Origin: an uncultured Gammaproteobacteria bacterium
Lineage (GTDB): Bacteria > Patescibacteriota > Patescibacteriia > Patescibacteriales > GWC2-42-12
Reading direction: 5' to 3'
Length of the DNA stretch: 42,560 bases
NCBI GenBank assembly: GCA_964553705.1
Contig: CAZKKV010000002.1
Coordinates: 1 to 42,560, forward strand
Position 1 is the stretch's first letter; the number at the start of each line of letters is the position of its first letter. Shown here in pieces: positions 1-42,560 of the stretch. The position numbers and the translations under genes are program-made. Below the pieces are notes generated by a model that ran no database searches, was not told the DNA's origin, and worked only from the letters and a program-made list of their open reading frames with translations.

Positions 1-35
1 TTATAAAAGAAAATTGGTTTAAAATAATAATTGCA

Positions 36-488
36 GTGTGTTTTTTTCTGGTAATGTATTCAATATTTTATTATTTTATAATTTATATGCCCGTAAGTCA
101 GGAAAACGTTAATAATTCTCAAGTATATCAATTTAATTACGGAGAAAAGGAAGATTTAAACTCAGTTGCTGAAATAGAAGAAACTCTTGAGGAATATGGG
201 GCTAGTGTTTTGCATATTGGAGGTTGGGGTTCTCATGCAATAGAGAAGAGCGCATATTATTTAGATACACATGGTTATTTAATACCCCCAGAAAATTATG
301 TATCAACATTTTTTAATACCCCAGCCGACATTTTAACTGCACAATGTGCTGATGGATTTAAATTAACATCATGTGAGAGTAATTCTAATAATGAAGTTTA
401 TATTGATGAAGAAAATGATGAGTGTCGTATGATTATTGAAAAAAAAATGCAAAATAGACTAAATATAAAATGTTTAAAAAATAATTAA
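36..488 (+). CDS. Hypothetical protein with N-terminal hydrophobic (TM/signal-anchor) segment; possible cargo of the integrated element
   Basis: 150-aa ORF from the track with a GTG start. The same frame stays open back to position 3, so the true start may lie upstream of the window. I recognise no family motif. Confidence 0.5.
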   Translation: MCFFLVMYSIFYYFIIYMPVSQENVNNSQVYQFNYGEKEDLNSVAEIEETLEEYGASVLHIGGWGSHAIEKSAYYLDTHGYLIPPENYVSTFFNTPADILTAQCADGFKLTSCESNSNNEVYIDEENDECRMIIEKKMQNRLNIKCLKNN

Positions 489-491
489 TAT

Positions 492-2075
492 ATGAAAAAA
501 GCAGTCTATTATGCTCGTGTATCTACATCACTTCAAGAAGAGAAAGGAACTATCGAAAGTCAAAAACACGAGTTAAAAAAACAAATTAAAAAGAATGGAG
601 ATGTTTTAGCTGATGAGTATATTGATAATGGTTGGAGTGGGGCAAGACTAGATAGGCCTGAATTAGATAGATTAAGAGATGATTTAAGAACTGATAAATT
701 TGAAGTTGTATATTTTTTAGACGCTGATAGAATTGCGAGAGATTCTAATCATCAAAATATTATCATTGCTGAGTTGTTAAAGTATAACAAAGAGATAATT
801 ATAAAAGGTAAAAATTATATTCATAACCCCGACAATAAGTTTACGTTAACTGTTTTGGGCGCTGTTAATGAGTTAGAAAAAGCAAAAATAGTCGAAAGGA
901 CAATGAGAGGAAAAAGAAGAAAAGCAGAAAGAGGTTTAGTCGTTGGGACGGAAGCTCCTTTTGGTTATACTTATATAAAAAAAACAAAAGAAAAAGAGGG
1001 CGAATATATTATAAATGAAAAAGAATCCGAAATAGTAAAATATATTTTTGATAGTTATTGTAAGACAGATGTAAGTCTTGAAGGAATGGTAGTAAAATTA
1101 AAAGATAACGAGATGAAGCCCCGAAGAGGTAATAGAGTGTGGGCAAGGTCTTCTATTAGACGTGTTTTAATGAACGAAACTTATACTGGTACCACTTATT
1201 ATAATCGGATCGAGAAAGTAGAGATACCAGACAGACCAAATAATTATGCAAAATATTTAAAGACAAGACAAAAGCTGAGAGCAAAGAGTGATTGGATACC
1301 GATTAAAGTTCCGATTACTATTTCAAAAGAATTATATTATGAAGCTCAAAAGAAACTATTAAACAACGGCTCTACCTATAGGGGAGAAAGTCCGTATTTG
1401 TTATCGGGGCTTATGAAGTGCGGTAATTGCGGTTATTCGTATACAGGTGCTAATTACAAGGGTAAACAGTACTATAAGTGCAATAAGAAGAATAAGCGTA
1501 ACAAGTATGATGACGCTGATTGTAGTTTTAAATCGATTAGAGGAATTACTATTGAAAATGCTTTGATGAGGACGGTTGAAGAAAAGGTTTTAAGACCGAG
1601 TGTAATCAAAAAGCATATAGATTTATTAAGCAGTAGCAGTCGTAAAAAAGAGAAGGAATTAAAAAATAAAATAGAATTGTTAGAAAAGAAATATGGCGAA
1701 ATAGAAAAGAAGAGAGAGATGGTCCTTGATTTATATACAGACGAAAAAATTAGTGATAAAAATATTTATATTAATAAAATGAACGAATTAGACGAACAGG
1801 ATTCAAAGATACAAGGCGAAATAGCTGAGTTTAAAACCGAATTAGAAAATTTATCAAATAGGTCTCAAATAAATAAAAGTGTTAGTTATTTTTGCAAATT
1901 AGCTAAAAGAAGACTAGGGAAATTAGACCTCGAAAAGAAGCAACAATTTTTAAAAGTTATCTTCAATAAAATCATATTTTATGGTGATTATGCTGTAGCA
2001 ATCGGCGATATTCCTATATATCCCGAAGCTATGTTAAGCAGAAAACCTGAGCATTGTTTAAACCTTGTTAATTGA
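492..2075 (+). CDS. Large serine recombinase (resolvase/invertase catalytic domain + recombinase domain + zinc ribbon + coiled coil)
   Basis: N-terminal AVYYARVSTSLQEE matches the Y-x-R-V-S-T-x-x-Q nucleophile motif of serine recombinases. The 527-aa length, the Cys cluster CGNCGYSY...YYKCNKK (zinc ribbon) and the K/E-rich coiled coil near the C-terminus are typical of phage-type large serine integrases. Confidence 0.9.
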   Translation: MKKAVYYARVSTSLQEEKGTIESQKHELKKQIKKNGDVLADEYIDNGWSGARLDRPELDRLRDDLRTDKFEVVYFLDADRIARDSNHQNIIIAELLKYNKEIIIKGKNYIHNPDNKFTLTVLGAVNELEKAKIVERTMRGKRRKAERGLVVGTEAPFGYTYIKKTKEKEGEYIINEKESEIVKYIFDSYCKTDVSLEGMVVKLKDNEMKPRRGNRVWARSSIRRVLMNETYTGTTYYNRIEKVEIPDRPNNYAKYLKTRQKLRAKSDWIPIKVPITISKELYYEAQKKLLNNGSTYRGESPYLLSGLMKCGNCGYSYTGANYKGKQYYKCNKKNKRNKYDDADCSFKSIRGITIENALMRTVEEKVLRPSVIKKHIDLLSSSSRKKEKELKNKIELLEKKYGEIEKKREMVLDLYTDEKISDKNIYINKMNELDEQDSKIQGEIAEFKTELENLSNRSQINKSVSYFCKLAKRRLGKLDLEKKQQFLKVIFNKIIFYGDYAVAIGDIPIYPEAMLSRKPEHCLNLVN

Positions 2076-2757
2076 CGGCGGTTCGGATGATGCAGTAGTA
2101 GGGGAGCTGTCAGCAGAATTACCTTTTTGGGACAGAGTGATTGATTTAATGATTCTGACTCATCCACATGATGACCATGTGGCTGGTTTAAATAGTGTTA
2201 TTAGTCGATATACGATTAAAAAAATTATTTACACTGGCGTGATACATGATTCGCCAGATTATTTAGCATGGTTGGAGGCGGTTGAGAACAAAAATATACC
2301 AATGATTATTATTAATCGACCGCAGACTATTATTCTGGGGGACGATTGTCAATTGGAAATAATTTATCCAAGAAAAGATTTATCTGGACAGGAAGTTAGT
2401 AATTTAAACAACAGTTCAATCGCTTTGCGTTTGTTGTATGGTCAAACTGGTTTTTTCCTGTCAGGTGATTTGGAGGCAGAAATAGAACAAGAATTAGTCA
2501 TAAAAGAAGTTATTTCAGAAGCCCAAGTTTTTAAAGCTAATCATCATGGTTCTGATACTTCAAATACACAGGAATTTTTGGAAAGAATTAATCCAGAAAT
2601 AGTGGTCATACAAGTTGGGGCAGATAACGATTTTGGTCATCCGAGTTTAAGGGTTTTGAAGAGATTTGAAAGAATTGGCGCAGAAATTTACAGGAATGAT
2701 TTGGACGGTACAGTTGAAATACACAGCGATGGCGATAAAATTTGGCTGACTGACTAG
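2065..2757 (+). pseudogene. MBL-fold metallo-hydrolase of the ComEC/Rec2 C-terminal-domain type, apparently 5'-truncated at the recombinase junction
   Basis: LLIDGG...ILTHPHDDHVAGL (HxHxDH), later ANHHGSD and GHPS. The upstream beta-strands (usually ..FLDVGQGD..) and any N-terminal signal/TM are missing. The only possible start is TTG at 2065, directly after an in-frame TAA. It overlaps the recombinase stop. Confidence 0.6.
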
Positions 2758-2759
2758 GC

Positions 2760-2787
2760 TTGCTTATTTTAATATAAATGATATAAT
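2760..2787 (+). promoter_or_regulatory. Sigma70-like promoter TTGCTT-16-TGaTATAAT upstream of the receiver gene
   Basis: -35 TTGCTT at 2760-2765 and extended -10 TGATATAAT at 2779-2787, read directly from the sequence. Confidence 0.55.
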
Positions 2788-2831
2788 TTACTTAAGATAC
2801 CTGAACAAAGGTGTTCTATTGTAATAAATTT

Positions 2832-3215
2832 ATGGGTACAATCAAAAAAAAAATATTAGTGGTTGAAGACGACCAGATGATTAGTTCAATGTATAAAACA
2901 AAATTTGAAGCTGATGGCTTTGAAGTAATTATTGCTAGCAATGGGGTTGAAGGATATGAATTTGCGAAAAAGCATAAGCCAGACATTATTATGATGGATA
3001 TAATTTTGCCTCAGCTGGACGGATTTTCTTCTTTAGAAAAAATAAAAAAAGATCCGGAAATCAAAGAAATACCAGTTATTATGTTAACTAATCTGGGCAC
3101 AGAAGAAGACAAGAAAAAGGGAGAAAAATTGGGTGCGATTGGTTATTTAGTAAAAGCTAGATTAACGCCAGCTCAAGTTAGTGTAAAAATAAAAGATCAA
3201 CTTAATAAATCTTAA
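2832..3215 (+). CDS. Stand-alone response-regulator receiver domain (CheY-like)
   Basis: KILVVEDD...PDIIMMDIILPQLDG...VIMLTNLG...GYLVKA are classic REC motifs. There is no output domain. ATG at 2832 is preferred over the GTG at 2811 given by the ORF track. Confidence 0.85.
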   Translation: MGTIKKKILVVEDDQMISSMYKTKFEADGFEVIIASNGVEGYEFAKKHKPDIIMMDIILPQLDGFSSLEKIKKDPEIKEIPVIMLTNLGTEEDKKKGEKLGAIGYLVKARLTPAQVSVKIKDQLNKS

Positions 3216-3275
3216 TAATTAATTAGATAATAATCTGCAGATTTATCAAAATGTTTGCAGATTTAAATTATTAGT

Positions 3276-3887
3276 ATGAATCATCCCAGTAAAGAAAAAA
3301 CTTTAGTTATCATTAAACCAGACGGCGTTCAGCGATCTTTGATTGGCGAAATAATAAAAAGATACGAAAGAAGCGGTTTGAAGATGATTGGGCTAAAAAT
3401 AGTTATACCGACTGAGGAATTGGCTCGACAGCATTACTACGGGGTCGGTGGCGATGAATGGCTAGAAAATGTCGGTAAAAAAGCTAGAGCATCTTATGAA
3501 AAGAAAGGTTTAAAATCGCCTTATAAAACTAACAAGGACAATGGTGAGGCCGTTTTGAAAGCTAATGCTAAATATTTGAGTTCTGGACCAGTGGTGGTTA
3601 TGGTTTGGCAAGGTAATCAGGCAGTAGCTTTGGTTAGAAAAATTACTGGTGGAACAGAGCCTTTGACTTCTGATGTTGGTACTGTTCGAGGGGATTTAAC
3701 ACTTGATTCTTATGCAATCGCTGATATTGATCAGCGAAGCGTTAGAAATTTGATTCATGCTTCTGGCGATACTGAAGAAGCAAAAAAGGAAATGGCAATT
3801 TGGTTTAAAGAAGATGAATTGCTGGAGTATAATCATCTAATTGAAAAAATTCTTTACGATGTTAATCTTGACGGTATTAAAGAATAG
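3276..3887 (+). CDS. ndk: Nucleoside diphosphate kinase, unusually long (203 aa) with internal insertions and a C-terminal extension
   Basis: KTLVIIKPDGVQRSLIGEII...SGPVVVMVWQG...GTVRGD...NLIHASGD (active-site His motif). Confidence 0.9.
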   Translation: MNHPSKEKTLVIIKPDGVQRSLIGEIIKRYERSGLKMIGLKIVIPTEELARQHYYGVGGDEWLENVGKKARASYEKKGLKSPYKTNKDNGEAVLKANAKYLSSGPVVVMVWQGNQAVALVRKITGGTEPLTSDVGTVRGDLTLDSYAIADIDQRSVRNLIHASGDTEEAKKEMAIWFKEDELLEYNHLIEKILYDVNLDGIKE

Positions 3888-3966
3888 TTGTGGAAAAAGT
3901 TAAAAATTAGCGCAATTTATCAGTTTAGTGAAAAAAAATAGCTAATTTTAGGTAAAATTTTATATC

Positions 3967-3995
3967 TTGATTTTTTTGTCTAAATACTATAGAGT
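3967..3995 (+). promoter_or_regulatory. Candidate promoter TTGATT-17-TAGAGT for cassette 1
   Basis: -35 at 3967-3972 and -10 at 3990-3995. The motif TTTGTCTAAA (3975-3984) recurs upstream of cassette 3 (5013-5022). Confidence 0.4.
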
Positions 3996-4021
3996 TAGAA
4001 TTAGTAAAAATAGTTATATAT

Positions 4022-4129
4022 ATGGAAAAAGCCATGCGAAAAATCTTTACTTCTTTAAAGTCAACCACTATTTTGTTGATTGGGTTGGTTTTAATTGCAG
4101 TAGAATTTCGGGTGGCTAGGATGAGATAA
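4022..4129 (+). CDS. Leader ORF 1 (35 aa, MEKAMRKIFTSLKSTTILLIGLVLIAVEFRVARMR), hydrophobic with an Ile/Leu/Val-rich run
   Basis: ATG..TAA ORF read by hand (below the track cutoff). It has no SD, like most genes in this window. Its last codons (CGG GTG GCT) contain GGGTGGCT at 4110-4117, complementary to the 5' arm of the downstream terminator. Confidence 0.4.
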   Translation: MEKAMRKIFTSLKSTTILLIGLVLIAVEFRVARMR

Positions 4130-4150
4130 GAAAAGTTTACATAGCAAAAA

Positions 4151-4181
4151 AGCCACCCACAACAAAGAAGGGTGGTTTTTT
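4151..4181 (+). terminator. Intrinsic terminator / attenuator 1
   Basis: Stem CCACCC (4153-4158) / GGGTGG (4170-4175) followed by T6. The alternative 8-bp pairing GGGTGGCT (4110-4117) with AGCCACCC (4151-4158) would exclude the terminator. Confidence 0.7.
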
Positions 4182-4234
4182 AGTTAGGGGGAAAAGTTTC
4201 TTTTAACAATTAAACTTTTTAAAGGAGGTTATCA

Positions 4235-4441
4235 ATGGACAGAGGCAAGATTGGTATTATACCAGAATTCGGCACTGTAGGTGCTGGATCACCAGGAATG
4301 GCTGTTAGTCCTGTAATAAGAGGACATCGCAAAGCCGAAGTCAAGGTCGAAAAAGAACCTAACTTAGTGGAAGTAGGTTCACAAGATTTTTCTGATTTTG
4401 CCGCGGAGCGAGTACTTCGCATCGCCGGTGACAGAAAGTAA
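4235..4441 (+). CDS. Small orphan protein A (68 aa)
   Basis: Perfect SD AAGGAGG (4222-4228) lies 6 nt before the ATG. The ORF looks richer in G+C than the flanking DNA. No recognisable family. Confidence 0.6.
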   Translation: MDRGKIGIIPEFGTVGAGSPGMAVSPVIRGHRKAEVKVEKEPNLVEVGSQDFSDFAAERVLRIAGDRK

Positions 4442-4450
4442 AAAAGACTA

Positions 4451-4479
4451 GGGAGAAGGATATTTGCATTTCTTCTCCC
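4451..4479 (+). other. Hairpin after ORF A (GGGAGAAG / CTTCTCCC) without a clear U-tract
   Basis: 8-bp stem with a 13-nt loop, followed by TCCTGCAAAAATT. Probably a weak terminator or stabiliser, so cassettes 1 and 2 may be co-transcribed. Confidence 0.45.
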
Positions 4480-4504
4480 TCCTGCAAAAATTATTATTTT
4501 ATAT

Positions 4505-4585
4505 ATGTTTTTAAGTCAAAGGATAAAATTAATTAGCATTATTACTATTATTAATGGTGCTTTTTGCTATTCCTTGAAGACATAA
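4505..4585 (+). CDS. Leader ORF 2 (26 aa, MFLSQRIKLISIITIINGAFCYSLKT), Ile/Thr-rich run
   Basis: Hand-read ATG..TAA ORF. Its last codons carry TTGAAGAC (4574-4581), complementary to GTCTTCAA (4615-4622) of the downstream terminator. Confidence 0.4.
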   Translation: MFLSQRIKLISIITIINGAFCYSLKT

Positions 4586-4612
4586 ATAAACTAGTAATAA
4601 AAAATTAAAAAA

Positions 4613-4639
4613 CCGTCTTCAAAGGAAGACGGTTTTTTT
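4613..4639 (+). terminator. Intrinsic terminator / attenuator 2
   Basis: Perfect 8-bp stem CCGTCTTC / GAAGACGG with loop AAAG and T7, preceded by an A-run. Confidence 0.8.
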
Positions 4640-4689
4640 AAATAGTTCTTTAAAAATAATTTAAGCTCAAAGGAAGGAGGGATGGTAGC

Positions 4690-4965
4690 ATGTTAACAGG
4701 ACAAATAACGCACGGGGAAAAGTTTCGCAGCACAGAGGATTTGCAAGCACTCTTGGCGGATAGCGAGGCAGTAGTCGTTTATGGTCAAAATGGTGGCATT
4801 GTTGTTCATGGCAATCCAAACAATCCAGCCAGCTTAATTGGCTGGGAATTATTAAAAAAACAGCTGGAAGGTGCATTTTATCTTGATGAAAAAGGGGCTG
4901 CCTTAGTGTCAAAAACAAGAATGCATTTTAGAAGAAATGGGTACAGAAAAGAATATCCACTCTAA
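4690..4965 (+). CDS. Small orphan protein B (91 aa)
   Basis: SD AAGGAGG (4674-4680) upstream of ATG 4690. ORF from the track. No recognisable family. Confidence 0.6.
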   Translation: MLTGQITHGEKFRSTEDLQALLADSEAVVVYGQNGGIVVHGNPNNPASLIGWELLKKQLEGAFYLDEKGAALVSKTRMHFRRNGYRKEYPL

Positions 4966-4979
4966 GTAATTCAAAAAAA

Positions 4980-5015
4980 TAAATGGGTTCTAAATAAGAG
5001 AGCCCATTTAATTTT
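4980..5015 (+). terminator. Intrinsic terminator after ORF B
   Basis: AAATGGGTTCT / AGAGCCCATTT (11 bp, one G-U), 7-nt loop, then AATTTTG. Confidence 0.65.
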
Positions 5016-5030
5016 GTCTAAAAAATATGT

Positions 5031-5059
5031 TTGACAAAAAAGATAGATCAAGATAAGAT
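5031..5059 (+). promoter_or_regulatory. Promoter TTGACA-17-TAAGAT for cassette 3
   Basis: Consensus -35 at 5031-5036 and -10 at 5054-5059. The predicted transcription start is only about 6 nt before the leader-ORF ATG (5072). Confidence 0.6.
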
Positions 5060-5071
5060 GTTAATAAGTTT

Positions 5072-5161
5072 ATGAAACAAGCTATTTGGAAAAATTTATT
5101 GTTATGCTTATTGCTTTTGTTACTACCTAAAAGGGTGGCTTGTTTTCATACAAAAATGTAG
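5072..5161 (+). CDS. Leader ORF 3 (29 aa, MKQAIWKNLLLCLLLLLLPKRVACFHTKM), 9 Leu in 10 consecutive codons
   Basis: Hand-read ATG..TAG ORF. Codons AGG GTG GCT contain GGGTGG (5133-5138), identical to the 3' arm of the downstream terminator. It shares the R-V-A codons with leader 1. Confidence 0.4.
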   Translation: MKQAIWKNLLLCLLLLLLPKRVACFHTKM

Positions 5162-5193
5162 ATAAAAAAAATTATATAGAAATAGATGAAAAT

Positions 5194-5216
5194 ACCACCC
5201 GAACGGGTGGTTTTTT
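5194..5216 (+). terminator. Intrinsic terminator / attenuator 3
   Basis: CCACCC (5195-5200) / GGGTGG (5205-5210), loop GAAC, T6. It has the same stem core as attenuator 1. Confidence 0.75.
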
Positions 5217-5265
5217 GTATATTAGCGTTCTTTTTAAAAAATATTGAGAAAAAAAGGAGGGTGTT

Positions 5266-5433
5266 ATGTGCGGTAATGGGTGTGTTGAAGTCATGGAAGA
5301 TGGCAGTGATCTTCAGAAAAAAAATTTTAGCCCACCAAAGGAATTAAATAAAGATCAGGGGGGCGACAGAGAGAGAAAAAAGCGAGCATATGATCCTGAA
5401 ATTCAGGGCCTTAATTTCATCGGGAATCGGTGA
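5266..5433 (+). CDS. Small orphan protein C (55 aa, MCGNGCVEVMEDG...)
   Basis: SD AAGGAGG (5254-5260) and ATG 5266, read by hand (below the track cutoff). The start context AGGAGGGT..TTATGTGCGG is shared with ORF D. Confidence 0.5.
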   Translation: MCGNGCVEVMEDGSDLQKKNFSPPKELNKDQGGDRERKKRAYDPEIQGLNFIGNR

Positions 5434-5451
5434 GGTTTTGGTAAAAGCTAT

Positions 5452-5485
5452 AAGGAGATCTAATCGATCTCCTTGTTTTCATTTT
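5452..5485 (+). terminator. Intrinsic terminator after ORF C
   Basis: Perfect 9-bp stem AAGGAGATC / GATCTCCTT, loop TAATC, then GTTTTCATTTTT. Confidence 0.75.
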
Positions 5486-5487
5486 TC

Positions 5488-5515
5488 TTGCTTTTTTCTG
5501 TGAATTTGTTATAAT
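5488..5515 (+). promoter_or_regulatory. Promoter TTGCTT-16-TGtTATAAT for cassette 4
   Basis: -35 at 5488-5493 and extended -10 at 5507-5515. Confidence 0.6.
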
Positions 5516-5550
5516 TATCCACAGGTAGGTAAACTATCTATTTTTAAAAT

Positions 5551-5649
5551 ATGTTAATTAAAACAATACAAAAAACTTATTCCTATTTTTGGTTTTACTT
5601 TAACCCGTTCAGGGGATTGATTTTTTGTGGTGTTTTGACTAATATCTAA
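5551..5649 (+). CDS. Leader ORF 4 (32 aa, MLIKTIQKTYSYFWFYFNPFRGLIFCGVLTNI), aromatic-rich run
   Basis: Hand-read ATG..TAA ORF. It contains CGTTCAGGGG (5606-5615), a 10-nt direct copy of the loop plus 3' arm of the downstream terminator (5684-5693). Confidence 0.4.
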   Translation: MLIKTIQKTYSYFWFYFNPFRGLIFCGVLTNI

Positions 5650-5671
5650 GTTTAACACCATTAGGGAAAAC

Positions 5672-5706
5672 AAACCGGCCCCTCGTTCAGGGGGTCGGTT
5701 TTATTT
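5672..5706 (+). terminator. Intrinsic terminator / attenuator 4
   Basis: ACCGGCCCC / GGGGTCGGT (one G-U) with an 8-nt loop, followed by TTTTATTTTG. Confidence 0.7.
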
Positions 5707-5738
5707 TGTTCTTTTTAATAAAATTTAGGAGGGTAATT

Positions 5739-5918
5739 ATGTGCGGAGAAGACGTTTCTAGAATAAAATGGGCTATTAGTATGGTAATAGCGGCGAAAGC
5801 AAACGGAAGAGAGGAAGAAAAAGAAGAGGCGATGAAGCATTTTGTGTCCGTGATTTCAGATAAATTGGCGCAAGATGGTAGTATTCAAGAGCTTGAAGAT
5901 ATAATAAGGGGGAGGTAA
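5739..5918 (+). CDS. Small orphan protein D (59 aa, MCGEDVSRIKW..., predicted helical and acidic)
   Basis: SD TAGGAGGG (5726-5733) and ATG 5739. The track's 5706 start is a TTG inside the terminator tail and is rejected. Confidence 0.55.
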   Translation: MCGEDVSRIKWAISMVIAAKANGREEEKEEAMKHFVSVISDKLAQDGSIQELEDIIRGR

Positions 5919-5920
5919 TT

Positions 5921-6070
5921 ATGTTCAAGGCAGAAGATAAGAGTAAAAAAAGCACAGAGTTTAAAAGAAGGGGTCCGTTGTGTCGCAGGCTTTCTACTGG
6001 AGACAAAAAGAGGCAAAGAAGAAGAGAGCAAAGGTGTTTTTTTGTTTTATCTCCAGTATCTTTTTCGTGA
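5921..6070 (+). CDS. Small orphan protein E (49 aa, very basic)
   Basis: SD GGGGGAGG (5908-5915) lies inside the end of ORF D, with the ATG 2 nt after the ORF D stop (translational-coupling layout). Read by hand. Confidence 0.4.
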   Translation: MFKAEDKSKKSTEFKRRGPLCRRLSTGDKKRQRRREQRCFFVLSPVSFS

Positions 6071-6087
6071 TAAAATCGCGGTAGCGC

Positions 6088-6123
6088 AAGGTTAGATTTA
6101 AGTTTTTCTAACCTTGTTTTTTT
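6088..6123 (+). terminator. Intrinsic terminator closing the cassette array
   Basis: AAGGTTAGA / TCTAACCTT (9 bp), 10-nt loop, then GTTTTTTT. Confidence 0.75.
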
Positions 6124-6142
6124 ATGAAAAATGTGCTAGGAT
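6114..6142 (+). promoter_or_regulatory. Candidate promoter TTGTTT-17-TAGGAT upstream of the structured RNA candidate
   Basis: Hexamers read from the sequence; weak evidence. Confidence 0.3.
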
Positions 6143-6182
6143 TTTAATATAAATAAGGACATTTAAATCAATTTTGTTTATA

Positions 6183-6407
6183 GGAAAGCTTCACTAAGAC
6201 TGATACAAGTTTTGGGTCAAATTTCAAAAATTGGCTTCCTAAATCTTGTCGGACCGTGGTCTGACGGGTGCGGACTAAGGGGTAAATTTATTTTTAGTCA
6301 TCAACAAAGATTGAAATTTCAAATTGATTAAAAATAATCTGTTGTAACAACAGAACCCATTGGAGTAATGCCAATTCTTGATCAGCGTTTTTTGGTGAAG
6401 CTTTTTT
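6183..6407 (+). ncRNA. Candidate structured ncRNA (~225 nt) closed by a 12-bp terminal helix and ending in a U-tract; class unknown
   Basis: GGAAAGCTTCAC (6183-6194) pairs with GTGAAGCTTTTT (6395-6406). Internal hairpins are 6248-6265 (GTCGGAC/GTCTGAC), 6273-6299 (GACTAA/TTAGTC) and 6339-6353 (CTGTTG/CAACAG). The G-T wobbles are only valid on the + strand. No convincing ORF. Confidence 0.4.
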
Positions 6408-6422
6408 GTTTGATTTTTTGTC

Positions 6423-6537
6423 ATCCTCAGTTTGACTGGGGATCTTTTTTTAGATTCCCGACTTCGCTTGTTTTGACGTCAAGGCGGGTGGGAATGACGA
6501 CAGAGAGGATACATCCCAAATCCCTTGATTATTTTTT
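6423..6537 (+). ncRNA. Second candidate structured element with nested and mutually exclusive helices
   Basis: ATCCTC (6423-6428) / GAGGAT (6505-6510) encloses GGGGATCT (6438-6445) / AGATTCCC (6452-6459, G-U on + strand only). It also encloses CGCTTG (6465-6470) / CAAGGCG (6480-6486) around the palindrome TTGACGTCAA (6473-6482). ATTCCC can alternatively pair with GGGAAT (6490-6495). A T-run at 6532-6537 follows. Confidence 0.35.
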
Positions 6538-6551
6538 ATATTTTAGAGATT

Positions 6552-6731
6552 TTATTCTTCTATTATAATATCAAAAGGGCAAATTTCTTGGCATTTGCCA
6601 CATTTATTACATTTTTTTTCATCTATAATCGCTTTTCCGTCTTTGTCGATTGAAATTGCTCCGGAAGGACAAATTCCAATACAGGCTCCACAACCAGCAC
6701 ATTTCGATTTTTCAACTTTTAATTTTTTCAT
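6552..6731 (-). CDS. 2x[4Fe-4S] ferredoxin (59 aa)
   Basis: Hand translation: [59 protein letters not shown], with two CxxCxxCxxxCP motifs. Below the ORF-track cutoff. Confidence 0.85.
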
Positions 6732-6791
6732 ATTTTAGATTTTTTTATGGATAAAAGGCATCAATAATATTTTTTTGTCATCTTTTTTAAT

Positions 6792-7598
6792 TCATTTTTT
6801 TTGAAGCATATCTAGTTTAATAAATGGACATTCTGTTGCTTTAATTTTATCATCTAAAACTGCTCGAATAAATTCATTGCAAGATTTAAAACCGCATTTT
6901 CCGCAATTTAAATTCGGGATTAAATTTTTTAATTCTTTCCCTGCCAAGAATCTTTGCATTACTTTTGTGTCATTGATTACTTTATTACCATAGCAATAGC
7001 CGCAAATTGCTGATGGCATAGAGTGTTTTAATGTTAAACTTTTGTTTTTGATAGAATCGGTTTTTTTTATGATTTCAGCAATATCAATAGCACCTTCACC
7101 TGTAAGTCCGTTGATTTCTACTATTTTTGCTTTATGGTTTACTTTTAAGACTTTTGTTCTAAAAATTTCTCTTTCTGCTTGAGAAATTAAGTCACCCTTA
7201 CTAATGGCTACAATATCTGCTTGAGTTAAAATTGGACCGTAGCGAATAGGATCTCCTGATGTAATGTCTAAAATATTAATTCCTAAGCCTTCTTTAATGT
7301 AAGGTGAGCATCTTAAACATAGACCAGCAGTTTCAAGTATGATAATGTCTTTATCTTGATTTTTTTTAATTATTTTAGGAATTTCTAAGGCCGTATAATG
7401 ATCAGGGCAAAGTTCTCCGGCTAATTTTTTAATAGTTGGAATACCATGTTCTTTAGCAATTCGTTCGTTGTCTGAAGTGTGAAGACAATCAAATTTAGCA
7501 AAAAATAATTTAAAATCGTTTTTCAACTCTTTAATTATGTGTTTAATTATACTTGTTTTTCCTGAGCCTGGCGTGCCGGCTATTATTATAAATTTCAT
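6792..7598 (-). CDS. G3E-family P-loop GTPase (HypB/UreG/CobW-like) fused to a C-terminal RnfB/CdhD-type Fe-S cluster-binding motif
   Basis: N-terminal AGTPGSGKTS (Walker A), IIILETAGL (Walker B-like) and ISKGDL (NKxD-like). C-terminal NCGKCGFKSCNEF...ECPF matches the C-G-x-C-G-x3-C...C-P Fe-S domain pattern seen at the RnfB N-terminus. Confidence 0.7.
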   Translation of the reverse strand: MKFIIIAGTPGSGKTSIIKHIIKELKNDFKLFFAKFDCLHTSDNERIAKEHGIPTIKKLAGELCPDHYTALEIPKIIKKNQDKDIIILETAGLCLRCSPYIKEGLGINILDITSGDPIRYGPILTQADIVAISKGDLISQAEREIFRTKVLKVNHKAKIVEINGLTGEGAIDIAEIIKKTDSIKNKSLTLKHSMPSAICGYCYGNKVINDTKVMQRFLAGKELKNLIPNLNCGKCGFKSCNEFIRAVLDDKIKATECPFIKLDMLQKK

Positions 7599-7602
7599 AT
7601 TA

Positions 7603-8412
7603 TCATTTTGATTTTATAGGTTCGCAATATATTTCTACATTTTTAATTTCTTTTCCTTTTCTTATTTTTTCTCTGATTTCTAAACTATAATTTTCTATCC
7701 AATTGAGATAATAAGCAATACCTTTTTCTTTCAGGGTAGTGTCTAAAATTTTAATAACACCTCCGTCTTTTATGATAAGTCTTTTATCAGCGTTCAGCGC
7801 TAAAGAAGGATCGTGGGTGACAATTAATATTATTTTTCCTTCTTCTACTAAGGTTTTTATCGCTTTTTCTTTTCTTATACCTGCGTTTTCTATTTCATCA
7901 ATTAAAACGATGGGTGAGGTACTAATATTAGCTACATCGGAAACCATCAAAGCTCTACTTTGTCCTCCGGATAAATTAAGCAGGTTCATTTTAGGAGAAA
8001 TTGCTTCGCCGGTGATTTCATTAGCTTCTTTTATCACTTCTTCAATTAAGCCTTGTCTATTCTTTTTACCGCGAGATTCTAAATGTAATTTTAAAAAATC
8101 TTTAACCGATATATCTGTTAAAAAATTCATGGTTTGAGCTAGTGAAGCAATTAGTTTTCTTTTTGGGTTGGATTTTATTTCTTTGTCGGGAATTTTGTCA
8201 TTAATTAAAATTTTTCTTTTACTTTTAGTGTCTCTTTGAGCCAATCTCTCGATATCATAAAGCAATTGACTTTTTCCTGATCCAGTATGGCCAACAATAG
8301 CTATTACCTGACCCTTTTCTATATCTATTTTTTTAAAATTTTCTCTTTTGCCGAATTTATTTATTCCTGGTAAAATTGTGATTTTTTTTATTTTTTTATT
8401 TAAATAGTTCAT
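7603..8412 (-). CDS. Soluble ABC-type ATPase (no adjacent permease)
   Basis: GHTGSGKSQL (Walker A), LSGGQSRAL (signature), IVLIDEIENA (Walker B) and VTHDP (H-loop). Confidence 0.85.
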   Translation of the reverse strand: MNYLNKKIKKITILPGINKFGKRENFKKIDIEKGQVIAIVGHTGSGKSQLLYDIERLAQRDTKSKRKILINDKIPDKEIKSNPKRKLIASLAQTMNFLTDISVKDFLKLHLESRGKKNRQGLIEEVIKEANEITGEAISPKMNLLNLSGGQSRALMVSDVANISTSPIVLIDEIENAGIRKEKAIKTLVEEGKIILIVTHDPSLALNADKRLIIKDGGVIKILDTTLKEKGIAYYLNWIENYSLEIREKIRKGKEIKNVEIYCEPIKSK

Positions 8413-8587
8413 TTTAATATTAAAGTTAATAATTTTTTAATAAAATAATAGTTTTTGTTAAAACGGAATATTGAGTTTATATTCATAATTATAGCAACAG
8501 GGGCTTGCATGTCAAATGTAAATCAAAAAAGCAAAAAGGTATTTTTATTCTTTTGTAATTTTTTATGAAAATAAATTTTTAAATAGG

Positions 8588-8616
8588 TTGTTTTTATGGG
8601 ATTTTTGGAGTATAAT
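8588..8616 (+). promoter_or_regulatory. Promoter TTGTTT-17-TATAAT for the AbrB-like gene
   Basis: -35 at 8588-8593 and -10 at 8611-8616. Confidence 0.55.
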
Positions 8617-8635
8617 TAAGTTATGAAAGTTGGTG

Positions 8636-8655
8636 TTACGTAACATGCTACGTAA
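8636..8655. promoter_or_regulatory. Tandem TTACGTAA / TACGTAA palindromic boxes (candidate operator)
   Basis: gTTACGTAACAtgcTACGTAACA lies just downstream of the predicted -10. A third copy, ATTACGTAAT, sits at 8834-8843. Confidence 0.5.
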
Positions 8656-8675
8656 CAATGTATCAAATCAAAAAC

Positions 8676-8834
8676 ATGAAAAAATATATTAGAAAAGTAA
8701 CAAGAGTAGGCAAAAGAAGTTTGTCTGTTGTTATTCCAGCTGAAATTGTCAAAGAATTAAAGATTAGAGAAAAACAGAAATTAATAATAAAAAAATTTGG
8801 TAAAAAAATTGTAATAGAAGATTGGAAAAAATAA
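8676..8834 (+). CDS. SpoVT/AbrB-type (MazE-like) DNA-binding protein, 52 aa
   Basis: Hand translation: MKKYIRKVTRVGKRSLSVVIPAEIVKELKIREKQKLIIKKFGKKIVIEDWKK. The V-G-x-x-S-L-x-V-x-I-P-x-E-I pattern is typical of the swapped-hairpin AbrB fold. Confidence 0.7.
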   Translation: MKKYIRKVTRVGKRSLSVVIPAEIVKELKIREKQKLIIKKFGKKIVIEDWKK

Positions 8835-8843
8835 TTACGTAAT
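8834..8843. promoter_or_regulatory. Third ATTACGTAAT palindrome between the AbrB-like gene and the small membrane ORF
   Basis: 10-bp perfect palindrome overlapping the AbrB-like stop codon, 17 nt before ATG 8860. Confidence 0.45.
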
Positions 8844-8859
8844 TTTTTATATAAAAATT

Positions 8860-9051
8860 ATGAAGAAATTATTTGCTGACAAAACGCTTAATTGGTGGCA
8901 AATCGGACTACTTAAATTGTCGTTGATTTCGTTCGGAATCATTATCGGCGTTTATTGGTTCGGTTTTTTTATTAATTGGCTTTCAGTTTTGTGGCTTTTA
9001 TTCTTAGTGCCGGCTTTCTACCTTTTGTATATTTTTTGGTTGAAAGATTAA
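8860..9051 (+). CDS. Small membrane protein (63 aa, two predicted TM helices)
   Basis: ORF from the track with two hydrophobic stretches. No recognisable family. Confidence 0.55.
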   Translation: MKKLFADKTLNWWQIGLLKLSLISFGIIIGVYWFGFFINWLSVLWLLFLVPAFYLLYIFWLKD

Positions 9052-9140
9052 AAGTTGATAAAAGAAGTTAGGTATAAATTTTTTTGCCCAGAAGCAGGCG
9101 AGGTATTTTAGGTCTGATAATTTTTTTTAATTTTTGTATA

Positions 9141-9179
9141 AAATAAACCTCCACAGTGGTTGTGTGGAGGTTTATTTTT
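9141..9179. terminator. Bidirectional-looking intrinsic terminator
   Basis: AAACCTCCACA / TGTGGAGGTTT (11 bp), loop GTGGTTG, with A/T tracts on both sides. Confidence 0.7.
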
Positions 9180-9184
9180 CAGCT

Positions 9185-9221
9185 AAGCCGTATATGGGAG
9201 TAAGCAGTATACGGCTTTTTT
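9185..9221 (+). terminator. Second tandem hairpin plus U-tract
   Basis: AAGCCGTATA / TATACGGCTT (10 bp), 13-nt loop, then TTTT. Confidence 0.6.
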
Positions 9222-9301
9222 CGCACCCGATCACTAGGTGCAAGAACGAGGAGTGGGGAGGTATATTGGTACAACATAGATAGTTTTATTTTTTGTCAAC
9301 C

Positions 9302-9335
9302 AAAAAACAGTCCCGAGTACTCGGAACTGTTTTTT
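9302..9335. terminator. Bidirectional terminator (serves rpmB on the minus strand)
   Basis: AAAAAACAGTCCCGAG TA CTCGGAACTGTTTTTT with one mismatch. It lies 11 nt beyond the rpmB stop. Confidence 0.7.
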
Positions 9336-9345
9336 AAAAAAATAA

Positions 9346-9519
9346 CTATTTTGACTTAGATATGGTTTTGATACATTTAGTACAAACCTTTAGTTTCTTA
9401 CCGTCAATTTTTTTTGACTGTAGATTAACATGTTGTCTCTTGAGAGTTTTGATGTTGGAATGGGATCGACTGGCATCCTTAGTTGAGCCACGTCCACATA
9501 AATCACATTTTCTAGCCAT
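9346..9519 (-). CDS. rpmB: 50S ribosomal protein L28 (Cys4 form)
   Basis: Hand translation: MARKCDLCGRGSTKDASRSHSNIKTLKRQHVNLQSKKIDGKKLKVCTKCIKTISKSK, a typical L28 pattern (MARKC..CGK....G..vSHsn.kt.R...pNLq). Below the track cutoff. Confidence 0.9.
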   Translation of the reverse strand: MARKCDLCGRGSTKDASRSHSNIKTLKRQHVNLQSKKIDGKKLKVCTKCIKTISKSK

Positions 9520-9618
9520 AGTATAAAAAAACAGATAACAGATATTAGTCAGTAGAAATAGCTACTTGTCACCCGTCTGTTGTATTAATTAATTATACAA
9601 AATTGATATTAACATGCT

Positions 9619-9647
9619 TTGCTAAAAATATCAAGCCGTGGTAATAT
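9619..9647 (+). promoter_or_regulatory. Promoter TTGCTA-17-TGgTAATAT upstream of the M50 protease gene
   Basis: -35 at 9619-9624 and extended -10 at 9639-9647. Confidence 0.5.
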
Positions 9648-9676
9648 TATTTTAAACTAATTTTATTTATTTTTTT

Positions 9677-10282
9677 ATGACAATATTATTTTTTCTAGTT
9701 GTAGTATTATTTTCAGCAGTAATTCACGAATACATGCACGGCTGGATGGCTGATCAGCTGGGTGATCCGACAGCGCGTGATGCCGGTCGTTTAACACTTA
9801 ATCCCATAGCACACTTAGATATATTTGGATCATTCTTGATGCCATTGCTTTTATACATTAGTACAGCTGGTAATTTAGTTTTTGGTTATGCTAAACCAGT
9901 ACCGTTTAATCCTTATAATTTACGTGACCAAAAATACGGTGTAGCTAAGGTTGCTATTGCTGGACCGCTGGCTAATTTTATTACCGCTATTTTTTTTGGG
10001 TTAATTATTAGATTCATTCCAGTCTTTTCACCGCTATATGTTTTTTTAGCTATCATTATTAGAATTAATATAATGCTGATGGTTTTTAATTTGGTGCCAG
10101 TTCCGCCACTTGACGGTTCTAAGGTAATTTTGCCGTTTTTACCTTACAGTTGGCAGGTGAAATATTTGGGGTTAGAAAGATATGGTTTTTTATTGATTAT
10201 ATTATTTATTATGTTCGGTTTGACTCTGATTTTACCAATAATAAATTTTTTATGTAATTTGGTTATTGGGCAGTCATTTTAA
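9677..10282 (+). CDS. Site-2 protease family (peptidase M50) membrane metalloprotease
   Basis: HEYMHG (HExxH) in TM1 and NLVPVPPLDGSKV (NxxPxxxLDG). Multi-pass hydrophobic protein. Confidence 0.85.
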   Translation: MTILFFLVVVLFSAVIHEYMHGWMADQLGDPTARDAGRLTLNPIAHLDIFGSFLMPLLLYISTAGNLVFGYAKPVPFNPYNLRDQKYGVAKVAIAGPLANFITAIFFGLIIRFIPVFSPLYVFLAIIIRINIMLMVFNLVPVPPLDGSKVILPFLPYSWQVKYLGLERYGFLLIILFIMFGLTLILPIINFLCNLVIGQSF

Positions 10283-10361
10283 TAGATTTATTCCGCTTCG
10301 GTCGGCTCTTGACCAAAAAAAAATCTTGTGTTAAATTAAAAAAGCAATAAAAGTTGTGCAC

Positions 10362-10386
10362 ATCCCGAAAATTCGGGATTTGTTTT
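10362..10386 (+). terminator. Terminator-like hairpin 20 nt upstream of rpsL
   Basis: ATCCCG AAAATT CGGGAT followed by TTGTTTT. It could terminate the M50 transcript or act as a leader element of the str operon. Confidence 0.45.
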
Positions 10387-10405
10387 AGTATTCTTTGATT
10401 TTATT

Positions 10406-10825
10406 ATGCCAACAATTAATCAGTTAGTCCGCAAAGGGCGCAAACAAATTAAACAAAAAAGCAAAGCACCAGCGTTACAAACTACGCTAGATACTTTGCA
10501 TCGAAAAAGAACTGTTCTGAGAAGAGGGGCGCCTTTTAAGAGAGGGGTTTGTCTTAAAGTTACAACCACTACACCAAAAAAGCCTAATTCGGCTTTAAGA
10601 AAAATTGCTCGAGTTAGATTATCCAATGGTATGGAAGTAACGGCTTATATCCCAGGTGTGGGACATAATTTGCAAGAGCATTCAATTATTTTAGTTAAAG
10701 CTGGTAAAACTAAAGATTTACCGGGTGTTCGATATAAGGTGATACGCGGTGTTTTTGATACCCAAGGTGTTGAAGGCAGAAAGCAGAGCCGTAGTCTTTA
10801 TGGTGCTAAAAAAGAAAAGAAATAA
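10406..10825 (+). CDS. rpsL: 30S ribosomal protein S12
   Basis: [12 protein letters not shown]...[29 protein letters not shown], canonical S12. Confidence 0.98.
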
Positions 10826-10856
10826 TAAATTATTTTTTGAATTTATAAATATTTGT

Positions 10857-11324
10857 ATGAGAGGCAAACAAGCAATTAAAAGAAAAATTAAAGGTGATAT
10901 CAAATATAACGATATTGATGTGGCTAAATTTACCAACTACATAATGAAAAAAGGTAAAAAATCAGTTGCGCAAAAAGTGGTTTACGGCTGTTTTGATATA
11001 ATAAAAGAAAAAACAAAACAAGATCCGCGTCACGTTTTTAGCAAAGCTTTAAAGCAGGTTAGTCCATTGTTGGAAATTAGAGGTCGAAGAATTGGTGGTG
11101 CCAATTATCAGATTCCTTATCAGGTTAGAGGTGATCGTCGCTTTACTTTGGGTTGTCGTTGGATTATCGGCGCAGCCAAAGCTCGTAAAGGTAAATCAAT
11201 GGCGGAAAAATTGGCCGAGGAAATGATTGACGCGTCAAATAACGAAGGCACAGCAATCAAGAAAAGGACAGACGTACACAGAATGGCTGAAGCCAATAAA
11301 GCGTTTGCTCACTTTGCTAGATAA
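10857..11324 (+). CDS. rpsG: 30S ribosomal protein S7
   Basis: ATG 10857 (MRGKQAIKRK...) is chosen over the track's 10749 start, which overlaps rpsL. C-terminal ...KKRTDVHRMAEANKAFAHFAR is canonical S7. Confidence 0.95.
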   Translation: MRGKQAIKRKIKGDIKYNDIDVAKFTNYIMKKGKKSVAQKVVYGCFDIIKEKTKQDPRHVFSKALKQVSPLLEIRGRRIGGANYQIPYQVRGDRRFTLGCRWIIGAAKARKGKSMAEKLAEEMIDASNNEGTAIKKRTDVHRMAEANKAFAHFAR

Positions 11325-11386
11325 AAATAGAATTTTGAATAATTATTATTTTAGATTACCGTTTACACGGAAATGACAAAAAGAAT

Positions 11387-13471
11387 ATGCCCAGAGATTA
11401 TTCACTAGAAAAAACTAGAAATATTGGCATTATGGCTCATATTGACGCCGGTAAAACCACTTTTACCGAGCGAGTTCTTTTTTATACAGGTAAAAAGCAT
11501 AAAATTGGCGAGACCCACGATGGTGCGGCTGATATGGATTGGATGGAGCAGGAAAAAGAACGTGGTATTACTATTACTTCGGCGGCGACAACTTGCTTTT
11601 GGAAAGACAATAAAATAAATATTATTGATACTCCTGGTCATGTTGACTTTACAGTTGAAGTTGAAAGATCATTGCGCGTTTTAGACAGCGCTATTGCCGT
11701 ATTTGACGGAGCCGCTGGCGTAGAACCGCAGTCTGAAACAGTTTGGCGACAGGCAGATAAATACAAAGTTCCTAGATTATGCTTTATAAACAAGATGGAT
11801 AAAATGGGAGCAGATTTTTATATGAGTTTAAAATCAATCCGTGATAGATTAAATCCGAGAGCTGTTGCGTTCCAGTTGCCAATCGGTGCTGAGAATAATC
11901 ATAGCGGAGTAATTGATTTATTGGAGAGAAAAGCTTATGAATTTAAAGGAAATTTTGGCGAACAAATTAATGAAATAGAAATACCAGAAGAATTAAAAAA
12001 TAATGTTGAAAAATATAGAAATGAAATGATTGAACGTATTGTTGAATGTGAAGATGCTTTAACTGAAAAATATTTAGGCGGGGAAGATATGGAAGTCGAT
12101 GAGTTGAAAGCAGCTGCCAGAAAAGGTGTTATTGTTAATCAGCTTTATCCAGTTTTTTGCGGAACAGCTTTACAAAATATCGGTGTTCAGCCAGCGTTAG
12201 ACGCGGTTGTTGATTATTTACCGTCGCCTTTGGATGTACCCGAACTTCAGGGCATGGATCCCAGAGATGAAGAAAAGAAAATTACAGTAAAGGCTGATGA
12301 CAATGAACCATTTGTCGGTTTAGCGTTTAAGGTGGCAACTGATCCATTTATTGGTAAATTATGTTTTGTTAGGGTTTATAGTGGCGTGCTAAAGGCTGGT
12401 TCATATGTTCTAAATTCTTCAAGCGATAGCAAGGAAAGAATTGGGCGTTTAGTTCGTATGCATGCAAATCACCGAGAGGAAGCAAAAGAAGTTTGCGCTG
12501 GCGACATTGCGGCGATTATTGGCTTAAAGAATACGGTGACAGGCAATACTTTGTGCGCTGAAGATCATCCTATTAGACTTGAATCTATTGTCTTTCCTGA
12601 GCCAGTTATAAAGATTGCTGTTGAACCAAAAACTAAGGCTGATCAAGAAAAGATGGGCGTGGCATTACAGAAGTTGGCTGAGGAAGATCCGACCTTCAGG
12701 GTTGAAACTGATGAAGAAACAAATCAAATATTGATTTCAGGTATGGGAGAATTGCATTTGGATATTATTGTTGATCGAATGAAAAGAGAATTTGGCGTAG
12801 AAGCTAATGTCGGTAAACCTCAGGTTGCTTATCGCGAAACAATAAAAGAAAAAGCTGAAGCTGAGGGTAAATATATTCGCCAATCAGGTGGGCGTGGTCA
12901 GTACGGTCATTGTTGGCTTAAAATTGAACCGAGAGAAGAAGGCGCTGGCTATGAATTTGTTGATGAAGTTAAGGGTGGATCTATCCCTAGAGAATATATA
13001 CCAGCCATCAACAAAGGCGTACAGGAAGCGATAGGAAAAGGGTTTTTAGCTGGTTATCCAATGGTTGATATCAAAGCAATAGTTTACGATGGTACTTTTC
13101 ATGAAGTTGATTCTTCGGAAGCGGCTTTTAAAATGGCTGGCAGTATTGCTTTCAAAGAAGCGGCTAGAAAAGCTAACGCAATTTTACTTGAGCCAATCAT
13201 GAAGGTAGAAGCAGTGACCCCAGAAGATTATATGGGCAGTATTGTCGGAGATTTAAATTCTAGGAGAGGTCAAATTGATGAAATGACAGATAGGGGAAAT
13301 GCCAAAGTTATTTTGGCCAAAGTTCCTTTGTCCGAGATGTTTGGCTATGCTACTGATTTACGTTCAATGAGTCAAGGTAGAGCAAATTATTCAATGGAAT
13401 TTTTACATTATTCAGAAGTGCCAAAAAGTGTAGCTGAAGCGATTATGTCTGAACGAGGAAGTGGCAAATAA
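11387..13471 (+). CDS. fusA: Elongation factor G
   Basis: [27 protein letters not shown]; 694 aa full-length EF-G. Confidence 0.98.
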
Positions 13472-13532
13472 AATTTGACTTTTTGTTAAGTCAAAAATAT
13501 AATAAGTAGTATGTTTTAATATTAATTTCAAT

Positions 13533-13994
13533 ATGCAAAACCAACTGCAAAAAGCAATTAATTTATCAAAAAAAACAGGAGATAGAATAATAGTTTTTGA
13601 TAATCACAAGTCTGACAATGTTTTCGTTGTAATGTCGTTGAATGATTACGAAAATTTAGTTTTGGGTAGAAGTGAAGTAAGAGGCTTGACAGAGAATGAA
13701 TTACTTGATAAAATAAATCGCGATATTGCTATTTGGAAAAGTGACCAAGATTATTGTGATAGTTTGGTTAATAGCGGTTATAATAGTAAAAAAATAGACG
13801 AAGAATTAAACGATAACGAAGAAGACGATAAAGAAGAAAATATCGATTTTAATTATCAAGATTTACAAAATATAGACACAGAAAAGACTGAGACAGACAA
13901 AAAAAAGACTTGGCAGATTCCAGGGGATAGAAAGAAGAACGCTGAAGAAGTAATTGAAGAAGACAGGCAGTATCTAGAAGAAATAATGTTTTAA
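13533..13994 (+). CDS. Phd/YefM-antitoxin-like N-terminal domain fused to a long acidic tail (153 aa)
   Basis: RIIVFDNHKSDNVFVVMSLNDYENLV parallels E. coli YefM [23 protein letters not shown]. The C-terminal ~90 aa are D/E/K/N-rich. No toxin gene is adjacent. Confidence 0.55.
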   Translation: MQNQLQKAINLSKKTGDRIIVFDNHKSDNVFVVMSLNDYENLVLGRSEVRGLTENELLDKINRDIAIWKSDQDYCDSLVNSGYNSKKIDEELNDNEEDDKEENIDFNYQDLQNIDTEKTETDKKKTWQIPGDRKKNAEEVIEEDRQYLEEIMF

Positions 13995-14115
13995 ACAAGG
14001 TTTTTAATTAAATTTAAAATAATAGAGACGGCTGGGTGCCCACCTTAACTTAAAGAATATTTAACTAAAAGGGCAAGTAACCCCGAGCACAGGGGGCCGT
14101 TAAGGAAAAATTAAT

Positions 14116-15303
14116 ATGGCAGAAAAATTTGAACGAACAAAACCCCATGTTAACGTGGGTACAATTGGTCACGTTGATCATGGTAAAACCACTTTAACCG
14201 CAGCAATGTTAGCGGTTTTAGCCAAAAAAGGTTTGAATGCCTCAAGTAAAAACGTTGATCAGATTGATGCGGCTCCAGAAGAAAAGGAGCGTGGTATCAC
14301 TATTGCCACTTGTCATGTTGAATATGAGTCTGAAAAAAGGCATTACGCTCATGTCGATTGTCCAGGTCATGCTGATTATGTAAAGAACATGATTACCGGC
14401 GCCGCTCAAATGGATGGAGCTATTCTAGTGGTAGCGGCAACTGATGGTCCAATGCCTCAGACCAGAGAGCATATTCTTTTAGCCAACCAAGTAGGTGTAC
14501 CTAATATGGTTGTTTTTTTGAATAAGTGCGACATGGTTGAAGACAAAGAATTAATTGATTTAGTAGAAGAAGAAATTAGAGATTTATTAAAGAAATATGA
14601 ATTTGATGGTGACAACACTCCGATTATTCGAGGATCAGCACTAAAAGCGTTGGAAAATCCAGAGGGACCTGACGCAGAACCCATTATGGAATTAGTAAAA
14701 GCTTTGGACGAATCAGTGCCAGAACCAAAAAGAGAAGTTGATCAGCCATATTTAATGCCGATTGAAGACATTTTTTCAATTGAAGGACGAGGTACAGTTG
14801 TGACAGGCAGAATTGAAAGAGGCGTCGTAAAAGTAGGGGAAGAAGTTGAGATTATCGGTTTACGTGATACTCAAAAAACTACTGTTACTGGCGTAGAAAT
14901 GTTCAATAAATCCTTAGACGAAGGACGAGCTGGCGATAATGCTGGTATTCTTTTACGCGGAACCAAGAAAGATGAAGTTGAGAGAGGACAAGTTTTAGCT
15001 AAACCAGGTACAGTTACACCGCATACTGAATTTGAGAGTGAAGTTTATGTTTTAACCAAAGAAGAAGGTGGAAGACATAAACCGTTTTTTAAGGGTTATA
15101 AGCCACAGTTTTACATTAGAACAACTGATGTTACCGGAGAAGTTGAACTGCCAGAAGGTACCGAGATGGTGATGCCTGGAGATACAGCTAACCTAAAAAT
15201 TAAACTTATAGCACCGATCGCTTTAGAAGAAAAAAATAAGTTTGCTATCAGAGAAGGCGGAAGAACTGTAGGTGCTGGTGTAGTAACAAAAATACTTAAG
15301 TAA
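14116..15303 (+). CDS. tuf: Elongation factor Tu
   Basis: [27 protein letters not shown]; 395 aa. Confidence 0.99.
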
Positions 15304-15305
15304 AG

Positions 15306-15352
15306 ACAGATATAGTCCCGCTTTTTTCTAAAAGCGGGATAAATCTGTTTTT
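15306..15352 (+). terminator. Intrinsic terminator after tuf
   Basis: Compound hairpin ACAGAT..TCCCGCTTTT / AAAAGCGGGA..ATCTGT followed by TTTTT. Confidence 0.7.
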
Positions 15353-15394
15353 AATCAACATTAATATTAAAATAAGAAGTAAATTAACAAATAG

Positions 15395-15763
15395 ATGACT
15401 GAGACCAAAGTTAAACAAGATAATCCAGAAAACAAGCAAAAAGAAAATGATGGCGATTTTAAGCAACGAATTAGAATAAAGATTAAAGCGTTTGATCACA
15501 AGATTATCGACCAGTCGACAAAGACTATTATTGACACAGCTCAGAGAAGTGGCGCTCAAATTTATGGCCCGATACCTTTGCCAGTAGAAAAGAAAAAATA
15601 TACAGTTAATCGCTCAACGTTTGTTCATAAAAAAGCCAAAGATCAATATGAAATGAGAATTCATAAACGATTAGTGGATATAATTGAACCAACAGCTAAA
15701 ACAATAGAAGTTTTATCTAATTTGAATTTACCAGCTGGCGTTGATGTAGAAATAAAAATGTAA
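15395..15763 (+). CDS. rpsJ: 30S ribosomal protein S10 with ~20-aa N-terminal extension
   Basis: [18 protein letters not shown]...; canonical S10 core. Confidence 0.95.
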
Positions 15764-15809
15764 TTGTTTATTTATTTTGAGTAAAGAGTATATATAATAG
15801 TTGTTAATT

Positions 15810-15849
15810 ATTGTTTCAGAAACTCCCACGGGGATAGTTTTGCAACAAT
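15810..15849 (+). other. Nested stem-loop in the rpsJ-rplC spacer
   Basis: ATTGTT..AAACT CCC ACG GGG AT AGTTT..AACAAT. Confidence 0.45.
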
Positions 15850-15932
15850 AGAGAGCAATAATTGTGAGGTTAATTTCGACAATATAAAACAGTCTAATTA
15901 AATAACTTAACGCTTTGAAAGCGAAGTTTTGG

Positions 15933-15960
15933 CTGGTTTTGTTGAAAACCCAGTTTTTTT
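15933..15960 (+). terminator. Terminator/attenuator-like hairpin 16 nt upstream of rplC
   Basis: CTGGTTTT / AAAACC(C)AG, loop GTTG, followed by T7. Confidence 0.55.
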
Positions 15961-15975
15961 AATTTTAAATAGATT

Positions 15976-16815
15976 ATGAAATTTATTATAGGAAAAAAAT
16001 TAGATATGACTCAGATATGGAAAGGAGATAGGGTTGTAGCGGTTACCAAGGTTCAGGCAGGACCTTGTGTTGTAGTACAGTTAAAAAAAATTGAGACAGA
16101 TGGTTATCAGGCTGTTCAGTTAGGGTATGGAGAAAAAAAGAGTAAAAACATTAATAAGCCACAAAAAGGTCATTATAAAAAAATAAAGGAAAGTAATTCA
16201 GAATTTAATGTTGATTTACGATTTTTGAGAGAGTTTAGAGAAAAAGATACTGAAGTTAACATTGGAGACGTTGTTAAAGTAGATACATTTGAAATAGGAA
16301 ATAAGGTCTCGGCAACAGGTATTTCTAAGGGTCGAGGTTTTCAAGGAGTAGTAAAAAGACATGGTTTTCATGGTCACAATAAGTCGCACGGAACAAAGGA
16401 TCAAGTAAGAATGCCGGGTTCAGCTGGCGCGACTGGACCAGCTCACGTATTTAAAGGAAAAAAAATGCCTGGTCGAATGGGCGCTGACAGAATAACGGTA
16501 AAGAATTTAGAAATTATTGAAGTTGATCAAGCTAACAATATCTTGTTGATTAAAGGGGCAATTCCTGGAGCCAAGAATGGCTTAATCCTAATTTCTGGTG
16601 AAGGTCAGCTGAAGGTTGCAGTAAAGGACGAAAAAGTTAATAAAGTCGAAAAATTCAAAGAAGAATTGCCAGCAGAAAAAAAAGAAGAAATAAAAAGTGA
16701 AAATAAAATAGAAGAGATAAAAGAAAAAAGTGATAAAAAGAAAGATTTAAATCCATCAGATGAAAGTAAGATTAAAAATGAAAAACTAACAACAGAAGAA
16801 GTATTAGAAAAATAA
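15976..16815 (+). CDS. rplC: 50S ribosomal protein L3 with ~70-aa Lys/Glu-rich C-terminal extension
   Basis: IIGKKLDMTQIW...GISKGRGFQGVVKRHGF..; the tail is KVEKFKEELPAEKKEEIKSENK... Confidence 0.97.
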   Translation: MKFIIGKKLDMTQIWKGDRVVAVTKVQAGPCVVVQLKKIETDGYQAVQLGYGEKKSKNINKPQKGHYKKIKESNSEFNVDLRFLREFREKDTEVNIGDVVKVDTFEIGNKVSATGISKGRGFQGVVKRHGFHGHNKSHGTKDQVRMPGSAGATGPAHVFKGKKMPGRMGADRITVKNLEIIEVDQANNILLIKGAIPGAKNGLILISGEGQLKVAVKDEKVNKVEKFKEELPAEKKEEIKSENKIEEIKEKSDKKKDLNPSDESKIKNEKLTTEEVLEK

Positions 16816-16817
16816 AT

Positions 16818-17468
16818 ATGATTAAATATAAAGTTTACAATCAGAATGGCGAATCAGTCGGAGAACAAAAATTATCCGATAGAATTTTTAAGATAAAAAC
16901 AAATTTAACTTTGGTACATCAAGCAGTAGTAACACAGATGGCGAACCAGAGACAGGTATTAGCGCATACAAAAGATAGAAGTGAGGTTCGTGGTGGTGGT
17001 AAAAAACCATGGAGACAAAAAGGAACAGGGCGGGCACGAGTTGGTTCTACGCGATCACCTATTTGGATTGGTGGTGGAGTAACTTTTGGACCGACCAATG
17101 AGAGGAATTTTAAGAAAAAAATAAATTTAAAAATGAAGCAAAAGGCTATCTTTATGGTGTTAAGCGATAAAGTAGAACAAAAGAATCTAGTTATTCTGGA
17201 TAAACTTAATGTGAGTGATTTTAAAACAAGTATTTTTAATAAAATTGTTAAAAACATAGAAGAAAAAATATCAAAAAAAGAAAAGAAGAAAAGAAGTATT
17301 CTGATAATTTCTGACAAGTTGGATGAAAAAAGTAAATATGCGGCCAGAAATTTAATTGGATTAAAATTAATGAATTTAAATAATATAAATATTGTTGATT
17401 TATTAAGATATAGAGATTTAGCAATATCTAAAGAAGTGGTTAAAAAACTAGAAGAAAGATTAAAATAA
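16818..17468 (+). CDS. rplD: 50S ribosomal protein L4
   Basis: ...TKDRSEVRGGGKKPWRQKGTGRARVGSTRSPIWIGGG.. Confidence 0.97.
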   Translation: MIKYKVYNQNGESVGEQKLSDRIFKIKTNLTLVHQAVVTQMANQRQVLAHTKDRSEVRGGGKKPWRQKGTGRARVGSTRSPIWIGGGVTFGPTNERNFKKKINLKMKQKAIFMVLSDKVEQKNLVILDKLNVSDFKTSIFNKIVKNIEEKISKKEKKKRSILIISDKLDEKSKYAARNLIGLKLMNLNNINIVDLLRYRDLAISKEVVKKLEERLK

Positions 17469-17469
17469 T

Positions 17470-17934
17470 ATGGGTTTATTTAGCAGTAAAAAAAATAAAG
17501 ATAATAAAAAAACAGAGGTAAAAGCGCCGTCTAATGTTAGTAGTACTAGTCCAAAAAGCAAAGCAATTGAATTGGACAAGAAAAGCATGAAAGAGTTATA
17601 TGATGATGGCGGAAAAAGTAAGTCAGACAAAAAAAAGGAAAAAAAATACGGAAACGCTTATAGTATATTATTTAGACCACTAGTCACCGAAAAGGTAAGT
17701 AATTTATCGGCTGAAAATAAATATGTATTTGAGGTTACAATATCAGCTAACAAAATAGAAATCGCTAAAGCGATTGAAGAAGTTTATGGAATTAAACCAG
17801 TTAAAGTTAACATAATTAGAGTCAGTGGTAAAAAAACCCGTTATGGGCGGATAGCAGGTAGAAAAAAAGACTGGAAAAAGGCAGTTGTCAGCTTGCCTGC
17901 GGGAAAAACTATTAAAGTTTATGAAGGAGTATAA
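17470..17934 (+). CDS. rplW: 50S ribosomal protein L23 with ~60-aa Lys-rich N-terminal extension
   Basis: The core ...[14 protein letters not shown]...KYVFEV starts near residue 62. The ATG directly abuts the rplD stop. Confidence 0.9.
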
Positions 17935-17939
17935 TTAAT

Positions 17940-18788
17940 ATGGGAATAAGAAAAGTCAAACCAACAACACCAGGAAGACGAGGCGCTAGCTTCGATACAT
18001 TTTCAGATATTACTACAAAAAAACCTGAAAGAAGGTTAATTGTGATTAAAAAAAAGCATGCTGGTAGAAATAATCAGGGTAAAATTACGATTAGACATAG
18101 AGGTGGTGGTTCGAAAAGATTTATCAGATTGATTGATTTTAAACGTGATAAATTCGGTGTGCCTGGTAAGGTAGCCACTATTGAATATGATCCAAATAGA
18201 GGAGCGAGAATTGCTTTGATTAATTATAAGGATGGTGAAAAAAGATATATTATTGCGCCAACTGAATTAAGTGTTGGTCATGAAATTTTAAGCTCTCGTG
18301 AGAAGATTGAAATTACGACAGGTAATGCCATGCCGATTGAAAATATTCCAGCTGGCGTAGCTGTTTATAATATAGAGTTAGAGCCAGGTAAAGGCGGGAA
18401 GATCGCTAGGGCAGCTGGTAATTTAGTGAAAGTTATGGGCGTAGAAGGGAAATATGCTCAGATAAAAATGCCGTCTGGTGAAATTAGATTAATTAAAAAA
18501 GAATGTTTATGTACTATTGGTCAGGTTAGTAATCCCGATAAGAGGCATATTAAAATTGGTAAAGCAGGCAGAAAAAGACATATGGGCATAAAACCGACTG
18601 TTCGTGGTAAAGCAATGAATCCAGTTGATCATCCTCATGGTGGTGGAGAAGGTAATCAGCCAATTGGCTTGAAGCATCCAAAAACTCCTTGGGGTAAACC
18701 AGCGTTAGGAGTTAGAACTAGAAATAAGAAAAAAGGTTCAAGTAAATTAATTATTCAAAGAAGAAAATCTAAAGGTAAAAGAAAATAG
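17940..18788 (+). CDS. rplB: 50S ribosomal protein L2
   Basis: ...RHRGGGSKR...[13 protein letters not shown].. Confidence 0.99.
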
Positions 18789-18803
18789 TTTAAAATAATT
18801 ATT

Positions 18804-19091
18804 ATGTCAAGAAGTTTAAAAAAAGGTCCATACGTAAATCAAAGGATTTTAAACAAAATAAAAGATTTGAAGCCAGGTGACGGCACTGTTATTAAAGTCT
18901 GGGATAGATCGTGTACGGTTACACCGGAAATGGTTGGCTTTACATTTGGAGTTCATAATGGTAGACAACATACACCAGTTTCTGTGGTTGAAAATATGGT
19001 TGGCCATAAATTTGGCGAATTTGCGCCAACTAGAAAATTTGTGAGTCATGGTGGTAAAATAGCCAAAGCTCAGGCCAAAGGTGGCAAATAA
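18804..19091 (+). CDS. rpsS: 30S ribosomal protein S19
   Basis: MSRSLKKGPYV...GFTFGVHNGRQH.PV.V...MVGHKFGEFAPTR. Confidence 0.98.
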   Translation: MSRSLKKGPYVNQRILNKIKDLKPGDGTVIKVWDRSCTVTPEMVGFTFGVHNGRQHTPVSVVENMVGHKFGEFAPTRKFVSHGGKIAKAQAKGGK

Positions 19092-19118
19092 TAATTTGAT
19101 TAATTGCATACAATTCAT

Positions 19119-19700
19119 ATGGAAGTAAGCGCAAGTCTAAAATTTATTCGTATATCACCCCGGAAAATGCGGGTAGTGGCAGATTTGGTTAGAAGTACAA
19201 CTGTTGATAAAGCATTGGCTCAATTGAAATTCATGAACAAAAGAGCAGCTAAGCCGATTGAAAAGATAATCAAATCAGCCGTGGCTAATGCTGAGCATAA
19301 TTTAGAAATTAAACAAGACAATCTGTTTTTAAAGACAATTACGGTAGATGACGGACCGACATTGGATCGCTGGATGCCACGAGCTCACGGTAGAGCTACT
19401 CCAATAAGAAAGAGAACGAGTCATGTCAAGGTAATTTTGTCTGAGATTAAGGAAACTGAGAAGAAAGAGATAAAAAAACAAGAGATAGATGCGCCGGTAA
19501 AATTGGGTAGTCAGCCAAAAAAGGAAAATGAAGTAGAAGTTGATAAATCAGAAACTTCGAAAGAGATTGCTAAAGAAGTAGAAGTAGAAAAAGGCAAAAC
19601 CGTTGAAGACCCGAGGCAAGAAGGACGGGGCGGACATACTAAAATAGAGGGTGGAACAAAAGGTTTTGCCAAGAAGATGTTTAGAAGAAAAAGTGGATAG
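19119..19700 (+). CDS. rplV: 50S ribosomal protein L22 with ~80-aa Lys/Glu-rich C-terminal extension
   Basis: MEVSASLKFIRISPRKMRVVADLVR.. matches the canonical L22 N-terminus, so ATG 19119 is preferred over 19104. Confidence 0.93.
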   Translation: MEVSASLKFIRISPRKMRVVADLVRSTTVDKALAQLKFMNKRAAKPIEKIIKSAVANAEHNLEIKQDNLFLKTITVDDGPTLDRWMPRAHGRATPIRKRTSHVKVILSEIKETEKKEIKKQEIDAPVKLGSQPKKENEVEVDKSETSKEIAKEVEVEKGKTVEDPRQEGRGGHTKIEGGTKGFAKKMFRRKSG

Positions 19701-19729
19701 ATGACTTATAAACAGTAAATTAATATACT

Positions 19730-20425
19730 ATGGGTAAAAAAGTAAATCCAAAAGTTATTCGATTAGGTACCACAAGGACATGGCCGTCCAAATGGTTTGG
19801 TCTTGGTAAAGAATTTATAAACAACACCAAGCAAGACATACAAGTCAGAAAGCATATAATAAAAAAAATGCGTGAAGCTGGCATAGATAGAGTAGAAATA
19901 GAAAGAAGCCGAGGTAAAATAAGTGTTAATATTTTTACAGCTAAGCCAGGTTTAGTTATTGGACGTGGTGGAACAGGAGCTGAAGATGTAAAAAAAGAAT
20001 TACACAAGAAATTTTTGAAAAATTTTAAAATAGCAGATATTAATTTAAGTATTACTGAAGTTGATAGACCTAATTTGAGTGCACAGATAATTATTCAATC
20101 AATGTCTCTGGAAATTGAAAAAAGAGTGCCATTTAGACGGGTAATGAAACAAGCGATAAATAGAGTTGAAAGAGCCGGTGCATTGGGAGTCAAAATTATT
20201 GTCGCGGGTAGACTTAATGGTGCTGAAATTGCTAGATCTGAAATGTTGACATCTGGCAAGGTGCCATTACATACCTTGCGTGCAGATATTGATTACGCGA
20301 GAGGTGTTGCTAGGACTACTTATGGCGCAGTCGGAATTAAGGTGTGGATTTATAAAAAAGATGTTTTTAAAAAAGATAAAGAAGCCGTAAAGGGTGAAAT
20401 AATCGGTGAAAAAAAAGGTAAATAG
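19730..20425 (+). CDS. rpsC: 30S ribosomal protein S3
   Basis: MGKKVNPKVIRLG....W.SKWF; KH domain; GRLNGAEIAR.E. Confidence 0.98.
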   Translation: MGKKVNPKVIRLGTTRTWPSKWFGLGKEFINNTKQDIQVRKHIIKKMREAGIDRVEIERSRGKISVNIFTAKPGLVIGRGGTGAEDVKKELHKKFLKNFKIADINLSITEVDRPNLSAQIIIQSMSLEIEKRVPFRRVMKQAINRVERAGALGVKIIVAGRLNGAEIARSEMLTSGKVPLHTLRADIDYARGVARTTYGAVGIKVWIYKKDVFKKDKEAVKGEIIGEKKGK

Positions 20426-20431
20426 AAAAAT

Positions 20432-20836
20432 ATGTTAATGCCAAAAAAAACAAAGCATAGAAAATCACATAAAGGCAAAAGAGGTGGTAAGGCCACTCGT
20501 TTGACTGAACTTAATTTTGGCAGGGTAGGATTTAAGTGCACACAAGCTCACTGGATAACCGCTCGACAGATAGAGGCTACTCGGCGTGTTATAACCAAGT
20601 ACACCAAGAAGGGTGGAAATATGTGGATAAGAATATTTCCTGATAAACCAGTTACTAAAAAGGGAGGGGAAATACCTATGGGAAAAGGAAAAGGTACAGT
20701 TGATCACTATGTTGTCGTAGTCAAACCAGGAACATTAATGTTTGAGATAGACGGCTTCGATGAAAAAACAGCTAAAGAAGTATTAATTTCAGCGGCCCAT
20801 AAATTACCGATAAAATGTAAATTTGTAAAGAAATAA
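20432..20836 (+). CDS. rplP: 50S ribosomal protein L16
   Basis: MLMPKKTKHRKSHKGKRGG... Confidence 0.98.
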   Translation: MLMPKKTKHRKSHKGKRGGKATRLTELNFGRVGFKCTQAHWITARQIEATRRVITKYTKKGGNMWIRIFPDKPVTKKGGEIPMGKGKGTVDHYVVVVKPGTLMFEIDGFDEKTAKEVLISAAHKLPIKCKFVKK

Positions 20837-20840
20837 TTAT

Positions 20841-21092
20841 ATGGAATTTAAAGAGCTAAAAAATAAAAAAATCACAGATTTACATAAAATATTGGCTGAA
20901 TCGAGAGATAAGCTTAGAGAGCTTAAATTTAAAGATGCAAATAAGCAATTGAAAAATGTTAGAGAGATAAGAGTTATTAGAAAAATAATTTCTCAAATAT
21001 TGACAATTTTAAATATTTCAGACGGAGAAAAAGAAAAAAATGATAATCAGATAAATCAGACTGTGTCGGAAGTAGGAAAAAATAAAGAATAA
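20841..21092 (+). CDS. rpmC: 50S ribosomal protein L29 (with C-terminal extension)
   Basis: Position between L16 and S17. ...ELKNKKITDLHKILAESRDKLRELKFK.. is the L29 helix pattern. Confidence 0.9.
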   Translation: MEFKELKNKKITDLHKILAESRDKLRELKFKDANKQLKNVREIRVIRKIISQILTILNISDGEKEKNDNQINQTVSEVGKNKE

Positions 21093-21097
21093 AATTT

Positions 21098-21406
21098 ATG
21101 ACAAATAACAAAGAACAAACAAAAAAGGAAAATCCAACAAAGAAACGTGTGGATAAAATTAGAAAAAAATTCAGTGGAGTTGTTTCTAGTGACGCTATGG
21201 ATAAAACAATAACAGTAGTTGTTAGTCGGGTAAAAGTGCATCCAAAATATAAAAAACGATATACAGTCACAAAAAAGTATAAAATTCATGATGAGAAAAA
21301 TCAGTGTAAGACAGGAGATAAAATTATGTTTATTGAATGTCGGCCTATCAGTAAGGACAAGAAGTGGCGAGTATTTTATCAAGTCGATAAAAGTAATAAT
21401 AAATAA
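21098..21406 (+). CDS. rpsQ: 30S ribosomal protein S17 (N-terminal extension)
   Basis: ..GVVSSDAMDKTITVVVSRVKVHPKYKKRY..TKKYKIHDE. Confidence 0.95.
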   Translation: MTNNKEQTKKENPTKKRVDKIRKKFSGVVSSDAMDKTITVVVSRVKVHPKYKKRYTVTKKYKIHDEKNQCKTGDKIMFIECRPISKDKKWRVFYQVDKSNNK

Positions 21407-21413
21407 CTAGTAT

Positions 21414-21785
21414 ATGATACAGGTACAGACAATATTAAAAGTAGCAGATAACGCTGGCGCCAAAAGAGTCATGTGTATTAGAGTTTTGGGTGGATATAAA
21501 AGACGATATGCACGTGTTGGTGATATTATTACAGCCTCAGTAAAAGAGGCGGCACCTCATTCGGCTATCAAAAAAGGCGATGTTATTAGAGCTGTGGTTG
21601 TTAGAACAAAAAAGGAGATTGGCAGAACTGACGGCACTTATTTACGTTTTGACGAAAATGCTTGTGTTGTGATTGATAAAGAAAAAAAAGAAATTAAAGG
21701 TACAAGAATTTTTGGTCCGATTGCCAGAGAAGTGAAGCAGGCTGGATATAGTAAAATTGCTTCTCTAGCACCAGAAGTTTTATAA
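21414..21785 (+). CDS. rplN: 50S ribosomal protein L14
   Basis: [23 protein letters not shown]. Confidence 0.99.
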
Positions 21786-21826
21786 AAATTGAAGCAAGAA
21801 GTAAAAAACAGTAATATATTATAAAT

Positions 21827-22159
21827 ATGAAAATTAAAAAGGGAGATAAAGTAAAAATATTATCCGGGAAAGACAGAGGTAAGACAGGAAAAGTTTTACA
21901 GATTTTTCCGTCAAGAAATAAGGCCAGTATTGAAGGTTTAAATCTTTTAATTAAACACATGCGACCAAAGAAACAAGGAGAGAAGGGTCAAAGAATTGAG
22001 TTTCCAGCGCCAATGGATTTATCAAATGTAATTTTAGTTTGTCCAAAATGTGGACGGGCGGCAAGAATTGCCTATAAATATTTAGATATTATTAAGGGTA
22101 ATAAAAAAATTAAGAAAAAAACAAGAGTTTGCAAAAAATGCGAACAAATAATTGAATAG
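21827..22159 (+). CDS. rplX: 50S ribosomal protein L24 (Cys4 zinc-ribbon form, as in Thermus)
   Basis: MKIKKGDKVKILSGKDRGKTGKV; CPKCGR...RVCKKC. Confidence 0.96.
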   Translation: MKIKKGDKVKILSGKDRGKTGKVLQIFPSRNKASIEGLNLLIKHMRPKKQGEKGQRIEFPAPMDLSNVILVCPKCGRAARIAYKYLDIIKGNKKIKKKTRVCKKCEQIIE

Positions 22160-22164
22160 TTATT

Positions 22165-22704
22165 ATGAGATTAGAAGAAAAATATAAAAAAGAAATTGTA
22201 CCAGCGCTAAAAGATAAGTTTGGCTATAAAAATACTATTGCTATGCCAAAGTTATCCAAGATTGTGATTAACGTTGGTATTGGTAGACATTCCAAGGAAA
22301 AAGATTACATAGACAATGTGGTGAATAATATTTTAAGATTGTCTGGGCAAAAGCCAGTCTTAACCAAAGCCAAGAAGTCAATTTCCGCCTTTAAGATTAG
22401 AGACGGCATGATCATTGGGGTATCTGTGATTTTAAGAGGCAGGCGAATGTATGATTTTGTTCAAAAATTAGTCAACATTACTTTTCCTCGAGTTAGAGAT
22501 TTTAGAGGAATAAAAATGAGCGGGATTGATAAACAGGGTAATTTATCGATTGGTTTCAAGGAACATATCTCTTTTCCCGAAATTAAAGTGGACGAGGTTG
22601 ATAATATTCACGGTTTAGAGGTTTGTTTGCATACCACAGCCAAAACAAAAGAAGTTGGGTTGGAATTATTCAAATCATTAGGTTTCCCGTTTATTAAAGA
22701 ATAA
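22165..22704 (+). CDS. rplE: 50S ribosomal protein L5
   Basis: Canonical L5 N-terminus and position in the spc cluster. Confidence 0.98.
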   Translation: MRLEEKYKKEIVPALKDKFGYKNTIAMPKLSKIVINVGIGRHSKEKDYIDNVVNNILRLSGQKPVLTKAKKSISAFKIRDGMIIGVSVILRGRRMYDFVQKLVNITFPRVRDFRGIKMSGIDKQGNLSIGFKEHISFPEIKVDEVDNIHGLEVCLHTTAKTKEVGLELFKSLGFPFIKE

Positions 22705-22721
22705 TAAAATAATTTTTAGAT

Positions 22722-22907
22722 ATGGCCAGAAAAGCTTTAATAGCAAAATCAAAAAAAACACCCAAGTTTTCTACGCGTATAGTCAGACGTTGTTGGCGTT
22801 GTGGCAGGAACAAGGGTTATATGAGAGATTTTGGGTTGTGTAGGATATGTTTCAGAGAATTGGCGGAGAATACGGATATCCCGGGAGTGACTAAATCATC
22901 GTGGTAA
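22722..22907 (+). CDS. rpsN: 30S ribosomal protein S14 type Z (zinc-binding, 61 aa)
   Basis: CWRCGRNKGYMRDFGLCRICFRE. Confidence 0.97.
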   Translation: MARKALIAKSKKTPKFSTRIVRRCWRCGRNKGYMRDFGLCRICFRELAENTDIPGVTKSSW

Positions 22908-22946
22908 TTATTAAACAGTTAATATAAAAATAATTTTAGAAAAATT

Positions 22947-23360
22947 ATGAGTGATCCAATTGCAGACATGTTAACAAGAATCAGGAACGCTTCAGCTGTA
23001 AAAAAAGAAGTTATTGTTTTGCCAATGAGTAAGATAAAATATAATCTAGCCAAAATACTAGAGAGAGATGGTTGGATAGATAAAGTTGAAGTGGCAAAAG
23101 TCAATGGAAAGAAGAATAATAGTTTTATGTTTGATGAATTAAACATTGTTTTAAAGTATAATTCTAATGGCAATCCAAAAATTTCTTCACTGAAAAAGAT
23201 TAGCAAGCCAGGCAGAAGAATATATGTTGGTAAAGACGAATTACCCAAAGTATTAAATAATTTAGGTATAGCAATAATTTCAACATCTCAAGGCTTAATG
23301 ACGAATAAAGAAGCCAAAAAATTAGGCGTTGGTGGAGAAGTTATTTGTGAAATTTATTAA
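22947..23360 (+). CDS. rpsH: 30S ribosomal protein S8
   Basis: MSDPIADMLTRIRNA. Confidence 0.98.
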   Translation: MSDPIADMLTRIRNASAVKKEVIVLPMSKIKYNLAKILERDGWIDKVEVAKVNGKKNNSFMFDELNIVLKYNSNGNPKISSLKKISKPGRRIYVGKDELPKVLNNLGIAIISTSQGLMTNKEAKKLGVGGEVICEIY

Positions 23361-23365
23361 TTTAT

Positions 23366-23911
23366 ATGTCAAGATTAGGAAAACTACCAATTGAATTATC
23401 GAATGGGACCCAAGCAAAAATTGAAGGAGATGTTATTATTGTTAGGGGACCAAAAGGTGAGCTAAGTCAAAAATTACATCCTTTTGTCAAGGTTGATATT
23501 GGCGAGAAAGTAATTACTGTTTCTTCTTTGGGAAAAACCAGAAAAGAAGTGGCGTTTTGGGGTCTTTATCGTAGTTTAATAAATAACATGGTCAAGGGAG
23601 TTAATGACGGTTATGAAAAAAAATTAGAAATTAATGGAGTCGGTTATCGAGCGGCAGTTAGCGGGAATAAAGTTGTTTTAAATGTTGGTTTTTCACATCC
23701 GTCAGAGTATCAATTACCCGAAGGAATACAGGCTAGCGTTGAAGGTAATGTTGTTACAATTAATGGAATTGATAAACAGATAGTAGGAGAAGTGGCAGCA
23801 CAAATAAGAAAAATTAGAAAACCAGAACCGTACAAAGGAAAAGGTATTAAATATATTGACGAAATAATTAGGCGAAAAGCTGGAAAAACAGCTGCTAAGG
23901 CAGAAGGTTAA
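23366..23911 (+). CDS. rplF: 50S ribosomal protein L6
   Basis: MSRLGKLPIELS.G; position. Confidence 0.98.
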   Translation: MSRLGKLPIELSNGTQAKIEGDVIIVRGPKGELSQKLHPFVKVDIGEKVITVSSLGKTRKEVAFWGLYRSLINNMVKGVNDGYEKKLEINGVGYRAAVSGNKVVLNVGFSHPSEYQLPEGIQASVEGNVVTINGIDKQIVGEVAAQIRKIRKPEPYKGKGIKYIDEIIRRKAGKTAAKAEG

Positions 23912-23929
23912 ATTGAATAAAATATAGAT

Positions 23930-24277
23930 ATGGAAAAGAAGAAACAAATAAAAAAAATTAGAAGAAAAGCTAAAATTAGAGTTAAGGTTAAGGGCACAGC
24001 CAAGCGTCCGAGATTAAGTGTGTTTAGATCTAACGCTAATATCTATGCGCAAATGATTGATGACGATAAGGGCGTAACGTTGGCTAGCGTTCACAGTAAG
24101 GAGATAAAGTCTGGCGGTAAGAAAACTGAAATTAGTTTTGAGCTGGGAAAAGCTCTTGCTAAAAAAGCTCTTGATAAAAAAATTAAACAAGCTGTTTTTG
24201 ATAGAGGTGGCTATAAGTTTCATGGTCGAGTAAAGGCTGTCGCTGAAGGAGCCAGACAAGGTGGTTTAAAAATATAA
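23930..24277 (+). CDS. rplR: 50S ribosomal protein L18
   Basis: ..[18 protein letters not shown]...[21 protein letters not shown]. Confidence 0.98.
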
Positions 24278-24296
24278 TAAAATACAAATATTAAAT

Positions 24297-24905
24297 ATGT
24301 CAGAAGAAAAGCAACAAAAAAATGAAAAGCCTACAAGTACGGTAGAAAATAAACCACCGAAGAGTTTTAAAAATGTTAATAATCGAAAGAGAAATTTTAA
24401 AAGCAGAAGAGAGGATTCAAAAGACGATTTTGAACAAAAAATCTTGGATTTAGCCAGAGTAACTAGGGTTATGGCTGGAGGAAAAAGAATGAGATTCAGG
24501 GCATGTGTAGCCGTTGGTGACAAGAAGGGTCATATTAGTGTCGGAGTAGCCAAGGGTGCAGATGTAACAATGGCGGTTTCCAAGGCTGTAAATAAGGCGA
24601 AAAAAGACATGATAGAAGTTCCGATAGTTAATAATACTATTCCTCATGAAATTTATCATAAATTAGGCGCTTCAAAAATTTTATTTAAGCCTGCCCGAAA
24701 AGGTAGGGGTATTATTGCTGGTGGCGTAGTCAGAGTTGTATTGGAATTAGCCGGCGTGCATGATGTTACAAGTAAAATCTTAGGTACATCAAACAAGTTG
24801 AATAATTCCAAGTGCACAATAGCTGCTTTGAGAAAACTTAAAAAAAATAAACCAACAGCTGCAGATAAAAAAATAAACCAGATAGACGATAAAGATTCTA
24901 AATAA
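24297..24905 (+). CDS. rpsE: 30S ribosomal protein S5 (N-terminal extension)
   Basis: ..RVTRVMAGGKRMRFRA.VAVGD..G..G.G.GKA..V..A. Confidence 0.97.
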   Translation: MSEEKQQKNEKPTSTVENKPPKSFKNVNNRKRNFKSRREDSKDDFEQKILDLARVTRVMAGGKRMRFRACVAVGDKKGHISVGVAKGADVTMAVSKAVNKAKKDMIEVPIVNNTIPHEIYHKLGASKILFKPARKGRGIIAGGVVRVVLELAGVHDVTSKILGTSNKLNNSKCTIAALRKLKKNKPTAADKKINQIDDKDSK

Positions 24906-24909
24906 AAAT

Positions 24910-25362
24910 ATGGTAATATCATTACACAATTTAAGTTCGACTAAAGGTTCACGAAAGAAGAAAAAAAGAATTGGACGTGGCAATGCTTCGGGTCATGGTA
25001 CGTATAGTACTAGGGGTCAAAAAGGTCAAAGGTCAAGGAGTGGTGGTAAAAGCGGTTTGAAGAAGTTGGGATTTAAGCAGACGCTCAAGGGGATTCCTAA
25101 ACATCGTGGATTTAAATCTTTGAGACCAGACAACCAGCCAGTAAATTTATCTGAAATCAATAAATTTTTTAAAGACGGCGACAAGATAGAGTCAAAAGGA
25201 TTATTTAAAGCAGGTTTAATTAAAAAGATTAATTTGCCAGTAAAAATTTTGGCTTTAGGAGAATTAACATTAAAAAATTTAACATTTTTTAATGTTAAAG
25301 TTAGTCAATCGGCAAAAGAGCAAATTGAAAAATGTGACGGAAAAATAATCAGTAAAGTTTAA
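24910..25362 (+). CDS. rplO: 50S ribosomal protein L15
   Basis: ..KKRIGRGNASGHGTYSTRGQKGQ.SRSGG. It starts 4 nt after the rpsE stop, so no L30 gene lies between them. Confidence 0.97.
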   Translation: MVISLHNLSSTKGSRKKKKRIGRGNASGHGTYSTRGQKGQRSRSGGKSGLKKLGFKQTLKGIPKHRGFKSLRPDNQPVNLSEINKFFKDGDKIESKGLFKAGLIKKINLPVKILALGELTLKNLTFFNVKVSQSAKEQIEKCDGKIISKV

Positions 25363-25380
25363 TTCTGTGAGAGTAACTAT

Positions 25381-26652
25381 ATGCTTCATAAAATAGTTCA
25401 AATTTGGAAGGCACGTGATTTACGAAACAATATATTGTTTGTTTTGGGCATGTTGGTAATCTTTCGCTTAGCCGCTCATATTCCGATACCTGGAGTTGAT
25501 GTCATTGCTCTAAAAGAATTTTTTTCTTCCAATCAAATTTTAGGGTTGATGAATATTTTTTCTGGTGGTGGTATGGAAAATTTTTCCATTGTTATGATGG
25601 GCGTAGCGCCATATATTACAGCTTCTATTATATTTCAGCTATTAGCTATGATTGTGCCGGCGTTGGAAGAATTAAACAAAGAAGAGTCTGGTCGACAGAA
25701 AGTAAATATGTGGACACGTTGGTTAACTGTTCCATTAGCGGCACTGCAATCATACAGTATGATTGTCTTGCTTAGACGTTCGTCTTATTCTATTTTGGGA
25801 GAATTGAGTTCTTTTGATATTATTTCCACAGTCATTATTATTACTGCAGGCACTATTTTCTTAATGTGGCTTGGTGAATTGATTAGTGAAAAAAAGATTG
25901 GTAATGGTATATCGTTATTAATTTTCGCTGGTATAGTCTCTCGTTTGCCTCAGATAACACAACAGGTAGTTTTAACCTTCGATCAGTCACAATTATTTGT
26001 GTTACTGGGATTTATAGTTATAGCCTTGATAACAGTTGTTGGAGTAGTTATTATTACAGAAGGTCAACGTAACGTACCAGTTCAGTACGCTAGGCAAGTT
26101 AGAGGTAATCGAATGTACGGTGGGACTAGTACTCATTTGCCATTGCGCGTTAATATGGCTGGGGTTATCCCAATCATCTTCGCCATATCGGTTGTTTTAT
26201 TTCCTTCAATGATTGCCCAGTTTTTTATTCATGCTAGAAGTTCATGGATAGCTAATTCAGCTGAATGGATTATTGGCATTATGCAAAATCAGTTGATTTA
26301 TGGAATTTTATACTTTTTGTTAGTATTTGCTTTTACTTATTTTTATACTGAAGTTATTTTTCATCCGACGCAAATCGCTGAAAATTTACAAAAACAAGGT
26401 GGTTTTATTCCTGGTATTAGGCCAGGCAGACACACGAGCGAATATTTAGCCAATACTACTCATAAGATAATCTTCGTTGGCGCTTTATTCTTGGGTATCA
26501 TTGCTATTTTGCCTTTGATTTTACGTTATTTTACCGGTATGCAAGCATTGGCTCTAGGTGGTACTAGTTTGTTAATCGTAGTGGCGGTGGTTATAGAGAC
26601 GGTTAAACAGATAGAGTCTCAGCTAACCATGCGAGAGTATGAGGGGGCGTAG
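25381..26652 (+). CDS. secY: Preprotein translocase subunit SecY
   Basis: 10-TM profile. N-terminal ..LRNNILFVLGMLVIFRL..HIPIPG and position after L15. Confidence 0.98.
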   Translation: MLHKIVQIWKARDLRNNILFVLGMLVIFRLAAHIPIPGVDVIALKEFFSSNQILGLMNIFSGGGMENFSIVMMGVAPYITASIIFQLLAMIVPALEELNKEESGRQKVNMWTRWLTVPLAALQSYSMIVLLRRSSYSILGELSSFDIISTVIIITAGTIFLMWLGELISEKKIGNGISLLIFAGIVSRLPQITQQVVLTFDQSQLFVLLGFIVIALITVVGVVIITEGQRNVPVQYARQVRGNRMYGGTSTHLPLRVNMAGVIPIIFAISVVLFPSMIAQFFIHARSSWIANSAEWIIGIMQNQLIYGILYFLLVFAFTYFYTEVIFHPTQIAENLQKQGGFIPGIRPGRHTSEYLANTTHKIIFVGALFLGIIAILPLILRYFTGMQALALGGTSLLIVVAVVIETVKQIESQLTMREYEGA

Positions 26653-26687
26653 TTTTGGAAAAGAAACAAGAAGTCAAAAGCCGAATC

Positions 26688-26709
26688 AACTCCAAAAATG
26701 GAGTTTTTT
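26688..26709 (+). terminator. Intrinsic terminator after secY
   Basis: AACTCCA AAAA TGGAGTT followed by TTTT. Confidence 0.65.
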
Positions 26710-26734
26710 GGTTTTTATAGGCATGTGGTATAAT
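26708..26734 (+). promoter_or_regulatory. Extended -10 promoter (TGGTATAAT) for the inserted genes
   Basis: TGgTATAAT at 26726-26734 with a weak -35 TTGGTT at 26708-26713. Confidence 0.5.
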
Positions 26735-26761
26735 GACAATATAGAGAATTAATTTATAAGT

Positions 26762-27289
26762 ATGGGTTATCAAAACGATGGGTTTGGAAAAATTCAATAT
26801 AAAGCCATTGGCAAAACTGAAGGAGAAGAAATTTTAAAAAAGATGGATAAGTATAGCCGACCCAAGGTTAAATCACTCTTGGGTATGTTGTCTGGGCAAC
26901 CGAAATCTTTGGCCAAGTTTCATAAATATATCAAAGATAGTGCTGGAAGAAAGGTTGCTAGCAAATTTGAAGAAGCGGCAGAAAAGCATTATGGTGGAGG
27001 AGTAACTGAAGTTCAAAGAAAAAGAAATGTTGCGAGCACTAAAGAAATTGACGATTCTTTTCTTCAGGAACAGCAGGACGCAGGAAGAAAAAAAATAAAT
27101 TATAGCGCTCTAGGAGATGTTGGAAAAAGAGACAAAGGAACAGCGTCAGATATCGGTATCAAAAGAGCTAAAGTTGGTTTTGCTTCAGGCAGCCCGCAAC
27201 AATCTGGTTTTGCTGGGAGGTCTGGTAAAACATCATTTCCACCAGCTAAAATAGGCGGTACGTCGCCAATTATTCCATTACAAAGATAA
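26762..27289 (+). CDS. Hypothetical protein (175 aa, low-complexity Gly/Ser/Lys-rich C-terminal half)
   Basis: ORF from the track; no motif recognised. Confidence 0.5.
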   Translation: MGYQNDGFGKIQYKAIGKTEGEEILKKMDKYSRPKVKSLLGMLSGQPKSLAKFHKYIKDSAGRKVASKFEEAAEKHYGGGVTEVQRKRNVASTKEIDDSFLQEQQDAGRKKINYSALGDVGKRDKGTASDIGIKRAKVGFASGSPQQSGFAGRSGKTSFPPAKIGGTSPIIPLQR

Positions 27290-27292
27290 CTT

Positions 27293-28276
27293 ATGATTAC
27301 AACGGCAATATTATTTATTTTAGGCTTTATTTTTTTGATAAAGGGGGCTGATATTGTAATAGACGGATCTTCGTCTATAGCCAAAAAGTTTGGTCTCTCG
27401 TCTTTTTTTATTGGTTTGACTATCGTGGCTTTCGGTACTTCGGCACCTGAATTAGTCGTTAGCGTTACGGCTAATTTTAAAGGTAGTTCTGGCATAGCAT
27501 TGGGAAATATTATTGGTTCAAATATCACTAATACTTTATTGATTTTAGGTATTGTCGCGCTTATAGCGCCCCTAGTTATCAAAAGAAGAACTATTCATAA
27601 AGAAATTCCCTATTCATTACTGGCTATTTTAGCCGTGGGTATTTTGTCTAATGATTTTTTAATTGTTCATGTTTCGCCAGATGGTTTAAATAGAATTGAC
27701 GGGTTGATGTTACTTTTATTTTTTATTATTTTTGTTTTTTATACATTTGGTATTTCCAGGGAAGAAGAAAATATTTTTCAAAAAACAGTTGGAGAAATAA
27801 AAAACAAAGAGGCGAAAGAATACAATGTGTTTTTGTCGATTGTCATGATTTTAATCGGATTGATAGGACTTATAATAGGCGGACAATGGATAGTTGAGGG
27901 AGCAATTTATATTGCAGAATATTTTAATTTTAGCCAAGTTTTTATTGGTTTAACAGTGGTAGCTATCGGTACATCTTTACCAGAGTTGGCGGCTTCTGGC
28001 ATGGCGGCTTATCGTGGACAGACAGATATGGCAGTCGGTAATGTGGTTGGGTCAAATATATTTAATTTCCTTTTAATTTTAGGGGTGAGTTCAACTATAA
28101 AACCAATTCATTATAATATTGATTTAAACATAGATATCTTAATTTTGTTAGTCGTTACTATAATGCTTTTGCCACTGATTTATATCGGCAAAAAAAATAT
28201 TATTGGCAGGTGGGAAGGAATTATTTTATTGAGTTTTTATGTAGTTTATTTTGGATTTTTAATTTTAAGAGGTTAA
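27293..28276 (+). CDS. Ca2+/cation antiporter, CaCA family (YrbG-like)
   Basis: Two alpha-repeats, GTSAPELVVS...GNIIGSNITNTLLILG and GTSLPELAAS...GNVVGSNIFNFLLILG, in a 10-TM-like profile. Confidence 0.88.
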   Translation: MITTAILFILGFIFLIKGADIVIDGSSSIAKKFGLSSFFIGLTIVAFGTSAPELVVSVTANFKGSSGIALGNIIGSNITNTLLILGIVALIAPLVIKRRTIHKEIPYSLLAILAVGILSNDFLIVHVSPDGLNRIDGLMLLLFFIIFVFYTFGISREEENIFQKTVGEIKNKEAKEYNVFLSIVMILIGLIGLIIGGQWIVEGAIYIAEYFNFSQVFIGLTVVAIGTSLPELAASGMAAYRGQTDMAVGNVVGSNIFNFLLILGVSSTIKPIHYNIDLNIDILILLVVTIMLLPLIYIGKKNIIGRWEGIILLSFYVVYFGFLILRG

Positions 28277-28288
28277 AAAAATATTTTT

Positions 28289-28960
28289 ATGAAAAAAAAG
28301 ATTTTTATATTTTTTGGTCCACCTGGTTCAGGCAAAGGAACTCAGGCTGATTTACTTTGCCAAGAAGTTAGTTGGCATAAAATTTCCGTTGGCGAACTTT
28401 TACGAAAAGAACTAAAGATGGGTAGTCAATTAGGTGAAAAAGCCAGAAGACATGTCTCTCAGGGAGAATTGGTTCCGTCTTTGATAATAAATAACTTGAT
28501 AAGAAATCGTTTGGATAAATGTAAAAATTATCAAGGTTATGTTTTCGACGGATACCCTAGAAATATTGAGCAAAACGAAAATTTTTTAAAGATTATAAAA
28601 GATGTATTTGGCGATAAATGTGATATTTACGCTTTAGAGATTTGGATAGAAGACAGAGAGGCAAAAGAGCGACTTGAGAATAGATTGGCATGTATTTGCG
28701 GAGCGGTTTATCACAAAAAATATAACCCTCCAAAGAGTAGTAATAAATGTGATATTTGCGGTAAAAAGCTTTTTATTAGAAGCGACGACAAGCCAAACGT
28801 AATTAAGAGGCGTTTAAAAGTATATCATCAGGAATCTGAGCCGCTTTTGAAATTCTGGGAAAAATCAGATAAGTTAATCAAAATAAATGGCGATAAAAGT
28901 ATTTCGTTAATACATCAAGGCATAGTGCGCAAACTAAAGACATTGGGATTATTAAATTAA
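28289..28960 (+). CDS. adk: Adenylate kinase (zinc-lid form)
   Basis: FFGPPGSGKGTQA; lid CICGAVYH...CDICGKKL..RSDD. Confidence 0.96.
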   Translation: MKKKIFIFFGPPGSGKGTQADLLCQEVSWHKISVGELLRKELKMGSQLGEKARRHVSQGELVPSLIINNLIRNRLDKCKNYQGYVFDGYPRNIEQNENFLKIIKDVFGDKCDIYALEIWIEDREAKERLENRLACICGAVYHKKYNPPKSSNKCDICGKKLFIRSDDKPNVIKRRLKVYHQESEPLLKFWEKSDKLIKINGDKSISLIHQGIVRKLKTLGLLN

Positions 28961-28968
28961 AGAAATAG

Positions 28969-29757
28969 ATGATAATAATAAAAACTAAAGAAGAGGTGGA
29001 AAAAATTAGACAAAGTGGCAAGATGTTGGCAGACATTCTCAAGCAAGTGTCCAGAGAAGTAAAGCCGGGAGTTACTACTGGCTATTTGGAAGAAAAAGCT
29101 TGTTCTTTAATTAAAGAAGCTGGCGCTCGCCCAGCATTCAAAGGATATAAATCAGATAATGAAGCAATAGCTTTCCCAACTGCTCTTTGCACCTCAATTA
29201 ATAACGAAATAGTCCATGCGCCAGCTTTGCCGGCGCGCGAATTAAGAACAGGAGATATAATCGGTATTGATGTAGGAATAGAATATCCATCCAATTCTGG
29301 TTCAGGTGGTTATTATACAGATATGGCAATTACTTTACCTGTCGGTAAGATAAGTCAGCAAGCGCAGAAATTGATTAGAACAACCAAGGAATCATTAGAT
29401 TTGGCAATACAACAAGTGAAGCCGAATAATAGTCTCTATGACATCGGAAAGGCAATTCAGGAATTTGTAGAAAACAAAGGATTTTCAGTAGTACGCGATT
29501 TGGTTGGTCATGGTGTTGGTCAAGCCATCCATGAAGATCCGCAAATACCAAATTACAAAACAGAAGCGGCTAAAAAAATTACTTTAAAGCCGGGTATGGT
29601 TATAGCAATTGAGCCAATGGTCAATATCGGTAATTGGCAGATAAAAATAAGTGATGATAATTTATCTATTTTAACTTTTGATGGTTCTTTGAGCGCTCAT
29701 TTTGAGCATACTATTGCTGTCACTGAAGACGGATGTGAAGTCTTAACTAAGATTTAA
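28969..29757 (+). CDS. map: Methionine aminopeptidase type I
   Basis: ..NNEIVHA.P....GDIIGIDVG...GHGVG..IHEDP.IPNY...IEPM...EHT. Confidence 0.96.
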   Translation: MIIIKTKEEVEKIRQSGKMLADILKQVSREVKPGVTTGYLEEKACSLIKEAGARPAFKGYKSDNEAIAFPTALCTSINNEIVHAPALPARELRTGDIIGIDVGIEYPSNSGSGGYYTDMAITLPVGKISQQAQKLIRTTKESLDLAIQQVKPNNSLYDIGKAIQEFVENKGFSVVRDLVGHGVGQAIHEDPQIPNYKTEAAKKITLKPGMVIAIEPMVNIGNWQIKISDDNLSILTFDGSLSAHFEHTIAVTEDGCEVLTKI

Positions 29758-29760
29758 ATT

Positions 29761-30153
29761 ATGATTAAATTTTATAAAAAATACTTGGGTATTGATTGGG
29801 GAAGTAAAAGAATTGGCTTGGCGATTGGCGATGACGAGACTAAAATTGCTACGCCTTTTAAGGTAGTCAAAGATATGAACGAGGTGTTACAAGTGATAAA
29901 TAATGAGAATGTACAATCAATAGTTCTGGGCAAGCCATACCAGATTTCTGATTCTCGGTTTCCAATTTCCGAACAATTTAATGATTTTCTAAGTTTGTTA
30001 AGAGCTAAGACGAAGGTCAGGATTGATTTAATTGACGAAAGATTGTCGAGTAAAGCAGCAGACGCTCTTGTCGGAGATAAAAAAACCAAAGCTTCTCGCG
30101 ATACCGTAGCGGCAATGTTAATTTTACAGAATTATTTAGATAAATTGCCATAA
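29761..30153 (+). CDS. ruvX: YqgF/RuvX-family putative pre-16S rRNA nuclease / Holliday junction resolvase-like
   Basis: LGIDWGSKRIGLAIGD...DERLSS..A. Confidence 0.88.
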   Translation: MIKFYKKYLGIDWGSKRIGLAIGDDETKIATPFKVVKDMNEVLQVINNENVQSIVLGKPYQISDSRFPISEQFNDFLSLLRAKTKVRIDLIDERLSSKAADALVGDKKTKASRDTVAAMLILQNYLDKLP

Positions 30154-30156
30154 AAT

Positions 30157-30864
30157 ATGGATAGTACATTTGGAACTCTTGGTATAATATTGAATCGTTT
30201 TCCAATTAACGATAATGATGTAAAAGCAGTAGTTTATACGGAAGATACAGGTAAACTGGAGTTGGTGGTCAGAGGAGCTAGAAAAATGAGTTCAAAAATA
30301 GCTGGACATATTGAGCCATTGAATTTAATCAATTTAATGGTGGTTAAGGGCAGACGTTATGATTACATCGGTAGCGCGATTTGTTTAAACTGTTTTTACA
30401 ACATTAAAAATAATTTTGAAAAAATAAAGAATGTTGGCGAAACAATTGGTTTTTTTGATTCTGCTATAAAGTTTGAAGAGCCGGATAAAAAAATATTTGA
30501 ATTATTAAAAAGTTTTTTAGAAGCAATAGATGCAAAAGAGTCCGCTAACGAGTTGTTGAGCGGTTTTTTTATTTTTAAATTATTAGTTGAACTTGGTCAT
30601 GGTCCGGAGCTATACGATTGTTTAATTTGTAAAAGTAAAATAAAAGAAGAAAATAATATTTTTGATTTAAAGCTAGGTGGTTTGGTTTGCCCAAAATGCT
30701 TAAAGAGACCGGGAAAAAATTATCAATTGACAGTTTCATCGGATTGTATTAAGATATTACGATTAGTTAGGGATACTAATATGGATAAATTAAGTTTTAG
30801 AATAGATAATAAATTGAAAATTGAAATGCAAAAAATAATTGAAAAATTTAAAAACTACATATAA
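30157..30864 (+). CDS. recO: DNA repair protein RecO
   Basis: N-terminal OB-fold pattern (GIILNRFPINDNDVKAVVYTEDTGKLELVVRGARK) and zinc motif CLICKSK...CPKC. Confidence 0.85.
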   Translation: MDSTFGTLGIILNRFPINDNDVKAVVYTEDTGKLELVVRGARKMSSKIAGHIEPLNLINLMVVKGRRYDYIGSAICLNCFYNIKNNFEKIKNVGETIGFFDSAIKFEEPDKKIFELLKSFLEAIDAKESANELLSGFFIFKLLVELGHGPELYDCLICKSKIKEENNIFDLKLGGLVCPKCLKRPGKNYQLTVSSDCIKILRLVRDTNMDKLSFRIDNKLKIEMQKIIEKFKNYI

Positions 30865-30879
30865 AAAGGAGGAAGAAAA

Positions 30880-31068
30880 GTGGAAGTTAAAGAGAAGAAG
30901 GAGAAAGGGTCTAAATATAGGCTTATCCATTTGAGGAGTGGCATTCCTCATGAGTTAGGTAAGGTTCCTGTAAATGAAGCTCGAAGAGTTGCAAGACAGT
31001 TTGGCAAAACTAACGTTCGTCTTGTGAGAATGACAAAATCCAAAGGAGGAGTAACGGTAAAATTTTGA
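30880..31068 (+). CDS. Small basic orphan protein F (62 aa)
   Basis: Perfect SD AAGGAGG (30866-30872) lies 7 nt before GTG 30880. A terminator follows. Confidence 0.55.
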   Translation: MEVKEKKEKGSKYRLIHLRSGIPHELGKVPVNEARRVARQFGKTNVRLVRMTKSKGGVTVKF

Positions 31069-31093
31069 AAGTTTTTTGTTTTTTCAATAATAA

Positions 31094-31124
31094 TGTCGGC
31101 TATTTTTTAGTAGCCGGCATTTTT
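31094..31124 (+). terminator. Intrinsic terminator after ORF F
   Basis: TGTCGGCTA / TAGCCGGCA (one G-U) followed by TTTTT. Confidence 0.7.
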
Positions 31125-31237
31125 CTTGCTTAAATTAGGTAAATGCGTTAAAATTATAATAGTTAAAAGCGACAATAAGACAGTGAATAATTAGCTAATT
31201 TTAGCTATTTTAATTATTTTTTAAATTTATATTTAAT

Positions 31238-33010
31238 ATGTTGAGAACACATACTTGTGGAGAACTAAGAAAAAAAGATGTTGGTCAAGAAGTTGAGTTG
31301 GCTGGCTGGGTGCATCGTCGTCGTGATCATGGTGGAGTTATTTTTGTTGACTTACGTGATCGCTATGGTTTAACCCAAATAAAATTTAATCCTGATATTG
31401 ACGAAAAAATTCATCAGGAAGCTGACAAGCTAAGGGGCGAATGGGTAATAAAAGTTAAAGGCAAAGTAATTGCCAGACCGGATGATATGATAAATAGCAA
31501 GTTAAAAACCGGTGAAATAGAGATTGGCGTGGCTGAATTAAAAATTTTTTCTAAAGCAAAAACGCCACCCTTTGAAATTGACGAAGAAAAAGGCAAAGAA
31601 GTAAAAGAAGAATTGAGAATGAAATACCGTTATATTGATTTGCGCAAACAGGATTCAATGAAGGCATTAGTCAAAAGACATGAGTTTATAAAATTCATTA
31701 GAGATTATTTGTCAAAATTAAATTTTATTGAAGTGGAGACTCCAATGCTTGGCAAAAGTACTCCTGAGGGAGCTAGAGATTTTTTGGTTCCTTCAAGATT
31801 GCATCATGGTAATTTTTACGCTTTACCACAGTCACCTCAGCAATACAAACAGCTATTAATGATTGGTGGAATTGACAGATATTTTCAAGTTGCAAAATGT
31901 TTTCGAGATGAAGACACTAGGGGGGATAGACAGGCTGAATTTACACAATTAGACATTGAAATGTCTTTTGTTGAGCGAGAAGAAGTCTTGGCTTTAACAG
32001 AAGATTTAATGACCAAAGCAATAGAAAAAACATTTCCTGAAAGAAAAATTTTATCAAAACCATGGCCTCGACTTGATTACGAAGATGTAATGTTCAAATA
32101 TGGAACGGATAAGCCGGATTTACGTTTCAATTTAGAAATTAAAGATTTAACAGAATTAGTAAAAAATTGTGATTTTAAGGTTTTTACTGATGTTGCAAAA
32201 AACAAAGGGGTAGTTAGAGCTATTTGCGCGACTGGTGCAGCGAAATTTACCAGGAAAGAGATAGATGAGTTAACAGAAATGGTAAAACAATATGGCGCTA
32301 AGGGATTAGCTTATATCACAATCAAAGAAAATAATGAATTACAATCACCAATTATAAAATTTATTGGAGAAGATTTAGTCAAAGATATAATCAAAGAAGT
32401 CGATGCTAAACCAGGTGACATAATATTTTTTGGAGCTGACAAAAAAAGTATAGTTTGCGAGAGCTTGGCTCAATTGCGAAATGAATTAGGTAGAAAATTG
32501 AAATTAATTGACGAAAATTTGGTTGCCTTGGCTTTTGTAATTAATTTTCCGTTATTTGAGGAAGATTTAGAAAACGGGCATTACGCACCTTCTCATCATA
32601 TGTTTACTTCTCCTCGTCAGGAAGATTTAAAATTATTAAATTCTGATCCCTCTGAAGCTAGATCATACCAATACGATATGGTGGGTAATGGATACGAATT
32701 GGGGGGAGGTAGTATCAGGATTCATGATAAAAAAATTCAAGAAAAAATATTTGATTTAATTGGCTTTGATGATAAGAGAAAGGAACAATTCAATCATTTT
32801 CTTAGGGCGTTTGAGTGTGGAGTTCCTCCTCACGGCGGCATAGCGCCTGGAATAGATAGACTGTTAATGGTATTAATGAATAAGCGAAGTATCCGTGATG
32901 TCATGGCTTTTCCAAAGACTGGCGATGGTCGAGATTTAATGATGGAAGCTCCTAGTGGCGCTGAAGAAAAACAATTAAAAGAATTGGGTATAAAAATTAA
33001 TAAAGAATAA
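31238..33010 (+). CDS. aspS: Aspartyl-tRNA synthetase
   Basis: MLRTHTCGELR...; class II motifs FRDED.R.DRQ.EFTQLD, GGGSIRIH and PPHGG.A.G.DRL. Confidence 0.97.
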   Translation: MLRTHTCGELRKKDVGQEVELAGWVHRRRDHGGVIFVDLRDRYGLTQIKFNPDIDEKIHQEADKLRGEWVIKVKGKVIARPDDMINSKLKTGEIEIGVAELKIFSKAKTPPFEIDEEKGKEVKEELRMKYRYIDLRKQDSMKALVKRHEFIKFIRDYLSKLNFIEVETPMLGKSTPEGARDFLVPSRLHHGNFYALPQSPQQYKQLLMIGGIDRYFQVAKCFRDEDTRGDRQAEFTQLDIEMSFVEREEVLALTEDLMTKAIEKTFPERKILSKPWPRLDYEDVMFKYGTDKPDLRFNLEIKDLTELVKNCDFKVFTDVAKNKGVVRAICATGAAKFTRKEIDELTEMVKQYGAKGLAYITIKENNELQSPIIKFIGEDLVKDIIKEVDAKPGDIIFFGADKKSIVCESLAQLRNELGRKLKLIDENLVALAFVINFPLFEEDLENGHYAPSHHMFTSPRQEDLKLLNSDPSEARSYQYDMVGNGYELGGGSIRIHDKKIQEKIFDLIGFDDKRKEQFNHFLRAFECGVPPHGGIAPGIDRLLMVLMNKRSIRDVMAFPKTGDGRDLMMEAPSGAEEKQLKELGIKINKE

Positions 33011-33043
33011 AGTTTAGTTTTAAATTGTTTTATTGTAAAAAAT

Positions 33044-33619
33044 ATGATTATAGCCGTGGACTGTGATGACGTGTTAGCCGATTCGATGGAAGTTTTTATA
33101 AATTATTATAATAAAAATTACGGTACTTCATTAACTAAAGATCATTTTTTTTCTAGTATGTGGTGGGATATTATCAGAGAAGATAAGGATGTGGTTATTA
33201 ATAGGTATTTAGAATTTATTGAGAATAAATGTTTTGATGAAATTAAGCCAGTTCCAGGAGCAGTGGAAGCAATAAAAAAAATAAAGAAAAAACATGAACT
33301 TATTGTGGTGACTGGCAGACCAAATAGTCTTTTAAAAAAAACAAAAAAATGGGTTAATGATTATTTTCCAAATTTTTTTAATGAAATACATTGTACAAAT
33401 TTACATTTTGCTAATGGCAATGGATTGACAAAAGGTGATATTTGTAAAAATAATAAAGTTGATTTATTGATTGATGATTATATTGAATTTGGACAAGAAT
33501 GCGTGAATAACAACATAGAGGTCTTTTTAATGAATCAGCCGTGGAATAAACAAGCCAAGTTATTGTCAGGAATAACAAGAGTAATGTCGTGGCAAGACGT
33601 AATGAGGAGAATTAGCTGA
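33044..33619 (+). CDS. HAD-superfamily 5'(3')-deoxyribonucleotidase-like phosphatase
   Basis: IAVDCDDVLAD (DxDxV nucleophile motif), VVTGRP, LLIDDY. Confidence 0.6.
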   Translation: MIIAVDCDDVLADSMEVFINYYNKNYGTSLTKDHFFSSMWWDIIREDKDVVINRYLEFIENKCFDEIKPVPGAVEAIKKIKKKHELIVVTGRPNSLLKKTKKWVNDYFPNFFNEIHCTNLHFANGNGLTKGDICKNNKVDLLIDDYIEFGQECVNNNIEVFLMNQPWNKQAKLLSGITRVMSWQDVMRRIS

Positions 33620-33675
33620 TTTTATTTGCGATAAGTATAGAGAATTAAAAAGAGAATAAGAGTAAAAATAATTTT

Positions 33676-33978
33676 ATGCGGTTATCAAAACTGCAAAAAT
33701 ATGTTTTGGTAAAGTGCTATGACAATAAAAACAGCATGGAATTAAAGGTGGAATTTTATTCTTTTTATTCTAGAGTTGAGCTTGATAAGAATAAAAAATT
33801 AATTCAAGACATAATTCATAAAAGTTTAGAAAATTTAGTTGAAAAAGATTTATTAATTTCTTACGGTAAAAAGACAGCTCGAAAATGGTTTATTAATAAA
33901 GTTAAATTAACCAAATTAGGTCGGCAAAAAGCAATTGAAATGATAAAAAGTAAACAGCGCAAGCTACCGATAAAATAA
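33676..33978 (+). CDS. Hypothetical small basic protein (100 aa; possible winged-helix)
   Basis: ORF from the track, followed by the hairpin GACTCAT TTTA ATGAGTC (33989-34008). Confidence 0.5.
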   Translation: MRLSKLQKYVLVKCYDNKNSMELKVEFYSFYSRVELDKNKKLIQDIIHKSLENLVEKDLLISYGKKTARKWFINKVKLTKLGRQKAIEMIKSKQRKLPIK

Positions 33979-34023
33979 TAATAAATTAAGACTCATTTTA
34001 ATGAGTCATGGAAGGTCAAAAAT

Positions 34024-34950
34024 ATGGATCAATCTAATAATAATGCCAAATTTGCCTTTTTTTACATGCTTTCTTTGGTAGCGTTAATTTTTATGGCGTT
34101 ATCGGCCGGCATGATAGTATTTCAGATTATCAATAAGTTAATCAAAGATATTATCGATCAGTATAGTGGTAGTTTTAATTCAGGCGCTTTAAAATTTGCC
34201 ATTTCGGCTTTGATAATTTCAACGCCAATTTATTATTTTACAGCCAGCCAGATTTATAAAAATTTGTATAATGGAACTTTAGGTAAAGATTCGGGTATTC
34301 GTCGATGGCTGACCTATTTTATTTTGTTTATTTCTTCGGTGGTAATGATTGGTTGGTTTATTGGAATCATTAATACTTTTTTAGACGGTGATTTGACTTT
34401 GAAATTTGCTTTAAAAGCCTTAACTGCTGTAATAATTTCCGGGTCTGTCTTCGGTTTTTATTTTTATGATATCAAGAGAGAAGAGATTGTTGGTAAAAAA
34501 GATGTGGTGATTAAAATATTTTTTTGGATTTCACTAGTTGTTGTAATAGCAGTTTTTATTGGTAGTTTGTTTATTGTTGAATCGCCAAAAGAAACCAGGT
34601 TAAGAAAAATTGATGAAGTTGTTTTAACTGGATTTAATGAGATAGATAATGTTATAAATATTTATTTTTCAGATATGGAAAAATTACCAGAAAATTTGGA
34701 TGTAATCGATGATTATAGTGATTATCTAAACAAAAACGATTTAGTTGACCCAGAGACAAACGAAAGATTTGGCTATAATGTTTTGTCAGAAAAAAAGTAT
34801 GAATTATGTACCACTTTTAGGACATCCAATCTTGACGATGAAGATATTCAGTCGGTATACAATAAAGATCGTTGGCCACATGAAGCCGGTTATAAGTGTT
34901 TAACGCAATTAATAAACGATGGTAAAAGTTTAAAAGAGATTCGTGAGTAG
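34024..34950 (+). CDS. Multi-pass membrane protein with C-terminal soluble domain (hypothetical)
   Basis: About five hydrophobic helices in the N-terminal 190 aa, then a hydrophilic C-terminal third. Confidence 0.7.
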   Translation: MDQSNNNAKFAFFYMLSLVALIFMALSAGMIVFQIINKLIKDIIDQYSGSFNSGALKFAISALIISTPIYYFTASQIYKNLYNGTLGKDSGIRRWLTYFILFISSVVMIGWFIGIINTFLDGDLTLKFALKALTAVIISGSVFGFYFYDIKREEIVGKKDVVIKIFFWISLVVVIAVFIGSLFIVESPKETRLRKIDEVVLTGFNEIDNVINIYFSDMEKLPENLDVIDDYSDYLNKNDLVDPETNERFGYNVLSEKKYELCTTFRTSNLDDEDIQSVYNKDRWPHEAGYKCLTQLINDGKSLKEIRE

Positions 34951-35042
34951 GGAGAAGCTAGTTATTATTTTATAGATAAAAGTTCTAAGGAGGATTTTTA
35001 TTTTGGGTCTTTTGTACATTGATAAATTATAAGGAGGGATGT

Positions 35043-35285
35043 ATGGGAAGAAGTATAGCAGTATTTTGTGATGGTTGTGAATTAGAGTATTGTCCCGCTA
35101 TAGTTCTTACTAGGGACATAATAGAAAAAATAATTACATATAACAAAGAAATTTCAGAAGAGCTTATTGGTGGCAAAGTTATTATTTTTGTTTGTGAAAT
35201 CAATTCATCTCCGGTATTGTCAGCGTTTCATTTAATTTCAAAGGAGATTTTTGAATTACAGTCTTGGATTACAATAAGGATGTAA
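35043..35285 (+). CDS. Small orphan protein G (80 aa, N-terminal CxxCxxxxC)
   Basis: SD AAGGAGGG (35031-35038). In-frame ATG 35043 is preferred over the track's TTG 35019. Confidence 0.5.
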   Translation: MGRSIAVFCDGCELEYCPAIVLTRDIIEKIITYNKEISEELIGGKVIIFVCEINSSPVLSAFHLISKEIFELQSWITIRM

Positions 35286-35329
35286 AAATTTCTTTTAAAA
35301 AGCACCAACTATGAAAGGAGGGTAAAGTC

Positions 35330-35512
35330 TTGGCAAAAAAAGGAAATGGAAAAAAAAGAAGCAGGGAGCATTCTGGTAGGCCCAGTATGTGTGAAAAAGA
35401 ACCTGGCGACAGTGCTTGTTTGAAGCAATTAAGAAGTAATCGGCCAAGAATTTGCAAATTGTGTAATGTTGAAAAAATACAAAAAATCAAAAAGAGAATT
35501 TTTGGTTTATAG
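35330..35512 (+). CDS. Small basic orphan protein H (60 aa, four Cys: C-x8-C ... C-x2-C)
   Basis: SD AAGGAGGG (35315-35322) lies 7 nt before TTG 35330. A terminator follows. Confidence 0.5.
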   Translation: MAKKGNGKKRSREHSGRPSMCEKEPGDSACLKQLRSNRPRICKLCNVEKIQKIKKRIFGL

Positions 35513-35535
35513 AAGTTTTTTGAAAAAAGCAAAGT

Positions 35536-35580
35536 ACCAACCACAAAAAAGGAGGTGAAAAAAAGTGGTTGGTTTTTTTT
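35536..35580 (+). terminator. Intrinsic terminator after ORF H
   Basis: ACCAACCAC / GTGGTTGGT (9 bp) with a 20-nt A-rich loop containing AAGGAGGTG, then T8. Confidence 0.6.
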
Positions 35581-35666
35581 GCTCAAAAAAGCAAAATAAG
35601 GTATAATATTAACAATTAACAGTATGTTAATGGGTTTTAATTTTTTAATTTTAATATATAAATTAT

Positions 35667-36251
35667 ATGGCTAAAAAGACAAAATTATCCCCAAGATTAG
35701 TGAGTTATTTGGAAAAAGTAGGTGTTGATCATGATATTTTGGAGCACAAAACCGTCTATACTGCTATTGATGCGGCTAATACTATGGGAAAAAAATTAAA
35801 CGAGATTGCCAAGTCATTATTAGTGAAAGCTGATAATGATTATTTTTTGGTGTTATTGCCGGCTGACCACAATCTTGATTTTAAAAAACTAGGACTTTGT
35901 ATCGGCGCACAGGCAGGCAAAAAAATTAAGGTGGTAAAAATCCCTGGAGAAAAAATCATGGAGAGTGCTTTGAAAATTAAAGCTGGAGCGTTAAGCGCGT
36001 TTGGCGGTATGCATAAATTGCCAGTGATTATGGATAAAAAATTAGCCAAGACGAAAAAAGCAATTTTCTCTTCTGGCAGTTTTAATCATTCCGTAGAAAT
36101 GGCAGTAAAAGATTTTATCAAATTAGAAAATACTTTATTAGGTAATTTTGGAATTAAGAAAAAAATAAAATTACAGAAGCCAATTAAAAAGAAAGCAAAA
36201 AAAGCAGTTAAAGCAAAAAAAGCAGTTGTTAAAAAGAAAATGAAAAAATAG
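35667..36251 (+). CDS. YbaK/ProX-type aminoacyl-tRNA deacylase domain with Lys-rich C-terminal tail
   Basis: ..VDHDILEHKTVYTAIDAANTMG......AKSLLVKADNDYFLVLLPADHNLDFKKL.. is the YbaK/EbsC pattern. Tail: KKKIKLQKPIKKKAKKAVKAKKAVVKKKMKK. Confidence 0.75.
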   Translation: MAKKTKLSPRLVSYLEKVGVDHDILEHKTVYTAIDAANTMGKKLNEIAKSLLVKADNDYFLVLLPADHNLDFKKLGLCIGAQAGKKIKVVKIPGEKIMESALKIKAGALSAFGGMHKLPVIMDKKLAKTKKAIFSSGSFNHSVEMAVKDFIKLENTLLGNFGIKKKIKLQKPIKKKAKKAVKAKKAVVKKKMKK

Positions 36252-36265
36252 TTTAAAAAATCCCC

Positions 36266-36970
36266 ATGATGCAAATAAAAATAGACAAGTTTGAAGGTCC
36301 TCTCGGGTTACTACTTAAACTGATTGAGAAGGAAGAGATGGATATTACCGAAATTTGTTTGGCAAAAATAACCGATCAATACATTAATTACATAAGAAAT
36401 TCTGATTATATCAAGCCTGATGATATGGCTGATTTTTTAGTTGTAGCGGCAAAACTACTTTTGATTAAATCAAAAGCGTTGTTACCGTATTTGTATTCTG
36501 AAGAAGAATCAGAAATTGAGGAGTTTGAGCAACAGTTAAAAATGTATAAAGAATTTGTTGAAGCGTCCAAGGTGATTGAAAAAATGATTGGCAAAAAGAA
36601 ATTTATGTTTGCCAGAGAGTTTAATCGTCAAGTAATGTTGGCTAACGCAAAGATATTCTCTCCACCGAAAAAAATAACGATTGATGATGTAAAAATTGTT
36701 TTTGAAGAATTAATCGGAAGATTAAAACCGACAGATAAACTCGAAGAAAGGTCGATGGAAAAGACAGTAAGTATTGATGAAAAAATTTCTGCTATTAAAG
36801 ATTTACTTATGGAAAGAATTAAGTTTAGTTTTAAAAAAATTCTGAGCGGAGCGCAAAATAAAACCGACATAATAGTGAGTTTTTTAGCTATGTTAGAATT
36901 AATTAAACAAAAAACTATTACCGTCGAACAGCATCATCTGTTTGGGGAAATCGATATTAATAAAGCATAA
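36266..36970 (+). CDS. scpA: Segregation and condensation protein A (kleisin)
   Basis: ..IDKFEGPLGLLLKLIEKEEMDITEI.LAKITDQY.. Confidence 0.88.
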   Translation: MMQIKIDKFEGPLGLLLKLIEKEEMDITEICLAKITDQYINYIRNSDYIKPDDMADFLVVAAKLLLIKSKALLPYLYSEEESEIEEFEQQLKMYKEFVEASKVIEKMIGKKKFMFAREFNRQVMLANAKIFSPPKKITIDDVKIVFEELIGRLKPTDKLEERSMEKTVSIDEKISAIKDLLMERIKFSFKKILSGAQNKTDIIVSFLAMLELIKQKTITVEQHHLFGEIDINKA

Positions 36971-36974
36971 AATC

Positions 36975-37520
36975 ATGAGTTTAGAAACAAAAATTGAATC
37001 ATTATTATTTATTTCGGCTAAGCCAATGTCAATTAAACAATTAGCCGATTTATTAAAAACGGAAAAAGATAAAATACAAGAAGCTGGTGATGAGCTAGTG
37101 GAAGAATATAAAAACAATAAACGTGGCGTTCAAATTATTAAAGATGGTTTAAAATATCAAATGGTTAGCGCACCGGAAAATTCCAAGGTCGTACAAGAGT
37201 TTATTAAAGACGAAACAACCGGAGAATTAACCAGACCAAGTCTAGAGGCGTTGACGATTATTGCTTATCGTAGTCCGATTTCAAAAATTGATTTAGACAG
37301 AATAAGAGGTGTTAACTGTGCTTTGATTATACGAAATTTGTTATTAAGGGGATTAATTGAAGCAAAAACCGATAGTAAAAAACGAGAGACTTATTATTCG
37401 GTTAGCTTTGATTTTATCCGTTTTCTCGGCATCAATAACATTATTGATTTGCCTGATTACAAAAAATTAAACGAAGATGACACTCTTGATAGATTTTTAG
37501 AAGAAACTAACGACAATTAG
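36975..37520 (+). CDS. scpB: Segregation and condensation protein B
   Basis: MSLETKIESLLFIS.KPMSIKQLA...; ..LEALTIIAYRSPISK.DLDRIRGV. ATG 36975 follows the scpA stop, and the track's 36942 start is rejected. Confidence 0.88.
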   Translation: MSLETKIESLLFISAKPMSIKQLADLLKTEKDKIQEAGDELVEEYKNNKRGVQIIKDGLKYQMVSAPENSKVVQEFIKDETTGELTRPSLEALTIIAYRSPISKIDLDRIRGVNCALIIRNLLLRGLIEAKTDSKKRETYYSVSFDFIRFLGINNIIDLPDYKKLNEDDTLDRFLEETNDN

Positions 37521-37523
37521 AGT

Positions 37524-38717
37524 ATGAAAAATAAAAACATAATTGAGAATCCTAAAAAAATAAAGCAAGCCGATTTGATAGTTGGCATTCCTTCACACAA
37601 CGAGGCTGACACTATCGCCTATGTCGCTGAACAAGTCGACAGGGGTTTAACTAAAAATTTTCCTAAATACAAAGCAGTCATTATTAATCTCGATAATTAC
37701 TCACCAGATAATACAAAAAAAATTTTTTTGAATGTAAAAACAGCTAATCCGAAAATTTATATTTCGACAGTCCGAGGAGTTATGGGCAAAGGTAGAAATT
37801 TATACAACCTTTTCAATTACGCCAGCCGTTTAAACGCAAAGGCAGTGGCCGTAGTAGATGCTGATTTAGAAAGCATTACGTCGGAATGGATGAAAAATTT
37901 ACTGACGCCGATATTGACTGGCTACGACTTAGCAACTCCTTATTATTCAAGATGTGAATATGATGGTTCAATTACTAATCATATATGTTATCCGCTAATT
38001 TATGGTTTATTTGGTTTGAATATACGTCAACCGATTGGCGGTGACTTTGCCTTTTCGCCTAAATTGGTTGAATATTGGCTTAAACAGAAATGGCATAAAA
38101 CTACCTATAAATATGGTATAGATATTTTTATGACGATTAATGCGATTACCGGAGGATTTAAAATAGCACAAGTCGGATTAGGCGCAAAAATTCATAAACC
38201 GAGCGCTCCTAAACTTGGACCGATGTTTTCTCAGGTTGTTGCGACATTATTCAAAAATGTTTTAGCTAACAAAAAATTATGGCTTGATAATAAAGGGGAA
38301 AAATCTGTAAAATATTTTGGTAAAAAAACTTTTGCTAAACCGCAGACTCTGGGGGTTGACTATAAAAGCATGAAGATAACTTCGATTTTTGATTTTCAGG
38401 CTAACGAAGATTTACTTCAACGAGCTTTGAGCGGAGTGGTTTTTAAAAAAATTAAAAGAATGTATGAAGTTGGCAAAATAGAAATAGACGATCAGCTTTG
38501 GTATAAAATCCTTTTTGATGTGCTATACGCTTATGATAGAACTGATTTAAACGCTGGCTTGATTGAAGCTATTAAACCTTTGTATTTTGGTCGCTTTATT
38601 AGTTTTTTTAGATCCACACTAGATAAACCCTTTGAAGATTGTGAAGAGGAAATAAAAGAACAGGCAAAATTGTTTTGGGAAGATCGTCAGTATCTAATAA
38701 GTAAATATCACAAATAA
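37524..38717 (+). CDS. Soluble GT-A-fold glycosyltransferase (family 2/81-like)
   Basis: LIVGIPSHNEADTI (nucleotide-sugar binding start) and VVDADL (DxD). No TM segments. The exact family is not assignable by eye. Confidence 0.55.
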   Translation: MKNKNIIENPKKIKQADLIVGIPSHNEADTIAYVAEQVDRGLTKNFPKYKAVIINLDNYSPDNTKKIFLNVKTANPKIYISTVRGVMGKGRNLYNLFNYASRLNAKAVAVVDADLESITSEWMKNLLTPILTGYDLATPYYSRCEYDGSITNHICYPLIYGLFGLNIRQPIGGDFAFSPKLVEYWLKQKWHKTTYKYGIDIFMTINAITGGFKIAQVGLGAKIHKPSAPKLGPMFSQVVATLFKNVLANKKLWLDNKGEKSVKYFGKKTFAKPQTLGVDYKSMKITSIFDFQANEDLLQRALSGVVFKKIKRMYEVGKIEIDDQLWYKILFDVLYAYDRTDLNAGLIEAIKPLYFGRFISFFRSTLDKPFEDCEEEIKEQAKLFWEDRQYLISKYHK

Positions 38718-38721
38718 TTTT

Positions 38722-39786
38722 ATGTTGATTTCGGCAGCAATTAGTTTTATTATATCAACTTCGCTGTTTAGTGGGTTAATCGGATTAGCGCCAGTTATGT
38801 TTGTGTCATCATACAATTATCAGCAGGAAGGTGCAGTATTGGGCGTATCAGAAGAAAATAAAGTAGAGGACAAATTAGTTGAAGATCAAATTGATTTTGA
38901 GAATGCCGTTGCCAAAATGGTTGACGAAACTCAAAAATTATTTTTGCCGAATTTACCGCAGTTGCCACAACTTGATCAGCCGATAAAGCGATTGCCGACT
39001 AGTCAAATAAAAGGAGAAACAATTATTATCAATGATTTAGATATGCAGGCTGATAATGCTTTGGCAATGGATTGTCAAAGTGGAGATATCTTTTTTGAAA
39101 AACGAATAGATCAACCGCGATCAATAGCTAGTATAACTAAACTCATAACAGCCTTGGTGTTTTTGGATTATAATCCTGGCTGGGATGAAATTTATAAAAT
39201 AAAAGAGTCTGATAGAAGAGATGGGGGAATAGTTTATCTTTACACAGGAGAAGAGGTAAAAACAAAAGATTTGTTCTACACCAGTCTCGTTGGTTCAGGC
39301 AATACCGCGACAGTAGCCCTAGTTCATTCAACTGGTATGACCGAGCAGGAATTTGTCGATAAAATGAACGAAAAAGCAAAGACTTTGGGTTTTAAAAATA
39401 CTCGTTTTGTTGAGGTGTCAGGTTTGCACAGTGGTAATATTTCGACTGCCAGAGAAGTCGCTAAATTGGCTGACATAGCTTTTTCAAACGACGATTTAGC
39501 AAAAGCTTGTTCGACTAGTAAATACGAATATGAAACTACGGGTGGTAGAAAAAAAGTAATTTATAGTACAAATTATTTGTTGTCTGACAAAAATTTGGAA
39601 ACTGAGCATATAACAGTTTTAGATGGCAAAACAGGATATATAGACGCTGCCGGGTATTGCTTGGTCAGTAAGTTTAAAAATACTGAAGGCGGTGAAATAA
39701 TCACTGTAGTTTTAGGCACAGGCAATAATGGAGCTCGCTTTGAAGAAACGGAAAAATTGATTAAAGCTATTTATGAAAAATTATAA
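38722..39786 (+). CDS. D-alanyl-D-alanine carboxypeptidase (peptidase S11, PBP5/6-like) with N-terminal anchor
   Basis: SxxK (ASITK), SxN (GSGN) and KTG (GKTGY) motifs in the correct order. Confidence 0.88.
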   Translation: MLISAAISFIISTSLFSGLIGLAPVMFVSSYNYQQEGAVLGVSEENKVEDKLVEDQIDFENAVAKMVDETQKLFLPNLPQLPQLDQPIKRLPTSQIKGETIIINDLDMQADNALAMDCQSGDIFFEKRIDQPRSIASITKLITALVFLDYNPGWDEIYKIKESDRRDGGIVYLYTGEEVKTKDLFYTSLVGSGNTATVALVHSTGMTEQEFVDKMNEKAKTLGFKNTRFVEVSGLHSGNISTAREVAKLADIAFSNDDLAKACSTSKYEYETTGGRKKVIYSTNYLLSDKNLETEHITVLDGKTGYIDAAGYCLVSKFKNTEGGEIITVVLGTGNNGARFEETEKLIKAIYEKL

Positions 39787-39847
39787 ATTTGAGAATACCA
39801 AATTAAAATGATATACTGTAATCAAGATTAAAATTTATTTTAAAAAT

Positions 39848-40615
39848 ATGGAGAAGCAAAAAATTATCATTGCTAACTGGAAAATGAAGCTAACATTAGC
39901 TAAAAGTTTAGAATTAGCAAAAAAGATGAAAGACAAATTTAAAAATTTTAGAAAAGGCAAGATTGTAGTTTGTCCATCTTTTATTGTTTTAGACGAGATT
40001 AGTAAGATATTTGAAAAAACCGCAGTAGAAGTTGGAGGTCAAGACGTTTTTTGGAATGAAAACGGCGCATATACTGGCGAAATTTCTCCAGAGATGTTAA
40101 TTGAAGCAGGTTGTAAATATGTTTTAATCGGACATAGTGAAAGACGTAAGCATTTATTAGAGAATTATGAAATGATAAACAAAGAAGTGAAAGCTGTTTT
40201 AAATGCTGAGAGTTTAGTGCCAGTAATTTGCATTGGAGAAAACTGGGAAGAGAGAAAAACAGAAAAACGTGATTTTGTTTTAACAGAACAATTAAAATTA
40301 GCATTAAGTGATATAGATATCTTGGGTAATCAGCAAGTAATTGTTGCGTATGAGCCTATTTGGGCAATCGGAACAGGTACTGCTATTGAGCCTTCAGAAG
40401 CAGAGTATGCACACAAAATAATTAAACTAACTTTAAATGATATGTTTGGTATGCAGACTGTTAGCAAAAATTTTAGAATTATATATGGAGGTAGTATAAA
40501 CAGTCAAAACGTTGGTGGTTTTATAAACATAGAAGGTGTTGATGGTTTATTAGTTGGTGGTGCTAGCTTAGATGTAAATGAATTTTATAAGGTAGCACAA
40601 TCAATAGCAAAATAA
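39848..40615 (+). CDS. tpiA: Triosephosphate isomerase
   Basis: IIANWKM, IGHSERR, AYEPIWAIGTG, YGGS. Confidence 0.96.
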   Translation: MEKQKIIIANWKMKLTLAKSLELAKKMKDKFKNFRKGKIVVCPSFIVLDEISKIFEKTAVEVGGQDVFWNENGAYTGEISPEMLIEAGCKYVLIGHSERRKHLLENYEMINKEVKAVLNAESLVPVICIGENWEERKTEKRDFVLTEQLKLALSDIDILGNQQVIVAYEPIWAIGTGTAIEPSEAEYAHKIIKLTLNDMFGMQTVSKNFRIIYGGSINSQNVGGFINIEGVDGLLVGGASLDVNEFYKVAQSIAK

Positions 40616-40643
40616 ATAAAATAATTTAAGATAGTCCAAAAAT

Positions 40644-41519
40644 ATGTTAGTCCATATTAAGGAAATAGTTAAACAAGCTAAAAAAGGCGGTTATGCCATA
40701 GGCGCTTTTAATATTCACAGTGTGGAATCTATTTTGGGTGTAGCTCAAGCAGCAGTTGAAACAAAATCTCCAGCCATTATACAAGTATCTGAAAGTACAA
40801 TAAATTACATGGGATTGAAACCGATAACTCATTTGGTTTCAACAGTGGCAAAAAATATTGCCGCTAAAGTGCCTATTGCCCTGCAATTGGATCACGGCAA
40901 AAGTTTTGAATCGGTTTTGGAATGTATTAATGCTGGTTTTACTTCAGTGCATATCGATGCTTCAGTCTTGCCCCTAGACGAAAATATCGCTATAACAAAA
41001 CAGGTTGTTAAGTTTGCTCATCGTAAAGGTGTATGGGTACAAGGAGAAGTAGGTTCTATAATCGGCGGACATGGAAACATAGCTGGAAAAATAAAAGATA
41101 TCCCAATAGCGAATTTAGCCGAAGTAATAAAATTTGCTAAAGAGACGAATGTTGATACTCTGGCTGCTGCAGTCGGTACAGCTCATGGCGTTTATAAGAA
41201 TGAAGATATAAAGTTTGAGCTTCTTAGAAAAATAATCAAACAAACAAAAAAAACTTTTGTGCTTCATGGTGGCTCAGGTTTACCTGATAAAAAAATTAAA
41301 AAGGCGATAAAAGAGGGTGTAAATATAATAAATATTGGCAGTGATATAAAAATAGCTTTTTGCCAAGAACTAATAAAAAATTGCAAAAACAATAAAAAAG
41401 AAACTGATCCTAGAAATTTACTTAAACCAACCATAGAGGCGGTAGAAAAAGTAGTAATTGACAAGATGAAACTTTTTGGTAGCGCTAATAAGATAATTAT
41501 CAAGAATATAGAAACTTAA
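40644..41519 (+). CDS. fba: Class II fructose-bisphosphate aldolase
   Basis: GGYAIGAFN, LQLDHG, HID.S, GTAHG.Y, LHGGSG. Confidence 0.93.
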   Translation: MLVHIKEIVKQAKKGGYAIGAFNIHSVESILGVAQAAVETKSPAIIQVSESTINYMGLKPITHLVSTVAKNIAAKVPIALQLDHGKSFESVLECINAGFTSVHIDASVLPLDENIAITKQVVKFAHRKGVWVQGEVGSIIGGHGNIAGKIKDIPIANLAEVIKFAKETNVDTLAAAVGTAHGVYKNEDIKFELLRKIIKQTKKTFVLHGGSGLPDKKIKKAIKEGVNIINIGSDIKIAFCQELIKNCKNNKKETDPRNLLKPTIEAVEKVVIDKMKLFGSANKIIIKNIET

Positions 41520-41532
41520 AAATAAATTTACT

Positions 41533-42342
41533 ATGTACAATATCGTACCATTAATTTTAATTCTGGTTAGTCTGGGTATAATAATAGTTGTTTCGATAAA
41601 GAAATTTTCTGTTTTATCTAATTTGGATGTCGATAATATTCCAGCCGAAAAAGAAGCCAAGTTTAAAGAACGGATTATTGGTAATAGAATTAAAAGAAAT
41701 ATAATTAAATGGTGGTCAAAAATTAGCCGTGTAATAATACCAGTATTTAGTTGGTTGAGTGATTTTTTTAAAAATTATTATTGCAGATTGAATGAATTAA
41801 AAAAAGAGTATCGACCAAAATTAGAATTATCAGGAGATAAAAAGGAACTGTCAATCGAAAAGACGTTGATAGATGTTGAAGAGTTGTGCCGACAAGAAAG
41901 CTATGAGGAGGCGGAAAAAAATTTAATTGATATAATTAGTCAGGATCCAATAAACTTAAAGGCATTTAAAAAATTAGCGGATATTTATTTGGAGAAAAAG
42001 AATTTTGAGGAAGCAAAGCAAACCTATGAGCATATATTGAAATTATTTGAGACTAAAATTTTAGCTAGCAACAAAGTTGATTATAACAAGCAAATAGCGC
42101 AAATTTATTTTAGTTTGGCTGAAGTAAATTTAGAACAAGATTATTTTGATGAAGCAATAAGACGTATTGAACAAGCGTTAAAAATAGAGCCAAATAACCC
42201 TAGATATCTTGACATAATGCTTGAAATCAGTATAATGAAAAAAGATAAAGATTTAGCCTTGGATGTTTATGGTAATCTTGAAAAAGCTAATCCAGAGAAT
42301 GAAAAATTAGAGGATTTCAAAAAACAGATTGATGAATTATAA
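41533..42342 (+). CDS. Membrane-anchored TPR-repeat protein
   Basis: N-terminal TM (IVPLILILVSLGIIIVV), then repeated A..Y..AL...P-type TPR helices. Confidence 0.75.
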   Translation: MYNIVPLILILVSLGIIIVVSIKKFSVLSNLDVDNIPAEKEAKFKERIIGNRIKRNIIKWWSKISRVIIPVFSWLSDFFKNYYCRLNELKKEYRPKLELSGDKKELSIEKTLIDVEELCRQESYEEAEKNLIDIISQDPINLKAFKKLADIYLEKKNFEEAKQTYEHILKLFETKILASNKVDYNKQIAQIYFSLAEVNLEQDYFDEAIRRIEQALKIEPNNPRYLDIMLEISIMKKDKDLALDVYGNLEKANPENEKLEDFKKQIDEL

Positions 42343-42360
42343 CAAGATAACTAATAGCGT

Positions 42361-42408
42361 ATAACTAATAATTAGATTTAGAGTTATTGGTTGTAAGTTA
42401 TTAGTTAT
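42361..42408 (+). terminator. Long AT-rich hairpin after the TPR gene
   Basis: ATAACTAATAA (42361-42371) / TTATTAGTTAT (42398-42408), followed by TTTAATT. Confidence 0.4.
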
Positions 42409-42472
42409 TTTAATTATCGCAAAAGTAAGTTCAAATAAATTAATTTACGCTATGAAGCTTTAGCGTAGTAGC

Positions 42473-42545
<73 letters not shown>

Positions 42546-42560
42546 CAGAATATACAATAA

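Follow-up and report, generated by a model that had tools for sequence, protein, structure and literature searches.

A probable tandem array of four leader-peptide transcription attenuators upstream of orphan small-protein genes in a member of the Patescibacteria

Results

Layout of the locus

The + strand region 3967-6123, located 3' of ndk in the 42,560-nucleotide stretch of DNA analysed here (the window), very probably represents a tandem array of four ribosome-mediated (leader-peptide) transcription attenuators. Judged from the codon runs in the leaders, the units appear to be specific for branched-chain amino acids plus Thr (U1), Ile (U2), Leu (U3), and Phe/Tyr/Trp (U4). The five proteins under their predicted control are orphan, fast-evolving, small, and hydrophilic. 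Such attenuation is a known mechanism, and it is the orphan outputs and the four-unit layout that would make the locus unusual. The translation-coupled transcription attenuation proposed in a first-pass annotation is supported, namely by the pairings, covariation, leader dN/dS values, ribosome-position folding, and biosynthetic targets in relatives described below.

The host is a tiny-genome, Falkowbacteria-like member of the CPR/Patescibacteria. The base composition, 33% G+C, favours hydrophobic runs. Sequence inspection revealed four consecutive units of one plan: each begins with a short leader ORF that lacks a Shine-Dalgarno (SD) sequence and continues with an intrinsic terminator, a spacer of 21-42 nt, and a small ORF with a strong SD sequence. 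The fourfold repetition claimed in the first-pass annotation is borne out by the ORF list, the SD cores, and the terminator scans, and its leader ORFs (4022-4129, 4505-4585, 5072-5161, and 5551-5649) and SD-led ORFs (4235-4441, 4690-4965, 5266-5433, 5739-5918, and 5921-6070) are all present. The GGAGG cores (4224-4228, 4676-4680, 5256-5260, and 5728-5732) lie 6-9 nt 5' of the ATGs. The interval 3200-7000 contains 18 terminator-like sites, compared with 2.2 ± 1.4 in shuffles (8-fold enrichment), and in a second scan 9 of the 17 + strand terminators of the window fell in 4149-6443. The four attenuator terminators are located at 4148-4181, 4607-4639, 5194-5216, and 5672-5706. A second terminator, originally assigned to every unit, was confirmed after U2, U3, and U4 but not after U1, where the hairpin lacks a T tract.

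No SD sequence was detected in front of any of the four leader ORFs. They start 6-34 nt 3' of a predicted -10 box, and many appear to be leaderless or nearly so. A scan of the terminator-to-SD intervals for sigma-70-like sites was empty in all units, and the spacers of 21-42 nt are too short to leave room for an internal promoter. This agrees with the earlier statement that no plausible promoter separates terminator and SD-led ORF.

The regulated genes had been described as encoding orphan small proteins rather than biosynthetic or resistance functions. All five indeed classified as orphans; for the U2 product, profile searches gave nothing beyond weak matches (1e-4) to Ig-like repeats, and no resistance gene is located near the units. 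As none of the regulated genes is an amino-acid gene, the usual functional cross-check is absent inside the window. As a guess, the outputs might serve a starvation response in a host unable to make these amino acids.

Units 1 and 2

Upstream of the U1 leader, a putative promoter (3967-3993; -35 TTGATT 3967-3972, -10 TATAGA 3988-3993) can be read from the sequence. The consensus promoter scan gave no call at this site; its counterpart in relative L005 is TTGATT-15 nt-TATAAT. The 35-codon leader (4022-4129) encodes MEKAMRKIFTSLKSTTILLIGLVLIAVEFRVARMR, in which the Thr/Ile/Leu/Val run TTILLIGLVLIAV occupies codons 15-27 (4064-4102). Among 91 background ORFs taken from the window, 1% reached the proportion of Ile, Leu, and Val seen in the run (9/12). 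Compared with L005, the peptide shows 71% identity, with a dN/dS of 0.19 and a dS of 0.76. Region 2, the antiterminator strand GGGTGGCT (4110-4117), can pair with the terminator 5' arm AGCCACCC (4151-4158). This duplex has an energy of -16.4 kcal/mol (p=0.002, 500 leader shuffles). The 3' arm of the terminator is GGGTGGT (4170-4176), and the T tract ends at 4181. In the minimum-free-energy (MFE) fold without translation, the protector AGCCAT (region 1, 4030-4035) pairs with GTGGCT (4112-4117). Masking of region 1 by a ribosome resulted in a terminator probability of 0.00. Region 1 complements were also seen by eye in aligned homologues. The U1-type protector is located at codons 3-5, a long way upstream of a ribosome that has halted in the run, and the model has to invoke ribosome queuing or steric exclusion here.

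The U1 product is a 68-aa orphan protein (p68, 4235-4441) with 49% identity to its L005 orthologue (dN/dS 0.27). It is followed by a hairpin at 4451-4479 (stem 4451-4458/4472-4479) on which both terminator scans were silent; a canonical terminator was ruled out, as the T tract is absent. U1 and U2 may share one transcript. The hairpin loop possibly carries a -35 element for U2, TTGCAT (4464-4469), which aligns with the L012 promoter TTGACT-17-TAGAAT.

The U2 leader (4505-4585, 26 codons) encodes MFLSQRIKLISIITIINGAFCYSLKT with the run ISIITII. Its Ile codons are at positions 7, 10, 12, 13, 15, and 16, and the Ile content of the run (6/10) was matched by 8% of the 91 background ORFs. Homologous leaders occur in L008 (8979) and L012 (6809). 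Region 2, TTCCTTGAAGAC (4570-4581), comprises the final leader codons and includes TTGAAGAC (4574-4581), which pairs with GTCTTCAA (4615-4622). For the orthologous unit of L008, the pairing is between TGAAGACG and CGTCTTCA (p=0.004). The terminator (4607-4639) is composed of AAAAAACCGTCTTC and GAAGACGGTTTTTT. Downstream follow the gene for a 91-aa orphan protein (p91, 4690-4965) and a terminator at 4980-5016, found in both scans, which closes the U1/U2 transcript or transcripts.

Units 3 and 4

The promoter scan identified TTGACA-17-TAAGAT at 5031-5059 in front of U3, a site kept in L008 and L020. The leader ATG follows 12 nt past this predicted promoter, making the ORF near-leaderless. The leader (5072-5161, 29 codons) encodes MKQAIWKNLLLCLLLLLLPKRVACFHTKM and contains the run LLLCLLLLLL with nine Leu codons within 5096-5125; none of the 91 background ORFs matched this Leu content (9/10). 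Orthologous leaders are present in L008 and L020. Regions 1 and 2 (5123-5150) consist of a hairpin of CTACCT (5123-5128) and GGGTGG (5133-5138), followed by CTTGTTTTCAT. The antiterminator strand, region 2 with its tail (5132-5150), forms a duplex with 5181-5200 of -18.3 kcal/mol (p<0.002, 500 leader shuffles), which includes the pairing of GGGTGG 5133-5138 with CCACCC 5195-5200. Across three genomes, GGGTGGCTTGTTT is invariant. The terminator region (5181-5216) has CCACCC (5195-5200) as 5' arm, GGGTGG (5205-5210) as 3' arm, and a T tract ending at 5216. A 55-aa orphan protein (p55, 5266-5433) is encoded downstream, and both scans detected a terminator at 5450-5486.

The predicted U4 promoter (5488-5515), read from the sequence, comprises a -35 TTGCTT (5488-5493), 16 nt, and TGT-TATAAT (5507-5515). 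Its TATAATTATCCAC is invariant in four orthologues, and in L016 the leader ATG directly follows CCAC. The leader (5551-5649, 32 codons) encodes MLIKTIQKTYSYFWFYFNPFRGLIFCGVLTNI with the aromatic run YSYFWFYF at codons 10-17 (5578-5601); its Phe/Trp/Tyr content (7/8) was matched by 1% of the 91 background ORFs. The peptide is 83% identical to that of L005 (dN/dS 0.28), and homologues occur in L016 and L020. Regions 1 and 2 (5579-5620) include ATTCCT (5579-5584) and GGGGAT (5612-5617) of the MFE fold and the antiterminator strand 5610-5620. The copies of the terminator 3' arms previously noticed in the leader ORFs of U1, U2, and U3 were all found with their quoted pairings. For U4, the 10-nt repeat CGTTCAGGGG does occur at 5606-5615 and 5684-5693, but only about 5 bp of it (AGGGG/CCCCU) are usable as an antiterminator. 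The orthologous duplexes are strong (L016, -21.1 kcal/mol; L020, -18.0 kcal/mol; both p<0.002), and in these two relatives antiterminator strand and terminator arm change in concert. The covariation test on the four-sequence U4 alignment yielded nothing significant. The terminator (5672-5706; AAACCGGCCCCT and GGGGGTCGGTTT) has a T-rich tail. The 59-aa orphan protein p59 (5739-5918; 28% identity to L005, dN/dS 0.62) is followed by the 49-aa basic orphan protein p49 (5921-6070), whose coupled start lies 2 nt past the p59 stop. Both evolve almost neutrally (dN/dS 0.55-0.62). A terminator at 6086-6124, detected by scan and kept in L005, closes the transcript.

Predicted competition between antiterminator and terminator

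For the window and its relatives, we scored the best duplex that the terminator 5' arm can form with the leader upstream of it and set it against 500 shuffles of the same leader. Among 23 units, the best complement to the arm ended 1-29 nt upstream of the leader stop in 22, and the duplex was better than in shuffles (p≤0.03) in 19. The Ile leader of L012 gave no significant antiterminator in this test. The alternative pairing also proved to be preserved in homologues. In an alignment of 10 U1-type units, 96% of the cells of the antiterminator helix were paired (slid controls, 33-51%), with compensatory changes in 4 of 8 pairs. The terminator helix was 87.5% paired with three compensatory pairs. 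In both cases, the covariation score was reached by 0 of 500 shuffles. The two helices use one common strand and are therefore mutually exclusive.

When the leaders were folded with a masking ribosome at successive positions, the terminator 5' arm became less likely to be already paired, with a drop in probability from 0.79 to 0.15 (U1), 0.55 to 0.01 (U2), 0.96 to 0.01 (U3), and 0.55 to 0.30 (U4). The drop, which marks the predicted switch between antiterminator and terminator, occurred directly past the codon run and, in U2, three codons later. At equilibrium, the terminators of U2 and U4 won in every case. As the antiterminators of these two units are also weak in the window (p=0.058 and p=0.088, respectively; 500 leader shuffles), their case leans on kinetics and on the orthologues.

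The proposed sequence of events follows the general leader-peptide mechanism (PMC1183508). Transcription would start at a predicted promoter directly 5' of each leader, with U2 possibly being reached via read-through from U1. A ribosome would enter the SD-less leader ORF with its short untranslated region and trail RNA polymerase. With ample charged tRNA, it would cover region 2 at the leader 3' end, allowing the terminator hairpin (3:4) to stop transcription before the SD-led gene. If the cognate aminoacyl-tRNA were scarce, the ribosome would stall in the run, and the free region 2 could pair with the emerging terminator 5' arm (2:3), resulting in read-through into the small-protein gene or genes. 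Without any translation, pairing of regions 1 and 2 would lead to termination by default. Both the amino-acid signal and the direction of the response are inferred.

Conservation in relatives

Leaders of these types are found again 3' of ndk in related genomes that are likewise Falkowbacteria-like. The order of branched-chain, Ile, Leu, and aromatic units 3' of ndk is common to the window, L008, and L020. Orthologous leaders keep their run type (Leu in L008 and L020; Ile in L008 and L012; aromatic in L005, L016, L020, and L008), while the remaining residues vary. Further leaders are of Val type (L006 and L007) or ILV type (seven more). In L012, an Ile-type leader and terminator precede a LeuA/CimA-family synthase gene (HMGL-like 1e-32, LeuA_dimer 4e-18), and in L008 an FYFYFFFY leader and terminator precede a DAHP synthase gene (8e-55). 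These two serve as positive controls from the same lineage. The leader reading frames are conserved relative to L005 (dN/dS 0.19 for U1 and 0.28 for U4; ndk, 0.05), and the leader regions are the best-conserved DNA of the locus. The cargo ORFs retain a strong SD sequence and an open frame in both genomes compared.

Discussion

Alternative readings

The short hydrophobic ORFs could themselves encode the true products, such as type I toxin-like or other membrane peptides, with leaky terminators setting the ratio to the next protein and no sensing involved. The peptides are hydrophobic, 71-83% identical to those of L005, and better conserved than the downstream proteins (dN/dS 0.19-0.28 vs 0.27-0.62), and a trans-acting leader peptide, peTrpL, is on record (PMC7298713). 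We nevertheless consider this reading very unlikely. The hydrophobic stretches (LLLCLLLLLL, YSYFWFYF, TTILLIGLVLIAV) span only 10-14 residues, fewer than a membrane helix would normally need, and each consists almost entirely of one residue class, while the conserved C-terminal residues SLKT and CGVLT coincide with RNA pairing strands. Nor would it explain why an ORF-internal strand covaries with the terminator arm or why the same leaders occur 5' of cimA/leuA and DAHP synthase genes. These last leaders, in which Ile-type and aromatic runs precede the matching enzymes, likewise speak against a signal other than amino acids, be it general translation stress or a ribosome-targeting antibiotic or small molecule that works via nascent-peptide arrest (erm/cat type). 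The non-biosynthetic cargo and the architecture shared with drug-responsive leader-peptide attenuators (PMC6851288) would fit such a signal. Four adjacent units with four distinct runs, the retention of run type among otherwise variable orthologues, and the lack of a nearby resistance gene make it slightly more improbable still.

Least probable, in our view, is that the terminated leader transcripts are the main products and act in trans as small RNAs, the downstream ORFs being incidental or decaying. The high conservation of the leader regions, the almost neutral evolution of p59 and p49, and the attenuator-derived small RNA rnTrpL (PMC6614838) are compatible with this idea. However, all cargo ORFs hold strong SD sequences and open frames, p68 is under purifying selection, and small RNAs would complement an attenuator mechanism, not replace it.

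Relation to known attenuators

Attenuation as proposed here closely resembles that of the enterobacterial amino-acid operons (leu, ilvGMEDA/ilvBN, pheA/pheST, thr, trp, his). These share the leader run of codons specifying the sensed amino acid, the intrinsic terminator behind it, the antiterminator at the leader 3' end that competes for the terminator 5' arm, and the upstream protector strand. The 1:2 hairpin of U3 with its subsequent U-rich stretch recalls the trp pause hairpin. In contrast to the enterobacterial systems, which control enzymes, the cargo here consists of orphan small proteins, four tandem units of differing specificity occupy one locus, and the leaders lack SD sequences and start 6-34 nt past the predicted -10 box. 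Moreover, the host belongs to the CPR/Patescibacteria, for which our literature search found no report of leader-peptide attenuation, and none of the units reached an Rfam leader family (top, Phe_leader with 25.7 bits vs a gathering score of 55).

The attenuators recognized by comparative genomics beyond Proteobacteria, for example in Actinobacteria (PMC1262725), were defined by the same features: regulatory codons within a leader peptide, a terminator, and helices that form as alternatives. All of them control genes for amino-acid biosynthesis, transport, or tRNA charging, unlike the units of the window; the leuA/cimA-like and DAHP synthase cargo of L012 and L008 matches these regulons. Drug-responsive attenuators (erm/cat; Bacillus subtilis yxjB, PMC6851288) also combine a leader ORF, stalling, alternative helices, and a non-biosynthetic gene, but their stalling requires a drug together with a particular nascent peptide instead of one-amino-acid runs, and their cargo is a resistance gene. 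In Sinorhizobium, where trpL still controls trpE(G), attenuator by-products (rnTrpL and peTrpL; PMC6614838, PMC7298713) act beyond cis control, a trans action for which the window gives no indication. These by-products provide a precedent for leaders that are conserved above their cargo.

Organization of the array

The window has an overall G+C content of 33%. Its array of four tandem units is located on the + strand, between ndk (3276–3887, + strand) and a ferredoxin gene on the opposite strand (6552–6731). The closest relatives of ndk come from MAGs that bear the label Candidatus Falkowbacteria or Parcubacteria, which places the window in the Candidate Phyla Radiation (CPR). Each unit carries a G+C-rich hairpin followed by a T tract between a leader ORF and a regulated gene, and each small ORF is preceded by a GGAGG core 6–9 nt upstream of its ATG. 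The small proteins, hereafter called cargo, are named by their length in amino acids. All four units read on the + strand. U1 comprises a leader ORF (4022–4129), a terminator (4148–4181), and p68 (4235–4441); U2 a leader ORF (4505–4585), a terminator (4607–4639), and p91 (4690–4965); U3 a leader ORF (5072–5161), a terminator (5194–5216), and p55 (5266–5433); and U4 a leader ORF (5551–5649), a terminator (5672–5706), p59 (5739–5918), and the coupled p49 (5921–6070).

Between 3200 and 7000, 18 terminator-like sites were detected versus 2.2 ± 1.4 expected, which corresponds to an approximately 8-fold enrichment. Of 17 strong + strand terminators in the entire 42.5-kb window, 9 fall within 4149–6443. 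The first-pass annotation had assigned a further terminator to the 3′ side of p68. A hairpin is indeed present at this site (4451–4479), but it lacks a T tract and was called by neither of two scans, so that its designation as a terminator was abandoned. Its loop carries a possible −35 box, TTGCAT (4464–4469). The sequence CAAAAATTATTATTTTATATAT, 3′ of this hairpin, is also kept in the related locus L005, where it joins a U4-type unit directly. A second cluster of strong hairpin/T-tract sites, on both strands, was observed at 9144–9333 within a long intergenic stretch (8412–9677).

Amino acid runs in the leader peptides

In ribosome-mediated attenuation (see PMC1183508 for the mechanism), leader peptides are marked by runs of one amino acid or amino acid class. 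We compared the four leader peptides with 91 ATG-started ORFs of similar length from the rest of the window. The U1 peptide, MEKAMRKIFTSLKSTTILLIGLVLIAVEFRVARMR, contains the run TTILLIGLVLIAV, with Ile, Leu, or Val at 9 of 12 positions, a content reached by 1% of the background ORFs. For U2 (MFLSQRIKLISIITIINGAFCYSLKT; run ISIITII), 6 of 10 residues are Ile (8% of the background), and for U3 (MKQAIWKNLLLCLLLLLLPKRVACFHTKM; run LLLCLLLLLL), 9 of 10 are Leu (0%). The run YSYFWFYF of U4 (MLIKTIQKTYSYFWFYFNPFRGLIFCGVLTNI) is aromatic at 7 of 8 positions (1%). Orthologous leaders keep these run types.

Mutually exclusive RNA structures

The first-pass annotation proposed translation-coupled transcription attenuation and quoted one leader/terminator pairing for each unit; all of these pairings were found in place. 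For 23 units, we determined the best partner of the terminator 5′ arm anywhere from the leader ATG onward and compared the duplex with shuffled controls. In 22 units the best partner ends 1–29 nt before the leader stop codon, and in 19 the duplex was stronger than at least 97% of the shuffles (p ≤ 0.03). Within the window, p was 0.002 for U1, 0.058 for U2, <0.002 for U3, and 0.088 for U4; the antiterminators of U2 and U4 are less well supported here. The partner strand varies between units and always complements its own terminator (e.g., GGGTGGCT, GGAAGTGG, GGGCGGC, TCTTGGGCGG, GGAGATCGT, and CGCGGGTGGCT). The one clear unit without a significant duplex was the Ile-type leader of locus L012 (6809–6954; p = 0.88), which precedes a LeuA/CimA-like gene and in which the alternative structure may be arranged differently.

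Compensatory changes in the antiterminator and terminator arms, which the first-pass annotation had named as a check on its proposal, were indeed found in an alignment of 10 U1-type units. The antiterminator helix was paired in 96.3% of the alignment cells (33–51% in slid controls), with compensatory changes at 4 of 8 pairs (11 cells), and the terminator helix in 87.5% (33–55%), with three compensatory pairs; for each helix, this was matched by 0 of 500 shuffles. As the two helices share one strand, they are mutually exclusive. For U4, an alignment of four sequences showed no significant covariation, given the few sequences and 1-nt register shifts, and we therefore relied on the per-unit duplex tests and the U1-type alignment. 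By eye, the leader of the U4 orthologue in L020 contains GGAGATCGT, complementary to ACGATCTCC of the terminator arm, and that in L016 contains GAAGAG..CGG, complementary to CCGGCTCTTC.

Judged from its sequence, U3 has the layout of a textbook four-region attenuator. Region 1, the protector CTACCT (5123–5128), spans the last Leu codon and a Pro codon and pairs with GGGTGG. The antiterminator strand, region 2, consists of GGGTGG (5133–5138) followed by CTTGTTTTCAT, and the terminator arms form regions 3 (CCACCC, 5195–5200) and 4 (GGGTGG, 5205–5210). The sequence GGGTGGCTTGTTT of this unit is invariant in three genomes. In U1-type leaders, an inner hairpin contains the regulatory codons, and the protector is located at codons 3–5 (AGCCAT, 4030–4035), a position that a ribosome stalling in the run would already have passed. 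Regions 1 and 2 may here be kept apart by queued ribosomes or steric exclusion. The protector pairing of U2 and U4 was visible only in MFE folds.

Modelled effect of ribosome position

Equilibrium folding with the full terminator was rejected as a test of the switch. At every ribosome position, the terminators of U2 and U4 prevailed, so that no switch could be displayed for these units; the decision must therefore be kinetic, as in classical systems. For this reason we used a co-transcriptional proxy. Only RNA 3′ of the modelled ribosome was allowed to fold, the transcript ended just before the terminator 3′ arm, and the score was the probability that the terminator 5′ arm is already paired. 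In U1, this probability was 0.79–0.98 with the A site up to A26 and ~0.15 beyond. The values for U2 were 0.55 up to F19 (0.31 at K8) and 0.01 beyond, and those for U3 were 0.96 up to L17 and 0.01 beyond. In U4, the probability rose from 0.33 to 0.56 up to Y16 and was ~0.30 beyond. In U1, U3, and U4, the modelled switch falls where the codon run ends; in U2, it falls three codons further on. In this model, a ribosome beyond the switch point lowers pairing of the 5′ arm in all four units. According to these calculations, a ribosome stalled in the run would leave the antiterminator free, and a ribosome further on would mask the antiterminator strand.

Predicted translation and initiation of the leaders

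Indirect evidence predicts that the leader ORFs of U1–U4 are translated. Orthologues preserve both the reading frames and the positions of the stop codons. Between the window and L005, the U1 leader has a dS of 0.76, resembling that of neighbouring genes (0.8–1.2), yet a dN/dS of only 0.19; dN/dS of the U4 leader is 0.28. None of the leader ORFs is preceded by a Shine–Dalgarno (SD) sequence. In many units, the leader ATG is located 6–12 nt 3′ of a TATAAT-like −10 box (L012, L013, the L008 unit at 6831, L009, and the U4-type unit of L016, where TATAAT is followed by 7 nt and then ATG), which suggests leaderless or near-leaderless initiation on SD-less mRNAs. The corresponding sites are 5054–5074 and 5510–5553 in the window, ~7545–7561 in L016, ~6677–6693 in L013, and ~6797–6811 in L012. 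U3 of the window carries TTGACA-17-TAAGAT with the leader ATG 12 nt later, and the putative U4 promoter TTGCTT-16-TGT-TATAAT (5488–5515) shows no variation among four genomes. For U2, at most a weak promoter is discernible within the p68 hairpin, and transcription of this unit may originate from U1. Such SD-less, near-leaderless leader ORFs offer a useful case for studying how ribosome–polymerase coupling is set up in these organisms.

Related loci

The comparison covered 13 loci from genomes and 23 from metagenomes, all surrounding homologues of ndk. Contigs L001–L004 are 100% identical to the window and were discarded as comparators because they carry no comparative signal. The sequence of the window is also present in ERZ27248936, ERZ27248954, ERZ27248897, and JGI 3300028276. 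Directly 3′ of ndk, many of the loci contain the cassette of leader ORF, terminator, and SD-led ORF. Val-type leaders were found in L006 (MNKTTIQNRINVVVVLLVVVVVGAFGSGLTG) and L007, Ile-type leaders in L008 (MKSKITIIKITPAIIIDGSLGHSLKT) and L012 (MSKISAKIIISGIITIIDDG...), and Leu-type leaders in L008 (...NLLLSLLLLLP...) and L020 (...TLLLGLLLLLP...). Aromatic leaders occur in L005, L016 (two units), L020, and L008 (...RFYFYFFFYG...), and mixed Ile/Leu/Val leaders resembling U1 in L005, L008 (two units), L013, L016, L020, L021, and L024. The order BCAA–Ile–Leu–aromatic 3′ of ndk is common to the window (3967–6123), L008 (6831–12021), and L020 (2652–4781). In the genomes sharing this order, the ndk proteins are 77–80% identical to that of the window, and the cargo genes differ. 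L005, whose ndk is 89% identical, and L019 have the first and last units only.

Two loci, which carry biosynthetic genes behind matching leaders, serve as positive controls. In L012, a 515-aa synthase of the LeuA/CimA family (HMGL-like, 1e-32; LeuA_dimer, 4e-18) lies behind an Ile-type leader and a terminator, and in L008 a DAHP synthase (8e-55) follows an aromatic leader and a terminator. On the basis of these arrangements, the module appears to serve as a classical amino acid attenuator in this lineage.

Cargo proteins

None of p68, p91, p55, p59, and p49 matched a family in Pfam, NCBIfam, PADLOC, or PHROGs; a sub-threshold match of p59 to S20 (E 0.003–0.01) was treated as noise. Searched against 5.8 billion proteins, p91 and p68 each matched only themselves. 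When p91 was searched exhaustively with phmmer against 1.8 billion representatives, the only matches (~1e-4) were to Ig-like repeats of giant proteins, and the AlphaFold2 model of p91 was unusable (pLDDT 43). PDB sequence searches with the cargo yielded nothing beyond an artefactual, repeat-based match to the designed propeller Tako8. The cargo proteins are 28–49% identical to those of L005, compared with 71–83% for the leader peptides and 89% for ndk, and dN/dS was 0.27 for p68, 0.62 for p59, and 0.55 for p49. Between genomes, the same leader type is followed by different cargo, mostly small orphans, some of them zinc-ribbon-like and one of 195 aa. We also considered the cargo genes as relics of lost biosynthetic genes and rejected this idea, as the window lacks similarity to the DAHP synthase of L008 and the synthase of L012.

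In the small cargo ORFs of the window, L005, L006, L007, L008, L013, L016, and L020, the amino acid sensed by the cognate leader accounts for 123 residues versus 174 expected from the window proteome, a difference confounded by hydrophilicity. The genes for p55 and p59 both start with ATGTGCGG (Met-Cys-Gly; 5266–5273 and 5739–5746, respectively) and have very similar SD regions; the starts of the U3 and U4 cargo may have a common origin or function.

Classification and alternative explanations

The textbook mechanism of attenuation by leader peptides is known almost exclusively from the feedback control of amino acid synthesis. By mechanism, the array appears to be a classical leader-peptide attenuator and shows most of the structural features of one. 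Attenuators of the trp/leu/ilv/phe type control genes that act on the amino acid being sensed. This applies to the cargo of L012 and L008 but not to that of the window, for which family searches gave no link to making, importing, or charging the sensed amino acid. No Rfam leader family was matched in the window at gathering thresholds; the best sub-threshold scores for Phe_leader (RF01859) were 25.7 bits in U3 and 23.2 bits in U4 (gathering, 55), and Thr_leader (RF00506) scored 20.2 bits (gathering, 55). T-box elements and metabolite riboswitches had no Rfam match in 3890–6560 even at E ≤ 5. A full-text literature search found no paper on leader-peptide attenuation in Patescibacteria. What would be new is that four specificities stand in a conserved tandem panel, that the leaders lack SD sites, that the host belongs to the CPR, and that the outputs are orphan and fast-evolving.

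Three other explanations seem much less likely to us. If the hydrophobic peptides were themselves functional products, such as type I toxins or small membrane proteins, a membrane span of ~18–20 residues would be expected; the uninterrupted hydrophobic stretches have 10–14 residues, and the aromatic leaders of L008 and L016 continue with polar or charged tails after the run. Functional peptides, like drug-responsive arrest peptides, would also leave unexplained why class-specific runs occur together with biosynthetic cargo in related loci. If trans-acting leader RNAs were the main product, they would supplement the attenuator mechanism and not replace it.

Under the attenuator reading, the same device occurs in the CPR, where four sensors of different specificity form a conserved panel; in this genome, orphan small proteins take the place of enzymes as its outputs. 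Tentatively, and with more doubt than conviction, we suggest that the ndk-linked, order-conserved array is an amino acid supply sensor panel of a host-dependent CPR bacterium with a reduced genome. Attenuation would have lost its link to biosynthesis and come to serve as an input for signalling, with lineage-specific, fast-evolving small starvation effectors as outputs, acting, for example, on translation or metabolism in the bacterium itself or on the amino acid-supplying host cell. If the attenuator model holds, poorly understood and mostly uncultivated symbionts track the supply of individual amino acids via tRNA charging and offer a well-delimited group of starvation-induced genes without assigned function that can be tested. 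Attenuator modules could, moreover, outlive the genes they first controlled and be re-used after these were lost or replaced.

A neighbouring structured RNA-like element

Downstream of the array, on the + strand, we observed a structured RNA-like element of ~236 nt (6180–6415), followed by a terminator (6423–6443). Rfam models did not match it, even with a cutoff of E ≤ 5. Its MFE is −76 kcal/mol (z = −6.1 vs. shuffles), and the sequence shares 92.6% identity with L019 (6962–7257) across 296 nt, although synonymous sites of nearby genes are near saturation. The element may represent an undescribed CPR non-coding RNA.
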